Of a DNA stretch of 64,000 nt, positions 1-64,000 are shown piece after piece. The first letter of the stretch is position 1, and each line of letters opens with the position of its first letter. The stretch spans positions 1,644 to 65,643 of the forward strand of contig JBBEBC010000141.1 in the NCBI GenBank assembly GCA_040882555.1, read 5' to 3'. The notes below the pieces were generated by a model. The model was not told the DNA's origin, ran no database searches, and saw only the letters and a list, made by a program, of their open reading frames with translations. Position numbers and translations under genes: made by a program. This DNA is from Bacteroidia bacterium (GTDB lineage: Bacteria; Bacteroidota; Bacteroidia; M30B66).

Positions 1-258
1 ACCCTCAAGAAGTTGATTGAAATGAAGAATATGTCCTTTTTTGCTTCGTGTTTTCCCATGTCCGCGTTGATCAAAACTCATCACAGCAATTCCATGAGAA
101 GTGAAGAATTCAGCAAACTTTCTATACCTGCCACTGTGCTCGCCCATTCCGTGAATTAAAGCGATTACGGCTTTAGGCTCATCAATGGATGTCCAAACCT
201 GACCATACATTTTAATTTGATCGGAGCCTGATCTCCAGGAAAAGTCGGCGTGCTGCAT
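1..258 (-). CDS. alpha/beta hydrolase (lysophospholipase/monoacylglycerol-lipase-like), partial; the N-terminal part is in the window and the C-terminus runs off the 5' edge
   Basis: The reverse-strand translation starts at ATG 256-258: MQHADFSWRSGSDQIKMYGQVWTSIDEPKAVIALIHGMGEHSGRYRKFAEFF.... It contains the HGxGEHxGRY motif typical of lysophospholipase-type alpha/beta hydrolases. The gene is absent from the ORF track because it is truncated by the window edge. Confidence 0.6.
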   Translation of the reverse strand, partial: MQHADFSWRSGSDQIKMYGQVWTSIDEPKAVIALIHGMGEHSGRYRKFAEFFTSHGIAVMSFDQRGHGKTRSKKGHILHFNQLLEG

Positions 259-387
259 GAAAATGAAATATGGGTAAAAATAAGGATGTTATTGAATGAT
301 TTCCAGAATAAAAAAATTGATGCTAATATTCACAATTATAAAGGAATGCCAGATTCAATTTTGTAGGTTTGAGCATAAACTTACGAA

Positions 388-1476
388 ATGCTTAAAACCG
401 TTCTAAAATTATTAGCAGGGCTTTTTTCCCTATTTATTCTGGCCTTTGGAGGCCTGCTCATATTTTCAACATTAACTGATTATTCTCCTAAGGCAGGCTC
501 TACCGAAGACCTAGCTATTGAAGGCCCCGCTTCCCAAAAGCAAGTGAGTGATACCTTAACCTTGTTGATTTGGAATGTTGGCTATGGAGGTTTAGGTGCA
601 GAGATGGACTTTTTTAATGATGGAGGAAAAGGGACAAGGCCTGATGAGGACTTATACTCGAAGTATTTAAGTGGCATTAAGAATATGGTTAATTCACAAT
701 CTGATAGCACTGATTTTATATTAATTCAGGAAGTTGATAGGGACAGTAAACGTTCCTATAATGTAGATCAGGTGAAGGAAATTGCCGGAACTGCAGCTGG
801 CTTTAGTTATGCTTTCGCATTAAATTATGACGTAAAATTTGTTCCTGTACCTTTCGGCTTGCCATACACCCCTTATGGAAAAACCTATGGCGGTCTAATG
901 AGTTTAAGCAAGGTAAGCCCAGTTTCAGCTACAAGAGTTCAATATCCAGGAGGATTCTCATGGCCTACAGGCATTTATATGCTAGACAGATGTGCTCTTG
1001 AGTTTAGGTATACCACTCCGTGGGGATGGGATTTAATTATCGTAAACACGCACAATACAGCTTACGATGCAACCGGGGAAATAAAAAAGGTTGAAATGGA
1101 ATTTATTAAGGAAAGGTACGAGGCTGAGGTAAAAAGGGGAAATAAGGTGATTGTTGGAGGCGACTGGAATCAAGTTCCTCCAAGTTGGGATTCAAAACAT
1201 TTCAACAGCCAAATGCCTAATGGATACACACCACAGGCTATTTCAGAGGACATGCTTCCAGATGGCTTCTCTGTTTGGTTTGATCCTACATACGCAACAA
1301 ACCGAAGTAATGATAAGGCGTACAATTCGGAAAGCACGTACACAACGCTAATTGACTATTTCATAACGTCTCCAGGAATTGAAGTTTTATCGGTAAAAAC
1401 TATAAATGATGATTTTAAATACAGTGACCATCAACCTGTAAGGCTTAAAGTTGTTGTACATAAAAAAGAACTATGA
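388..1476 (+). CDS. endonuclease/exonuclease/phosphatase (EEP) family protein, membrane-anchored
   Basis: An N-terminal TM helix is followed by a C-terminal ...YSDHQPVRLKV motif (the SDHxPV motif of the EEP superfamily). The 4-bp ATGA overlap with the next gene suggests an operon. Confidence 0.55.
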   Translation: MLKTVLKLLAGLFSLFILAFGGLLIFSTLTDYSPKAGSTEDLAIEGPASQKQVSDTLTLLIWNVGYGGLGAEMDFFNDGGKGTRPDEDLYSKYLSGIKNMVNSQSDSTDFILIQEVDRDSKRSYNVDQVKEIAGTAAGFSYAFALNYDVKFVPVPFGLPYTPYGKTYGGLMSLSKVSPVSATRVQYPGGFSWPTGIYMLDRCALEFRYTTPWGWDLIIVNTHNTAYDATGEIKKVEMEFIKERYEAEVKRGNKVIVGGDWNQVPPSWDSKHFNSQMPNGYTPQAISEDMLPDGFSVWFDPTYATNRSNDKAYNSESTYTTLIDYFITSPGIEVLSVKTINDDFKYSDHQPVRLKVVVHKKEL

Positions 1477-2045
1477 CATTTAAACAACGCCTGTTAAAGC
1501 TATTTTACCCTCAGATCATGAAGGGTAGCAAAATGAATAAGATGGGGGGAGTGTTCGAAAATAAAGCTGCCCTAGCTCCATCTCAGAGTATTTATGACCT
1601 TGAAATTGAATTAAATAGCGGTCAAAAGCTTTCGCTTTCGACGTTTAAAAACAAAAATCTGTTATTAGTAAATACAGCATCAGATTGCGGGTTCACAGGT
1701 CAATATAAAGAGCTGCAAGAACTACATGAACAAATGGGGGAGACCTTGGCTATAATCGGTTTTCCAGCAAATGACTTTAAAGGTCAGGAAAGTGGAAGCG
1801 ATGAAAAGATCGCAGAATTTTGCCAAGTGAATTATGGAGTAACTTTTCCTTTAGCTAAAAAGGCCTCTGTGGTAAAGGGAGAAACCCAACAGGAAGTATT
1901 TACTTGGCTTAGTAACGAAAAATTAAATGGCTGGTGTAACCAAGAGCCGGTATGGAATTTTAGTAAGTATCTGGTATCTGAAAACGGAAAACTCCAGGGT
2001 TTTTACGGCCCCGGAGTTTCACCATTGTCTATTCCTCTAAAATAA
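1473..2045 (+). CDS. gpx: glutathione peroxidase (Cys-type)
   Basis: LLLVNTASDCGFTGQYKELQELHEQ matches the GPx active-site block (NxAS-C-G-T) and has Cys, not Sec. The start is ambiguous; ATG 1473 overlaps the upstream stop, and in-frame ATGs near 1533/1542 would give a more typical N-terminus. Confidence 0.8.
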   Translation: MTFKQRLLKLFYPQIMKGSKMNKMGGVFENKAALAPSQSIYDLEIELNSGQKLSLSTFKNKNLLLVNTASDCGFTGQYKELQELHEQMGETLAIIGFPANDFKGQESGSDEKIAEFCQVNYGVTFPLAKKASVVKGETQQEVFTWLSNEKLNGWCNQEPVWNFSKYLVSENGKLQGFYGPGVSPLSIPLK

Positions 2046-2058
2046 GTTAAGCAACTAG

Positions 2059-3801
2059 TTACTTGCCTTTCTTAATTACTTCTTCAACATATTTCCCCGA
2101 AAGGATTTCATCATAAAATTTTTGATCATTAAGAGCCGCAATTGCTCTTTTAATTTCAGGGTCAAAATTGAATGATGTTTCGATACGGCCTCGCTTAAAG
2201 TAGTAGCGACTTGCAATCTCATCAGCTAGAAGCTCGCTTAACTGCATTTTAGCTTTATCAATATCTTCTTTTTTATCGTGATCAATTTTAGATTTCAGGT
2301 TGTTAAATTCTTCAAAAGCTGAACTAAAGTAATTCTCTTTAGTTGCTACCTCTTGCCACTTCTCAAGCAGCTCTTCACTTTCGGTTTTGTAACTGTATTC
2401 TTTATCTGATAGGAAGTTGCTAAAGTCGCCGAATAGGTCATCACTTACTTGGAAGTTCTTCGCTTCAGCAATTTCTTCGTGAGTTCTTCTGTAAAAAGTA
2501 GCGTAATCAAAAATGAGGTTATTACTCACAATGGATCTTGCTACTGGAGCAAATTCGCGTGGTTCGAGACTTATGTCAGGAATAACTCCTCCTCCATCAT
2601 AAACCTTTCTTCCTCTTAGAGTATTAAATTCTTTAATAAGTGAATCTGGCATTGTGCCAACACTTCCATCTTCGTTACGATGAGAATAATCCTTCGCCTG
2701 AATACATCTTCCGCTAGGAATGTAGTATTTTGATGTAGTGATTTTAAGCTGGGTATTATAAGACAATGGTCTGGAAGTTTGAACCAGCCCTTTTCCAAAA
2801 CTTCTCTGACCTATAATAACTCCTCGGTCTAAATCCTGAATTGAGCCACTTACAATTTCTGAAGCAGAAGCAGAAGAGCGATTAATGAGCACTGCTAGTG
2901 GTATTTGCGTATCAACTGGGGAGTTCAAGGTTTTATAGGTCTTATCCCATTCCTTCACTTTTCCTTTGGTGCTCACGATGTCGATTCCTTTTTCTACAAA
3001 AACGTTTACAATATTTATCGCTTCGCGAAGAAGCCCTCCCGGGTTACCTCTTAAATCAAGAATAACACCTTTCAGGTTTGGATTGCTTTTGAGGGAAGAA
3101 AGAGCATCTTTGACTTCTCTACCTGCATCGCGGGTAAAGCCCGTAAGTTTGATGTAACCGATGTTTTCATCAATCATTCCGAAATATGGAACATTTTCAA
3201 CCTTAATTTCTTCTCTTGTAATTTCCTTCTCTATAGGTTGATCAACTCCATCTCTTCTAATTTTCAATTTTACCGGAGAGTTTGGTGTTCCTTTCAATAC
3301 TTTAACTATGTCACCAGTGGTTTTACCTTCCGTGCTTTTACCTTCGATTTCAATTATAACATCGCCAGCTCTTAGGTCAGCTTTAGCTGCAGGAGAATTT
3401 TCATAAGGCTCAGCAACTACTATAAAATCATCTTTGGTTCTTATTAATGCGCCAATACCACCATACTGACCGGTGGTCATAAAACGCGCATCTTCAATAT
3501 CTTCCTCAGGAATATAATTAGTGTATGGGTCGAGCGACTCCAACATGGCATCAATGCCTGTTTTCATGAGTGCTCCAGGAGGAACTTCATCGACATAGTA
3601 AAGATTTACTTCCCTAAATAGGGTCGCAAAAATGTCCAGGTTTTTAGAAATCTCGAAATAATCGTCTTTAAAGCTCCATGTGAGGAGAGCCATTAAAACT
3701 ATTGGCAGAGAAAGGAAGAAGAGCCTAAAACGGCGGAAGAAATTTTTCATGTTCTTTAATAATAGTGTCAAGGTAACGGATCGTGTCCATGCCCACCCCA
3801 A
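2059..3801 (-). CDS. S41 family C-terminal processing peptidase (tail-specific protease) with PDZ domain
   Basis: GNPGGLL and SASASEIVSGSIQDLDRGVIIGQRSFGKGLVQ are S41 catalytic-region signatures, and the N-terminal segment is hydrophobic. The likely true start is the internal MKNFFRRF at about 3750. Confidence 0.85.
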   Translation of the reverse strand: MGWAWTRSVTLTLLLKNMKNFFRRFRLFFLSLPIVLMALLTWSFKDDYFEISKNLDIFATLFREVNLYYVDEVPPGALMKTGIDAMLESLDPYTNYIPEEDIEDARFMTTGQYGGIGALIRTKDDFIVVAEPYENSPAAKADLRAGDVIIEIEGKSTEGKTTGDIVKVLKGTPNSPVKLKIRRDGVDQPIEKEITREEIKVENVPYFGMIDENIGYIKLTGFTRDAGREVKDALSSLKSNPNLKGVILDLRGNPGGLLREAINIVNVFVEKGIDIVSTKGKVKEWDKTYKTLNSPVDTQIPLAVLINRSSASASEIVSGSIQDLDRGVIIGQRSFGKGLVQTSRPLSYNTQLKITTSKYYIPSGRCIQAKDYSHRNEDGSVGTMPDSLIKEFNTLRGRKVYDGGGVIPDISLEPREFAPVARSIVSNNLIFDYATFYRRTHEEIAEAKNFQVSDDLFGDFSNFLSDKEYSYKTESEELLEKWQEVATKENYFSSAFEEFNNLKSKIDHDKKEDIDKAKMQLSELLADEIASRYYFKRGRIETSFNFDPEIKRAIAALNDQKFYDEILSGKYVEEVIKKGK

Positions 3802-3998
3802 GGATTACATCTCAAAATTCTTCTAACCGCCAGGTAAGAACCTTTAAGTGCTCCATATTTTCTGACCGCATCCACTCCATATTCAGAGCAGGTTGGCGTA
3901 TACCGGCAAGCATTTGGGAGCACCGGAGAGATTGCATACTTGTAGAACTTAATTAGTCCTATGATTATCAGACTTGGAAGTCTGGCCATGTAAGGCAT
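3768..3998 (-). CDS. yidD: membrane protein insertion efficiency factor YidD
   Basis: The CRYTPTCSEY...RCNPWGGHGHDP motif is present, the protein is small, and the gene sits immediately downstream of and overlapping rnpA, the canonical arrangement. Confidence 0.85.
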   Translation of the reverse strand: MPYMARLPSLIIIGLIKFYKYAISPVLPNACRYTPTCSEYGVDAVRKYGALKGSYLAVRRILRCNPWGGHGHDPLP

Positions 3999-4359
3999 TT
4001 AAACGATTTAAAATTAAAATTATTTTCTCTTTAAGAAGAGTATAATTGGTGTTGATTTCACCATTGTAAACGAGAAAGAAGTCAATCTGTTTCTTCTCAA
4101 GAGAGAGAGAATCTATAAGTTCCTGTTTAGATGTACGATAGGCTTCGCGAACTTGTCTTTTAATACGATTTCTATCTACTGCTTTTTTACTTATTTTCTT
4201 AGAAACAGAGATTCCAAAACGCAAAGAAGTTTCAGAAGGAGTTTTTCTAAGCCTGTGCACTATTAAAAAAGGTTCTAAGCGGAATCGTTTTCCTTGCTTA
4301 AAAAGTTTTTCAATATCTGTTTTGCCACTTAAGCGTTCTACTTTGGGCAGCTTATTCAT
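3949..4359 (-). CDS. rnpA: ribonuclease P protein component
   Basis: A basic ~135-aa protein with a ...KKAVDRNRIKRQVREAYR RNR-motif, followed by yidD in classic rnpA-yidD synteny. Confidence 0.85.
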   Translation of the reverse strand: MNKLPKVERLSGKTDIEKLFKQGKRFRLEPFLIVHRLRKTPSETSLRFGISVSKKISKKAVDRNRIKRQVREAYRTSKQELIDSLSLEKKQIDFFLVYNGEINTNYTLLKEKIILILNRLNALHGQTSKSDNHRTN

Positions 4360-4366
4360 GAAGAGT

Positions 4367-5170
4367 TTACTTGCCTTTATTGGCTTCTTTAAGATAATTT
4401 TCTATTGCCATAGTCATAGAAGGGGCATTTGGCATGGGAGCTCCGATATCGAGAATTAAACCAGCTTCAATTGCAGCAGCTGCGGTAGTGCTGCCAAAAG
4501 TGGCAATACGCGTGTTATTCTGAGTAAAGTCAGGGAAGTTCTGGAATAAAGATTTAATACCTGAAGGTGAAAAGAAAACGAGCATATCGTATTTCACGTC
4601 AGAAAGATCACTTAAATCGCTACAAACTGTTTTATAGATTACAGCTTTTGTATAATCAATTTTGTGCTCATCAAGAATTTCAGGAATTTCATCTTTGTGA
4701 ATGTCAGAACAAAGAAGAAGAAATTTCTCAGCCTTGTTTTTCTTGATGACATCCATTAAGTCAATGAACTTCTGCTTTCCGACAAATATTTTTCTCTTTC
4801 TGTATTGAACGTATTTCTGTAAATAGAAAGCAATTGCTTCACTTATGCAGAAGTACTTAAGAGTGTCAGGCACAATAACTCTCATTTCTTCGCAAAGGCG
4901 GAAGAAGTTGTCTACTCCGTTGCGACTGGTAAGGATAATTGCGGAATGATCTAGGATATTGATTTTATCTTTTCTGAAGTCGCGCGCTGAAATGCCTTCA
5001 ACATGGATAAATTGTCTAAAATCAATTTTAACACTGCACTTCTTAGCCAAATCAAAGTATGGAGACTTATCTGATTCAGGTTTTGGTTGTGAAACTAAAA
5101 TGGTTTTTACCCGCTCCATGCGAGAATTCTCCTGTGGTTCTTCTGATTTAGCCATACTTATGGATCCCAT
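4367..5170 (-). CDS. uroporphyrinogen-III synthase-like protein (HemD family)
   Basis: About 260 aa with a C-terminal ...ATFGSTTAAAAIEAGL... block like HemD. The rnpA / hemD-like / DUF4271 neighbourhood is conserved in Bacteroidetes. The assignment rests on a motif plus synteny. Confidence 0.5.
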   Translation of the reverse strand: MGSISMAKSEEPQENSRMERVKTILVSQPKPESDKSPYFDLAKKCSVKIDFRQFIHVEGISARDFRKDKINILDHSAIILTSRNGVDNFFRLCEEMRVIVPDTLKYFCISEAIAFYLQKYVQYRKRKIFVGKQKFIDLMDVIKKNKAEKFLLLCSDIHKDEIPEILDEHKIDYTKAVIYKTVCSDLSDLSDVKYDMLVFFSPSGIKSLFQNFPDFTQNNTRIATFGSTTAAAAIEAGLILDIGAPMPNAPSMTMAIENYLKEANKGK

Positions 5171-5180
5171 AATGTTTTGC

Positions 5181-6272
5181 TTAGATAAGACTCTTCACTG
5201 TTTTAATAATTACAAAAACAGGTAGAATTTCGAGCGTGCAAAAGTACAAAAACAAATGGAATTTAGAAAGAGTCGCACTTCTCAATCCTGTAACTACTCC
5301 ATTAACAACACTATACAAATAGCAAAGGCCTACAGCAAGGAGTCCTCCTTGAAGAATATACTGTGTTAAAGGTTCCGGACTTAGCTTTATACCCAAAGAA
5401 ACAGGAAGCAGAATACTTGCAATTAGGGCACTCATTACCACAATTCCGGTTACATACCTTGCAGCTTCTTCCTGAACGAAGAACACATTTCCCAGAAATC
5501 CAATAGTGATAATCTTAATTCCAAGTAAGCCAGCGCCAATCAGCATCAACTGGAAATAAGGTGATAAATAAGGCAGAAAGGCCGTAGTCCATTCATAGTA
5601 TTCGGCCGTTTGATACATAAATACGGGAGAAACAATAAGAAATAGCAATAAGAACAGTAGAAGGCATCTCCAAATCATATTACTATCCTGTTCCTCAAGC
5701 TTTTGTAATCCACCACGCTTGTATATTCCTTGGAGAATGGATACAATTTCACGGTTGTAGAAGGTATTCAGGATTGCCAGAAAAAAGAAAGAGAATAGCA
5801 TCAATGGAAGTATCCATGCATCAGCATCCTGAATTCTAGGCTTGGGGTTTAAATCTTTAGAGAAGGTGGTAAAAAAGAAGTTCTTAAGTGGAGCCTCATC
5901 GGTAGAACTCTTTATAATAACCGCGGGTTCTATCTTAGCTATTGCAATTGTATCCTTTTTAATTACCGAAGTAGAGTCAGTTGCTGAGCCTTCGTTTACT
6001 TTCTCTGCACTACTTAGTGTTTGAACCGCTACATTCAACCCATCGCTTTTTTTGGGCGTGTTATCAGTAGGTTGGGGATTCTGCTTGGGTACTACTGCCT
6101 GAGAGTCTTTTTTGACAGGCTTTTTTAAAGTGTCTTTTAGCACCTTCGGTGAAATGCTATCTTTCTTCTTCGTTTTGGTAGTATCCTGAAATACTTTTTC
6201 TTCCCCCGTTAGGGGAATAAAATAAAAAGCAGAAGGAAATTCATTTGAAGGCATAAGAAAAGCTAGGTGCAA
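5181..6272 (-). CDS. membrane protein, probable DUF4271 family, with a Lys/Pro/Thr-rich low-complexity N-terminal region
   Basis: The C-terminal half has at least 5 predicted TM helices. The N-terminal ~150 aa are KKP/T-rich. The gene sits next to a hemD-like gene, as DUF4271 genes commonly do in Bacteroidetes. Confidence 0.45.
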   Translation of the reverse strand: MHLAFLMPSNEFPSAFYFIPLTGEEKVFQDTTKTKKKDSISPKVLKDTLKKPVKKDSQAVVPKQNPQPTDNTPKKSDGLNVAVQTLSSAEKVNEGSATDSTSVIKKDTIAIAKIEPAVIIKSSTDEAPLKNFFFTTFSKDLNPKPRIQDADAWILPLMLFSFFFLAILNTFYNREIVSILQGIYKRGGLQKLEEQDSNMIWRCLLLFLLLFLIVSPVFMYQTAEYYEWTTAFLPYLSPYFQLMLIGAGLLGIKIITIGFLGNVFFVQEEAARYVTGIVVMSALIASILLPVSLGIKLSPEPLTQYILQGGLLAVGLCYLYSVVNGVVTGLRSATLSKFHLFLYFCTLEILPVFVIIKTVKSLI

Positions 6273-6341
6273 AAATACAAATGCCGGAAGACCCTCATCA
6301 TATGAAAAGGATATTCCGGCAAATATTGGTAATAATTTTAC

Positions 6342-7163
6342 TTATTTCCTGATAAATCTTTGAGTTTGCTCACCAGCTTCAATGATGTAAACTCCTTTTG
6401 GCAAGGATTCTATATTCAAATCAATTGATTCAGAGCTTGTATTAGTCACCGCTGTAGTGAATATTCTTCCGTTTAAATCTCTTAGTACAATCATTTCCGC
6501 ATTTTCTATGTTTTTCACTGATAGCAAAGACCCTTCGGCTGGATTTGGATAAATGAACATAGTTTTATTGGCTGCAGACTCTGAAATGCTGGTTGAGAAA
6601 TCTTCTTGGATAGACAAATTTGTAGAAAACACATTATCGCCTGAGGTACCATTGTTCCCATTTGCTGCCATAACTGCCGCATGGAAAACAACTACGCCTG
6701 TTCCCGGAGCAGGTGCTGTCCAATTAAAACTCCACGAAGTTGAGCCAGATGCACCAGAATTTCCAGTGCTCGTATGGGTAATATATTTATTTCCTGTACC
6801 AATAAAGCGAGTACGAGCGGGGTCTGTTAGTGTGAGAGAGCCAGGGAGAACACCTGCATCATTTTGTGGAGAAATTTGAAAGCCCCATTTAGAGATTCCA
6901 GGGGCAGTAATACCAACCGTAATTTGATATGTTTCTCCAGGGATATAACCAGATGCAGGGACATTTGAACTAATCATGTCTGATTGCGGAATTGCTGTTC
7001 CAGCGTGACAACCAGATCTTGCGCATGTACGATTCATATCTGCAGGTGAACCGGTTGCTCCTGCTGGAGCGCCTCCAGGACTAGAGAATGTATAGGTTAA
7101 AGTGCTCAGTGAAATTGCCAGAATAGCTATCAATGCTGAAGAGAAGAGTAGAATTTTTTTCAT
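6342..7163 (-). CDS. secreted protein with T9SS type-A C-terminal sorting domain
   Basis: There is a signal peptide, and the C-terminal ~75 aa (MFIYPNPAEGSLLSV...LPKGVYIIEAG...) is the canonical Por/T9SS CTD. Confidence 0.8.
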   Translation of the reverse strand: MKKILLFSSALIAILAISLSTLTYTFSSPGGAPAGATGSPADMNRTCARSGCHAGTAIPQSDMISSNVPASGYIPGETYQITVGITAPGISKWGFQISPQNDAGVLPGSLTLTDPARTRFIGTGNKYITHTSTGNSGASGSTSWSFNWTAPAPGTGVVVFHAAVMAANGNNGTSGDNVFSTNLSIQEDFSTSISESAANKTMFIYPNPAEGSLLSVKNIENAEMIVLRDLNGRIFTTAVTNTSSESIDLNIESLPKGVYIIEAGEQTQRFIRK

Positions 7164-7386
7164 AAATAGTTGTAGATCAATTTAGGTGCGAATATAAAGT
7201 CTAAAAACACAAAAGGTGCTAAAGTGTTCATAATAAGATCAAGATAAATTCAAACTATGAATAATAGCATTTAGTATGTGTGAACAAGAACTAAAGTTGT
7301 TAAGTCTCTAATGCTTATCAATCTCATTAAATTGAGATTTCGCTTTTACAATTTTCTAATGAATAATTTGGAATTAACTTCGAAGC

Positions 7387-8418
7387 ATGATTTCATTGCC
7401 CATTATAAAAGATTGGATTAGTTGGGGTAAAACGTCGGGCTTTCGTAAAATATTGAATGTTATACTATTACGTTTGTCTTATACTATTTCAAACATAAGG
7501 AAAGAGTCCTCCCATTGGGGAATGCCTTTGAGCATTTCTATTGAACCAACAACATCTTGTAACTTACGCTGTCCTGAGTGCCCAAGTGGTTTAAGATCTT
7601 TCTCTAGACCAACAGGGATGCTTGAGCCTGAAGGATTTGCAGCAATAATCCCCCAGTTAAAATCAAGCCTTTGGGCCATAAACTTTTATTTTCAAGGTGA
7701 GCCTTTTCTTAATAAGAATTTGACTGAAATGATAAAGCTTGCCGCCGATGCAGGAATCTACACTGCCACCTCTAGCAATGCTCATTATTTTAAACCTGAG
7801 CTCGCTCGAAAGACCGTTGAATCTGGTTTGCACAGATTAATAATATCAATTGACGGCACTTCTCAAGAAACCTATGAGCAATACCGGATAGGAGGAAAGA
7901 TTGCAACAGTTATTGAAGGGACAAAGGAAATCTTAAAGGCTAAGAAGGAGCTCAACAGCAGAACACCTCACGTGATTTTTCAGTTTCTGGTAGTCAAACC
8001 AAATGAGCATCAAACCGATGAGGTCCTCACATTAGCTGATGAGCTTGGTGTTGATGAAGTAAGGTTTAAAACTGCTCAAGTGTATGATTACGAGAATGGA
8101 AACGAGTTAATTCCTGATAATGAAAAATATTCTCGCTATCGAAAAATGCCTTCAGGGAAATGGCAACTGAAGAATAAAATGGATAACCGCTGTTGGCGGA
8201 TGTGGCAGGGATGTGTTATTACTTGGGATGGTAAAATTGTGCCTTGTTGCTTTGATAAAGATGCATCGCACTCTTTGGGTAAGGTTACAAATATGAATAC
8301 GTTTAAAGAAGTTTGGAGAAGTGAATCTTATAACAGCTTCCGCAACTCGGTGCTAACAAATAGGTCTCAGATTGATATTTGCAGAAATTGTAGCGAGGGA
8401 ACTCAGATTTTTGCTTGA
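7387..8418 (+). CDS. radical SAM / SPASM-domain protein
   Basis: A CNLRCPECPSG CxxxCxxC radical-SAM cluster motif plus a C-terminal Cys-rich region (CWRMWQGC...CCFD...CRNC) like a SPASM/twitch auxiliary cluster. An alternative start is at 7522 (MPLSISIEP). Confidence 0.8.
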   Translation: MISLPIIKDWISWGKTSGFRKILNVILLRLSYTISNIRKESSHWGMPLSISIEPTTSCNLRCPECPSGLRSFSRPTGMLEPEGFAAIIPQLKSSLWAINFYFQGEPFLNKNLTEMIKLAADAGIYTATSSNAHYFKPELARKTVESGLHRLIISIDGTSQETYEQYRIGGKIATVIEGTKEILKAKKELNSRTPHVIFQFLVVKPNEHQTDEVLTLADELGVDEVRFKTAQVYDYENGNELIPDNEKYSRYRKMPSGKWQLKNKMDNRCWRMWQGCVITWDGKIVPCCFDKDASHSLGKVTNMNTFKEVWRSESYNSFRNSVLTNRSQIDICRNCSEGTQIFA

Positions 8419-9390
8419 TTAACGATCTCTTTGCATCAATTTGGCGGCAAAGGAATAAAAGATTTCCTTTTTTGAATCTTCAGCATTTAATGCATCTAAT
8501 TCTGCAATAGCTTTCTTGTAGTGCTTATCCATTTCAGCTTCAGCATCTTTTCTAACTTCAAGGATGTTGAACAATTCACGAACTCGTTCAACCTTTTCTT
8601 CGGTCTGATCGCGTGTTGAAAACCAATCTCTAAGCTCTTTGGATGTAGTTTCAGTTGCTTTTTCAAAAGCTCTTAGGCTTAGAAAAGTTTTCTTATTGGC
8701 TAAAATATCACCTCCAACCTGCTTACCAAACTTTTCCGGATCTCCATAAACATCCAAAATGTCGTCCATGAGCTGAAATGCAACACCGAGAGAGCTTCCA
8801 AAAGAGTACAAATGTTCAGCTTCTGATTTCGACGCTCCTCCGCAAAGTGCTCCAATCTCAAGCCCAGCGCCTAGAAGAACGGCGGTTTTGAGGCGAATCA
8901 TCTCTAAATACTCAGTCAAAGTCACATCCGAACGAAGTTCGAAATTCATATCATATTGTTGACCTTCACAAACTTCAATTGCAGCTTTGTAAAAAACGTC
9001 GAGCACATCTCTTAAGCTTTCATCTGGAGCTTTTGACATCAGCCTACAGGCTTCAACAAACATGACATCTCCTGAAAGAATGGCAATGTTACTGTTCCAC
9101 TTGGAATGAACAGTGGCTTTTCCTCTCCTTAAAGGAGCTTCGTCCATAATATCATCGTGGAGTAGAGTGAAATTATGGAAAATCTCAAGTCCTATCGCAG
9201 GTTCTAGAGCAAGATGAAGATTGTTAGAATAAATATTACACGCCATGAGAACCAGTTGCGGCCTCATGCGTTTGCCACCCATACTTAAGGTGTATCTTAT
9301 TGGCTCGTAAAGCTCTTCCGGCTCAAGCGGAAAATTTAATTCTTCAAGAGCCTTCTTTATTTTTTCCTCAAAGCAAGAATCTGAGATCAT
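8419..9390 (-). CDS. polyprenyl diphosphate synthase (IspA/GGPPS family)
   Basis: Both aspartate-rich motifs are present: LLHDDIMDEAPLRRG (FARM) and FQLMDDILD (SARM). Confidence 0.85.
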   Translation of the reverse strand: MISDSCFEEKIKKALEELNFPLEPEELYEPIRYTLSMGGKRMRPQLVLMACNIYSNNLHLALEPAIGLEIFHNFTLLHDDIMDEAPLRRGKATVHSKWNSNIAILSGDVMFVEACRLMSKAPDESLRDVLDVFYKAAIEVCEGQQYDMNFELRSDVTLTEYLEMIRLKTAVLLGAGLEIGALCGGASKSEAEHLYSFGSSLGVAFQLMDDILDVYGDPEKFGKQVGGDILANKKTFLSLRAFEKATETTSKELRDWFSTRDQTEEKVERVRELFNILEVRKDAEAEMDKHYKKAIAELDALNAEDSKKEIFYSFAAKLMQRDR

Positions 9391-10325
9391 TGAAGAATAA
9401 ATGCAGTATCGTTTATCACTTTTTTAAGACCTTCTTCAAATCCAATCAGTGGCCTATTTATAAGCTGACTCATTTTAGCAGTGTCTGGTTTTCTTCTCGT
9501 CATATCTCCTTCTTCGAGCGGATCTACAAATTTGATTTCACTAGAAGAACCTGTTACACGTATAATTGTTTTGGCAACTTCTAAAATTGTGATTTCAATC
9601 GTTCCGCCCACATTCACCACATCATTGATAAATTTATTTTGATAGAATGCATTGGTACATGCTTCAATGTTGTCGTCAATAAAACAGAATGTTCTTGTTT
9701 GAGAGCCTTCACCATAAATTGTAATTACTTCATTATTTAGCGCTGCGCGGATGAATTTAGAAATTACGAAATCCTTACTTTGCTTAGGGCCAAACGTATT
9801 AAAGAATCTGAAAATGGTGTATTCCAGCCCAAATTCCTGAAAATAAGATCTAAGATATGCTTCTCCTACATTTTTAACAATGGCATAGGGCAATCTAGAG
9901 TTTAAAGGGGTAGTGTGCTCATTCTGAGGAAATTCAACTGGTTCTCCATAGACTTCCGAAGAAGAAGAGAAATACACTCGTTTAACTCCAGTATTCTTGG
10001 AGAGCTTTAGTACATTTTCAATTCCAGCAATATCATCCAGTACAGCAACAGGGTTTTGAAGAGTTCTTAAAACTCCAACAAGAGCTGCATAATGGAAAAC
10101 ATAGTTGAATCTGTATGCAAAGAATACAGCTGAGATATCGCGGTAGTCGTTTGTGTCGCATTTAATAAATCGCACATTATCATGTGGAGATTCGGGAACT
10201 TTTTTGAGTTCACCTGTTCTCAGACTATCTACAATTACGACTAAGTTTTCAGGATTTTCGGCCAATTTTTCAGCTAGGCAGCTTCCTATAAATCCTGCCC
10301 CTCCAGTAATAAGAATGCGTGTCAT
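9387..10325 (-). CDS. NAD-dependent epimerase/dehydratase family protein
   Basis: An N-terminal Rossmann [14 protein letters not shown] motif and a YxxxK-like catalytic dyad. The 4-bp overlaps with both neighbours indicate an operon with rfbA and the polyprenyl synthase. Confidence 0.75.
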
Positions 10326-11188
10326 TTTTCGCTAATTAGTTTGATAAGATATTCACCATAACCACTTTTACGGAGAGGTTCGGCTAATGAAAGCAATTGC
10401 TCATCGCTAAGAAATTTATTTCGCCAAGCAATCTCCTCAATACAACCAATATTTAAACCTTGTCGTTCTTGAATTACCTGGACAAATTGTCCCGCCTGCA
10501 TCAAAGAATCGAATGTTCCGGTATCAAGCCAAGCGGTACCTCTATCAAGGACTCCAACTTTCAATTTACCTTCAGCTAAATAATGTTTGTTCACATCGGT
10601 AATTTCGTATTCTCCTCTAGCACTGGGCTTTAGGTTTCTAGCAATTTCTACAACTGAATTATCGTAGAAATAAAGACCAGGTACTGCATAATTTGATTTT
10701 GGCTTTGCTGGCTTTTCCTCAATAGAAACAGCTTTCATGTTTTCATCAAACTCAACAACACCATATCGTTCGGGATCAGACACGTGATATGCGTAAACTA
10801 CTCCCCCGTCAGGGTCATTATTTTCTTTCAGCAACTTGGTCATGCCCGAGCCGTAGAAAATATTATCTCCAAGCACTAAAGCACATTTATCATTTCCTAT
10901 AAAGTCGGCACCAATAACGAAGGCCTGAGCTAGTCCATTGGGAACAGATTGTTCGGCATAGCTGAATTCCATTCCTAAATTTTTTCCGTCGCCCAGAAGC
11001 TTTTTAAAATGAGGAAGGTCATGTGGAGTTGAAATAATAAGTACTTCTCTTATGCCCGCAAGCATCAAAGTAGAGAGAGGGTAATAAACCATCGGCTTAT
11101 CATAAACCGGCATCAACTGCTTGCTAACAGCAAGAGTTAAAGGATGCAAACGAGTTCCTGAGCCTCCAGCGAGAATGATACCTTTCAT
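10322..11188 (-). CDS. rfbA: glucose-1-phosphate thymidylyltransferase
   Basis: The N-terminus [18 protein letters not shown] is the RmlA/RfbA signature, and the protein is 288 aa. Confidence 0.85.
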
Positions 11189-13627
11189 TTATTCGTTGGT
11201 TTCGTTAGTGTTTGATTCTTTTCTGATGGTAAGACTATCGAGATCGATATCTTCTTCTTCATCATAAACAGCAATAAGCGGTTCCTTATAGGATTTAATA
11301 GTAAAAGCTCTATCCATTGAAAGGAGAAGAGTAGGTAGCAGCAACAAATTGGTAAATAATCCTACGAAAATTGTCACCGAAATAAGGAATCCAAGGGCAA
11401 TGGTTCCTCCGAAAGAGGAGAAAAGGAAAATACTAAAGCCCAGCAACAGAATGATTGAAGTATAAATAATGCTAATACTCGTATCTCTCATGGAAGCAAT
11501 TACTGCTGGTTTAATTTGGTTGTTGTAAGTCTTTAAATCTAAGCCATACCTTGAAAAGTAGTGAATAGCAGAATCTACAGTGATTCCGTAGGCAATATTA
11601 AACACTAGAATAGTTGAGGATTTCAGTGAGATTCCATAAAAGCCCATTAAACCTGCAGTGAAAATCAAGGGAATTATGTTCGGAATAACAGAAACCAACA
11701 ACATTCTCATTGAATAGAACATGAAATACATGAGGCCTGAAATCAAGAAGATTGCAGCAATTAGACTCATCATTAAATTATCTACGAGATAATCTGTACC
11801 CTTGAGAAATACGAGCGAGGTGCCCGTCAGTTTCACCTCATACTTTTCAGGGTTAAAGATTGAATCAATCTTTGGTCTCACATCATCTCTAATTCTTTGC
11901 ATTTCGATGGTGCCGATATCGGCCATCTGAACGCTTATGCGGGTAAACTGCCTAGTGCTGTCGATGAAAGAACTGGTGCTGCTACCTTTAAGGTCCATGT
12001 TCTGCGCATAGGGCAAAAGAAAGGCAACTTCCTCATTTGTAGGCAATGAATAAAATGTAGAATCCCCGTTATAGAATCCTTGTTTAGCAAATTTTATAAC
12101 CTCTGCAATCGACAAGGCTTTCGAGAATTCAGGATATTTTCTGAGGACAGTTTGCAGTTCATCAATTCTTCGAAGAGTTGACAACTTCATCACTCCATTC
12201 TTCTTTTTGGTATCAATGGTGATTTCGAATGGCATCACCCCGTGGAAGTTGGTTTCGAAGAATTTTAAGTCAACAATAAGTTTATCAGTATCAGGAATAT
12301 CATCTGTGAAATTACCTGTGGTTTTTATCATTGTCATTCCCCAGATACTAAAGCCGGCAATGACAAATGTAGCTGCGTATATTGCTTTCCGGTGGTTAGA
12401 AACAAGCATGATAAGGAACTCAACAACTCGATCCATGTACTTATTATCGAGGTGTTTTACTTGTTTTGCCTTTGGCGATGGGATGTATGAATAAGCAATT
12501 GGTAAGATGGTAATACTAAGCAAGAAAACCTGCATCACGTTTATAGAAGAAAGGATTCCAAACTCCTTTAAAATATCACTTCTAACAAATGCAAATGTTA
12601 CGAAACCTAGTGCTGTATTGAAATTGGTAAGGAAGGTAGCGTTTCCGATTCTCTGAACAACACGGGCTATAGCTTTAATCTTATTACCGTGACCCCGATA
12701 TTCTCTGTGGAAATTATTGGTTAGAAAGATGCAATTGGGTATTCCAATAATGACAATCAGCGGAGGAATAAGTGCTGTTAAGATGGTGATTTGATAACCT
12801 AGCAGAACCATTGTTCCCATTACCCAAACAACACTTATGGCTACCACTAAAAGTGGGAAGATAATAGCTTTAAATGACCTAAAAAACAGTAGTAAAACGA
12901 GGGCCGTTATGGCTAAAGACATCCAGAGGAACATGCCAAGTTCACCTTTTAGCTTTTCTGCGTTAACGGTTCTAATGTAGGGCAGACCTGAGTAATGAAT
13001 GCTCACATTATGCTTAGCGGCAAACTTATCAGTGAATGAAACCAAGTGGTCTATCAGTTCCTTTCGACCTTTTCGGTCAATGCTTTTTTGATCCATGGTA
13101 ATAAGCATTACCGTGGCATATGCACCTGACTTAGTCTTTGTTATAAGAAGTTCGTCGTAGAATTTAAGAGAGAGTATTACATCCCTTAATGAATCCATTT
13201 CTGCCTGATTGGCAGGAAGTTTTTTCATTATCGGATTCACATTGAACTTCTGCAGTTCATCATTCCTTTCCAGATTATAAATTCCGGCTATAGAAAGAAC
13301 ATTTTTAACTTCAGGAATAACTTTGATAGAATCTGAAGCTAAGGCCCAGTCACTAAAAACGTCTTTTTCGAAAAGTTTATCTGATTCGATACCAATAACT
13401 AAAAGATTCCCATCCTCGCCAAAGAGGCGATTAAATTCAACATAGTTTTGATATTCGGGATCGTCTTCCGGAAGCAGTTGAGCCAGAGTATAAGTCATCT
13501 CTGCCTTGCTGCCAAAATACCCCATAATAACCGTTAAAACGCCAATAACAATAAGTATTGGCAACCTGTAACGTAAAATAATACGGGATAAATAAGCCCA
13601 CATGCTCTTCAAACAATTTAGCAACAA
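11189..13627 (-). CDS. MMPL/RND-superfamily transporter (12-TM, two large periplasmic loops)
   Basis: An 812-aa protein with two blocks of about 6 TM helices separated by soluble domains, the MMPL/HpnN-like architecture. It is the first gene of the minus-strand operon with rfbA, the epimerase and the polyprenyl synthase. Confidence 0.7.
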   Translation of the reverse strand: MLLNCLKSMWAYLSRIILRYRLPILIVIGVLTVIMGYFGSKAEMTYTLAQLLPEDDPEYQNYVEFNRLFGEDGNLLVIGIESDKLFEKDVFSDWALASDSIKVIPEVKNVLSIAGIYNLERNDELQKFNVNPIMKKLPANQAEMDSLRDVILSLKFYDELLITKTKSGAYATVMLITMDQKSIDRKGRKELIDHLVSFTDKFAAKHNVSIHYSGLPYIRTVNAEKLKGELGMFLWMSLAITALVLLLFFRSFKAIIFPLLVVAISVVWVMGTMVLLGYQITILTALIPPLIVIIGIPNCIFLTNNFHREYRGHGNKIKAIARVVQRIGNATFLTNFNTALGFVTFAFVRSDILKEFGILSSINVMQVFLLSITILPIAYSYIPSPKAKQVKHLDNKYMDRVVEFLIMLVSNHRKAIYAATFVIAGFSIWGMTMIKTTGNFTDDIPDTDKLIVDLKFFETNFHGVMPFEITIDTKKKNGVMKLSTLRRIDELQTVLRKYPEFSKALSIAEVIKFAKQGFYNGDSTFYSLPTNEEVAFLLPYAQNMDLKGSSTSSFIDSTRQFTRISVQMADIGTIEMQRIRDDVRPKIDSIFNPEKYEVKLTGTSLVFLKGTDYLVDNLMMSLIAAIFLISGLMYFMFYSMRMLLVSVIPNIIPLIFTAGLMGFYGISLKSSTILVFNIAYGITVDSAIHYFSRYGLDLKTYNNQIKPAVIASMRDTSISIIYTSIILLLGFSIFLFSSFGGTIALGFLISVTIFVGLFTNLLLLPTLLLSMDRAFTIKSYKEPLIAVYDEEEDIDLDSLTIRKESNTNETNE

Positions 13628-13739
13628 TTACATGAACTGCTAAGATGCACTTCTGTAAGTCGGCGAAGGTAGGAAAAAGAGGTGGAATCCGTTTGAAAAT
13701 GACTTCGGTATTTCATTCAATTCTCATCACGTTCAAGAC

Positions 13740-14192
13740 TTATTTTCTAGAAAATATAATGAAATCAGTAGCAAGCGGAGGATGTCCTGATTCTCTAGTG
13801 ATTCTGGCGACTTGTCCTCTATGATAAGAACCATGATTCACCATGTGGGTAATGAGCTCTGCAAGTGAATTTGAAAATTCTTCCCCAGCAAAGTTTGTAT
13901 ACTTGATAATCATGCCGTTAGGCTCATTTCGATGAATGAGACCTGACCAGAGTTGGTGAAGAGATTCATTGCATTTTACAAGGTTCTCTTTGTTTTCCTT
14001 TTTGAAGAGGTCTTTGGTAGAAGGTATTTCTTGAGCTCTGTTATACCAAACTTGCTTAGCGCCAAGGATGTGGCTCATTATTTCAAGAATGGAATCAGGG
14101 ATAGCTTGTTCGAAAGGTTGCAAAGCCTCAAAAACCCTATTGTTAGCCCAAAGGTCATATTGAAGAAGCGATTCGGCATAAGATGGACTCAT
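13740..14192 (-). CDS. DinB/YfiT-family protein (putative metal-dependent hydrolase)
   Basis: Contains DLWANNRVFEAL and HMVNHGSYHRGQ, the DinB_2-family His triad. Confidence 0.7.
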   Translation of the reverse strand: MSPSYAESLLQYDLWANNRVFEALQPFEQAIPDSILEIMSHILGAKQVWYNRAQEIPSTKDLFKKENKENLVKCNESLHQLWSGLIHRNEPNGMIIKYTNFAGEEFSNSLAELITHMVNHGSYHRGQVARITRESGHPPLATDFIIFSRK

Positions 14193-14227
14193 GCTGTAAA
14201 TTTAATATCCCCAATGTTAAGCCGAAA

Positions 14228-15793
14228 TTAAAGTTTTATCTCTTCGTCCTGATTATTGAGGAAGTGATATTCATTAATGTGATAGTTGAGGTTGGATCTA
14301 ACCTGTATCCATTTTTTGTACTTGAAATACCACTTCATTCTAATAGAAGGAAATCCCTTTTTAATGTAAGCATCAATGAATGGGTTCACCCAGAGGCTTA
14401 CTGATTTCTCATTTTGTTCTTTGAGAATATATCTTAAGGTATTCTCTATTTCATCAGTGATGAGAATAGAAGGCTGAATTTCACCAGTTCCATTACAAGT
14501 TGGGCACTTCTCGAGTGTTTCAATAACTAATTCTGGCCTAACTCTTTGACGAGTAATCTGGATTAAGCCAAATTTACTTGGAGGAAGTATGGTATGTTTA
14601 GCCCTATCCTGAGCCATACCTTCTTTCAGTTTATCGAAAAGAATTTTACGATTTCCAGCAGAATGCATATCGATAAAATCAATAACTATGATTCCACCCA
14701 TATCGCGTAACCTAAGTTGGCGTGCTATTTCACTTGCCGCCTCAAGATTGCAATCTAAAGCATTCGTTTCCTGGTCATTATCTGAACGTGAACGATGTCC
14801 TGAGTTTACATCAATCACGTGCATAGCTTCGGTATGCTGAACAATTAAGTAAGCCCCACTTTTCATGCTCACATTTTGACCGAACGCTGCTTTTATCTGG
14901 CGATCAATACCATAGGCCTCAAAGACATCCTCTTTCCCTTTGTGAAGCTTAACAATCTTTTCTTTGTCGGGAGCAATATGAGCGATGTAATTCTTTACCT
15001 CATTGTAAATGGTTTGATCATCAACAATAATACTGTTGAATGAATCATTCAAAATATCTCTTAGAAGAGCAGAAGTCCTCTTGATTTCACCAAGAACTTT
15101 CGTTTTGGGTTGAGCCTTTTGCAGGTTATTTACAAGAGTATCCCATCTTTCAACTAGTTCATTTAAATCCTGATCTAGCTCTGCAACTTTTTTATTAGCA
15201 GCTACTGTTCTTATAATAACACCGAAACCCTTCGGGCGGATGCTCATAATAAGGCGCTTAAGTCTATTTCTTTCTTCTGATTCTTTAATCTTTTGCGAGA
15301 TTGAAATCTTATCAGAGAAAGGAACAAGCACCAAATACCTTCCGGCTAAGGAAAGCTCAGAGCTAATTCGAGGACCTTTTGTTGAGATAGGTTCTTTTGC
15401 AATCTGGACAAGCATCGGCATGCTATTTTGCAGCACATCGATAATTTTTCCGTCTTTGCGGATATCATTATCCATGTTAAACTCAGCAAGTCGGGTGGCG
15501 GGTGCCTTTCCGGTGAGGCCGAGTTTCATATATTTAATGAGCGACTGAACCTGTGGCCCAAGATCTAGGTAATGAAGAAAGGCATCCTTTTCATAACCAA
15601 CATCTACAAATGCAGCGTTGAGTCCAGGCATAACTTTCTTCACGCGACCTAAATAGATATCTCCAACCGCAAAAGAGACATTACTTTTTTCACGGTTCAA
15701 CTCTATCAGTCGGCGATCCTCCAGCTGTGCAATGATAACATCGTTGCCAGAGGCATTGATGATTAGTTCTTTGTTCACGTATTTTATTTTCAT
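14228..15793 (-). CDS. rng: ribonuclease G/E family endoribonuclease
   Basis: An N-terminal S1 domain (GDIYLGRVKKVMPGLNAAFVDVG) and the RNase E/G catalytic core; 521 aa. Confidence 0.85.
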   Translation of the reverse strand: MKIKYVNKELIINASGNDVIIAQLEDRRLIELNREKSNVSFAVGDIYLGRVKKVMPGLNAAFVDVGYEKDAFLHYLDLGPQVQSLIKYMKLGLTGKAPATRLAEFNMDNDIRKDGKIIDVLQNSMPMLVQIAKEPISTKGPRISSELSLAGRYLVLVPFSDKISISQKIKESEERNRLKRLIMSIRPKGFGVIIRTVAANKKVAELDQDLNELVERWDTLVNNLQKAQPKTKVLGEIKRTSALLRDILNDSFNSIIVDDQTIYNEVKNYIAHIAPDKEKIVKLHKGKEDVFEAYGIDRQIKAAFGQNVSMKSGAYLIVQHTEAMHVIDVNSGHRSRSDNDQETNALDCNLEAASEIARQLRLRDMGGIIVIDFIDMHSAGNRKILFDKLKEGMAQDRAKHTILPPSKFGLIQITRQRVRPELVIETLEKCPTCNGTGEIQPSILITDEIENTLRYILKEQNEKSVSLWVNPFIDAYIKKGFPSIRMKWYFKYKKWIQVRSNLNYHINEYHFLNNQDEEIKL

Positions 15794-15933
15794 CCCACGC
15801 AGGGGTAAACGCCAAAAGGCACATCAAGGACATGCCCGGTGGGTTTTTCCCGCGAGAATAATGAAACGGAACGGTTGATAATCTGAATAATTGGAAAGTG
15901 TTTTCCCTAAAGCTTCAGACTATCTGCCGCAGC

Positions 15934-16023
15934 TTACTTCTTCTTGTGACGATTCTTACGCAGACGCTTCTTGCGCTTGTGCGTGGCCATTTTATGACGC
16001 TTTCTTTTCTTACCGCTTGGCAT
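15934..16023 (-). CDS. 29-aa highly basic protein, probable ribosomal protein bS22 (AURKAIP1/COX24-like)
   Basis: A reverse-strand ORF, ATG 16021-16023 to TAA 15934-15936, missing from the ORF track. Translation: MPSGKKRKRHKMATHKRKKRLRKNRHKKK. Its pattern resembles mycobacterial bS22 ([33 protein letters not shown]) and bS22 reported in Flavobacterium ribosomes. It lies between the TPR gene and rng on the same strand. Confidence 0.6.
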   Translation of the reverse strand: MPSGKKRKRHKMATHKRKKRLRKNRHKKK

Positions 16024-16035
16024 AATGAATAATTT

Positions 16036-16869
16036 TTAAAGTTTTGTATTAAGTTCAATTTGTCCGATTCTTCTTTCAGTTTCCTGAATTAACAAAGTAT
16101 CTGACGAAATATTTTTTATTTCTCTTAGTTCCTTTAGAGCCTCCTCGTTTTTCCCTTGAGCTTGCATGGCTTCAGCAAGATATAATCTCACTTCAGCTAA
16201 GTCAGGTTTCAAACCAATAACGGTTTTAAATCTTTCTTCTGCTTTATCATACTGCCCACTTTGCATAGAGAAAAACCCTAGATTAAGCTGAGCATCAACA
16301 TTTCCGGGTTCTGCTGCAACTACTTCTCTTAGCAGAAAAATACCTTTCATAGGTTCTTTTCCTCCTTCAACATAAGCAGCTCCAAGCATAGTTTTGGTTT
16401 CATTGTTTCCTGGCTTGAGTTCATTTGCTTTTTCAAGGCAAATACTTGCTCTATCATTTAAAGCAACTTTGTCTTCTCCCTGAAAAAACCTTGAAATACC
16501 AAGGTATCTCTTACCTGCAAGAAACCAGTCGTCTGCATTATTGGTTATCTCTGCTTTTCTGTAAACATATTCAGCAGCGATTCCCGGACGCATTTGACGA
16601 TCCCATGCCGAAGACAATGAATCTAACCAGGTCGATTTGGCTATGCCGGTTGCTTGTTCCAACCGGCTTTCAAAGAACTCAATGCCAGCAAGTGCTGGAG
16701 CATCCATTGATTTTTTAACCGACTCCAACTGCTCGTTAAATGCAGTTTGGTCCTCGGTAGCCGCAGTTACTGGTACATTCTTTTCAGACTTTCCTACCCT
16801 AGGGGCAAGAAAAATAGCCGTTCCAACAAGGACACAAGCTATAATGACCGACAGCTGACGGATATTCAT
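16036..16869 (-). CDS. tetratricopeptide-repeat protein with N-terminal signal/anchor
   Basis: A hydrophobic N-terminus and repeated A-x-x-Y/L...G..-x-A TPR-like helices (LAEAMQAQGKNEEALKEL...). Confidence 0.6.
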   Translation of the reverse strand: MNIRQLSVIIACVLVGTAIFLAPRVGKSEKNVPVTAATEDQTAFNEQLESVKKSMDAPALAGIEFFESRLEQATGIAKSTWLDSLSSAWDRQMRPGIAAEYVYRKAEITNNADDWFLAGKRYLGISRFFQGEDKVALNDRASICLEKANELKPGNNETKTMLGAAYVEGGKEPMKGIFLLREVVAAEPGNVDAQLNLGFFSMQSGQYDKAEERFKTVIGLKPDLAEVRLYLAEAMQAQGKNEEALKELREIKNISSDTLLIQETERRIGQIELNTKL

Positions 16870-16875
16870 TTTTTA

Positions 16876-17163
16876 TTAGGCCTTAACAGACTTTTTCACT
16901 TTATCGCTGAAAGTCTTAGCTGGCTTAAATGAAGGAATGAAGTGCTCAGGAATAACAATCGTAGTATTCTTAGAAATATTACGTCCTTTCTTAGTTGCAC
17001 GTTTCTTTACAATAAAGCTACCGAAACCACGGAGATAAACATTTTTTCCTGATGAAAGATTTGTCTTAACGCTTTTCATAAACGCTTCAACAGTTGCTTG
17101 TACAGTTACTTTTTCAATTCCTGTCTTTTCTGCGATTTCTGTAACAATTTCAGCTTTGGTCAT
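16876..17163 (-). CDS. HU family DNA-binding protein
   Basis: MTKAEIVTEIAEKTGIEKVTVQATVEAF...GFGSF, the HU/IHF fold signature; 95 aa. Confidence 0.85.
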   Translation of the reverse strand: MTKAEIVTEIAEKTGIEKVTVQATVEAFMKSVKTNLSSGKNVYLRGFGSFIVKKRATKKGRNISKNTTIVIPEHFIPSFKPAKTFSDKVKKSVKA

Positions 17164-17312
17164 TGCTGTTTGGATTTTAAAAGATTTATAAAGAGTATAG
17201 TTTTTTGTTAATGTGGCTGTTAGCGTCTTGAAAACGGGGGTGCAAAGATATTAGTTTTCTTTTCAAACGAAAATGTTTTTTACAATTCATTGAATCGCCT
17301 ATTATTGCTACA

Positions 17313-18371
17313 ATGGATTTGCCTTTTCATCCCTTCTCAGAAATTATTCTCCAATGGTATTCCCAAAACAAGCGCGTTTTGCCATGGAGAAATAATAAGA
17401 ATCCTTACTCGGTTTGGCTCTCAGAAATAATTCTTCAACAGACCCGCATTGAACAAGGATTGAGTTATTATTTGAAATTCCTTGAAGCATTTCCAAAGGT
17501 AGAAGATCTAGCGAACGCTGATGAAGATCTTGTTATGAGTCTTTGGCAAGGATTAGGATATTATTCAAGAGCTCGAAACTTGCATGCAGCTGCAAAAATG
17601 GTCGTGAATGACTTTAAAGGAAATTTTCCTGATTCGTATGATGATTTAAGAAAGTTGCCTGGCGTTGGACCGTATACTGCTTCTGCAATTGCTTCTATTT
17701 CATTTCAACTTCCTCATGCAGTGGTAGATGGCAATGTTTATAGGTTGCTTTCAAGATACTTCAATATTTCTACTCCTATTGATTCAGGAGCTGGTGTGAG
17801 GCAGTTTTTTGAATTGGCCAATGAATTAATTCCTCATTCTAAGCCTGGAGATTTTAATCAAGCCATGATGGATTTTGGCTCTTTGGTTTGTAAGCCAGCA
17901 AATCCTAAGTGTGTTAATTGTCCGCTAAACGCGGGATGTCTTGGCTTGAAGAGTAAGCAAGTAGATATGCTACCAATCAAAAGGGGAAAGACGAAAGTCT
18001 CTAAGCGATATTTCGTTTACTTAATTCTAAAAGATGATAATCTAAATACACTTGTTCGTAAAAGAGGTCCCAAAGATATTTGGGAAGGTTTATTTGAATT
18101 TCCTTTGATTGAATTGCAAACGGAAGAAGAGTTCAATCATTTTCAAGACTCTCTTGACTACCAAGAATTTATTAGTCATCAAAAGGCTGATTTATTGAAA
18201 ATTCACAAACCTGTTAAACATGTTTTAAGTCACAGGCACTTGTTTGTGGTATTTGCTGAATTAGCATGCAGAAAAGTAAAATCATTCAGCTCTTATGAGC
18301 CTAAGAAATATGAAAACTTAAGTAAAATTGGTATGCCTAGAGTAATTACTCGTTTTCTAGAAAACGAGTAA
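17313..18371 (+). CDS. mutY: A/G-specific adenine DNA glycosylase
   Basis: An HhH-GPD domain (LPGVGPYTASAI), a [4Fe-4S] loop CKPANPKCVNCPLNAGC, and a C-terminal NUDIX-like domain. Confidence 0.85.
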   Translation: MDLPFHPFSEIILQWYSQNKRVLPWRNNKNPYSVWLSEIILQQTRIEQGLSYYLKFLEAFPKVEDLANADEDLVMSLWQGLGYYSRARNLHAAAKMVVNDFKGNFPDSYDDLRKLPGVGPYTASAIASISFQLPHAVVDGNVYRLLSRYFNISTPIDSGAGVRQFFELANELIPHSKPGDFNQAMMDFGSLVCKPANPKCVNCPLNAGCLGLKSKQVDMLPIKRGKTKVSKRYFVYLILKDDNLNTLVRKRGPKDIWEGLFEFPLIELQTEEEFNHFQDSLDYQEFISHQKADLLKIHKPVKHVLSHRHLFVVFAELACRKVKSFSSYEPKKYENLSKIGMPRVITRFLENE

Positions 18372-18373
18372 AA

Positions 18374-20110
18374 TTATTGAACTAGAATCTTTTTTGAATA
18401 GCCTTTGTCAGATACTATTGTATAAACTCCCGAATCTTTTAGTTTTAACAATGAGTTGCTAGAAGCACCTGATAAAACACATTGTCCTACAGAGTTATAA
18501 ATATTAAATGATGCGTTTGGTGTATTGCTGCTAATGCTAAACTCACCGTTGCTTGGGTTAGGATTAACAGAAAATTCTTCTTTTGTAAGCTGCTCAATAA
18601 TACCTGCCGATGTTATTTCAATGCTTCCTATCGTGTTTTCACAGCCATGAATGTCAATTACCCTGACCGAATAAACTCCATTAGAAGTAAATGTAAAGCT
18701 TGAATCTACAGCACCGTTAATTTCAACGCCATTCATGTACCATTGATAAGATACGGCATTAGGCGCAAATGAAATAAAGGTATTTGCATCTTGAATTAAA
18801 AAAGAACTGGCTTGAGAGTCGAGAATAAACTTCACAGAGAATAGATATTCGTTAAAAGAACTTATCTCTTTTGCATGAACTATAGTTATAAACTCAGTTT
18901 CAGAAATAGGAATAATCGAGTTTAACCGTGATACATATCCAGGAATATTGATTTCAGCTTCACCATTTTCGCCAAAACTACTTACTATTTCACCATCAAC
19001 ACTGAAGAGTGTGACCTTTCCGTTCTCTTCAAAATCAAGGCTATTACTTATTAGAAAGAAAGTTTCATCAGTATGTGAATACAAATAGCTTGAATTTATT
19101 AATGAATATGGCAGGCCGATTAGGTTAACGACTCCATTATCACCAAATGTTGAATCTAATAAGCCTTCATAAGTAAGCTTTATTAAGCTCGAATTGTCCT
19201 CGGAATTAGAAATTAAAGATATAAAGCCATTGTTATATTGGAGAACAGATTTAGTTTGAGCAGATCTACTTAAATCTACTTGATGCAAAAATTGATTTTC
19301 AGAGTTAGAATTTGTTATTACATCTCCATTTGTATCAAGGTTCACAGCGAAATAGTAATTTAGTCCAGCGCTAGTGTCTCTGCAATAGCCTGTTAATATT
19401 GAACCTCCATCATCTAAACCCAATAAATAGTTGTTTTGTGGGTTTACAAGATAACCTTCTAAAACATCATCAATTGAAACATATCCATAAGACCCATAAG
19501 TAGAATCGATTAATCCATTAAGCGTATACCGAGCTATGAAGTTAGGGTGTTCTACTACCTCATATCCTGTAGCTAGAAAGGTATTACTTGAATTAGCGGA
19601 GCAAATACTAGTCATAGTGCCAAAAGAGGGAGTGTCGAAATTAGAATGAAAGTTCAACTCGAACTCCTCATCAAATTCACCATTGACCATTTCTTTTTTA
19701 ATGACTGGATTATAGAAATAAGGATCTAAATCGCTTGATTCATATCCGACATACATGTCCAAGTAATGATCAAGAAGCCCTCCATTGCTTGGTGAAGCTT
19801 GATTAATCAATACACTAGCGCTATCCAGACACTTAGCTGAGGTGTAGTATTGCATTTTTTGAATGGTGATAAAGTCAAGACTAAAGCCAGCCATCATTCC
19901 ATAATGTTTAATTTGAAGATCATTTAAACCCGTTGCTGGCTCTAAGTATGAATTGATTGCGCAGTTTCTAGCATTTGAACTTATCTGTACTATTCCATTA
20001 TTGCCCCATAAAGAGTCAATTACAAGACTTTGTCCAAAGAGGGTATTTGGTATTGTTAATAGGCAAATAAGTAAAATTCCAATACATGATTTAGTTAAGA
20101 TTCTCTTCAT
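18374..20110 (-). CDS. secreted protein with T9SS C-terminal sorting domain (function unknown)
   Basis: A signal peptide is followed by Ser/Asn/Gly-rich beta-rich repeats. The C-terminal ~80 aa (...FSVNPNPSNGEFSI...GVYTIVSDKGYSKKILVQ) resemble a T9SS CTD. Confidence 0.7.
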   Translation of the reverse strand: MKRILTKSCIGILLICLLTIPNTLFGQSLVIDSLWGNNGIVQISSNARNCAINSYLEPATGLNDLQIKHYGMMAGFSLDFITIQKMQYYTSAKCLDSASVLINQASPSNGGLLDHYLDMYVGYESSDLDPYFYNPVIKKEMVNGEFDEEFELNFHSNFDTPSFGTMTSICSANSSNTFLATGYEVVEHPNFIARYTLNGLIDSTYGSYGYVSIDDVLEGYLVNPQNNYLLGLDDGGSILTGYCRDTSAGLNYYFAVNLDTNGDVITNSNSENQFLHQVDLSRSAQTKSVLQYNNGFISLISNSEDNSSLIKLTYEGLLDSTFGDNGVVNLIGLPYSLINSSYLYSHTDETFFLISNSLDFEENGKVTLFSVDGEIVSSFGENGEAEINIPGYVSRLNSIIPISETEFITIVHAKEISSFNEYLFSVKFILDSQASSFLIQDANTFISFAPNAVSYQWYMNGVEINGAVDSSFTFTSNGVYSVRVIDIHGCENTIGSIEITSAGIIEQLTKEEFSVNPNPSNGEFSISSNTPNASFNIYNSVGQCVLSGASSNSLLKLKDSGVYTIVSDKGYSKKILVQ

Positions 20111-20255
20111 TGCCAGTTTGGTATAGTTTGTTCTTTTAAAGTATTATAAAGATAGTTTATTTACTCTAAAAAACATTAAATCAGTATATTCTAGATTCTT
20201 AAAGATTTGATTACAAATGAGTGTATATTTGTTTAAAGCATTAAAAAACAAGCTT

Positions 20256-20648
20256 ATGGCAGGGGTGAATAAGGTTATTTTGATAGGCAATGTTGGCAAA
20301 GACCCTGAAGTGAAAGTATTGGATAATGGTGTTCGCGTTGCCAATTTCCCTCTAGCTACTACAGAGGTCTATAAGAAAGATGGCCAACGCTTCGAGCAAA
20401 CAGAATGGCACAATGTGGTACTTTGGAGAGGGCTTGCAGAAGTAACCGAGAAAATTGTTCGAAAAGGCGCATCAGTTTACATAGAAGGAAAACTCAAGTC
20501 AAGAACTTGGGAAGACAAGGATAAAGTTAAAAGGTATTCGGTTGAGGTAGTGGCAGATGTATTAACCATGCTTTCATCGAAAAGAGATGATCAGGGACTT
20601 GGTTCTGGGCATGAAACAAGTCATTTTCAAGATGATTCAGATAATTAA
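20256..20648 (+). CDS. ssb: single-stranded DNA-binding protein
   Basis: MAGVNKVILIGNVGKDPEV...WHNVVLWRGLAE OB-fold signature and an acidic C-terminal tail. The ORF-track start at 20217 adds a 13-aa extension, and the internal ATG at 20256 gives the canonical N-terminus. Confidence 0.85.
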   Translation: MAGVNKVILIGNVGKDPEVKVLDNGVRVANFPLATTEVYKKDGQRFEQTEWHNVVLWRGLAEVTEKIVRKGASVYIEGKLKSRTWEDKDKVKRYSVEVVADVLTMLSSKRDDQGLGSGHETSHFQDDSDN

Positions 20649-20671
20649 TTCTGAGTAACAACTTCGACATA

Positions 20672-21262
20672 TTGACGTTATTTGCCCATATGAAATTCAA
20701 ATTTTACTTTCTCTCACTTTTACTTATTTCTCTTGGCTCATGTACTGAAGATGCATCCATCCCCCGGCCAAGGGGATATTTTAGAATTGATCTACCTGAG
20801 AAACAGTATCAAATGTATAGCAGTGATTGCCCATTTGTTTTTGAAATTCCATCTTATTCTGTGATGAGTCCGGGCTCTGCCGGAGATGCTCAACCTTGCT
20901 GGTTAAACCTTCAGTTCCCTAAGCAAAAAGCGACACTTCACCTCAGCTATAAAGAAGTTCAAAATAACGGAAATCAAATGATGGAGGACTCTCGCAATAT
21001 GGCCTATAAGCATGCAGTTAAAGCGAATGGGATTGAAGAGAAGGTTTTTGAGAATCTCGATGAAAATGTATATGGTATTATGTACAAGATTAGCGGCAAT
21101 GCTGCTTCTTCAGTGCAGTTTTATGTCACCGATAATGATCGGCATTTTTTAAGAGGGAGTTTGTATTTTTATTCCAGCCCTAATGCCGATTCACTTCAGC
21201 CAGTTACAAGCTTTATTCGTGAAGATATTGAGCACCTTGTTTCAACACTTAGGTGGAAATAG
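20672..21262 (+). CDS. lipoprotein, possibly gliding-motility lipoprotein GldD
   Basis: The lipobox LISLGSC-T is followed by ~170 aa. In Flavobacterium, gldD lies downstream of mutY and ssb (Hunnicutt & McBride), so the assignment is by synteny only; no gldE is present here. Confidence 0.35.
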   Translation: MTLFAHMKFKFYFLSLLLISLGSCTEDASIPRPRGYFRIDLPEKQYQMYSSDCPFVFEIPSYSVMSPGSAGDAQPCWLNLQFPKQKATLHLSYKEVQNNGNQMMEDSRNMAYKHAVKANGIEEKVFENLDENVYGIMYKISGNAASSVQFYVTDNDRHFLRGSLYFYSSPNADSLQPVTSFIREDIEHLVSTLRWK

Positions 21263-21333
21263 TTTTAGTAGAAGCCTATTTCATGAATAATGCGAATCAT
21301 TTAATGTTTGGTGTCAAAGCTGATCTTTTTCCA

Positions 21334-22350
21334 TCAACCTATCAGCTTCCTGCTCGCTAAAGCAAACATTACCCAAAATAACATTGTGGCTAAAAGTAAA
21401 TGAATAGGTTGGAAAAAGGCAGGCATCCCGGCGAAGCCGAGGATAATTCCGGCAATTAATTCAATTCCAAGCACTACCATTGCAAGTATTGATAAACGAT
21501 AGAAACCTCTATTCTTCGCGTTCATGCCCAAATAAATAACATATCCGCTGGCAACAGCGAGAATCAAAGAAAAAGCTCTGTGAATCATGAATGTAGAAGA
21601 AAGTTCATCAACCCACGCTGCCCTCATATCGTAACCCAAGGTTTTGGCAATTACATCAATTTCCTCTCTTACTTGAGTGCCAATGAGAATTTGAATAAGC
21701 GATGCTAAAACAGCTATGTAAGCGAAAGTCTGTACTTGCTTATTTGTCTTGTAGCGTTCGGCTTGATTTAATTTATTAATTACAATTTGGGCCAGCACCA
21801 ATAGAATGAGAGCACCCAACATATGAATACTTATTGATTGAGGAATTAGATTTCCATCAACCACCAATTTACCAAGCCAAGCTTGAAAGCCGGTCACAAA
21901 AACCAAGGCAAAACTCAGAAGAATCAGAATAGGCTTAGTCTTCCGGTAACTGAAAGAACTCACAAACATTCCGAACACAAATATCCCGAGAAGGGCTCCT
22001 AACAAGCGGTTGATATACTCAATCCAAGTTTGCTCTACCACAAAATCAGAATAATCGTGTTTAGGATATTTCTCCCATTCACTTCGGTTGAATTCTCCTG
22101 AAGCAGTAATTTTTGATTTTGCACTCCATAGGGTATCGAATTCGATCACCATCATACCTTTCGTGTAGGTGCGGCCGGCCTCAAAACGGACTTGAGAATC
22201 TTCTGTCGGCGGAATGTAATACCCAAAGCATTTAGGCCAGTCGGGACAACCCATACCCGATTGTGTGGTGCGCACAATTGAGCCTGCTAGAATGACCAGA
22301 AATGTACTAACTAGTGTGGTGTAAGAGAGAAAACGAAAGAGCTTTTGCAT
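21334..22350 (-). CDS. ctaA: heme A synthase (COX15/CtaA family)
   Basis: A GMGCPDWPKCFGY motif near the N-terminus and 8 predicted TM helices. Confidence 0.8.
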   Translation of the reverse strand: MQKLFRFLSYTTLVSTFLVILAGSIVRTTQSGMGCPDWPKCFGYYIPPTEDSQVRFEAGRTYTKGMMVIEFDTLWSAKSKITASGEFNRSEWEKYPKHDYSDFVVEQTWIEYINRLLGALLGIFVFGMFVSSFSYRKTKPILILLSFALVFVTGFQAWLGKLVVDGNLIPQSISIHMLGALILLVLAQIVINKLNQAERYKTNKQVQTFAYIAVLASLIQILIGTQVREEIDVIAKTLGYDMRAAWVDELSSTFMIHRAFSLILAVASGYVIYLGMNAKNRGFYRLSILAMVVLGIELIAGIILGFAGMPAFFQPIHLLLATMLFWVMFALASRKLIG

Positions 22351-22424
22351 GCTGATTTATCAAATGCAAAAGTAGGATGATTGTTTTGAGCAGGCATGAA
22401 TCTTTGTGGTATTTTAACTGATAT

Positions 22425-22525
22425 GCTCAGAGACCAGGCCTTTACTTGGCTTAGCGGGCGCACGAAGCTACCATGTAGCCGGGAGCACGCGACCCCGCTT
22501 TAGCGGGGGAAGCCCCAAAAAATTA
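22425..22525. other. GC-rich intergenic island with three imperfect ~15-nt direct repeats and a 6-bp stem-loop; candidate structured RNA or operator cluster
   Basis: GC is about 60% against about 38% background. The repeats are cttagcgggcgcacg, gtagccgggagcacg and tttagcgggggaagc. The hairpin is ccccgc-ttta-gcgggg at about 22492-22508. It lies between the divergent ctaA and methyltransferase genes. Confidence 0.3.
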
Positions 22526-22589
22526 AATTTTTGCAGACTTTAACATCCGCTTTAAAGCCATTTTCTTTTCATCTTCGCAGCATCAAATT

Positions 22590-23390
22590 ATGGGAGCATA
22601 CCTTCACGGATACACTCAAGAAGAGTATCAACGACTTATTCATCAGGCCGAATTTCTGAAAGGCAACATTTACAACAACCTCGATTTGCCTCAAGAGGGA
22701 TTGCTTCTTGAGCTTGGCTGCGGCGTGGGTGCTCAAACAAGAATTATTTTGGAGCTTTATCCAAAGCTGAACATACTTGCTGTAGACCGTTCACCCGAGG
22801 CAATTGAAACTGCCAAAGCAGGAATAAGTGAGGAATTAAAAAACAGAGTTGAATTTATTTGCTCTGATTTAAGTGATTTTGTTTCGCCTCAACCGGCGGA
22901 TGCTGCCTTTTATTGCTGGATGCTTGAGCATGCTACTGACCCTCTTGCATTGCTAAAGCAAGCCAAATTAAGTCTTAAGCCGGGAGCTAAAGTCTTTTTA
23001 ACGGAAGTGCAAAACAATACACTTCAGGTTTTCCCTAGAAACGCCAACCTGGAAGAATATTGGAATGCATACAATGAAATGCAGATTAAGTATAATGGTG
23101 ATCCATTTATTGGAGTAAAACTTCCCGGACTGCTTCAGCAAGCGGGCTATAAATCTATTTCTATTGAGCCAAGGATGTTTATTTATAATACCCACGACAA
23201 AAGGGCATTAGAAGAAATATGTAATTATTGGTGGCGGTTATTGAACAGCGCTTCTAATGAATTAATAGAACAGGGCTTTATCAATGAGTTTACTAAAAGT
23301 GAAACAAAAAAGCATTTGTTGAATTTGCATTCTCAGGAAAATGGGTTATTTTCTTTCACATTTTTGCAAGCAGAATCAGAATTCTACTAG
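22590..23390 (+). CDS. class I SAM-dependent methyltransferase
   Basis: LLLELGCGVGAQT, the motif I glycine loop. Confidence 0.75.
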   Translation: MGAYLHGYTQEEYQRLIHQAEFLKGNIYNNLDLPQEGLLLELGCGVGAQTRIILELYPKLNILAVDRSPEAIETAKAGISEELKNRVEFICSDLSDFVSPQPADAAFYCWMLEHATDPLALLKQAKLSLKPGAKVFLTEVQNNTLQVFPRNANLEEYWNAYNEMQIKYNGDPFIGVKLPGLLQQAGYKSISIEPRMFIYNTHDKRALEEICNYWWRLLNSASNELIEQGFINEFTKSETKKHLLNLHSQENGLFSFTFLQAESEFY

Positions 23391-23513
23391 CTTTTTCGGT
23401 CAAGAAAATTATTTTTCAATTTTAAAGCAAGTTTTCCTTGTTTTTTGAGTTGAGATATAACTTCATTGCTTGCTCTTTATTAACTTGCAGACCCATTAAT
23501 TTCCCAAAATTTT

Positions 23514-24800
23514 ATGAGTAAGACTGCCACCTTAAAAATAGACGATAAAACTTACGAACTTCCTGTTGTAACAGGTTCTGAAAATGAACAAGCTATTGAT
23601 ATTCAAAAGCTTCGTGCTGAATCTGAACTAATTACTTTAGACTCAGGGTATAAAAACACAGGTGCTACAACTAGTAATATCACCTTCTTGGATGGAGAGA
23701 AAGGTGTTTTGCGCTACCGCGGATATCCTATCGAGCAGCTGGCTGAGAAATCGTCATTTATTGAGGTTGCTTACCTTTTAATTTACGGAGAGCTTCCAAA
23801 AAAGGCACAATTAGAAAAATTCCAGAACGATATAACTCGTCACACCCTCATTCATGAGGATATGAAACGCTTCTACGAAGCATATCCTGCGAAAGCACAT
23901 CCAATGGGAGTGGTAGCATCAATTACCTGCTCTCTTTCAACATTTTATCCTGAATCTCAGCAGCCAAATCGCTCAAATGAAGAGATTGAATTAACTATTG
24001 TGCGACTGCTTGCTAAATTCAGCACTATTGCTGCTTGGGCATATAAAAACTCTGTTGGGCATCCGGTAATGTATCCGAAGAATTCTCTCAATTATGTTGA
24101 GAATTTCCTTCACATGATGTTTGGAATGCCAACGGAGAATTTCGACGCAGATCCTGTCATTGTAAATGCTTTAGATAAGTTACTTATTCTTCACGCAGAT
24201 CATGAGCAAAACTGTTCTACATCAACGGTAAGAATGGTAGGTTCATCTCAGGCAAATCTCTATGCTTCCATTTCAGCCGGAATTTGTGCTTTGTGGGGTC
24301 CACTTCACGGAGGTGCTAACCAAGCCGTTATCGAGATGCTCGAAGAGATTAAGAACGACGGCGGCGATGTGCAGAAGTTCATCAATAAAGCAAAAGATAA
24401 AAACGATTCATTTAGACTTATGGGCTTCGGTCACCGAGTTTACAAGAACTTCGACCCAAGAGCCAGTATAATTAAGGATGCTTGCGACCAGATGTTGAAT
24501 AAACTAGGGGTAAGTGATCCAATGCTTGATATTGCAAAACAATTGGAGGAGGCAGCATTGAACGATCCATATTTCGTGGAGCGCAAGCTTTATCCTAACG
24601 TTGATTTTTATTCAGGAATCATCTACCGTGCAATGGGAATTCCAACTGAGATGTTTACGGTTATGTTTGCTTTAGGCCGTCTTCCAGGTTGGATAGCTCA
24701 ATGGAAAGAAATGCTTGGAAATAAAGAACCAATCTCACGCCCACGTCAGGTTTACACTGGTCACACCCAAAGAAATTATCTCAATATTGCAGATAGATAA
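23514..24800 (+). CDS. gltA: citrate synthase
   Basis: GFGHRVYKNFDPRA and the surrounding blocks are the citrate synthase signature; 428 aa. Confidence 0.9.
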   Translation: MSKTATLKIDDKTYELPVVTGSENEQAIDIQKLRAESELITLDSGYKNTGATTSNITFLDGEKGVLRYRGYPIEQLAEKSSFIEVAYLLIYGELPKKAQLEKFQNDITRHTLIHEDMKRFYEAYPAKAHPMGVVASITCSLSTFYPESQQPNRSNEEIELTIVRLLAKFSTIAAWAYKNSVGHPVMYPKNSLNYVENFLHMMFGMPTENFDADPVIVNALDKLLILHADHEQNCSTSTVRMVGSSQANLYASISAGICALWGPLHGGANQAVIEMLEEIKNDGGDVQKFINKAKDKNDSFRLMGFGHRVYKNFDPRASIIKDACDQMLNKLGVSDPMLDIAKQLEEAALNDPYFVERKLYPNVDFYSGIIYRAMGIPTEMFTVMFALGRLPGWIAQWKEMLGNKEPISRPRQVYTGHTQRNYLNIADR

Positions 24801-24806
24801 AACAAC

Positions 24807-25400
24807 ATGTTTGACAAGCTGATGCAACAAATATTAAAGTGGTTGCAGTCGCCATCGGAGTCAGACCCCGAAACGGTGACTCAGGAAATGCTTGTCCGCT
24901 CGCATAAGCAAAAGCAGTTGTTTAAAGCTTGGATAAAAGATGGCACACATAACGAGGTGTTGAAGAATATTTACACTTCTTATACGCTAAGTAAATCAGG
25001 CATTTCGGCAGATATTCCGATGCATGTGTTTGGTCAGAGAAATTCCCGACATGTGATTATTCATTTTATGGATGTGATGGGAAAAAATCAGTTTGCATTT
25101 TTGCAGGACTATTTCCGCGACCGAATCATGCGCATTGGTTACAACCTTTATTTGAGCGATAGGCAAATCATCAATCGCATTTCGCATTTAGAGGTTGTCG
25201 ACAGGCATGTTTTGAGACCTTATGTTCCAGCTATTAGTTTACAGGATAAACCGGAACAGCTTTATGGCATTATATCAATCGTTGTGCATACAGCGAATGA
25301 TCGTCCAATGTTTTTAGAGATTTCAGCTGAAACAAGCAATGACATTGGTCAAGCCCCTGCTTTTCCTTTTGACGAGTTGGCAGAGATACTATTTATATGA
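24807..25400 (+). CDS. hypothetical protein
   Basis: A 197-aa ORF with no recognisable motif. It starts 7 bp after gltA and overlaps the next gene. Confidence 0.4.
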   Translation: MFDKLMQQILKWLQSPSESDPETVTQEMLVRSHKQKQLFKAWIKDGTHNEVLKNIYTSYTLSKSGISADIPMHVFGQRNSRHVIIHFMDVMGKNQFAFLQDYFRDRIMRIGYNLYLSDRQIINRISHLEVVDRHVLRPYVPAISLQDKPEQLYGIISIVVHTANDRPMFLEISAETSNDIGQAPAFPFDELAEILFI

Positions 25401-26581
25401 TTTTGCGATTGATATTATTCATCGCAGGAATAATTCTATTTCAGGGCTCAAATGCGCAGCAAGTTTCAATTAGCCTTACTATTTCAGAATCTGGTATTGT
25501 AGAAGTAGAACCATTTTGTGTTGATGGTTTTAACTCCTTCGGAGGAATCGGATTTACTGGGAATATTTTTGCGATTTATCAAGTAGGGAAATTCTCAAAA
25601 CGCAAAATTAAGCGCCAACAGAAAAAGTATGATCGTCAAGTAATTATTGATCCTGATTCCATTGAAAATACTGAGTTAACAAAGACCGAAGGCTTGACTT
25701 TTTCTCCCTTTGATGCAGCAGCGGCTTCGAATAGTATGTCACTTTTTATGCCCATGATGTTTATGTCAGCACCTGATTCGGGGAAGGTTTGGAGCACATT
25801 TAATTATACTACAACAAATTATAATTGTCGCGGAGGTGCTTCTTATTCAAGCTATTTTATTCGACATAGATTAAATGAAAAGTCATTTCCTGATTCTATT
25901 TATTGGGGCTATGCTTATCCAGCTAGAGACTCCGGAAATGTTGAAAAGCCAAAGTCTTTGTGGAGATATTGGTATAACGAACAGGATAATTTCACTCGAA
26001 TAGAGATTACAGACTTAGATTACCCAGAAGAGTTTGGACCTAATCAACTGAGAACGATTATTTCATTTGATTATAATGCAGATAATCAGCTTACAAGAAT
26101 CATTACTTTTCAAGATACACTGTCAAATTCTGTATGTCAGCATGCTGATTCTTTAAGTGATCTTATTAGCAAATCATTTTATTACGATGATGATTCCATT
26201 CGTGATTTCATTGAGGAATTAGCTTACCCAGATAGCGGTCAAGCTGTATTCGGATTTATTCAATATCAGTATGCGAATAAGCAATTAATTAGCTCACACT
26301 CCTTTACAAAGGATTGGTTGGCAATAGTGAAGGATTCGTTGGTTTACGAAGACAATCTGTTGAAGGAGCATTACCATTTAATGGATAATTCGACCTATGA
26401 CTTGACCAAATTTAGCTACCTGAAAAACCATAGATTAAATAAGTATAGTGTTCAATCCTATGTCGACAAAAACGACGCTCACAGCGAGTTAGATGAGGAA
26501 GAAATTCCAGTTTCATATATCAGGCGTTCTGAATTAAATCTTCGAAACAAGCAAAAAGCTGAACTTAAGGCTTATGAATAA
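25397..26581 (+). CDS. hypothetical secreted protein
   Basis: A signal peptide (…ILFQGSNAQ/Q) and a 394-aa Tyr/Asp/Asn-rich body with no recognised domain. The 4-bp overlaps on both sides place it in an operon. Confidence 0.45.
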   Translation: MILRLILFIAGIILFQGSNAQQVSISLTISESGIVEVEPFCVDGFNSFGGIGFTGNIFAIYQVGKFSKRKIKRQQKKYDRQVIIDPDSIENTELTKTEGLTFSPFDAAAASNSMSLFMPMMFMSAPDSGKVWSTFNYTTTNYNCRGGASYSSYFIRHRLNEKSFPDSIYWGYAYPARDSGNVEKPKSLWRYWYNEQDNFTRIEITDLDYPEEFGPNQLRTIISFDYNADNQLTRIITFQDTLSNSVCQHADSLSDLISKSFYYDDDSIRDFIEELAYPDSGQAVFGFIQYQYANKQLISSHSFTKDWLAIVKDSLVYEDNLLKEHYHLMDNSTYDLTKFSYLKNHRLNKYSVQSYVDKNDAHSELDEEEIPVSYIRRSELNLRNKQKAELKAYE

Positions 26582-27002
26582 TTACATTATTTCTTGTGAA
26601 AAAGAATTGTTGCAAATAGATGCAATTCATACTTATTTAAGTGCAGAATCTTATTGGGCCAAGGGAATTCCTCTGAGCACTGTTCAAACTTCAATTGATC
26701 ATTCACTTTGCTGGGGAGTTTATCATAATCAACTTCAAATTGGTTTTGCGCGTGTTATTTCTGATTACGCTACGTTTGCTTATTTGGCAGATGTATATAT
26801 TCTTGAAGCTCATCGTGGCAAAGGATTAAGCAAGCAGTTAATGATTGAAATTTTCAAACATCCCGAACTGCAAAGTCTTAGGAGATGGATGTTGCTAACC
26901 CACGATGCACATGAAATTTACCGCTCATTTGGGTTTAGTAGCCCTGCTTTTCCTGAGAGAATAATGGAAATTTCTCGTCCCAATTTGTATCATAGTAAAT
27001 AA
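26574..27002 (+). CDS. GNAT family N-acetyltransferase
   Basis: HRGKGLSKQLM is the acetyl-CoA-binding motif A (R/Q-x-x-G-x-G/A); 142 aa. Confidence 0.7.
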   Translation: MNNYIISCEKELLQIDAIHTYLSAESYWAKGIPLSTVQTSIDHSLCWGVYHNQLQIGFARVISDYATFAYLADVYILEAHRGKGLSKQLMIEIFKHPELQSLRRWMLLTHDAHEIYRSFGFSSPAFPERIMEISRPNLYHSK

Positions 27003-27056
27003 CAGTCAACTCATTTGAAGGGGGATTGAAATCAAAGTCTTATTTTTACGGGTTTA

Positions 27057-27551
27057 ATGGAAAAGAATAACGTTCCCTCGTTCAACGAGATATACATGAA
27101 CTTAGCCTCTAATCTGGCTTTGCGCTCGCATTGTGTGAAGCAACAGGTGGGAGCTGTTCTTACAAAAGATACCCGAATTATTTCTCTGGGCTATAACGGT
27201 CCACCAGCAGGAACGCACAATTGCGATGAAGAATGGCCTGAAGAAGGTTGCGCAAGAGATAGAAAAGGCAGTTGCTATTTGGCATTACATGCCGAAGCAA
27301 ATGCAATTCTGTATGCAGCTAAAAACAAGGTAGATCTCGAAAATAGCACTTTATATGTAACACTTTCACCTTGCCTTTCCTGCGCTAGAATTATTCTGTC
27401 AGTAGGAATTAAGAAAGTTTTTTTCTTAAAATCATATGCCGAATATAAAGGCATTGCAATTGATGAAGGAGTAGAATTTCTAAGGAAATTTGGCGTTGAG
27501 GTAGAGCAGTTAATTAATCAATCTGAAACAGAAACAAGCCTGACGAATTAA
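27057..27551 (+). CDS. deoxycytidylate (dCMP) deaminase
   Basis: HAEANAI...PCLSCA, the zinc-binding CDA motifs; 164 aa, ComEB/dCMP deaminase-like. Confidence 0.8.
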   Translation: MEKNNVPSFNEIYMNLASNLALRSHCVKQQVGAVLTKDTRIISLGYNGPPAGTHNCDEEWPEEGCARDRKGSCYLALHAEANAILYAAKNKVDLENSTLYVTLSPCLSCARIILSVGIKKVFFLKSYAEYKGIAIDEGVEFLRKFGVEVEQLINQSETETSLTN

Positions 27552-27581
27552 CTTCTATTCTACTTTATTGTTTGCATATAC

Positions 27582-29246
27582 ATGAACAACTCTTCAAATA
27601 ACCGGCTTTACTTTTTTGTCCCATTTCTAATTGGTGCAGCTGTAGCAGCTGGAATTTTTATTGGCTCTTTTCTGGGTGGAGAAGATGCTTCAACAGGCCT
27701 TTCTCCTTTTAAGGCTAATTCAAACTCAGACAAACTGCAGGATGCTGTTCAATATATCATGCATGAATATGTTGATACACTTAACAAAGATAATTTAGAG
27801 GAAGATGCTATTGTTTCACTTTTGAAACAGTTAGATCCTCACTCTTCTTACATTCCAGCCCAAGATTTAAAGTCAGTTAGCGAACAGCTTCAAGGTAATT
27901 TTGATGGAATAGGTATAGAGTTTAACATCCAGCGTGATACCATCATGGTTGTAGCAGCTATTTCTGGCGGACCATCAGAATCTCTTGGCATCCAAAGTGG
28001 AGATAGAATTATCGCAATTGAAGGTAAAAGCATTGCTGGCATAGGCGTTGAAAATGAAGATGTTATCTCTAAACTCAGAGGTGAAAGAGGTACTAAGGTT
28101 AATATCACCGTGTTTCGTCCTTCAGGAAAAAAGCAGATAGATTACGCTATTACGCGTGGCCAGATTCCCTTATATAGTCTCGACGCGAGTTATATGATTA
28201 GCCCGGAGATTGGCTACATAAAGATATCCCGCTTTGCGGCAACCACTTATAATGAATACCTAAAGGCATTTAACAAGCTGCGCATGGAAGGGATGCAGAA
28301 ATTGGTTCTTGATTTAAGAGGAAATCCAGGGGGTTATCTCAATGCTGCCGTTGATATTTGTGACGAGTTCCTATCGAGAGGCAATAAAATAGTTTACACA
28401 GAAGGTAAAGCCCGTAAGCGTGAAGATTTTACAGCTACCTCAAAGGGAGGTTTCGAGCAAGGTGGATTAGTTGTTCTCATTGATGAAGGTTCAGCATCAG
28501 CTTCTGAAATTGTATCAGGCGCTATTCAGGATAACGATCGTGGATGGGTTATCGGAAGAAGATCTTTTGGTAAAGGGCTAGTGCAAGAGGAAGTGAGATT
28601 TGATGATGGTTCTGCAATGCGTTTAACCATAGCAAGATATTATACGCCTACCGGCAGATGTATTCAAAAGTCCTATGAAGGCGGTTTGGAAGCTTATTAT
28701 AATGAGCTTAACGATAGGTATGAGCACGGTGAAATGATTTCAGGCGATTCTATTGTTGCCAGTGATACTTTGGCATTTCTAACCCCTGCAGGAAGGAAGG
28801 TTTTTGGAGGAGGAGGCATCATGCCTGATATTTTTATTCCGGCAGATACAAGTGGTTATTCTAGCTATATCTCAGAAATCATCTCGAAAGGTTTATTGAA
28901 TCGTTTTGCTTTCGATTATGTTGATAGCAGAAGGCAGCAGCTGAAAAAGACCTATTCAAATGCTTCCGCTTTTTCAAATGGGTTTAAAGTGGAAGGCCTT
29001 GTAAATGACTTCAGCAAGTTTGCTGAGAAAGAAGGAGTAAAGTTTCGTAAGGATGAATTCCAAACTTCGTCATCCATCATCACCAATCAATTATTAGCAC
29101 TCATGGGAAGAGCCCTTTATGGAAATGACGGGTATTATTCCATCAGCAATAAAAACGACAAGAGCATTAAAAAGGCTGTTGAACTTCTAAATAAAAACAA
29201 ATTAGTAAGTGCTCAAAGTGAGAGTACTCTAAAACCATCTTTCTAA
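27582..29246 (+). CDS. S41 family C-terminal processing peptidase (second paralog)
   Basis: GNPGGYL and SASASEIVSGAIQDNDRGWVIGRRSFGKGLVQ, with an N-terminal TM anchor. It is a paralog of 2059-3801. Confidence 0.85.
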   Translation: MNNSSNNRLYFFVPFLIGAAVAAGIFIGSFLGGEDASTGLSPFKANSNSDKLQDAVQYIMHEYVDTLNKDNLEEDAIVSLLKQLDPHSSYIPAQDLKSVSEQLQGNFDGIGIEFNIQRDTIMVVAAISGGPSESLGIQSGDRIIAIEGKSIAGIGVENEDVISKLRGERGTKVNITVFRPSGKKQIDYAITRGQIPLYSLDASYMISPEIGYIKISRFAATTYNEYLKAFNKLRMEGMQKLVLDLRGNPGGYLNAAVDICDEFLSRGNKIVYTEGKARKREDFTATSKGGFEQGGLVVLIDEGSASASEIVSGAIQDNDRGWVIGRRSFGKGLVQEEVRFDDGSAMRLTIARYYTPTGRCIQKSYEGGLEAYYNELNDRYEHGEMISGDSIVASDTLAFLTPAGRKVFGGGGIMPDIFIPADTSGYSSYISEIISKGLLNRFAFDYVDSRRQQLKKTYSNASAFSNGFKVEGLVNDFSKFAEKEGVKFRKDEFQTSSSIITNQLLALMGRALYGNDGYYSISNKNDKSIKKAVELLNKNKLVSAQSESTLKPSF

Positions 29247-29264
29247 TTAACAGAATAGCGTAAA

Positions 29265-31343
29265 ATGAAAAGAATTCTTGTACTTCTATTACTATTTAGC
29301 TCGTGGCAGTTACCTGCTCAAATGCTAAATACAATATCCTGGTCTTTTAGTCAGAAGCAGATTAACGACAGTATTTCTGAGGTATATTTTACAGCAACGC
29401 TGGAAGAAGCTTGGCATTTGTATTCTCAAAACACCCCTGATGGCGGACCGTTACCTACTGAGTTCGATTTTGAAAAGGCCCAAGGTTTTAAACTTGAAGG
29501 TAAAGTAAAGGAGCCTAAGGCTAAGGTGGTATTTGAAGAAGTTTTCGGGGTGGATGTCCATTTCTTTGAAGCGAATAAGGTAAAGTTTACTCAGCGTGTC
29601 AAGGTTTTATCTGATAAGCCCGTCAAGGTAATAGGTGTTATCAATGGCATGACATGCAAGGATGAAGTTGGCTGTATTCCTATGGATGAGGTAGCATTTA
29701 GTTTTTCTTTAAAAGGAAGACCTGTTGCTGCTAAAGTTGAAACAAGTGAGCAGAATGTTGTTCCTCAAATTATAGAGCAAGTCTTGGTTGATACCACAGA
29801 AGTAGATGTAACTGAAGTAGTTGAAGTTCCAGCTTCATCTGAGGAAATACTAGTTGCTGCAGAAGGAGATTGTAAAGATTTAATTATTAGTGGGCTTGAA
29901 GCCGACTCGAAAGATGAAGCATCATCTGAAGGATATTGGTTTATTTTCCTGCTGGGTTTCGGTGGCGGATTAGTTGCATTGCTTACACCTTGTGTGTTTC
30001 CAATGATACCATTAACGGTGAGTTTCTTCACCAAGAGTGCTCAGAACAAACGAAAAGGTATGTTCATGGCCATTCTTTACGGATTGTCTATAGCAGGAAT
30101 TTATACCCTTTTAGCAGTGCCATTCATTGTTTTCAAAGTTCCGCCTGATACATTAAATGAAATAGCAACAAGCTCAGCTTTGAACATTGTGTTCTTTGTC
30201 GTTTTTGTTGTCTTTGCCATTTCATTCTTTGGATATTTTGAAATTCAGCTGCCTTCTTCTTTGGCCAATAAGGCCGATAGTGCCTCAAATATGGGTGGGA
30301 TTCTTGGAGTGTTTTTCATGGCTATTACTTTAGCTTTAGTTTCATTTAGTTGCACCGGTCCAATTCTAGGCTCTTTTCTGGCAGGAACGCTTGCCACCAA
30401 CCCTGATCCGTATAACATTCTTTCCGTAATGCTTGGTTTTGGAACAGCATTAGGACTTCCATTCGCGCTGTTTGCCATGTTCCCATCTTGGTTAAACTCA
30501 TTACCAAAGAGCGGTGGCTGGTTAAATTCAGTGAAAGTTGTTTTAGGTTTCCTTGAACTGGGAATGGCTTTAAAATTCCTTTCGAATGCTGACTTAGTTG
30601 AGCAGTGGGGAATTCTTAAAAGAGAAACATTCTTAGTTATTTGGGCTTTGATTGCTTTTGGTTTAACGCTCTATTTACTTGGGTTCATCCGTTTTCCTCA
30701 CGACAGTCCTTTGAAGAAAAGAGGAGCTTTTAGGTTGGGTCTTTCTGGCTTTTTTTTAATAGCTGGAGTTTATTTCACTACGGGTATTTTTGGCTCAAAC
30801 CTCGAGTTGATTTCAGGGTTTCCTCCTCCAATGTTTTACAGTTATGCTGCTGCTTCAGCAAAGAAAGATTTGGCTTCCGCCGAAGGCGATAACCATTGTC
30901 CACAAGGCATTCCTTGTGAACACGATTTCTACGAAGCAATGGAACGTGCAAAAGCCGAAAATAAACCACTGCTTATTGATTTCACTGGTTGGGCATGCGT
31001 TAATTGTCGTAGAATGGAAGAAGGAGTTTGGGTAGATAATGAAGTCAAAAAGCTCATGAGTGAGGAATATGTATTGGTTTCTTTATATGTCGACGAGAAG
31101 AAAGAATTGCCTGAAGATGAGCAATTTACAAGCTGTGTCACAGGTAAGAATATTAAGACAGTGGGTAATAAATGGAGTAATATGCAGGTGGTTAATTTCA
31201 AGACAAATTCTCAACCGCAATACATATTACTATCGCCAGAAGGGAAGCTTTTAGCTGAGCCTGTTGGCTATACGAGCACAGAGAATTATCTAAGCTTTTT
31301 AAAGAGCGGGTTGAGCGCATCTGGGAAAACTGCATCAAAATGA
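29265..31343 (+). CDS. dsbD: thiol:disulfide interchange protein DsbD-like (protein-disulfide reductase)
   Basis: A signal peptide and N-terminal domain, a central multi-TM CcdA-like core, and a C-terminal thioredoxin domain with WACVNCR (CxxC). Confidence 0.8.
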   Translation: MKRILVLLLLFSSWQLPAQMLNTISWSFSQKQINDSISEVYFTATLEEAWHLYSQNTPDGGPLPTEFDFEKAQGFKLEGKVKEPKAKVVFEEVFGVDVHFFEANKVKFTQRVKVLSDKPVKVIGVINGMTCKDEVGCIPMDEVAFSFSLKGRPVAAKVETSEQNVVPQIIEQVLVDTTEVDVTEVVEVPASSEEILVAAEGDCKDLIISGLEADSKDEASSEGYWFIFLLGFGGGLVALLTPCVFPMIPLTVSFFTKSAQNKRKGMFMAILYGLSIAGIYTLLAVPFIVFKVPPDTLNEIATSSALNIVFFVVFVVFAISFFGYFEIQLPSSLANKADSASNMGGILGVFFMAITLALVSFSCTGPILGSFLAGTLATNPDPYNILSVMLGFGTALGLPFALFAMFPSWLNSLPKSGGWLNSVKVVLGFLELGMALKFLSNADLVEQWGILKRETFLVIWALIAFGLTLYLLGFIRFPHDSPLKKRGAFRLGLSGFFLIAGVYFTTGIFGSNLELISGFPPPMFYSYAAASAKKDLASAEGDNHCPQGIPCEHDFYEAMERAKAENKPLLIDFTGWACVNCRRMEEGVWVDNEVKKLMSEEYVLVSLYVDEKKELPEDEQFTSCVTGKNIKTVGNKWSNMQVVNFKTNSQPQYILLSPEGKLLAEPVGYTSTENYLSFLKSGLSASGKTASK

Positions 31344-31570
31344 TTTGTTGTTTGGTGCAGAGTTGTATTGGTAATTTGCTGATGAGTTAATATAGAATTT
31401 GGCTTTTAGCAGATGTGTTTACCAATATTTCTGTTAGGAATATTGGACCATGTTTTAGATTTTTAGCTTGATAAAGAATCCTATAATGGATAGAGAAAAG
31501 CCCTATGTAGCCGATTGCTGGTTGTCTCGAACTAGTCTGGCAACAAACTAATTACTTTGATTTGAGATAA

Positions 31571-31600
31571 GACGTTTATAAACATGTATAAACGTTTAAA
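31571..31600. promoter_or_regulatory. candidate operator: two related 10-bp perfect palindromes, gtttataaac (31574-31583) and taaacgttta (31589-31598)
   Basis: I checked both as exact reverse-complement palindromes in the sequence, about 100 bp upstream of the 31701 CDS. No regulator is encoded nearby. Confidence 0.25.
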
Positions 31601-31700
31601 TTCGGCTACAAGAACTAGCTCATCTCCATCTTACCAATTATTGCTTCAGTATATTTTCACTCATCAAATTTCAAGGCATGATTTTCGTTAAATTTCGAAA

Positions 31701-32801
31701 ATGCTGAGGATTTTACTTTCATGCTTCTTCCTAATACTTGCTATACAAGCGGAGTCACAAAAAAGCATACGATATTTTATTCCGGCCGATTTTCATGCTG
31801 GAGCTTCTTTGGCAAACATGGAAGGCTCTCAAATGGCTAATGTGAGTAACAACCCCGGCTTGACTCTTTCAGCTTTTACTGGATTTATGGCCAGATACAA
31901 GGACCGTTTCGGAATGGCATTAGAAGGGGGATTCACTATAAATGGATATCAATATTCAAGCTCATTTAATTTAGGTGGTTTAAATGTGCAAAATTCAGAA
32001 TACAACATTCAGCATTTTGCTTGGAGCACGAAGGCTAGAGCATTCTATCTCATTCCATTGAAAAATAATCGTCATTCAGTTCTGCGTATTGGTATAGGTG
32101 CTGGATATTTGTTTTTAGGGCAAGACCAGGAATTTGGACAATCTGGAGCTATGAGTGTTTTTACAGAAATAGATGGTCCTCCCGTAACTTTTATTGAACC
32201 CGAGATTGGACTAAGCAAATTAATGGGTAAAAGTCAAATTGATTTGGGTATAACTTATCATCATAATTTTGGTGATGCAAGAGCGTTTACTTCCAGAATT
32301 ACCGTCCCTACGGGAACTGCAACAGCATATTCAAGGTTAAATTATCTTGCAGTGGTGCTCCGTTTCCAACCTGAAATTTTAAGAAAAAGAAAGACATCGC
32401 CCGAGAGGGCAAAACCTACCATAATACGTGCAGCACCACAGCTTGCTGAATTGCCTGAAATTAGTCAGAGAAATACACGTGAACGAATTTCAATCGACTT
32501 AAAACACAAAAAAGCCGTCTTAAAGTTCAAGGATAATTCTGAAATTGATGGAGATACAATTTCAGTTTATGTGAACGGTATGCCAGTGCTCATTGACTAT
32601 GGCTTGGTGAAGAAAGAGCATAAAATCCGCATAGAGCTCGAACCAGGTGCCAACTCAATTACTATTGTTGCTAAGAATGAAGGCAAAGTCCCACCTAATA
32701 CAGCAGCATGTCGCATCCGCTCAGGATTAAAAACCTACCAACTAACTACTTCAACCAGCATGCGACAGAATGAGGTAATTAAAATTAATTATGTTGAGTA
32801 G
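31701..32801 (+). CDS. hypothetical secreted protein (beta-rich N-terminal domain plus a ~130-aa C-terminal domain)
   Basis: A signal peptide (LAIQAESQ). The N-terminal ~220 aa are rich in G/Y/F alternation and look like an OM beta-barrel. No recognised motif. Confidence 0.4.
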   Translation: MLRILLSCFFLILAIQAESQKSIRYFIPADFHAGASLANMEGSQMANVSNNPGLTLSAFTGFMARYKDRFGMALEGGFTINGYQYSSSFNLGGLNVQNSEYNIQHFAWSTKARAFYLIPLKNNRHSVLRIGIGAGYLFLGQDQEFGQSGAMSVFTEIDGPPVTFIEPEIGLSKLMGKSQIDLGITYHHNFGDARAFTSRITVPTGTATAYSRLNYLAVVLRFQPEILRKRKTSPERAKPTIIRAAPQLAELPEISQRNTRERISIDLKHKKAVLKFKDNSEIDGDTISVYVNGMPVLIDYGLVKKEHKIRIELEPGANSITIVAKNEGKVPPNTAACRIRSGLKTYQLTTSTSMRQNEVIKINYVE

Positions 32802-32819
32802 TTTGATAATTTTGTATGG

Positions 32820-33155
32820 ATGAGAGATTTCTATTTTATAGTTCTGCTTGTGCTCTTTTGCAGCACTGCAAATGCACAAAAAGTATTCAGTGTTGATTAC
32901 GAAAGCAGGGCGGATGTTAAAGTATTTGTTGTAAAGTATGAGTCGCAGGCTGATTTGCTTGTTTATAAAGTCAAATACGAATCCCAAGCTGGGGATAATG
33001 ATGGCGGCTGGTTTTTTACCCAGTATGAGAGTCAAGCCCAAAAGAAAATATTCTTCGTGGAGTATGAGAGCCGGGCAGATTTAAAAATCTTTTTCGTGGA
33101 ATACGAAAGCAGGGCAGGATGGAAGGACAATGCCAAGAAGCATTTGATGTATTGA
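32820..33155 (+). CDS. small secreted repeat protein (five ~12-aa 'hh(F/V)hVxYES(R/Q)A(D/G)' repeats)
   Basis: The signal peptide MRDFYFIVLLVLFCSTANAQ is followed by KVFSVDYESRAD / VKVFVVKYESQAD / LLVYKVKYESQAG / GWFFTQYESQAQ / KKIFFVEYESRAD / LKIFFVEYESRAG, repeats seen directly in the translation. Confidence 0.6.
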   Translation: MRDFYFIVLLVLFCSTANAQKVFSVDYESRADVKVFVVKYESQADLLVYKVKYESQAGDNDGGWFFTQYESQAQKKIFFVEYESRADLKIFFVEYESRAGWKDNAKKHLMY

Positions 33156-33472
33156 CTAAAGGCTTATTGAATGATAGGGCATTTAACGTATTCCGGATTT
33201 TGCTCAAAGCCGAAATGAAATTACTGTTCCCTTCCCCCGAAGGGGCAACATAAATAATAAAAACAGCTGAGGTGTTTGGATAATTCTTTGATTGTTTTTT
33301 GTGTGTTTATCGTCTTGTTGTAAGGTCCTTTTAAAAGCCAAATCTTAAGTCCAGCGCTACTTTTGGTGAAATTGCAGCACCATTGTTTGAAAATGTATGG
33401 ATTTTTTCAACAACTCGATTCTTGTCTCATAGATTCCATTCATCTTTATCTGTTGCCCTACAGATTCTAATA

Positions 33473-34012
33473 ATGAATGTCCCAATAAACTACGCTGTTG
33501 TTGAACAAAAGATAATTTCAGTTCGTAGCTTTAAGGTAATTCTAGACTTCGATGTGGCTTCGCTATACGGTGTAGAAACCAAACATGTGAATCAAGCTGT
33601 TAGAAACAATCCTGAGAAATTCCTTGAAGATTATGTTCTTACTTTAAATGAAGATGAATGGAATGGTTTGCGGTCAAAAATTTTGACCGCAAACCATTCC
33701 AAGTTGCGCTTCTTACCGAAAGCATTTACTGAAAAAGGCTTATACATGCTAGCGACAATTCTTAAAAGTACAAAGGCCACAGCGACTACTATAGCCATTG
33801 TGGAAACATTCACCAATTTAAGATTGTTATCAGGAGCAATTTCAGAGCTAAGCAATGAGCCGGATGCTAAGAAAAAGAAAAGTCTATTGAATCAAACCGG
33901 CGATTTGATGAACGATTTGTTTGGAGATGAACTTAACACCAAGGATACCGAAACTACCATCGAATTCAATTTTGCTGTGCTTAAATTGAAACATACGATT
34001 AAGCGCAAGTAG
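33473..34012 (+). CDS. ORF6N (KilA-N-like) domain protein
   Basis: The N-terminal IISVRSFKVILDFDVASLYGVETKHVNQAVRNNPEKFLEDYVLTL matches the ORF6N domain consensus (…VMLDSDLAELYGVETK.LNQAVKRN…FP.DFMF.L). The ORF-track start at 33383 adds an unlikely 30-aa extension. Confidence 0.7.
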   Translation: MNVPINYAVVEQKIISVRSFKVILDFDVASLYGVETKHVNQAVRNNPEKFLEDYVLTLNEDEWNGLRSKILTANHSKLRFLPKAFTEKGLYMLATILKSTKATATTIAIVETFTNLRLLSGAISELSNEPDAKKKKSLLNQTGDLMNDLFGDELNTKDTETTIEFNFAVLKLKHTIKRK

Positions 34013-34042
34013 CATCGTTTAGGCCTAAACAAGACGCGAAAC

Positions 34043-34186
34043 GCATTCAGTGTTGATGAGGAAAGTCAAGCTATGAAGAAGTTTCTCTTTTTGAATTATG
34101 AGAGCTAGGTCGACTTAAAAATCTTTTTCTTTGAGTATGATAGCAATGCTGTATAGAAGAATAAGTCTAAGATGCAATTGATGTAA
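34043..34186 (+). pseudogene. decayed 3' fragment of a 'YESxAD'-repeat protein gene
   Basis: Translation: AFSVDEESQAMKKFLFLNYES*VDLKIFFFEYDSNAV*KNKSKMQLM*. It aligns residue-for-residue with the C-terminus of the 32820-33155 protein (FTQYESQAQKKIFFVEYESRADLKIFFVEYESRAGWKDNAKKHLMY) but has two in-frame stops and no 5' half. Confidence 0.6.
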
Positions 34187-34248
34187 TGGCTCGTCTTTTC
34201 TACCTTGCATTTAGAACTGAAATGACTATCTTATCACAAACGAAAAAG

Positions 34249-34590
34249 ATGATGATTAGGGTAATATTGATTTGTATGGTGAGTTTTTTTCTCATTTCAT
34301 CAACTTCGGCACAAAAGGTCTATGTGACTGATTATGAAAGTCATGCCGAATTGAAGGTGTTTGTTTCAAAAACATCCGATAAAGCGGATCTTTTGGTTTA
34401 TAAGGTCGACAGAGCAGATGCTACAGGAGAAAACATCGGGTTGTGGTTTTTTAGTGAAAAAAAGAATGAAGCAGGAAAGAAAATCTACTTTGTAAATTAT
34501 CCCAGCAGAGCTGATTTAGTTATTTTCTTTGTTGATGAGAAAAGCCAAGCAGGCTGGAAGAATGAAGCAAAAAAGTATTTACTATTTTAA
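34249..34590 (+). CDS. small secreted repeat protein, divergent paralog of 32820-33155
   Basis: The signal peptide MMIRVILICMVSFFLISSTSAQ is followed by KVYVTDYESHAE/LKVFVSKTSDKAD/LLVYKVDRADA.../KKIYFVNYPSRAD/LVIFFVDEKSQAGWKNEAKKYLLF. The ORF-track start at 34186 is probably too far upstream. Confidence 0.55.
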   Translation: MMIRVILICMVSFFLISSTSAQKVYVTDYESHAELKVFVSKTSDKADLLVYKVDRADATGENIGLWFFSEKKNEAGKKIYFVNYPSRADLVIFFVDEKSQAGWKNEAKKYLLF

Positions 34591-34593
34591 GGC

Positions 34594-35223
34594 TTACCTC
34601 ATTTTGCCAAGCTCAATGGATAAACCTAATGACATATTAAATATTAACCCGTCAAAGCCCAATTCACTGTGGGCAGATTGCATATCGAACTTGATTTGCT
34701 GATAAACATGGTTAACACGTGTGATGTCGTAGTTCAAGGATAGTCTTTTTGAAAGAAAGAGATTTACTGTTAGTCCATTAATAAAATTCGCCATGCCTTC
34801 AGACTTACCTGATCCGGAAAGCCTTGAATAACCAACGCCTCCATGTAGAAAAAGCCCGAAAAACGTGGTAAATTGATTAAACTGTAAAATCTCGCCTAAA
34901 TCAATAATGCCTTCTGCAGAGACTCTATAATAGGTGGTTTTAAAAGGCAAACTCTTCCCATCTTTTGCATTTTCAATTTTATCATATCCAGCTAAAATTC
35001 TATATCCGAAATTCTTATTCATCAGGATACGGGTTCCTACTTCTGCATGAAAAAGACCAAATGTAGATGAACGATAACCTAAGGTGTAAGGTTCAACCGC
35101 GTTACTTGTCCCAAAACTAGCATCAATCAAATACCTTGTCACGGCTCTACGTTGAGCGAAAAGCTGCATTGAGCTTAGCATTAAAATGAAAACAAATAGT
35201 CTGCGGTGCATTGAATTTAGCAA
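34594..35223 (-). CDS. outer-membrane beta-barrel protein (small porin/OmpW-like family)
   Basis: A signal peptide (MQLFAQ), alternating hydrophobic beta-strand pattern, and a C-terminal aromatic residue region; 209 aa. Confidence 0.5.
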   Translation of the reverse strand: MLNSMHRRLFVFILMLSSMQLFAQRRAVTRYLIDASFGTSNAVEPYTLGYRSSTFGLFHAEVGTRILMNKNFGYRILAGYDKIENAKDGKSLPFKTTYYRVSAEGIIDLGEILQFNQFTTFFGLFLHGGVGYSRLSGSGKSEGMANFINGLTVNLFLSKRLSLNYDITRVNHVYQQIKFDMQSAHSELGFDGLIFNMSLGLSIELGKMR

Positions 35224-35349
35224 TCACTCAAAAGTAGTAAAAATGGCACAATACATCTTTTTCAATTTGTACAGCCTGAAATCCTATTAAAGTATAGAGA
35301 TTTTAAATATAATCTCCTTTTTAAAAGGAATGCAAAAAATAAATGAAAT

Positions 35350-35516
35350 GGCTAAAGGATTATAAAATAAGATTCAATTAAACCTTTTTTCTTTTGAAGA
35401 ATGCGGCTAATCCTCATGCTCAAATAGTGTTATCATAATAATACTTACTGAAACTTTGATGAGTTTAACCGGCTACACCTTTGTAATAACAACCAGTTTG
35501 CAAAGGCTAAAGGATT
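35350..35516. repeat. two copies of the 12-bp direct repeat ggctaaaggatt (35350-35361 and 35505-35516) within a 500-bp AT-rich ORF-free leader
   Basis: Exact 12/12 match seen in the sequence, with 13/14 if the flanks are included. The copies sit about 370 and 210 bp upstream of the 35725 CDS. Confidence 0.3.
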
Positions 35517-35724
35517 GGACTCTTGTGGACTTTAAGAAAATTTAACTTATCACATACCAAGCATATCTGTTTTGCAGTTATTCTAGAAATCAATTCAATA
35601 ATTACTTAATTATCAAGACTATCTGCTTGTGCAGACAGGAATAACTATTCCCTAATTTGAACACTATTTAGCTAAATAATTTGCCGATGTAGAATCTTTC
35701 CATTCACTTTTAATCTCTGTAATC

Positions 35725-37071
35725 ATGAAAAATCGGTTAGTAAATGGAGTTTTAGCAGCTGTCGTTTTATTGGGTAGCGGATGTGATTCCCGCAAGCAAA
35801 TAAGCAAGAGTTTTAATCGGCAAGAAAAGGCAATAGATAAGCCTATAAAGCAAATAGAAACACATATTGATGTGTTAACAATAAACCCAGATTCTGGAGG
35901 AGAATTTCAATTGAAAACTGGAACAGTAGTAAAAATTCCGAAAGATGCTTTTGTTGACACCAAAGGGAATTTGATAAAAGAACCAGTTAAGATTGAAATG
36001 CAAGAGTTTCATTCTGCAGCTGAAATTTTTCTTAGCGGAATAACCATGCATTATGAGCAAAATGGTGAATCTGTTCCTTTTGAAAGTGCCGGAATGTTCA
36101 GAATTGACGGCACCTGCAATGGAAACTCAATTGAAGTCGCAAGTGGAAAGTCAATCGAAGTGGAGCTTGCATCGAAAACAGATGAAAGCGATTACGACTT
36201 TTTTCAATTAGATCCTAAAACCGCTAATTGGGAAAAAATTGGAACGACTGACGCATCCATAAATCAAGATAAAAAAGCATTAGCTGATACAATTGAGCAA
36301 ATCAAAGCTTCCAAGTTTACCTCGAACGTGCCAACATTTGCTAAAGAAGGAGCAGTTGTTCTTGACTTAAATATCGATTACCGAAAATACTCACAGCTTA
36401 AAGATTTCTATGGTCTAGCATGGCAAGTAGAATCAACAGAAAGTGCTGATGAGATAGTGAATTCAAACTGGGAGTATATTGATTTGATTAGTAATGGCGC
36501 TGGAATCAATGATTTTAGCTTGAAATTAATGAGAGGAGAAGAGTCGAAAGAAGTTAAAGTGCAACCAGTTGTAAGCAAAGAAGAGCGAAGAAGGCTGGAA
36601 AAGAAATATGCAATAGCTCTTGAAGAAGAAGAAAAAGCCAGGGCTTTGGCAATGCAAAATGTGCGATTGAGAATGGAGAGCCTAAGCAATTTCCAACGCA
36701 ATCTAAGTGTTAGTGGTTTTGGGGTCTACAATTGCGATCGAGCAATAAAATTCAAAGAGCCTTTGGCGCTAAAGCCTAAGTTCATTTTGAATGGAGAAGA
36801 GCTAAAAACGATTCCATTATATTATGTTATTAGCAATGATAATTCAGCTGTTTCGCAATATTCGAACAGTTTCAAAATAGATCGAACTCGAAACAGCCGC
36901 TTGGTTTTTGTACTTGGAGATGGATACGTAGCCTATGCAACCAATCAACAATTGATGAGTCTTGCAACTCAAACACAAAATGGTAACGAATTGGCTAGGC
37001 TTGACTTATATCAATTTGGCCAACGTATAGAAACACCTGAGGATTTTTCAGAATTGCTAAAAAGAATTTAA
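35725..37071 (+). CDS. hypothetical lipoprotein
   Basis: The lipobox LLGSGC-D; 448 aa with no recognised domain. It is followed after 3 bp by the WG-repeat gene. Confidence 0.5.
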   Translation: MKNRLVNGVLAAVVLLGSGCDSRKQISKSFNRQEKAIDKPIKQIETHIDVLTINPDSGGEFQLKTGTVVKIPKDAFVDTKGNLIKEPVKIEMQEFHSAAEIFLSGITMHYEQNGESVPFESAGMFRIDGTCNGNSIEVASGKSIEVELASKTDESDYDFFQLDPKTANWEKIGTTDASINQDKKALADTIEQIKASKFTSNVPTFAKEGAVVLDLNIDYRKYSQLKDFYGLAWQVESTESADEIVNSNWEYIDLISNGAGINDFSLKLMRGEESKEVKVQPVVSKEERRRLEKKYAIALEEEEKARALAMQNVRLRMESLSNFQRNLSVSGFGVYNCDRAIKFKEPLALKPKFILNGEELKTIPLYYVISNDNSAVSQYSNSFKIDRTRNSRLVFVLGDGYVAYATNQQLMSLATQTQNGNELARLDLYQFGQRIETPEDFSELLKRI

Positions 37072-37074
37072 GCT

Positions 37075-40000
37075 ATGAATGGCTGCTTCCAAGTGCTATT
37101 AAGAGGCCTGACCGTTTTATTTACTTGCCTCAGTGGATTTCTGTTTGCGCAAACACCCGACACGCTTTTACCAATAAATGAGAATGGAAAGTGGGGCTTC
37201 ATCAATACCAAAGGCGTTCAAGTGTTTCCCTGTGAGTTTGAAGCTGCTTTGTATTGGGGCACGGCCAGATACGGCAAAGTGAAAAAAGACGGGCATTGGC
37301 AATTCATCACCCGAAAGGGGCTAAAACCACCTTTACCAATTTCTGGAATTCCTGAAAGCTTTAACGACAGCATTCTAATTATACGCTCAAACGAAGGAAA
37401 ATACCTGATTTCAGAAAAAGGAAAATTAATTTTTCCAGACAAGTTCACCAATATTAATGCATTGGGAGAGGGTTATTTTAGATATTATTCTGGCGATAGT
37501 TGTGGATTAGGTCACATAGCTAAAGGCATTATTACCCCTCCGGTGTATGATGAAATCTCAAATTTCAAAGAGCTTGGCTTTACTATTTTATCGTGCAATA
37601 AATATGGACTTCTAGATTTGAATGGCAGGACAATTTTGCCTCCTATCTACAATTCTATAGGTAGTCAAAATAATGGTCTGCTTCAAGTTTGGGTTGGTGA
37701 AGCTTCAAAAACTGGTATGTATGATTTAGAAAAGAGTGATTGGCTTATTCCAAGCAATTGGGAAGAACTTTCAGATAGTAATTCATGTTTTTTGGTGATG
37801 CAGGATGAGCGCGGTTTCTCGTTATATAACCGAAAAATCAACCAATGGAGTTCTGAAATTTTCACTCAAATTGAGCTGAAAAATGATTTGGCAATTATTC
37901 AGAGTGATACAGGAAAAGGAATTATTGATGCTGATAATAGAGTTGTATTTGACCCTTGCTTTACCAACATTCATTTTGAACAAGGTGTCTATTTAGTTCA
38001 ACAAAATGATAGTTGGAGGCTGTATACTAAAAATGGAAAAGCCCTATCAAAAGACTCCTTTTTAAATATCCAAAGGCTCTCTTCTCCTGCTTGGGTTCTT
38101 GAAAAGGATAATGAATGGATCCTGATGAATTCTTTGGGAAATGTCTTGCTAACGGATATGCATAAGCCCGAAATATTTGGAAACAAGGTGAAGTACTTCG
38201 ACGGAACTACAATGACTTCCTTATCCATCACCGAAAACGGACAAATTGCTTCCAAGCACAGCTTTGATAATGTAGTTCAACTTAAGGTAAATGGCTTTAG
38301 AGATAAATCGCGGGTAATCTCTAGAATGGCGGAAGGCCAGGCTATGTCAGATCCTGAATCGATATGGTTTATGGATGAGAAAAGCAGAAAGTGGGGTCTT
38401 AAAAGAGCCGACGGTAAAATCGTTATTAACCCCGTTTATGATTACATACGTAAAAATCCTAATTACAATTACACCCATGTTTATTTGAAAATTATTGAAA
38501 AAGAGTTCTATTTCTTAAGAAATTACATGACAATTGGCGCAAGAGCTGGACTCGTGGATAATGAAAGTGGGCAATTACTTGTGAAGCCAATTTACCTGGA
38601 TGTTTTTGTCACGGGTAGTGTTAAAAGCCCTCTTTTTTTCGGGATTACTGAACAGGTTAAATTCAAGCAGGTTATTCCCTCGAGAGATATTTATACACCA
38701 ACTTATGCATGGGTTGAGCACTCAAATTCTTACCCAATAAGAGCTCTCTTAAGCAATGGCTTACCAAGGCGGGCTAATGATATTGAGGATAGAATTTTTA
38801 ATCAGCAAGAGTTGTTCAGCAGAATCTTAAATCCCGCATTTGATAGGTACAGCAGCAGCAAGTATTACAGCTGGAGTTGGGGTAAATATGACATTGAACG
38901 ATGGGTTTACTTATATCCGGGAGAGTCATTTCCAACAATTGAGTATTCAAAAGCTGAGAAGTATAAAGATGGTTTGATGATAGCTCAAGAATTCAAAAGC
39001 AAAAAGTATGGCCTGCTTAGCCAGCAGGGATCAGTTGAGCTGCCATTTGTTTATGCCAATATTGAAAGAACCATTGTGGATAATGATACCTTATACAAAG
39101 TGATTAAAGCTGATTCGAATTATAATCTGATTACTCCTGACAATGATATTTTTTCAACCGAAATCGGTAATAATATACTTCGGTATGACGGGGAAAATGT
39201 TTTTATAAAAACGTCCTCTGCTCTTGGCTTTTTTGATGATAAAAGAAATCAAGTATTATTTGGTGATGCCCAGAAAATGGGAGAGTTGAAGGATGGAATT
39301 ATCCCAGTAAGAACTGATTCAAAATGGAAGTATTATACTGAGAATGGAACTCCTTTTCACTCAAAACATTTCCTAAAAGCCTATGATTTCTGCCACGGAA
39401 AAGCTCTCGTGAAAGAACGAGGGAAATGGTATTTCCTGAACACACAAGGCACTTTAAGCGAAGCTCTGCCATGGAAAAACATGAAGCCACTATGCGATGG
39501 AAGGTTTATGGCCTATGATGGAAAACGTTGGTTTTTAACAAATACAGAAGGTATTGCTATTCACGAAGAAGGTTTCGTGAGAATGAAACAATTGAAGGAT
39601 AGTGAATTTGTACTAGTGAAAAAAGGCTCAAAATGGGGTTTGTTAAACATAGAAGGAGAGCAGCTAACAGAAATAAAATATGATCGAATTCAATATTTGG
39701 GAGATGATCTCTTATCTCTTGATAAGGGTAAAAAACTTTACTTGAAACATGCTTCAACCAAAGAGAAGAGAGTGAAAAGGTATACACACATAAGTAAAAC
39801 AAATGATGGGATTTTCGCTCTAAGAAATAAAAAAGGTTGGATAGTCGCGGATACTAGTTTGAAACATATCGGAGACCAGGTTTTTAGATCAGTAAGAACT
39901 ACAAATCAAGGCTACTTTATTGGAAATGATGGGAAAGGAAATTGTCTTGTTGATCCTTCAGGAAACCTTGTTTTTTCAACCCAAGAAAGGCTTATTGGGG

Positions 40001-40425
40001 ATTTTTCAGATGGGTATATTCTTTCCTACGATAGGCTGAGGCAAATGTATTTTTATCTAAATGTGAAAGGCGACAATGCATTTTCGAAGTTTTATCAAAA
40101 AGCATTACCGTTTGAGCAAGGAAAGGCATGGGTTAAGACGAAGGATGCTTGGGGTTGCATTGATATGGATGGTGAATGGATTGTGAAGCCTTATTTTTAT
40201 AATCTCACAAAAGTTGAGGGTGCATATGTTGGTACAACGGGCGTGTTATATGGACTGTTTGATAAAAATGCAAATGTGCTTTTAGAGCCTATGTATAATC
40301 ACGTTGAAATAAAAGAAAAACGTTTGCTTTATGGTGAAATAGGCACTCACGTGGAATGGAAGGGTAAGACTGGCGAGAAAATATATAAGAGAGGGGTAGT
40401 AAATCAGTTGGCAACAAAACCGTAA
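37075..40425 (+). CDS. WG-repeat (KWG) containing secreted protein
   Basis: A signal peptide and at least 15 recurrences of the (K/R)WG(F/L)(I/L)N..G..h(I/L)P..YD WG-repeat unit (KWGFINTKG, KWGLKRADGKIVINPVYD, KWGLLNIEGEQLTEIKYD, KWYFLNTQG, RWFLTNTEG …); 1116 aa. Confidence 0.7.
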   Translation: MNGCFQVLLRGLTVLFTCLSGFLFAQTPDTLLPINENGKWGFINTKGVQVFPCEFEAALYWGTARYGKVKKDGHWQFITRKGLKPPLPISGIPESFNDSILIIRSNEGKYLISEKGKLIFPDKFTNINALGEGYFRYYSGDSCGLGHIAKGIITPPVYDEISNFKELGFTILSCNKYGLLDLNGRTILPPIYNSIGSQNNGLLQVWVGEASKTGMYDLEKSDWLIPSNWEELSDSNSCFLVMQDERGFSLYNRKINQWSSEIFTQIELKNDLAIIQSDTGKGIIDADNRVVFDPCFTNIHFEQGVYLVQQNDSWRLYTKNGKALSKDSFLNIQRLSSPAWVLEKDNEWILMNSLGNVLLTDMHKPEIFGNKVKYFDGTTMTSLSITENGQIASKHSFDNVVQLKVNGFRDKSRVISRMAEGQAMSDPESIWFMDEKSRKWGLKRADGKIVINPVYDYIRKNPNYNYTHVYLKIIEKEFYFLRNYMTIGARAGLVDNESGQLLVKPIYLDVFVTGSVKSPLFFGITEQVKFKQVIPSRDIYTPTYAWVEHSNSYPIRALLSNGLPRRANDIEDRIFNQQELFSRILNPAFDRYSSSKYYSWSWGKYDIERWVYLYPGESFPTIEYSKAEKYKDGLMIAQEFKSKKYGLLSQQGSVELPFVYANIERTIVDNDTLYKVIKADSNYNLITPDNDIFSTEIGNNILRYDGENVFIKTSSALGFFDDKRNQVLFGDAQKMGELKDGIIPVRTDSKWKYYTENGTPFHSKHFLKAYDFCHGKALVKERGKWYFLNTQGTLSEALPWKNMKPLCDGRFMAYDGKRWFLTNTEGIAIHEEGFVRMKQLKDSEFVLVKKGSKWGLLNIEGEQLTEIKYDRIQYLGDDLLSLDKGKKLYLKHASTKEKRVKRYTHISKTNDGIFALRNKKGWIVADTSLKHIGDQVFRSVRTTNQGYFIGNDGKGNCLVDPSGNLVFSTQERLIGDFSDGYILSYDRLRQMYFYLNVKGDNAFSKFYQKALPFEQGKAWVKTKDAWGCIDMDGEWIVKPYFYNLTKVEGAYVGTTGVLYGLFDKNANVLLEPMYNHVEIKEKRLLYGEIGTHVEWKGKTGEKIYKRGVVNQLATKP

Positions 40426-40658
40426 ATAGTGGTTTGGATTTAATAATGTAGGTTGACCAATAACAAGATCTTTCAATAAGGTAAATACGAATACATCTGA
40501 GGCTTAAAAATATTAGATTGAGCTCTTTTGTGCAGTTCTAACTGTCGGGTTTCCTAGCCATTTTGTTAAGCTGTTTTCACTTTAAGAATAATTTTTAAGG
40601 CTATCTTTGGCCTCATCCTTTATTGAAAGATGAAGTTAGTTTATAAAGCCTTATTTTA

Positions 40659-41816
40659 TTGATGAATCCCGACAATCAGTCCTCAGAATTTCGGCTCTGT
40701 GTAAATTGTGTAATGGATTCAAGTGATCCTGATATTTCATTTAATTCTGAAGGGGTTTGCTCTCATTGTCAGGGCTATCCTCAAAGAAAAGCAGCCTTTG
40801 TGCCAAGTGTAGAAGAAGGCAAAGGTCTTCTCGAAAAGATGGTTAGAGACTGCAAGAAAGCGGGAAAGAATAAGTCCTACGATTGTGTAATCGGAGTTAG
40901 CGGAGGTGTTGATAGCTCTTACGTAGCTTACTTAGTTTGTCAATTAGGCCTCAGGCCTTTAGCTGTTCACCTTGATAATGGTTGGAATTCTGAACTGGCA
41001 GTTTCAAATATTCGAAACTTATTGCAAAAGCTTGGTATAGAACTTCATACGTATGTTCTCGACTGGGAGTCGTTCTTAGATCTTCAACTAGCCTTTCTCA
41101 AAGCTTCAACTCCCGATTCTGAAATTCCGAGTGACCATGCCATTGTTGCACTCATGAGGTCTGTTGCTGATAAAGAAGGTGTTCCAGTTATTTGGGGCGT
41201 CAATTTTTCATCCGAAGCAATTCTTCCTCAAGCTTGGTCGCAAGGTCACATGGACTGGACCTATATCAAAAATGTGCACAAAGCTTATGGAAAGAAAAAG
41301 CTTAAAAATTATCCGCATTATTCTGTTTGGAAGTTGTTGTGGTACAACCGCATAAGGCGACAGAAGCTATACAATATTTTAAACTACCTCTCCTACAATA
41401 AAGAAGAAGCGAAGAAGATTCTATTAGAAGAAACTAGCTGGCGCGATTACGGGGGGAAACATTTCGAATCTACTTACACCAAGATTTTTCAAAGTTATAT
41501 TCTTCCTGAGAAATTCAATTTCGATAAACGAAAAGCGCATTATAGTTCACTTATTCTCTCTGGACAGATGGAACGGAATGATGCTCTGGAGCTATTGAAA
41601 AAGAGTCCTTTCAACGAAAATACAATAAAAGCCGACATTGAATTTCTTGCAAAAAAGCTCCAGATTTCAGTGAAGGAGTTTGAAGAAATAATGTCATCAC
41701 CACCTAAAAAATATGCCGATTTTAAATCGCAATGGCCAGATTATGTGAAGAAGGCAGATAAGGCAATTTTTAAGAGAATCATCGCAATTAAACGTTCACT
41801 GTTGAATAGAAAATAG
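40659..41816 (+). CDS. N-acetyl sugar amidotransferase (PP-loop ATP-pyrophosphatase, WbpG/WbuX/LegA-like)
   Basis: An N-terminal zinc ribbon CVNC...CSHC, then the PP-loop VIGVSGGVDSSY; about 385 aa, as in the TIGR03573 family. Confidence 0.75.
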   Translation: MMNPDNQSSEFRLCVNCVMDSSDPDISFNSEGVCSHCQGYPQRKAAFVPSVEEGKGLLEKMVRDCKKAGKNKSYDCVIGVSGGVDSSYVAYLVCQLGLRPLAVHLDNGWNSELAVSNIRNLLQKLGIELHTYVLDWESFLDLQLAFLKASTPDSEIPSDHAIVALMRSVADKEGVPVIWGVNFSSEAILPQAWSQGHMDWTYIKNVHKAYGKKKLKNYPHYSVWKLLWYNRIRRQKLYNILNYLSYNKEEAKKILLEETSWRDYGGKHFESTYTKIFQSYILPEKFNFDKRKAHYSSLILSGQMERNDALELLKKSPFNENTIKADIEFLAKKLQISVKEFEEIMSSPPKKYADFKSQWPDYVKKADKAIFKRIIAIKRSLLNRK

Positions 41817-42998
41817 ATGGGCTATTCTGTTATTTATGTCGATTATAATTTTTCGGATTCTAAATATAAGAACCGACCGGTCGATGGAATAGCTCATTAT
41901 ACCTACGGTTTCGGAAGCCTTTATGCACGAAAATTCAAAAAAGAATTTCCAGAGTGGGATGTTCAATGCTGGAAAGCTGATTCGTATGCCGAAGAGGTAA
42001 GTTCGATGGAGCACGAAGTTGTGAAACACATCATTTTTCCTGCGAAGAAGCTTGGCAGGCTCGGTTTTGTTTCAAGGTCGATGATGAAACATGTCCGCAG
42101 GTTTACTAAGGATCAACCTAAGACAGTTTTCAACGTTTCAAGTTTCGATCATTTGCTGCATTATCAAATCAGTAGAGTCGGAAAATCGTGTCCCGTCTTT
42201 GTACAACATCATGGCGAAAGTCCTGCGAAGCATAAGATTAATCACACATCAGGACTAAAAAGTTTATACTGGAGATTCTGGTCGATTATTGAAAAAAGGG
42301 CTTTCGAAAATACCTCGATGCTTTATTTGTTGGATGAGGAAGCTGCAAAATATTTACCTATTGCTCAAGATCAGTTCAAGGTGAGAACTACGGGTGTAGA
42401 TTCAGAATTATTTAAGGCGATAGACAAGCAAGCTGCGCGGAAGTTGTTGAATCTGAATCCTGAAGCATCTTACCTATTGTTCATTGGTCGACTAAATGCT
42501 TCCAAGAGAGCAGATATGCTTATTTCTGTATTTCTTAAGCTTAAGGATGAATTCCCAAACCTTGGCTTACTCATTGGAGGCTGTAGTGAAAATGACCCTT
42601 TATATAAGATGGCTAAGGATTCAGGGGCTGTTCTAACAGGAATGATTCCTCAGAATGAAGTAGGTATTTGGCTGAGTGCAGCCGATGTGTATTCCTTGCC
42701 ACTCCTAGATACTGCCCATGTTTTTGGAGGTATTGGTATGTTGCCTGTTCAGGCGATGTTTTGCAATACGCCAGTTGTTGGTAGCACCATGAAATGTTTC
42801 CCTGAGGCAGGTCTTGAATCTGTCGGGATTTTTACTTCCACCGAAGGTGAACTAAAACAGGCTATTCGAGAGATTTTATCGGGCCAAATTACCTTTACAG
42901 AAACGCGCGAAACAGCATTGAAGCAATATGCCTGGAGCTCCATTTCAGCTCAAACGGAATCTGATTATTTACGTGCAATTGATTCGGTATGTCGTTGA
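41817..42998 (+). CDS. glycosyltransferase family 4 (GT-B, group 1)
   Basis: The C-terminal domain has LLFIGRLNASKRADMLI...GLLIGG, a GT1/GT4-type block. Confidence 0.65.
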   Translation: MGYSVIYVDYNFSDSKYKNRPVDGIAHYTYGFGSLYARKFKKEFPEWDVQCWKADSYAEEVSSMEHEVVKHIIFPAKKLGRLGFVSRSMMKHVRRFTKDQPKTVFNVSSFDHLLHYQISRVGKSCPVFVQHHGESPAKHKINHTSGLKSLYWRFWSIIEKRAFENTSMLYLLDEEAAKYLPIAQDQFKVRTTGVDSELFKAIDKQAARKLLNLNPEASYLLFIGRLNASKRADMLISVFLKLKDEFPNLGLLIGGCSENDPLYKMAKDSGAVLTGMIPQNEVGIWLSAADVYSLPLLDTAHVFGGIGMLPVQAMFCNTPVVGSTMKCFPEAGLESVGIFTSTEGELKQAIREILSGQITFTETRETALKQYAWSSISAQTESDYLRAIDSVCR

Positions 42999-44473
42999 TA
43001 AAGCAGTTTTCAAAGGATACAATTATTTACGGTTTAGGTAAAGGGCTCAAGAAGTTCATTGGGTTTCTGCTATTGCCCGTCTACACGAGAGCGCTCTCGC
43101 CCGAACAGTTTGGAATTCTTGATACAATAGCTTCTGGTGTTCTTTTCCTGATCGTGTTCTTTAATATGGGATTGAACTCAGCGGTGAGCTTCTTCTATTT
43201 CAAGCCGGAAGATGAAAAAGAGAGAGGTTCCATCCTTTTTACTGTCTTTATTCTGAGGTTGCTAGTCGTTATTCCGTCAATCATTCTTTGCTTTTTTGCT
43301 TGGCCACTTTCAAGAGCCCTCTTTGGCACTGAGGAGTATGCATCAGCCATACTTATCGGTTTTATTCAAATTCCGTTTTCAATGCTGCTTAGCGAGCAAG
43401 AAATGGTATATCGTCTAAAACGGAATGCCTGGGGCTATAATTTGATGACTATTCTAAAGTCATTACTCAACATTGCATGTGGAATTTTGCTCGTTGTGCA
43501 TTATCAGCTTGGTGTAAATGGGGCTCAACTTGCTACACTCATCAGCACGGCAGTAGTTGTCATTTTTTCTTATTACAGTTTCGCATCAAAACAATATACA
43601 TTCAAGTTCAATAAAACTTGGGCTGCCGAGATGCTCAGTTTTGGTTTTCCTTTAATCTGGGCCGGACTTGCGGTTTGGGTTTATCAGCTTTCCGACAGGT
43701 TTTTCATTATTCATTACCGCGATTTGACTCAAGCAGGTTTCTATTCCATAGGAGCTACTTTTTCTCAACCTATTGGCTTGCTTAACCTTGCTGTGCAGAT
43801 GAGTTTTGGAGCGTTATTCTATGAAATTTTCAATAAGGAAAAAACGGAGGAAAAACCCAAAAGCAAGCAATTCATGCAGAAAGTACTCTACTTGTATATG
43901 AGTATTGTTTCATTGTTCGTCGTGTTTATTTCAGCTTTTGCTTACGAAATAGTTGGTTTCGTGACAACTGAAGATTACTTGCCCGGCATTGTTGCAATTC
44001 CTTTTCTGACGGTTTCAATGATGTTTGCTCAAATGGTTGAGGTGGTTCCGCAAGGTATTTCTATTGCTAAAAAAACGTGGTTCTACACTTGGGTTACACT
44101 TGCTGCAGCTTCGGTAAACGCTGGATTAAATTTCATTTTCATCCCAAAGTATGGTTTCATTGGAGCCGCTATAACCACCTTAATGGCAACCATGACCTAT
44201 TTCATTCTTGCAGATTACTTATCTCGGAAGCATTTCAATGCAGGGTTTTCAAGAACAAAGTTGTACATCTTTGTCGGAATCACTTTAGCTGCCTCCGTTG
44301 TTTTTCCAATGATGGATATTGAGGCTGGAAGGCATTTTGGAATTTGGAAACTGCCGTTCTGCCTGGCTTTTATAAGTATCCCATTTCTTCTGAGATTTAT
44401 AAATATAGAAGATGTTAAATCGACTATTCAGCAGGTAAAATCTGTCGTAAATAAACCAGGTGATAAGTCCTAA
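42989..44473 (+). CDS. oligosaccharide/polysaccharide flippase (Wzx, MOP superfamily)
   Basis: 494 aa with about 12-14 TM helices and a KKF...LLP N-terminal pattern like Wzx/PST. Confidence 0.65.
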   Translation: MSLIKQFSKDTIIYGLGKGLKKFIGFLLLPVYTRALSPEQFGILDTIASGVLFLIVFFNMGLNSAVSFFYFKPEDEKERGSILFTVFILRLLVVIPSIILCFFAWPLSRALFGTEEYASAILIGFIQIPFSMLLSEQEMVYRLKRNAWGYNLMTILKSLLNIACGILLVVHYQLGVNGAQLATLISTAVVVIFSYYSFASKQYTFKFNKTWAAEMLSFGFPLIWAGLAVWVYQLSDRFFIIHYRDLTQAGFYSIGATFSQPIGLLNLAVQMSFGALFYEIFNKEKTEEKPKSKQFMQKVLYLYMSIVSLFVVFISAFAYEIVGFVTTEDYLPGIVAIPFLTVSMMFAQMVEVVPQGISIAKKTWFYTWVTLAAASVNAGLNFIFIPKYGFIGAAITTLMATMTYFILADYLSRKHFNAGFSRTKLYIFVGITLAASVVFPMMDIEAGRHFGIWKLPFCLAFISIPFLLRFINIEDVKSTIQQVKSVVNKPGDKS

Positions 44474-44491
44474 GTTTTCAGAATAAGAGAT

Positions 44492-46855
44492 TTAAAACAG
44501 CTTCATCCAGAACCGCTTCCACCAAGGCCATTTCATATCACTGTAGCTGTAATCGTAGGCATAAGGATATCCTCCTAAGGAGAAATTAGAAACATCGTTT
44601 AACAGAAATGCCAGATTTGGCAGCTTGTTTTCGTTGTAGAATTTAAGCGGAGTGCTTAGTGTACTTTTTTCCGTTTGGTTGGCCCGAATAATATATATAA
44701 CACTATCAGCATGATGCGCAGTTAAAACAGTATCAGTTACCAATCCCGCGGGAGCGGTATCTACAATTACATAATCATAGTTTTTCCTGGCAAAATCGAA
44801 AACATCTTTCAGCCTATCTTTCATCAGTAATTCAGAAGGGTTAGGGGGGATGTCTCCCGATGGGAGGATGTGTATACTCGAGTTTTCAGGGAAAGGGATT
44901 ATAAAGTCTTCAATCTTTGAATTATAATCAATTAAAAAATTAGATATCCCTTTTTGGGTAGGCAGATTTAAGTATTGAAGCAACTTTTGACGCCTCAAAT
45001 CCAAACCTACCAACAGCACTTTCTTATCTGCTGCCGCAGTAACTGCTGCAAGGTTGATGGAAACAAATGTTTTCCCCTCACGAGCAAGACTAGAGGTAAT
45101 AAATATGACTTTACCTCCTTCGATTCTGTCTTTAAATAGAAAAGAAATATTGGTCCTAATTAACCTAAATGCCTCTGAGAAATAGGATTTATCACCTGCA
45201 ATTGCGACTGATTTTTTATTGTTTTTAAGCGAAGGGATTTCTCCAATATATGGCACATTTAATTCCTTAAGAGCCTTGCTATCAATTACTTTTGTATCGA
45301 ATAGGTCAATAACATAAATAATAATAATTGGCAATAAAATTCCTGCAAAAAGGGCAATTAATAAGAGAAAGATTTTGTTGGGAGAAATTATTGACCCAGA
45401 GCTAAAAGCTTCATCAATTACTTTGGCATTAGAAACAGAAACAGATAAAGCAAGTGCCGTTTCTTCTCTCTTTTGCAAAAGATACAAATACAGCTGTTCC
45501 TTGATGGTTTGTTGCCTTTCAATTTCTCTGTATTCTCTTTCTTTGCGAGGAATTTCAGAGATTTTTCCAGCTAGAGTCCCTTGTTGAGTTTTGAGCTCCT
45601 TTAGTTTTAAATCTAGTATTTCAACATAATTCCTCACCGAGGATTTAATGTTTTCCATAATAGACTCCAACTGTTCCTTCAGCTGAAAGGCTTGTGGATT
45701 GTCAGGTCCAGCGCCTTTAAGAATTCTATTTCTTTTTAAAACTGCTTCATTGTAGTATTCAACCATTGTTGAAACAGTTTCATCGGCAAGTCCTAAATCT
45801 GCTGGAAGTAGCTCAGTAGCTTGCCTGCTCGACTTTAAGTAGTTTAGGAAATATAAACTAAGTTGATGTTGAATGCTGGTTTCAATGAGCAACTTTGAAT
45901 AATCAGATTCAGTGCTGAGGTAAATAGATGTTTCTGAAGGGATATCTACGAGATTATTTCGTCTTTTAAATTCCTCTGCATTTCCTTCTAATGCAGAGAG
46001 CTCTTCCGTTATAAAGGATATTCTTTCGCTAATAAACTCGGCTGTGTTAATACTAGCTTGGTTTTTATCACTTATTGCATCCAGCTTGTACTGAAGAGTT
46101 AAGGCATTTAGCACCTGCTTAGCTCTAATAACAACGGCATCGCGCATGCGCATCCGAATAACATTCGACTTTGCATTAACCGTCTCTATAGTAAGCTTTT
46201 TGGCATAAGAACTCGCTACATTATCAATCGGACTTATTGCAATTTGGATGGTCTTATTCGAGTATAGAACTTGTTCAGGCTTTTCTAAAATTTGAAACTC
46301 CCCAAAGCCCAAGTCAATAAATTCACCAAACAGAAAAGTACTCTCTTCACCTCTGTATCTAAGCTTGAAAGAGCCTTTATTTCCTGGTATATAATCGAAA
46401 GAGTTTGATGATTCGAAAAGCAATGAATCATTCTTTTTAGGCTTTATAATAATAGGCGACGCCTGATACAATTCGAGCGGTAGCGGCGACCTTTCAACAG
46501 AATAAGAGATATTCAATTGAAGCTGCATGCAAACCCTTCTCATGAGGGTTCTCGACTTTAGTATTTCTATTTCGTTTTCGAGGTTATTCTTGGCATTAAT
46601 AATTCCTAAATCCGAAAAAGTACTAAGCTCGTCAACGGCCTGACCTTTAGAAGGATCTCGGATTAATATTGTTGATGTAGCCTCATATAATGGTTGAGTA
46701 TATCTTAAGTAATTGTAACATAATACTAGAGCAAGGGCAACACTTAGCAATATCCAAGGCCATTTGCTCAGATATTTCCAAAGCACCTCTTTCAGATTTA
46801 TTTCGGTTCTGAAAGAATCTACATCCCTCTCGAAATCAGTATGTTGAGTTTTCAA
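44492..46855 (-). CDS. polysaccharide co-polymerase / tyrosine autokinase (Wzc-like)
   Basis: An N-terminal Wzz-like domain with coiled coil and two TMs, plus a C-terminal P-loop kinase with Walker A ITSSLAREGKTFVSINLA; 787 aa. Confidence 0.8.
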   Translation of the reverse strand: MKTQHTDFERDVDSFRTEINLKEVLWKYLSKWPWILLSVALALVLCYNYLRYTQPLYEATSTILIRDPSKGQAVDELSTFSDLGIINAKNNLENEIEILKSRTLMRRVCMQLQLNISYSVERSPLPLELYQASPIIIKPKKNDSLLFESSNSFDYIPGNKGSFKLRYRGEESTFLFGEFIDLGFGEFQILEKPEQVLYSNKTIQIAISPIDNVASSYAKKLTIETVNAKSNVIRMRMRDAVVIRAKQVLNALTLQYKLDAISDKNQASINTAEFISERISFITEELSALEGNAEEFKRRNNLVDIPSETSIYLSTESDYSKLLIETSIQHQLSLYFLNYLKSSRQATELLPADLGLADETVSTMVEYYNEAVLKRNRILKGAGPDNPQAFQLKEQLESIMENIKSSVRNYVEILDLKLKELKTQQGTLAGKISEIPRKEREYREIERQQTIKEQLYLYLLQKREETALALSVSVSNAKVIDEAFSSGSIISPNKIFLLLIALFAGILLPIIIIYVIDLFDTKVIDSKALKELNVPYIGEIPSLKNNKKSVAIAGDKSYFSEAFRLIRTNISFLFKDRIEGGKVIFITSSLAREGKTFVSINLAAVTAAADKKVLLVGLDLRRQKLLQYLNLPTQKGISNFLIDYNSKIEDFIIPFPENSSIHILPSGDIPPNPSELLMKDRLKDVFDFARKNYDYVIVDTAPAGLVTDTVLTAHHADSVIYIIRANQTEKSTLSTPLKFYNENKLPNLAFLLNDVSNFSLGGYPYAYDYSYSDMKWPWWKRFWMKLF

Positions 46856-47647
46856 TTATTTAATTAATAAGGTTAGTGTTGTGATTGCCAAAGTAACCAC
46901 AGATATAACAATGCTGAGTCTGTTATTTATTGACGCAGCATTTCTTTGTGCGCTATTAGCTTCAACATAAATGATGTCGCCCTGCTGTAAATAGTAAGTA
47001 TTTGAAGTAAAAATATTCTGCTTGGTAAGATCTATTCGAAAGGTTTCTGTTTTGCCTTGAGTTGTTCTTATAAGAAGGATATTATCTCTAAGAGCTGAAT
47101 TATTCAAATCACCAGCTAGTCCAACAGCTTCAAGAAAACTGATTTTCTCATTTGGAATATTAAATGTGCCTGGGTTTCCAACATCACCAAGAACGGTGAC
47201 TTTAAAATTGAGAATTCTTATGTAAACAATTGGTTCTGATAGGTATTTAGCAAGGCTTTCTTGGAGTTCGGCGGTTATTTCCTCACGTGTTCTATCACTC
47301 ACTTTAATTTTCCCTAGATAGGGGAAGTTTATTTCGCCCGAAGGGTTAACCAAATAACCTAAAGGACTAGCAATACCGTTTAAGTAGCCGGCTGGCTGAT
47401 TTCCCGATAAGGAAGAGTATGGATTAAAGGGAATGGATAATTCTGGATTTGATGACGAAACTTGAATTGATAATAAATCATTAGCTCGGATAAGTTGACT
47501 ATATGGCTCAACCGCATCGGTTTTCATATCGCCCTGAAAGTAAACGAAACTCTTTCTGGACCTGCATGAGCTTTGAAAAATGATAAAGCAAAACAACAAA
47601 GCAATTGTGATATATCTGCTTATTAAAAAACCTTCTTTTATCCTCAT
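46856..47647 (-). CDS. polysaccharide export outer-membrane protein (Wza family)
   Basis: A lipoprotein/signal N-terminus and the Poly_export motif (…YxLxxNDLLSIQV…). Confidence 0.75.
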   Translation of the reverse strand: MRIKEGFLISRYITIALLFCFIIFQSSCRSRKSFVYFQGDMKTDAVEPYSQLIRANDLLSIQVSSSNPELSIPFNPYSSLSGNQPAGYLNGIASPLGYLVNPSGEINFPYLGKIKVSDRTREEITAELQESLAKYLSEPIVYIRILNFKVTVLGDVGNPGTFNIPNEKISFLEAVGLAGDLNNSALRDNILLIRTTQGKTETFRIDLTKQNIFTSNTYYLQQGDIIYVEANSAQRNAASINNRLSIVISVVTLAITTLTLLIK

Positions 47648-47684
47648 ATAGAAAACAAAGTAAAATTATATGGGCAAATTAGAA

Positions 47685-48722
47685 TCACGCGCTTCTCTTT
47701 TTTTTGATGATAATATGATATAATGCTTTATAAAAGTAGCGAAAGTCAGTCGAATAGGGTTTTTTAATCTTTTCTTCGAGGTATTCTCTTTCGGCTCTCT
47801 GAACATCATGAACGTTCGATTTTAATCCTAAAGCTAGATATGGCGGAATACAACCGGGCTTCTGAGTAAGTCTAAGCTTCTGAAGATCAGTTGGTATATC
47901 TTGGAAGTAGCGTGAACTCACAGGTCTAACACCAACTAATTTCATTTCACCTTTCATCACATTTAACAACTGAGGAAGTTCATCAAGCCAATATCGTCTC
48001 AAGAATTTTCCCCAAGGAGTTAGCCTAAAATCTTTGGCTGGCTTTCCGCTGGAAGCGTAACCATTACTTTGTAATACAAAATCTTGCAAATATTCAGAAT
48101 ACGGATGCATGGTCCTAAACTTATATACAAAGAATACCTTCCCGTCTTTTCCAATTCTCGCCATTTTGAAAATCGGACCATAGCTTGGTTTTATATCCTC
48201 TTTTGGTTCAGAAGCTTTTTTCGCAACAAAGTAAATTATCTCATCAATGTCTTTATAATCAACTATTTCAAAGCCGCAACAAACCAGTCTTCCAAAGACT
48301 TCAGCCTTAGATAGTAGTCGACTTTGGCCTTTAGTCACTGAAAAATAAACATACTTAATGCCTTTAATTTTTGGAAAAACCCTGTGTACCACAAAGTCGA
48401 AGAAACTTAATGCCTTCTTTAAAATCGGCACCTTGCCAAAATTCTGTTTGCTCTGCTTAGCAGAAAAAGTTTCCAAACAGCCACAGAAATAATCGCCTTG
48501 TTCTAACTTCTGATTAACTTTTTGGAAGTATTTATTGATATATCTTATGTCATTAACCAGAGAGAAATTAATGATATTATTTACCTCAGTTCCTTCGGAA
48601 GGCAAAGCATTTTCACCTACTACAGAATAATTAACAAAGGTTACAGGATGATGAAGTTGAAGAAACTCCGAGAAGTATGCTTCTGCAGAATTAGGAGCTT
48701 GATATGTGATCTCCTTAAGCAT
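47685..48722 (-). CDS. sugar transferase (polyprenyl-phosphate glycosylphosphotransferase catalytic domain) with a soluble N-terminal domain
   Basis: The C-terminus has ...VYKFRTM...DELPQLLNVMKGEMKLVGVRP, the bacterial sugar transferase signature. The N-terminal 170 aa have no predicted TM helix. Confidence 0.65.
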   Translation of the reverse strand: MLKEITYQAPNSAEAYFSEFLQLHHPVTFVNYSVVGENALPSEGTEVNNIINFSLVNDIRYINKYFQKVNQKLEQGDYFCGCLETFSAKQSKQNFGKVPILKKALSFFDFVVHRVFPKIKGIKYVYFSVTKGQSRLLSKAEVFGRLVCCGFEIVDYKDIDEIIYFVAKKASEPKEDIKPSYGPIFKMARIGKDGKVFFVYKFRTMHPYSEYLQDFVLQSNGYASSGKPAKDFRLTPWGKFLRRYWLDELPQLLNVMKGEMKLVGVRPVSSRYFQDIPTDLQKLRLTQKPGCIPPYLALGLKSNVHDVQRAEREYLEEKIKKPYSTDFRYFYKALYHIIIKKKRSA

Positions 48723-49872
48723 AAGCAGTTTCTTTTTTGAAAGAGATTATTGCATTCAGGCATCTTTCAGCAGTTTTGCCATCCCACTTTTCTGGTAATG
48801 AAGGTTTTATTGGGTTAGATGTAAAAAATTCCATTGCTTCATCAAGGCTATTTGCATCATTCTTTACAAGAATACAACTACCGCCATTCTTAAAAAGAGT
48901 GATTGGCCTTTCGGTGTTAGGTCTAATAACAATGCAAGCTTTTCCTAAAACGGTTGCTTCTTCCTGCAAACCACCACTGTCGGTAATTATCAAATCGCTT
49001 TCTGAACTAAGCTTCAGCATATGGTGATAATCTAAAGGATGGAGTAGCAGCAAATTTTTGGTTTCACTTAGCTTTTCCCAGAGCAAAAGCTTTTTAAGTT
49101 GACTAGCCGTTCTTGGATGAATAACCCAGATAACGGTTTTATTAGCACTTAAGGTGTTTTGAATCCAAAATGTAATTCTTTCTAAAGCTTCAGAATCGTC
49201 AACATTTGATGGCCTGTGCAATGTAATCAGAACGAAGTTTTCAGGAAGTAAGTCCTTTTTAACAATTTCATTTTGAAGAATTACTTCGTTTCTATTTAAG
49301 GACTTAGCTTTATCAATATGCCTCATCAAGGTATCAATCATGATATTGCCAGTAAACGCAATCTTTTCTTTTTCGATACCTTCCTCAAGCAAATTCTCAG
49401 TTGCCAAACGATCGGGAGTTAATAATAGGGACGAAATTCTGTCGGTAATAATTCGGTTAATTTCCTCGGGCATTCTGTTATCATTTGATCTCAGTCCAGC
49501 TTCAATATGACAGACTTTAATTTGCAATTTAGCTGCTGCAATTGAGCATGCAAGAGTTGCATTTACATCACCGGGAACCACCACCCAATCAGGTTTTTCT
49601 TCCATCAACACTTTTTCAAAAGCAATCATGGTATTTCCAACCTGTTCGGCATGTGTGCCCGAACCGATTTGAAGATTTACGTCTGGTTCAGGAATAGATA
49701 ATGACCTGAAAAATGTATCAGTCATTCGTTCATCGTAATGTTGACCTGTATGAATCAAGATATGATGAATTTTAGGCATTTTTCCACCATCATTATGAAG
49801 TTTTATAGCTTCAGCAAAAGCAGCAATTTTCATTAAATTAGGCCTTGCCCCAACCACTGAAATAATTTTCAT
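48715..49872 (-). CDS. wecB: UDP-N-acetylglucosamine 2-epimerase (non-hydrolysing type)
   Basis: MKIISVVGARPNLMKIAA...HTGQHYD...HIEAGLRS are 2-epimerase blocks. The ORF-track start at 49923 adds 17 aa. Confidence 0.8.
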   Translation of the reverse strand: MKIISVVGARPNLMKIAAFAEAIKLHNDGGKMPKIHHILIHTGQHYDERMTDTFFRSLSIPEPDVNLQIGSGTHAEQVGNTMIAFEKVLMEEKPDWVVVPGDVNATLACSIAAAKLQIKVCHIEAGLRSNDNRMPEEINRIITDRISSLLLTPDRLATENLLEEGIEKEKIAFTGNIMIDTLMRHIDKAKSLNRNEVILQNEIVKKDLLPENFVLITLHRPSNVDDSEALERITFWIQNTLSANKTVIWVIHPRTASQLKKLLLWEKLSETKNLLLLHPLDYHHMLKLSSESDLIITDSGGLQEEATVLGKACIVIRPNTERPITLFKNGGSCILVKNDANSLDEAMEFFTSNPIKPSLPEKWDGKTAERCLNAIISFKKETAYA

Positions 49873-50097
49873 CTGAGATTTTTTGTCTGAAACGCCTACA
49901 ATTAATTCAATTTTTTGCTTCATTCAGAGAGATAAAAAATTTCGTGGAACGATTCCCATTATGAAATTAGCTTCTTTTGTTCAATATAAGCGTTTATGCC
50001 AGTTTTCATGCTGTTCTATGAAGCAAATATCATTTCTACTCTTGAATTATCGCCCAAGAATATCCGCCTTGGGGTCAAATTTCGCCCAAAGTTGAGG

Positions 50098-51126
50098 TTA
50101 TTTCAACTTATTTTCAGTAAAATTTACAAGGAAATCTGTCAAATCAATCATTTCTGCATGTAATTTTTCAACATTTTCAGAATAATTTGTCCAAAAGCCG
50201 TCATTCTCAATCTTCTCGTGAATAAATTCAATCATGCCATCTGGCTTCTTAAGATGAAAGAGTAAACCTCTTGAAACCTCATCTCTAAATACTCCAGCAT
50301 CCAATGAATTTATCAAAAATGCAGGTGTTCCTAGAATACATGCTTCGTTCGACATCGTGCCACTTTCTCCCACAAAGCACTGAGCAGCAGCTAGTATATA
50401 ATGAATATTTTCAGGTGAAATAGTTAAACGATATTCAGCGAATTCCTCATTTAACTCCGACTCCGATGAGATGAAAACCTTGAAGCCCTTGCCAGTAAAT
50501 GACTTAATTAAATCCATTTTCATTGAATTCGGAATTCCAGAATGTCCTCTATCGTGCGCAGCACTCCATGAAATAAAACGGAGTAGCACGAATTTCTCAT
50601 CCGGCTGCAAGCCTAATAATGAATAAGCAAAATCTTTATCCGGTTTAAAAATATCCCTATGCAAATAGGCAAATTCAGCATAGAAAGGCTTCCTCAATTG
50701 CTTCTCGCCAAGATCTGTTAGATAGCATTCGGGCGTTAAAACAGTTTTGGTAAAAGGTAAATAAAATGACCTTGAAGATTTCGCATGCTCTGTATCATCA
50801 AGTGCTAAATGGGGTTTTCGATATAGAAACGATGCCTGTGCAGCGTAAGGAGACGCAAATGACAAAAACAGATCAGGCTTAAATTTCAGAGCGTGACGAA
50901 GTATAAACCAATCTGCGTAAAGCATATACAGCATTTTGCCGGTAATAGAACCTTTACCTTTTCCACGTGATTTATATGGAATTTTATATGCATTTAGCAA
51001 TGCGAAGCAAACTTCTTTATCTCTTGATGTGATGAGAATCTCATGTCCTCTTTCAAGCATTTTAAAGTAAAAATTCCTGAAATAGTGCACATGAGCTGGG
51101 TGACCGATATCTATGAGAATTTTCAT
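50098..51126 (-). CDS. DUF354 family protein (GT-B-like, common in nonulosonic/amino-sugar loci)
   Basis: The N-terminus MKILIDIGHPAHVHYFRNF matches the DUF354 start (MKIwIDI.n.PHVhFF). Confidence 0.55.
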   Translation of the reverse strand: MKILIDIGHPAHVHYFRNFYFKMLERGHEILITSRDKEVCFALLNAYKIPYKSRGKGKGSITGKMLYMLYADWFILRHALKFKPDLFLSFASPYAAQASFLYRKPHLALDDTEHAKSSRSFYLPFTKTVLTPECYLTDLGEKQLRKPFYAEFAYLHRDIFKPDKDFAYSLLGLQPDEKFVLLRFISWSAAHDRGHSGIPNSMKMDLIKSFTGKGFKVFISSESELNEEFAEYRLTISPENIHYILAAAQCFVGESGTMSNEACILGTPAFLINSLDAGVFRDEVSRGLLFHLKKPDGMIEFIHEKIENDGFWTNYSENVEKLHAEMIDLTDFLVNFTENKLK

Positions 51127-51902
51127 CAGCCGAAAATGCTTTTAATTTCTTGCTCATTCGGATAATTTATCAAGACGGCATTTCGGGGACCATGATAAAC
51201 GAATCGCGAACCGGCTGCAACGGCAGAGGCGTAGCATTCATTCACAGCTTTATTAAAATGATCGAAATTTCCTGCACCACCGTTGGCAATTACTGGAATT
51301 GTAACAGCGTGAGAAATATTCTTAATAAGCTCGAAATCATAGCCTTGCATCGTGCCTTCCATCTCGATTGAAGTCACAAAAAGCTCACCTGCTCCTTCTG
51401 ATTCCATTTGCTTGGCATACGAAACAGGATCTAACCCAGTAGCAAGCTTCCCACCCTTAATGTACACCTGCTGTTTGCCTAGAAACTTCTTTTTTACGTC
51501 AATAGAAACGGCAATTGTTGAACTTCCGAAAGCCTTGGCAGCTTCCTGAACAAAACCTTTTTTTTCAGCTGCCGCTGAGTTTAAAACAACCCGTTCTGCC
51601 CCAGCTTTGAGAATTTGTTCAATTTGAGAAATTGTAGAAATCCCGCCACCAGCGGCAAATGGCATTCTTGCTTCATCTCCAACAGCCTTCACAAAATCTG
51701 CAGAAATAGGTCTGCCTTCGGCATGAGCCATAATGTCGAGAAATACCAATTCATCGGCCTTCATATCGTTGAAGAGCTTCACGGCATTGATTGGGTCTCC
51801 GATATATCTTGGATTTTTAAATTGAATAGTTTTAACTAATCCTAGATTTTTAAGAAGTAATACGGGAATAATTCTAGGTCTAAACACGCTTAAATAGGGC
51901 AA
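51126..51902 (-). CDS. imidazole glycerol phosphate synthase cyclase subunit HisF-like (WbuZ-type, polysaccharide-associated)
   Basis: (beta/alpha)8 HisF blocks: RIIPVLLLK, VDELVFLDI, VSIDV, PVIANGGAG. Confidence 0.8.
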   Translation of the reverse strand: MPYLSVFRPRIIPVLLLKNLGLVKTIQFKNPRYIGDPINAVKLFNDMKADELVFLDIMAHAEGRPISADFVKAVGDEARMPFAAGGGISTISQIEQILKAGAERVVLNSAAAEKKGFVQEAAKAFGSSTIAVSIDVKKKFLGKQQVYIKGGKLATGLDPVSYAKQMESEGAGELFVTSIEMEGTMQGYDFELIKNISHAVTIPVIANGGAGNFDHFNKAVNECYASAVAAGSRFVYHGPRNAVLINYPNEQEIKSIFG

Positions 51903-52518
51903 ATTTATTTATTAAATCATTGGCAGCTTCGTGGCTTTTTTCAGGATGAAATTGCACACCGATAATGTGATCTCTGCCAGCAATAGAATGAAAATCATAT
52001 TCATAATTGGTGACTCCAAGAATTTCGGCTTCAATGCGACAAACCAAATGATACGAATGCACGAAGTAATAGAGGTTTTCGGGATTTAAGTCTTTGGTAA
52101 AAGCATTTGTTTTACTTGCTATTGCACTATTCCAGCCGATATGTGGAACTTTGAATTTTAGCTTATCCTTCACATCAAAATGCACCACTTCTGCATCAAG
52201 CCAACCGAAACCTTCTACATCACCTTCTTCACTGTGTTTTGCCATAAGCTGTAAGCCAAGACAAATTCCTAAAACAGGTGTCTTTTGATCAATCACCTTT
52301 TCATTTACAGCATCCCACAAACCTCTCGATTTCAAGTTTTTTACCCCATTGGCGAAATGACCAACACCAGGCAAAACTAGCTTTTCAGCCTTCATGACAG
52401 CTTCGTAATTATCAACCGATTCGGCCTGGTAACCTAGCTCCAAAAACTTTCGCTGAACAGAACGAATATTCCCCATTCCGTAATCAACAATCGTAATCTT
52501 TTCGCCGGTATTATTCAT
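51880..52518 (-). CDS. glutamine amidotransferase HisH-like (WbuY-type)
   Basis: KITIVDYGMGNIRSV...GVGHF...GICLGLQLM...H.E., the class I GATase triad context. Confidence 0.8.
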   Translation of the reverse strand: MNNTGEKITIVDYGMGNIRSVQRKFLELGYQAESVDNYEAVMKAEKLVLPGVGHFANGVKNLKSRGLWDAVNEKVIDQKTPVLGICLGLQLMAKHSEEGDVEGFGWLDAEVVHFDVKDKLKFKVPHIGWNSAIASKTNAFTKDLNPENLYYFVHSYHLVCRIEAEILGVTNYEYDFHSIAGRDHIIGVQFHPEKSHEAANDLINKFALFKRV

Positions 52519-52638
52519 ATTTACTCAATGCTTCGTAGGTTGATCCAAATTTTCGAGAGCAAAATAAGTCAATTATAAGTTCTCGAGATACATTAAACCT
52601 ATTCTAAAAGATGAAATGAAATCTGGACTACTTAACGA

Positions 52639-53778
52639 TTACTTCCTATTTTCAAGTTCGTAAAACAACTTGGGTTTAGTCTTTAGAACAAGGCGTGCAA
52701 GCACTTTGATGGGTCCAGCAAAGCGATGAATCATATCGAAATAGGAAGGATAATCTCTAAATGTTTTACTAGGCATTTCCCAAGCCTGCTTGAATTCTGT
52801 TTCGCTTAAGCCCAGTTTTTTCAAAACGTAAGCTGTTTCCGAACCAATAGATTCAGCTTTATAAGGTTGATGTGATACAATTTGCAAGGCTTCTTCTCTA
52901 TTTAAAGTTCCATTGAGCACTTGAGCCGAATAGGTGATGATTCGCTTGTCGATATTGAACTTTTCGTACATCCAATAACTTATCACCCATTTGGTAAATA
53001 GGTTCTCGTGGTGATGCTCTCCGTAATATTTCCAGTCGTAATTTTTTTCAAGAAACTCCTGAGCAGCTTTTTTATCGTATGCTATATAATTGAACGGAGA
53101 AATAAGTCTGATTTTCCTGATGTATGCCGCCCAGATTGTCTTTAGTAGCATATTTTCGGGATACGTTTTACGCTTTACCTTCCCAAAAGTCTTATGCACA
53201 AAAGAAAGCTGCTTGTAATCGCCGTAAGTCCATTCAGATGGCTGTTTCCCCTCTGAGCGAAAATCGGTTCCAATAATCACAGTTTTTACGCCTTCCTTCC
53301 GCGCATATGTATAAAGTATCGCTTTAATTGCCTGATCGGTAGGGTTGTCTAGCCAAGGCAAACCGGCTAATAAATAGGATCTGAGGATGTCTTTCATTTC
53401 CTCATAATCAATCACATAGGTTTCAAGGTCAATGTTAAGCTGACTCGTCATCTTATGGATATTCCTAACAGCAATATCTGAATTCCAGCCATTATCGAGG
53501 TTCACTGCTAGAGGTCTGAGTCCCCATTTTTTGGCAAGATGAAGTAGATATGAGCTATCTGTGCCACCAGAAATGCCAATAATGCAATCGTATTTTTTGC
53601 CTACGGCCGATGACTTTATGTTTTCAATTATTTTATCCCATTCTTTTGTACCGCCTTCTCCCAAAGGAAAATCATTCATTAAAGCCTCTTGTATTCTGGC
53701 ATAATTAGATACCCCTGATTCATCTAAAGTGAAACCTGGTAGAGTTTCATTCCAGATGCCTAGTTTACATTCCTTCAA
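52639..53778 (-). CDS. N-acetyl sugar amidotransferase (second paralog; PP-loop)
   Basis: The PP-loop IIGISGGTDSSY. It aligns closely with 40659-41816 (YDC(V/I)IG(V/I)SGG(V/T)DSSY...GLRPLAV(H/N)LDNGWNS...). Confidence 0.75.
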   Translation of the reverse strand: MKECKLGIWNETLPGFTLDESGVSNYARIQEALMNDFPLGEGGTKEWDKIIENIKSSAVGKKYDCIIGISGGTDSSYLLHLAKKWGLRPLAVNLDNGWNSDIAVRNIHKMTSQLNIDLETYVIDYEEMKDILRSYLLAGLPWLDNPTDQAIKAILYTYARKEGVKTVIIGTDFRSEGKQPSEWTYGDYKQLSFVHKTFGKVKRKTYPENMLLKTIWAAYIRKIRLISPFNYIAYDKKAAQEFLEKNYDWKYYGEHHHENLFTKWVISYWMYEKFNIDKRIITYSAQVLNGTLNREEALQIVSHQPYKAESIGSETAYVLKKLGLSETEFKQAWEMPSKTFRDYPSYFDMIHRFAGPIKVLARLVLKTKPKLFYELENRK

Positions 53779-54716
53779 CTTGCTTTTTTCTTGTTTTCGC
53801 GGTAAATAGCTAAGATCTTTTCGGCAATCATTCCTTGTTCATAGTTTAACATGCGTGAACGACCGTTCGATTTAGATTCATCAATCAGTTTTGCAATCTT
53901 TTCACAAAGAATTTGGGCATCAAATGTAGTGATTTCGCAGTTCACCGATTCTCCAAAGAGCTCGAGAACATCTCCCACGTTAGTGGAAACAATTGGTCTA
54001 TTACAAGCCATTGCTTCTTTAATAAATTGAGGCGAACCTTCAGTGAAAGAGCATAAAACACAGACGTTTGCTGCGTTCATATATAGTGGGACTTCCTCGC
54101 GAGAAATATTTTTTAATTCCAGCACTTCAGGAGCTTCGCCTTTCCAGAGTTTCAGAGTCTCAGAGAGCAAAGGATAGTTTTTTACAGGATTATTGAACGC
54201 AGATGAAAACAGGATGTATTTTTTCGAAGTTTCAAGTCCAAGTTTATCTCTACATTCCTTCATCTGCAAGGGTTTGAATAAACTAAGATCAACGCCGCAG
54301 GGAATTACCGCAGGATTTCCTTTGAAAATAGATTTTTCAAGCAACTGCTCACTAACGTAGATTGATTTTTTTGAGAATATCGCCGCAACGGCGGAAGGCA
54401 ATCTGACCTTACTCAAGTTTATATCAGAACCATGAAAAGTGGAAATGACTTTCTCTCTAAATTGAAGAATAGATAAAAAAGCAGGTAAGCCACCATGAGC
54501 ATGAATTATATCGCAGGGTGACTGCTTTTGTTGTTTTAGCAAATCTCGCCAAGCTCTAAAATATCCTGTTAATCCGCCTTTTTTTATGTAGAAATATTCG
54601 AATTCGAGCGATTTATCTAGTTGTTTCAAAGCCTCAATTTGATCATAGATAAATGCCTGATGAAGTCTGAAATTAAAGTCAGGCATGGTTCCGCTACAAA
54701 CTATTCGAATTCTCAT
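53775..54716 (-). CDS. glycosyltransferase (GT-B, group 1)
   Basis: 313 aa with C-terminal E..E...G-type GT1 motifs (CSFTEGSPQFIKEAMACNRPIVSTNVGD). Confidence 0.6.
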   Translation of the reverse strand: MRIRIVCSGTMPDFNFRLHQAFIYDQIEALKQLDKSLEFEYFYIKKGGLTGYFRAWRDLLKQQKQSPCDIIHAHGGLPAFLSILQFREKVISTFHGSDINLSKVRLPSAVAAIFSKKSIYVSEQLLEKSIFKGNPAVIPCGVDLSLFKPLQMKECRDKLGLETSKKYILFSSAFNNPVKNYPLLSETLKLWKGEAPEVLELKNISREEVPLYMNAANVCVLCSFTEGSPQFIKEAMACNRPIVSTNVGDVLELFGESVNCEITTFDAQILCEKIAKLIDESKSNGRSRMLNYEQGMIAEKILAIYRENKKKAS

Positions 54717-54718
54717 TT

Positions 54719-55888
54719 TTAATTAAAATATAAATTCAAATAATCTCTAATGATGGTACCCTCGCCATAAGTGATACGCCCTTGCTTAGCAGCATGCTTG
54801 CGATCTTCATCGACTAAATCGTCAATATCAACCGAATTAATTTCAGTGGCGTTTTCGAGGATCAACCCAGAACCACTCTGATTAACATATTGAACAATTT
54901 CTTCAACAGATGTATCACTAATAACAGGTAGTCCAGAGCAAACGTATTCGCAAAATTTTACAGGACAAGCGACTTCGTTTACAATATTTTTTTCTCTAAA
55001 AATAATGGCAGCATCTGCTGCATTTAAATAATCAGGAACTTCTGAATAAGGAATGAATTTATTGATGATTCCTCCCTCGTTGATTACCTCTTTGCTTAAA
55101 TTTAAAATGGTCCATTTATCAGATAAAAGCAACATTAATCCTTGGGTATTTTGCCAGCCGGCATTTCCCCCAGAACTAAATACGAGCAGTTTTTCGCCAT
55201 GCTTAACATGTAGAGCATTTCTAATGCGTTTTCTGTTTTCCTCATTAAAAGTGAAATGCTCACCTGCCAAACAATGAACCACATGTATTCTTGAATTTGG
55301 AATTTGGGCATTTAGGAGTATGTATCTTTTAAGGGCATCAGATACGACACTAATCTTCGGAAATTTCTTTAGCCTTTCAAAGGCTTTTCTATAGTTTTGT
55401 TTTTTTAAGAGCACTTTCCAGAAAGGTGCTTTTAAATAAAGAGAGAGTTCTTCGCGTCCCGCACCTCTAATATCAACAACAACATTATCTAGTGAATAAA
55501 AAACATGCATTATAGGCTTTAATGCAGTTGATGCTAGCAACTCTCCTCGTATATGAATATGCGATTCTTTAGGAGCCTTAGCCTGTTTAAAAGCATCCAG
55601 AATAGCTCTCTGTTGAAACCCATTATAAAAAGGATAATTAGGATAGGATTTAAAAAAAACAACTTCAATATCTAAACTAATTAGCGCCTTCGACACACGT
55701 TCTTGCTCGAATTGGTTTTTGACGCCACAGAGGTGTATAATCCTGTCAAAAGCAGCAGTTTCGCTTATTGATTTTAGCAAATAAGCCACCTGGGAATCAA
55801 ACACAGAACCAATGTCTGCATTTAAGTATATAAGTGTCAAATTTCTATTTGAAAAGCTGCGCTCTTCCTTTTTTTCCGAGGTATCCAT
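54719..55888 (-). CDS. glycosyltransferase (GT-B, group 1-like)
   Basis: 389 aa with a GT-B pattern (…LVFSSGGNAGWQNTQ…ADAAIIF…CPVKFCEYVCSGLPVI). Confidence 0.5.
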   Translation of the reverse strand: MDTSEKKEERSFSNRNLTLIYLNADIGSVFDSQVAYLLKSISETAAFDRIIHLCGVKNQFEQERVSKALISLDIEVVFFKSYPNYPFYNGFQQRAILDAFKQAKAPKESHIHIRGELLASTALKPIMHVFYSLDNVVVDIRGAGREELSLYLKAPFWKVLLKKQNYRKAFERLKKFPKISVVSDALKRYILLNAQIPNSRIHVVHCLAGEHFTFNEENRKRIRNALHVKHGEKLLVFSSGGNAGWQNTQGLMLLLSDKWTILNLSKEVINEGGIINKFIPYSEVPDYLNAADAAIIFREKNIVNEVACPVKFCEYVCSGLPVISDTSVEEIVQYVNQSGSGLILENATEINSVDIDDLVDEDRKHAAKQGRITYGEGTIIRDYLNLYFN

Positions 55889-56750
55889 GAAACAAACCTA
55901 GATAATAGTAATAAAGCAGTCTGAAACCGGCTGTTCTGTAGCAGAATCTAGCAATAATAGGAAATTTCAATGAATAGATAATCATCGCTTTAAAAAGAGA
56001 AAAGGGCTGATTGTATTTTCTCCAGTAAAGAATCTTATTTCTCATCATGTAGTAATACATGCGATAATAGGATAAAGCATTTTTATTTGACCAGTCGTGA
56101 TGATGAATGCAAACGGCAGAAAACACTATGCAAACCTTGTTTCCTCCTTGATTAATCCTCCTCATTAAGTCAATCTCATCATTATACATGAAATATTCTT
56201 CAGCAAATAAGTTTTCAGCCAAAACTCTTTCCGCCCTAATAAGCACAGATCCTCCATTTATTAAATCAACCTCTTGAAATGCATTTTTAGGAAGTTCAAC
56301 CTTATCAATATCAACGAAAAGCGCAGTTTTATCCTGCGTTTTGAAATCCACTTTAGCTCCTGCAAACTGAACTTTCCCGCCCTCATCATATAAAAGAACC
56401 GGACCCACAGCTTCAATACTTGAATCCGAATTCAAGCAATTTATCAAATGAAAGAGGCATTCTTTTTCTGGTTCCATATCCGGATTTAGAATCCAGATGA
56501 GTTCGCATCCTTCATCAAAAGCAAGCTTGGCAAGTTGATTATTTCCTCCAGCAAAGCCATTATTATCAGTCGATCTACAATAAATAGCCTTGGGAAAAAG
56601 CTTCAGAAATGCATCAACATGAATAAAACTACTGCTGTTATCTGTAAAATAGACCTGCACATTTACCTTAGTCAACTCTGATAAGGCCTTCGATAGCCTT
56701 TCCAGATGTTTCACATCGTCATAAAATACTATGCAAATCCCTATTTTCAT
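55845..56750 (-). CDS. glycosyltransferase family 2
   Basis: MKIGICIVFYDDVKHLERL...DNSS...DxD-like NPDME region. Confidence 0.65.
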   Translation of the reverse strand: MKIGICIVFYDDVKHLERLSKALSELTKVNVQVYFTDNSSSFIHVDAFLKLFPKAIYCRSTDNNGFAGGNNQLAKLAFDEGCELIWILNPDMEPEKECLFHLINCLNSDSSIEAVGPVLLYDEGGKVQFAGAKVDFKTQDKTALFVDIDKVELPKNAFQEVDLINGGSVLIRAERVLAENLFAEEYFMYNDEIDLMRRINQGGNKVCIVFSAVCIHHHDWSNKNALSYYRMYYYMMRNKILYWRKYNQPFSLFKAMIIYSLKFPIIARFCYRTAGFRLLYYYYLGLFHGYLGKKGRAQLFK

Positions 56751-58177
56751 GAATCACATGATACTTTATAAAGCGTTATGGAATAACCTTCAATTTGCTG
56801 AAATGTAGCGCTGGGACAAATTTCCTTTATTTTTTTAATTCCTATTCCTTTGGCTTTAGCTCCTTGTTTTGCAGTAAATTTTGAGAATAATTCCTTGACA
56901 TAATCATCGGGTAAAGACACGCCACTTTCAATGAGATAAACTGGTTTACCGCTATAAATCAAAGCTTTATAATCGGGCAATTCATAGTTAGCTAAATTAT
57001 CGGTCAGGTCTTCTTGATAACCTGAGTAAACAGAAACTCCTTGCAAACGATTGGCATACAGAACATTGAAGGGTTTAGTAGCCTTGTACATGAAAACTAG
57101 AGCGTCGTCTTCAATGGCAGAATCATCTTGCATTTGAGAATACATTTCACTTAATGACCTATGATAGCCTCGTTCTTGAAGCACAATAAAACTATTCAAC
57201 CCAACAAAAAATCCCAATAGCAAAGCAAAATACAGTCTGTTATATTGGTATACCCGATAAATTACTAATCCGCAAGCCATTGCTAATATTGGATAGAGTG
57301 TCATTTGATAAGCACCATATCTATTTTCCGGAATTGCTGCCGGCAAGTGTATGATGAATGTTGCAATCAGAATATACCAAAGTCTTTTTTCCGATGTGCG
57401 ACATGTAAAAAGAAATACAACAAGCAGTGGTAGAAACACATGAAATGCCCTCAGGTAACCATAAACCCAAATACTTAAAACTCTCAATGGATTTGTCAAG
57501 CTTAGAGTTTTAGCGTAATAATTATACACCAAACTGTAAGACCAATTTCCTTCAATTGTTTCCTTATAAGTGAATAGGCTAACAGCACCCACCACTAGGA
57601 TAAAACCAGCCATGCTTTTTAAGATGACACCCGGATTTAATTTTACTTCTTTGATGAAAATCAGTGGTAGGCTAAAGATGGCAAAAGGACTTGTTAGAAT
57701 AGCCAATCCTAAAACCATAGCTCCAATAAATTGCTTGCCATGAAGCCAAAATGCGATTCCAATTAAGCTTAAGGCAGGAATTAAAACATGGTATTCGTTC
57801 TGCACGGAAAATCTCCAGATGTTGGAATTTATGCCATAAATAATGGCTATGATTAATGCCAGATTTGAATTGCTTTTCCAGATCATTACAATTCTGTACA
57901 AAGCCACAATTCCGGCAACAGAGATTAAACTGAGCATGAATTGTGTTGAAATTACGGCATTTGAAATTCCAATTAATTTGAAGAATGCAAAGCTTAAAAT
58001 TGCCAGAAAATGAAATCCAAAATGAGAACTTCTGTCGAGCAAGTTCATCGCAGTAATCTGTTCAATATTGGTCAAAGAATCATTGCTTATGGTTACTCCA
58101 AAACCACTTAATAAGTATACCGGCAGGAATACCAGAACCAGTAATATCGCTGGATTTATATCTTTAAATTTTTCCAT
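56747..58177 (-). CDS. polytopic membrane protein, putative GT-C-type glycosyltransferase or O-antigen polymerase
   Basis: About 10 TM helices in the N-terminal 330 aa plus a ~140-aa soluble C-terminus. The family is not recognised. Confidence 0.4.
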   Translation of the reverse strand: MEKFKDINPAILLVLVFLPVYLLSGFGVTISNDSLTNIEQITAMNLLDRSSHFGFHFLAILSFAFFKLIGISNAVISTQFMLSLISVAGIVALYRIVMIWKSNSNLALIIAIIYGINSNIWRFSVQNEYHVLIPALSLIGIAFWLHGKQFIGAMVLGLAILTSPFAIFSLPLIFIKEVKLNPGVILKSMAGFILVVGAVSLFTYKETIEGNWSYSLVYNYYAKTLSLTNPLRVLSIWVYGYLRAFHVFLPLLVVFLFTCRTSEKRLWYILIATFIIHLPAAIPENRYGAYQMTLYPILAMACGLVIYRVYQYNRLYFALLLGFFVGLNSFIVLQERGYHRSLSEMYSQMQDDSAIEDDALVFMYKATKPFNVLYANRLQGVSVYSGYQEDLTDNLANYELPDYKALIYSGKPVYLIESGVSLPDDYVKELFSKFTAKQGAKAKGIGIKKIKEICPSATFQQIEGYSITLYKVSCDS

Positions 58178-59393
58178 CCTTTGGGTAAAGCAATGAATAA
58201 TAGTAATCTGAAGCTCTTTCTACACTGAAATTTTCGCGAACATAATCATAAGCAAAAGCAGCTTTTGATTGAACGAGTTCAGGGTTTTGAATGCAAAATT
58301 CCATTGCTTGAATCAGTTCTTCTTCATTATTCTGTATCAACCAGCCATTTTGCTCACTAACAAAAAGTCGAGTATCGCCTACGTCGGATGCTATTACTGC
58401 ATTTCCGCAAGCCATAGCTTCAAGAACTGATTGACTAGGGTAATTGTTTTCCTTCTGAAGGCTCACAAAAACAGAAGTGTTTTTGAAAATAATACATGGA
58501 TTTTTCACGTAACCGTGGATGATAATATTATCCAACCGATAGGTCGATAATAAAGTGTTTATTTTCTCCGTAAGCCTTCCTTTTCCAAGGATGTGGAATT
58601 TTATTTGTGGATATTTTTCTCCAAGTTTGATGGCTGCTTGAATAAATAATAATGGGTTTTTATCCTCCTCTAATCGACCAGAAAAAACAAATTCTAATTC
58701 CGCTTTTTCACCCGAAACACATGTTGAATAATCAATAAAAGAGCAAGCTGTAATAGAATACGATTGCTTTAATGGAAGGTAGTTCTTTGCTTTTAGTCCT
58801 TCTAGAATAAACGGACTAAGAATATCAATATGATCAGCTTCTTCGTGAGCCCGGTGAAATAAGGTGTATTGCCTTAAAAATCTTTTTATCGGATTCGTTT
58901 CAAAATGTGAAAACCACGAATCCATGTTACAAAATATGATTCGCTTATTCCTTTTCTGCTTATTGAAATAAAAATACAGCGGCAAAACTCCAGTGTACAC
59001 TGCTAATAATCGATCAATGTCCTTTTCAACTGTAAATTGGTCAATGATTTCGAACTCCTTCTGGGTTCGGTTTTTTGATTTGAAATAGAAATAGAGATCA
59101 AAAATCCAAAAGGATTTAATCCACTTTTTTAATCCAGAACTAGGCTTTAGAGTTTTAATACTATCTGCATTTGTGTCTCCAGAAAGCTTGGTATTTATTT
59201 CACCAATAGCATAAACACCCTTCAAAAACTCAATTCCATAAGTCGCCTCAATCTCAGATTTCATTCTAGGGGTGACAATGAACCAAGCTTTGTCGCCATA
59301 CTTTTGTCGAAAGAAATGATGGAGATTTAGGAACCTTTTTTGGGCTCCTCCAAACATCGTTTCAGAGAGTAGTACAATGGCGAATGAGCTCAT
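58164..59393 (-). CDS. glycosyltransferase family 4
   Basis: The C-terminal EGxP-like block (SQSVLEAMACGNAVIASDVGD) and GRL..KN motifs. Confidence 0.65.
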   Translation of the reverse strand: MSSFAIVLLSETMFGGAQKRFLNLHHFFRQKYGDKAWFIVTPRMKSEIEATYGIEFLKGVYAIGEINTKLSGDTNADSIKTLKPSSGLKKWIKSFWIFDLYFYFKSKNRTQKEFEIIDQFTVEKDIDRLLAVYTGVLPLYFYFNKQKRNKRIIFCNMDSWFSHFETNPIKRFLRQYTLFHRAHEEADHIDILSPFILEGLKAKNYLPLKQSYSITACSFIDYSTCVSGEKAELEFVFSGRLEEDKNPLLFIQAAIKLGEKYPQIKFHILGKGRLTEKINTLLSTYRLDNIIIHGYVKNPCIIFKNTSVFVSLQKENNYPSQSVLEAMACGNAVIASDVGDTRLFVSEQNGWLIQNNEEELIQAMEFCIQNPELVQSKAAFAYDYVRENFSVERASDYYYSLLYPKDGKI

Positions 59394-60352
59394 AATAATT
59401 CTAAGATAAACCCGGCCTGGTCGCCCTTTCTTGAGAGGTTATACTCATTAGCTTTTTTGTCGTATTCCAATAATTGTGTTTCATTAAAAATACTTCTCTC
59501 GCGACTAATTTTTAAGGAATTTGGTTCGAAGAAAGAAATATCAGCTTTGTTTTCTTCGCTGCCTGTAAATTGAAAAGCGGTGCTATCAAAAAATATTTCA
59601 GTTACTATATATCCAAGCGATTTAGCCAACAGGTTAAAACTTTTCAGCGAGTGAACAGAGAAGTGCCTTGGAGCATCAATTTGAACCCAATGCTCTCTGT
59701 ATTGGTAAAAGGCTTCGTTAATGATTGGCATTCTGATAAGTAGTTTGCCGCCTTTGGCCAGCAAGGGCTTCAGACTATTAAGCACCTGATCTTGATCAGG
59801 CATATGCTCAAAAGAATGATGCATCATAATTAGCTTGTATTTGTCATTGTTGCCCAATTCAGAAATTCCACCTTTCATGATAGGAAAGGGTAATTCCACC
59901 TTTATTTCTGGAAGAAAAGGATCCAAGCCTTTGAGCTTAGTAAAGCCATGCTTGTGAAATTCATAGAGAATATCTCCATTTCCGCAGCCAAAATCTAGAA
60001 TCGGGTCACTAAAAGAAATTCCTGTTCTATGTTTCCAATCCAAAATTGTATTAAAAGCCAGAGAATTCCAGATAGGATGGAGGAAGCTATCATAAAGCTT
60101 CGCTCTAGCTGCCCAGAACGCAGCTCTTAATCCTTGAATTTGAATATGAGGTTTATGCTGGGTGTAGTAGCCTTGCTGATAGTACTTTTCAATATTTACG
60201 GGAAGTTCTATGAGTTCAAAATACTCGCAGTTTCTACAAAATCGATATAAATGCACTTCGCGCCATCCATTGCGCATTTCCTTTACCGGAATGGCTTCTG
60301 TTTCCGAGCTTATGCAGATGGAGCAGTTGTTATTTTCGCTTGCTTCAGTCAT
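59390..60352 (-). CDS. class I SAM-dependent methyltransferase with N-terminal Cys4 zinc-ribbon
   Basis: CSIC...CRNCEY (4 Cys), then LDFGCGNGD motif I. Confidence 0.7.
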   Translation of the reverse strand: MTEASENNNCSICISSETEAIPVKEMRNGWREVHLYRFCRNCEYFELIELPVNIEKYYQQGYYTQHKPHIQIQGLRAAFWAARAKLYDSFLHPIWNSLAFNTILDWKHRTGISFSDPILDFGCGNGDILYEFHKHGFTKLKGLDPFLPEIKVELPFPIMKGGISELGNNDKYKLIMMHHSFEHMPDQDQVLNSLKPLLAKGGKLLIRMPIINEAFYQYREHWVQIDAPRHFSVHSLKSFNLLAKSLGYIVTEIFFDSTAFQFTGSEENKADISFFEPNSLKISRERSIFNETQLLEYDKKANEYNLSRKGDQAGFILELL

Positions 60353-61774
60353 TTATTGTTTCGATTTAATCAACCTAAAATTAAGTCGCGAGTATATTGC
60401 TAGAAAGAGAGCTAATAAAGCGGAATAATTAGCAAATTTAGGTGGATGGTAGAATTCTACAAAAAGGCTGAACAATTCAGTTGTAAAGAGTGTGATGAAA
60501 TAATATAGGATGGTAAGAGCAAGCAATAACTCGAAAATATGGTTTTTAATTAAGGCGAAATGTTGTTTAAAAAACCTTCCAGCTTTTAAGGCCATAATTA
60601 TGATACTTACATGAATGAATATCGGAAGTATCAATCCAATGAAGCCTAAACGCATGGTGGAACCGTAAATCTGAACTTCGCTAGAAGCATCAAGAGCTAG
60701 ACCGAGAATACTTCCAGACTCTTTCATTGCAATAACCTCGCTCCAAGGAGCTGGATAATAGCCAATTCCCATGAGTGGGTGATCAATAATGATCTGTTTA
60801 ACAAATACTAAATCACCACCACCCGATACTCTGTAATCAGTCAAATTATTTGATTTGTCGGGGTCTAGAAATTGAAAAAGATTTTCAAGAATATCTGCAG
60901 AAAAATCAATGTAAACAGGAAAAAAGACTAATAATAAAAGCAAAGGCAAAAGGAGAAAGTTTATCAGTTTTCTGTACCCCGGCCCGAATGATTTGCCTGA
61001 TATATAGCTTGTTAGAAGAGGTATGCTTATAAGCATAAAAAGAATTCTAATAAACTCCCGTCTGGTTAGCGTAAGCACAATTGTAATGAACATTAATGAA
61101 GTCAAAAGAATGATAACCCTTTGAAAATGCCTAGGTAATCTATCTTTTAAAAACAAGGAAATAATCCCCATCGGCAGGATGTAGTAGGATAAACCATAGC
61201 TCAATAGTGAAATGCGGTCTTCCTCCACAAAGCGAGTGAATTTATAAACTGGAACAATCTCAATCCCTGTGAGAACAGTAAAAAAGAAGGCCAAAAACAT
61301 GAGTGATGCAGTGTAAAGCAGGGGCTTCAATAGCTTATTTATACTCATGTAACCAAATTGATAAACTGCAAGAAATATAAAAGGACAGTATAGGAATTGG
61401 CGGTTTTTCTGCAAGAATAGCATGAAGTCGTTATAACCATAGTGCATCGGCACAAAATAGCCATACACAAAAGTGAAGTAGAGAGAATACACTATAAATA
61501 CAGCCAAATACTGTCGATGAATTCTGAACTTAGTCTCTATTTTCCAGTAGCCTGAAACTCTCCAAGCTACCATCATAAGCACAAAGAATAGGTCGTAAGG
61601 CTTTATTCTACCTAATAAACCCATGTCTAATAAACCAGCAAAAAATCCTCCCGGATCAAAATAGAGTAAAAAGCAGGTCCAAAAAAGGGTGTCAGTATGT
61701 TCCGTGAGCCACTTGAAATATAATAATCCAAAAGCTGTCAGTGCGACTAAAAAAAACACCAAATAAATACTCAT
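60353..61774 (-). CDS. O-antigen ligase/polymerase-family membrane protein (Wzy_C-like)
   Basis: 473 aa with at least 10 TM helices and a larger periplasmic loop in the C-terminal third, as in the Wzy/WaaL family. Confidence 0.5.
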   Translation of the reverse strand: MSIYLVFFLVALTAFGLLYFKWLTEHTDTLFWTCFLLYFDPGGFFAGLLDMGLLGRIKPYDLFFVLMMVAWRVSGYWKIETKFRIHRQYLAVFIVYSLYFTFVYGYFVPMHYGYNDFMLFLQKNRQFLYCPFIFLAVYQFGYMSINKLLKPLLYTASLMFLAFFFTVLTGIEIVPVYKFTRFVEEDRISLLSYGLSYYILPMGIISLFLKDRLPRHFQRVIILLTSLMFITIVLTLTRREFIRILFMLISIPLLTSYISGKSFGPGYRKLINFLLLPLLLLLVFFPVYIDFSADILENLFQFLDPDKSNNLTDYRVSGGGDLVFVKQIIIDHPLMGIGYYPAPWSEVIAMKESGSILGLALDASSEVQIYGSTMRLGFIGLILPIFIHVSIIIMALKAGRFFKQHFALIKNHIFELLLALTILYYFITLFTTELFSLFVEFYHPPKFANYSALLALFLAIYSRLNFRLIKSKQ

Positions 61775-62051
61775 CGGTTAATGACGTATTTATAGATACA
61801 GTTCAAGAAAACAACTGCAATCATTGGGTCTTTTTTGTCTGTTATGCTTTTCAAAACAGCTTGTTTGAATTCTTTTGGTTGACTCGTTTATTGCACAAAT
61901 ATATTCTTTAGCGGCTGTTTGTTTTGAATTAATACTTTAATCAATGCTATCAATCAAAAGCGGCTAAATTCGAATTTTCATACCACAAAAGGACTTGCGC
62001 CTTGCAAAATGATTAGAAAGGTTATTCAAATCATTAATTTGCAAAATAGAT

Positions 62052-62453
62052 TTGAAGCGAATTATGACGAATTTTCATCTCATCTGGGAAAAATGGCTCG
62101 AGAAGCAAAATGCAGAGCATAGAAACTTGGCCCATTATTACGCTAATTTGCTACTTAATGTCGATCACCGAATCTATCCACGCATGAGCTATGGAGCGAG
62201 TTTTTTGTACCGTTTCGGTCCAATTGGTTATTTTAATACGGATAAACAAGGTTTATATTTTGGCTTTTACTGGGGCAAATTATTGCTAGAGTCAAAAGGG
62301 GCAGAGCTTTTTGAACAAGATGATCGAAAGATGGTTAAGCTTGTTAGATTATTGAGTGATTCTCCCTCTGAGGATTTCATTGGTAACTTCTTACTTCTTT
62401 TAGAAAGTGCTCTTGAAATAGATTCTCTAAAATATGAGAAGAATAGGGGGTAG
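62052..62453 (+). CDS. hypothetical protein
   Basis: A 133-aa ORF with no recognised motif. Confidence 0.35.
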   Translation: MKRIMTNFHLIWEKWLEKQNAEHRNLAHYYANLLLNVDHRIYPRMSYGASFLYRFGPIGYFNTDKQGLYFGFYWGKLLLESKGAELFEQDDRKMVKLVRLLSDSPSEDFIGNFLLLLESALEIDSLKYEKNRG

Positions 62454-62531
62454 AAGAGCTCTAAATTTTATATGTAACAAAGGATTAATCCTTATTTCTC
62501 CTTCTCTTTTTCAACTATCTTTGCGCCCGCA

Positions 62532-64000
62532 ATGAAGAACATCCGCAATTTTTGCATTATAGCTCATATCGATCATGGTAAATCAACACTTGCCGATCGT
62601 TTATTGGAATACACCAATACCATTACCAAACGCGAATCTCAGGCGCAGGTGCTGGATGACATGGATTTGGAGAGGGAAAGAGGAATTACCATTAAAAGTA
62701 AAGCCATCAAAATGGAGTATAATTCTCCTGATGGTCAGAAATATATTCTCAATCTGATTGATACTCCTGGTCACGTTGACTTCTCTTATGAAGTTTCTCG
62801 GTCAATTGCTGCATGCGAAGGCGCTCTTCTCATTGTAGATGCCGCTCAAGGTATTCAAGCTCAGACAATTAGTAATCTTTATCTCGCATTAGAACATGAT
62901 TTGGAAATTATACCGGTCATGAACAAAATGGACCTTCCGGGTGCAAATCCAGAGGAAGTTTCAGATCAAATTGTAGATATGATCGGCTGTCGCCGGGAAG
63001 ATATTATTCCTGCTTCCGGTAAAACCGGGATGGGAGTCCACGATATTCTTGAAGCCATTGTTGCAAGAGTTCCAGCTCCTAAAGGTGATCCCGATGGGCC
63101 ACTTCAAGCCTTAATCTTTGATTCAGTATTTAACTCTTTCAGAGGGATTTACGCTTATTTCAGAGTGATGAATGGCTCAATAAAAAAAGGAGATAAGGTG
63201 AAGTTTATGTCCACCGGTAGCACCTATTTCGCAGATGAAATTGGCTTATTGAGACTAAAACCAGAAGCCCGCGATGAAGTTAAAACAGGAGATGTAGGTT
63301 ACTTAATTTCAGGTATTAAGGAGGCCCGGGAGGTAAAAGTTGGTGATACCATCACGCATGTAGACAGACCTTGTGCTTCTCAGATTAAAGGCTTTGAGGA
63401 TGTAAAACCGATGGTTTTTGCTGGTATTTTCCCGGTAGATACTGAAGATTACGAAGAACTCCGTTATTCAATGGAGAAGCTTCAGTTAAATGATGCATCA
63501 CTCACGTTTGAGCCAGAATCATCAGCTGCGCTGGGATTTGGTTTCCGTTGCGGTTTCCTTGGGATGTTGCACATGGAAATTATTCAGGAAAGACTTGAAA
63601 GAGAGTTCGGAATGACTGTAATTACTACTGTTCCCAATGTATCTTATCATGCATATCAAACCAATGGTGATGATATGATTGTTAATAATCCAACAGACCT
63701 TCCCGATCCTAGTAAGTTAGATCGGATTGAAGAACCATACATACGTGCTCAGGTAATTACTAAATCGGAATACACAGGTTCTATAATGACTTTGTGTATC
63801 CAAAAACGAGGTATTCTAGTTAATCAAAATTACCTCACAACCGATCGTGTTGAATTGGTATTTGAGATGCCAATGGGCGAAATCGTTTTCGATTTCTATG
63901 ATAAATTAAAGTCTCTTTCAAGAGGTTATGCTTCATTCGATTATCACCCGATTGACTATCGCGAGTCTAAACTAATCAAGTTAGATTTGATGTTAAATGG
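62532..64000 (+). CDS. lepA: elongation factor 4 (LepA), partial; the N-terminal part is in the window and the gene continues past the 3' edge
   Basis: ATG at 62532. Translation: [31 protein letters not shown]...DTPGHVDF..., the G1-G3 GTPase motifs and LepA-specific blocks. The open frame reaches the window end. Confidence 0.9.

Follow-up and report, generated by a model that had tools for sequence, protein, structure and literature searches.

An open reading frame of 29 codons on the minus strand, situated between a gene for a TPR-repeat protein and the rng gene, almost certainly encodes ribosomal protein bS22 of the Bacteroidota/spirochaete type and, judging by sequence comparison, is the orthologue of Flavobacterium johnsoniae Fjoh_1533. 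Ribosomal protein bS22 is already known biology, and the locus represents an ordinary ribosomal protein gene in its usual place. The genes of the region, numbered from the first letter of the window (the whole analysed stretch of DNA, 64,000 nucleotides), are the following:

15934..16023, minus strand, bS22 coding sequence (29 codons plus TAA stop), assigned from the ORF, its translation and its identity to bS22 chains
16036..16869, minus strand, gene of a TPR-repeat protein (Pfam TPR_19, E = 3e-17), with the stop codon 12 nt before the bS22 ATG
16876..17163, minus strand, gene of an HU-type DNA-binding protein (Pfam Bac_DNA_binding, E = 6.5e-27)
17313..18371, plus strand, MutY-like glycosylase gene, divergent, beyond HU
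14228..15793, minus strand, rng/rne-type ribonuclease gene of the RNase E/G family (Pfam RNase_E_G, E = 2.9e-98), 140 nt downstream of bS22
13740-14192, minus strand, gene of a DinB-family protein, after rng
11189-13627, minus strand, gene of an MMPL/RND-type membrane protein, after rng

The ORF begins with ATG, ends with TAA and is translated as MPSGKKRKRHKMATHKRKKRLRKNRHKKK. The 29 aa sequence comprises 11 K, 6 R and 3 H and has zero acidic residues (17 K+R, 59%, with no D or E). It contains the core MP.GKKRK..K..THKRKK....NRHKK of a class of stand-alone, extremely basic proteins of approximately 28–33 codons, and the defining motif occurs once in the window compared with zero expected occurrences. 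The plus strand of 15934..16023 reads as an unrelated, stop-free, leucine-rich string. The first-pass annotation had given this interval and this peptide correctly but had left the strand unstated, and the frame is now placed on the minus strand; its description of the neighbours as a TPR gene and rng on the same strand was also accurate, all three genes being on the minus strand.

The identity of the peptide was assessed by comparison with solved ribosomes. A phmmer search of the window peptide against all PDB chains (E ≤ 10) matched exactly three distinct sequences, all of which are bS22:

9i5v_10 (also 9i5x), P. gingivalis 70S ribosome, 27/29 identical, E = 1.6e-10
7jil_5, F. johnsoniae 70S ribosome, Fjoh_1533, 26/29 identical, E = 5.5e-10
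8fmw_V, B. burgdorferi, 20/28 identical, E = 1e-5

Entries 9I5V and 9I5X were confirmed to be P. gingivalis 70S ribosomes. The bS22 reading put forward at first pass is borne out by this near-identity to chains that were modelled into the cryo-EM density of three ribosomes where bS22 sits. The P. gingivalis protein (GenBank AAQ66340.1, deposited as "AURKAIP1/COX24 domain-containing protein") aligns with the window peptide over the full length and without gaps, and differs from it by S3N, R22K and one extra C-terminal Lys. The F. johnsoniae protein (7JIL chain 5) differs by M12V, L21A, K23A and one extra Lys. The B. burgdorferi protein (bb0822; 8FMW chain V) shares the THKRKK...NRHKK core, but its gene has a GUG start and lacks the HU and rng neighbours (locus L062).

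Since basic peptides align well by composition alone, the window peptide was shuffled 20,000 times with its composition preserved, and the shuffled and real sequences were compared by pairwise BLOSUM62 scores. The real score lay far above those of the shuffled peptides for both F. johnsoniae (z = 15.8) and Borrelia (z = 11.5), and none of the shuffles reached it. A profile built from 53 distinct relatives and searched against PDB (E ≤ 10) returned the same three chains with E-values from 1.8e-15 to 1.5e-12 and nothing else. The alignment of these 53 sequences has 17 invariant columns, all of which are present in the window peptide.

As a side observation, at least one PDB entry gives the F. 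johnsoniae bS22 sequence (u123360; 7jil_5 and also 9oz9, 9ozn, 9ozz, 9p0e) the molecule name "50S ribosomal protein L38". Since bL38 is a different protein (Fjoh_4981, DUF4295) (PMC7797042), the name seems to have been entered by mistake on deposition.

Related loci were collected in two ways. Species-representative genomes were scanned with a degenerate DNA pattern for THKRKK-x4-NRHKK that had been verified on the window, and at least 120 loci were found. Among the matches listed, 119/120 lie in an ORF of 28–31 codons with the start MP[SCN]GKKRK. The remaining listed locus (L101) showed no match to the pattern when its 8-kb block was scanned again, and its match may span the edge of the block. 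Every class of Bacteroidota is represented among the listed loci, Ignavibacteria and Rhodothermales too; the others come from spirochaetes (Borreliella and others), Marinimicrobia, WOR-3 and a MAG of the PVC group. In addition, an independent set of 80 metagenome loci was picked only by homology to the Rng protein of the window (60–88% identity).

Comparison of the gene neighbourhoods showed that the HU-(TPR)-bS22-rng arrangement of the window is the position typical of the phylum. An Rng homologue is located immediately downstream on the same strand in 93/105 listed genome loci with at least 700 nt of downstream sequence, the median bS22-rng spacer of the listed genome loci being 128 nt, and in the metagenome set the bS22 ORF stands just 5' of rng in 71/72 loci with enough upstream DNA. 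These two counts bear out the conserved synteny upstream of rng that the first-pass annotation had singled out for checking. The 12/105 listed loci without rng belong to Ignavibacteria, Rhodothermales, spirochaetes, WOR-3, the PVC MAG and a few unclassified MAGs. As for the upstream side, an HU gene is found within 1.5 kb on the same strand in 83/91 listed genome loci; a gene-sized HU-bS22 gap (more than 300 nt) is present in 41 of these 83, and tblastn with the TPR protein of the window gives matches in this gap in many listed loci. The MutY gene is usually divergent beyond HU in the listed genome loci.

According to these data, the order MutY (divergent) / HU - (TPR) - bS22 - RNase E/G is kept across Bacteroidia, Flavobacteriia, Cytophagia, Sphingobacteriia and Chitinophagia and is lost in Ignavibacteria, Rhodothermales and spirochaetes. 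The Flavobacterium loci (L016, L109) have the same HU-bS22-rng order as the window; in Flavobacteriia, the TPR gene between HU and bS22 is absent, and HU ends approximately 300 nt upstream. A search of the available paper library found no article naming bS22 together with RNase G. The conserved HU-(TPR)-bS22-rng order and the structured spacer described below are the only points of the analysis that are new, and only mildly so.

Several individual loci deserve mention. In the closest genome locus among the matches listed (L021, a Bacteroidia MAG with Rng 78% identical to that of the window), a homologue of the MMPL gene follows rng directly, without the DinB gene. Bacteroidota-type bS22-Rng loci were also detected in a contig of a "Lachnospiraceae bacterium" (L058, with HU upstream) and in a contig of a "Streptomyces griseus" MAG (L079, with a TPR match); the Rng proteins of both are 52–56% identical to that of the window, and both contigs are probably mis-binned or mislabelled. 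In a contig of an "Alphaproteobacteria" MAG (L066), the bS22 peptide is located at the edge of its block.

The sequence context of the ORF contains two features that may be related to its expression:

16024..16053, minus strand, bS22 translation-initiation region, A-rich, with no Shine-Dalgarno sequence, overlapping the last codons and the stop of the TPR gene
17243..17250, minus strand, candidate promoter of the HU-TPR-bS22 unit, upstream of HU, with the Bacteroidetes-type -7 motif TAtcTTTG, a consensus match only, for which a promoter function is proposed

The 30 nt upstream of the bS22 ATG are CTTAATACAAAACTTTAAAAATTATTCATT, with A at -3 and AAAA at -14..-11. In the alignment of the 119 listed loci, the fraction of A is 0.64–0.80 at -14..-11 and 0.52 at -3. 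Initiation without Shine-Dalgarno sequences and with upstream adenines has been described for Bacteroidia (PMC13000457), and the initiation region of bS22 fits this type, so that the protein would be translated from an A-rich leader lacking a Shine-Dalgarno sequence. Likewise, the F. johnsoniae bS22 gene is devoid of a Shine-Dalgarno sequence, in a phylum that does without it. As for transcription, from 15700 to 17400 the minus strand has no TAnnTTTG other than TAtcTTTG, and a TTTG is situated 13 nt further upstream of it (17243-17267). Since the TPR stop is only 12 nt from the bS22 ATG and the only -7 motif lies ahead of HU, with no promoter motif between the genes, HU, TPR and bS22 probably form one transcript, and bS22 would be co-transcribed with the two genes upstream of it.

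The region between bS22 and rng has an unusual structure:

15794..15933, minus strand, folded spacer from the bS22 stop to the rng start, 140 nt, MFE -56.2 kcal/mol, with a putative regulatory role
15814..15837, minus strand, hairpin resembling a terminator, GGGCAUGUCCUUGAUGUGCC with UUUU behind it, within the second domain of the spacer and 24 nt upstream of the rng ATG

The predicted fold of the spacer is markedly more stable than that of dinucleotide shuffles (z = -5.0) and consists of two hairpin domains, the second of which covers the rng ATG. The equivalent spacers of 84 listed genome loci have a median z of -3.8 compared with mononucleotide shuffles, and 71/84 are below -2. The 40-nt stretch upstream of the T-run, which includes the terminator-like hairpin and a smaller stem, has a folding energy of -12.2 kcal/mol. 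A hairpin followed by a T-run is present in 27/71 metagenome spacers, where shuffles give an expectation of 3.5. An analogous element, GGGC...GCCC+T6, occurs in the closest metagenome relatives (L122, L123), and the spacer of L121 contains a similar-looking sequence that falls short of the hairpin and T-run criterion. A simple terminator scan did not report the hairpin at 15814..15837, because it is followed by only four T. The Rfam search of positions 13000-19000 (E ≤ 1) gave no match, and the DNA alignment, in which the L031 row comes from the wrong strand and is disregarded, revealed no conservation of the primary sequence of the spacer among related loci.

The spacer would be a structured and partly terminator-like element dividing bS22 from rng. 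It may act as a terminator or attenuator that keeps the expression of a plentiful ribosomal protein apart from that of a scarce nuclease, or as a leader of rng. A stronger proposal is that the HU-(TPR)-bS22-[structured spacer]-rng arrangement, nearly universal in Bacteroidia, is functional as a whole and more than a historical relic, and that the spacer is a cis-regulatory RNA of a kind not described before, acting as an attenuator or as an autoregulatory 5' leader of RNase E/G by analogy with the rne leader of E. coli. We consider this proposal unlikely. If true, the spacer would set the ratio of bS22 to a low-abundance rRNA-processing nuclease, possibly coupling the supply of bS22 to 16S rRNA maturation.

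The same observations could be read in another way, namely, that the ORF is a regulatory uORF or leader peptide for rng, whose translation controls the folding of the spacer and hence rng expression, with the peptide itself being secondary. Consistent with this are the position of the ORF immediately upstream of rng in most listed genome loci and nearly all metagenome loci (the counts given above), the sequestration of the rng start codon in a spacer that folds far better than shuffles, here and across the related spacers, and the enrichment of the hairpin with a T-run. However, conservation of every residue throughout a phylum is not usual for leader peptides, and the same peptide is a stoichiometric component of solved ribosomes (PMC7797042). 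Moreover, Borreliella, other spirochaetes, Ignavibacteria and Rhodothermales possess the bS22 gene with no rng downstream, and the sequence of the spacer itself varies. A leader-peptide role in place of the ribosomal one is therefore very improbable; a regulatory coupling in addition to the ribosomal role of bS22 is possible.

The bare existence of a 29-codon ORF means little, since 103 ORFs of at least 20 aa overlap positions 12000-20000 of the window; it is the sequence that goes beyond chance. The reading of the frame as an accident of an A/G-rich stretch has in its favour the abundance of such short frames, the other ORFs overlapping the site on both strands (15891..16025, plus; 15898..16032, plus; 15915..16058, minus) and the lack of Pfam and NCBIfam matches to the peptide. 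Against it, in addition to the near-identity of the peptide to structure-verified ribosomal proteins, stands the pattern of variation among the related loci. The start and the stop are conserved in the 119 listed loci from several phyla, the ORF starting 12 codons 5' of the pattern and stopping 0–3 codons 3' of it; the start codon is ATG in 115/119 of these listed ORFs. In the 13 N-terminal codons, which are free of the pattern, the summed entropy over the 119 listed loci amounts to 4.98, 1.55 and 15.31 bits at codon positions 1, 2 and 3, respectively, and such third-position-dominated variation is the signature of a translated frame. As derived from the coordinates, in both antisense ORFs the variable sites occupy the first or second codon position, and these ORFs are therefore not the conserved frame.

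The metagenome set gave a similar result. The 71 metagenome ORFs differ from the window ORF at a median of 20/87 nucleotides, and 1359 of the nucleotide differences are in synonymous codons compared with 29 in non-synonymous ones. The bS22 gene is real, and strong purifying selection acts on the protein that it encodes. A chance ORF is refuted by the near-identity to PDB chains, the third-position variation and the synonymous excess, and its probability is negligible.

A different small basic ribosomal protein (for example bTHX, bL36, bL34 or an eL41-like protein) would also be short, K/R-rich and helical, and composition alone scores high in such comparisons (shuffle mean of approximately 40–45 BLOSUM62 units), but this assignment can be practically dismissed, as the search of PDB at E ≤ 10 gave only the three bS22 entries and zero other ribosomal chains, and zero families matched the peptide at E ≤ 10 in NCBIfam, which is expected to hold equivalog models for the standard bacterial ribosomal proteins.

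The relation of bS22 of this type to the AURKAIP1/COX24 family and to actinobacterial bS22 was considered separately. The first-pass label was "bS22 (AURKAIP1/COX24-like)"; the bS22 part of it stands, and the resemblance to AURKAIP1/COX24 and to the Mycobacterium protein was not recovered by the sequence comparisons made here. Scans of the window peptide against Pfam and NCBIfam gave no match at E ≤ 10, and the Pfam AURKAIP1/COX24 (bS22) family, which the annotation had named as a means of checking, fails to recover the peptide even at this threshold. The model PF08213 (COX24_C) gives weak matches to 12/53 relatives, the best with E = 0.044, and HMMER composition filters may be behind the missing match of the window peptide. 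According to hhalign, the family alignment shows similarity to M. smegmatis bS22 with a probability of 6.6% (E = 0.0055 over 15 columns). Pairwise comparison of the window peptide with M. smegmatis bS22 gave z = 1.4, with 9.6% of the shuffles scoring as good; the best ungapped alignment of the two contains 10 identities (M1, S3, K6, R9, M12, K16, K19, L21, R22 and R25). A phmmer search of PDB (E ≤ 10) with M. smegmatis bS22 finds mS38 weakly and does not find the Bacteroidota chains, and the Bacteroidota-type profile at the same threshold finds neither M. smegmatis bS22 nor mS38. The names given by NCBI to the relatives vary, some being "AURKAIP1/COX24 domain-containing protein" and others "hypothetical protein".

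Actinobacterial bS22 (M. smegmatis, 5O5J/5O61), mS38 (AURKAIP1/Cox24, PF08213) and eL41 are similar to the window peptide in length and charge. Published superpositions show each of them as a single helix in the same h44/h45 pocket (PMC7797042, PMC10618245, PMC12123416). The relation of Bacteroidota bS22 to these proteins can accordingly be described from the published structures as "same pocket, same shape". Common descent with them is plausible; convergence has even been suggested for these proteins (PMC12123416).

The role of the protein can be judged from the literature on its near-identical counterparts. The F. johnsoniae protein was built de novo into unassigned density of the 30S subunit and was identified as Fjoh_1533, until then a hypothetical protein in the annotation. 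It is situated between h44 and h45 of 16S rRNA and touches H70 of 23S rRNA, at the site that bS22 occupies in M. smegmatis (PMC7797042). P. gingivalis bS22 was likewise placed between h44 and h45, where it contacts H70, and the authors propose that it stabilises h44, adds an intersubunit bridge and influences the aminoglycoside pocket (PMC12123416). In Borrelia, the gene was unannotated, starts with GUG and was free of transposon insertions; h2, h27, h44 and h45 make up the pocket, and there is a contact to H68 (PMC10618245). Of the ribosomal proteins in that study, Borrelia bS22 alone escaped identification by mass spectrometry (PMC10618245). With its 59% K+R, the window peptide would be cut by trypsin into very short pieces. 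In a 2026 study, isolated F. johnsoniae 30S subunits lacked bS22, but every 70S initiation complex contained it; the authors speculated on a hand-over involving IF3 and the 50S subunit, and further studies of bS22 were called for (PMC13000457).

By analogy with the F. johnsoniae, P. gingivalis and Borrelia proteins, the window peptide would be present between h44 and h45. It is expected to form a single, slightly bent alpha-helix, which would insert into this 16S pocket where the two subunits meet, near the decoding centre, with the C-terminal lysines probably reaching 23S rRNA (H70 in F. johnsoniae and P. gingivalis, H68 in Borrelia). Given this placement and the 23S contact, bS22 would fill the pocket, neutralise the rRNA and add a contact between the subunits, and it would presumably be bound in the 70S ribosome and lost from isolated 30S subunits.

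The finding leaves the current understanding unchanged. Published work links bS22 to aminoglycoside susceptibility in mycobacteria. The protein adjoins the aminoglycoside site on h44, and with this link it is therefore relevant to ribosome-targeting drugs.

The practical value of the result is a correction of the annotation. The gene of a universal Bacteroidota ribosomal protein measures 90 nt here, at or below the length limits of gene callers; in many records bS22 is absent or "hypothetical", and naming it completes the ribosomal protein set of the genome. An exact look-up of the 29-aa peptide in a collection of 15 billion proteins did not find it, and the F. johnsoniae and P. gingivalis bS22 sequences were also not found in this collection. 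This absence and the unannotated Borrelia gene (PMC10618245) agree with the earlier remark that genes of this kind are often missed by gene callers. At the DNA level, the identical peptide is encoded by at least 64 loci, that is, at least 10 genome loci and 54 metagenome loci.
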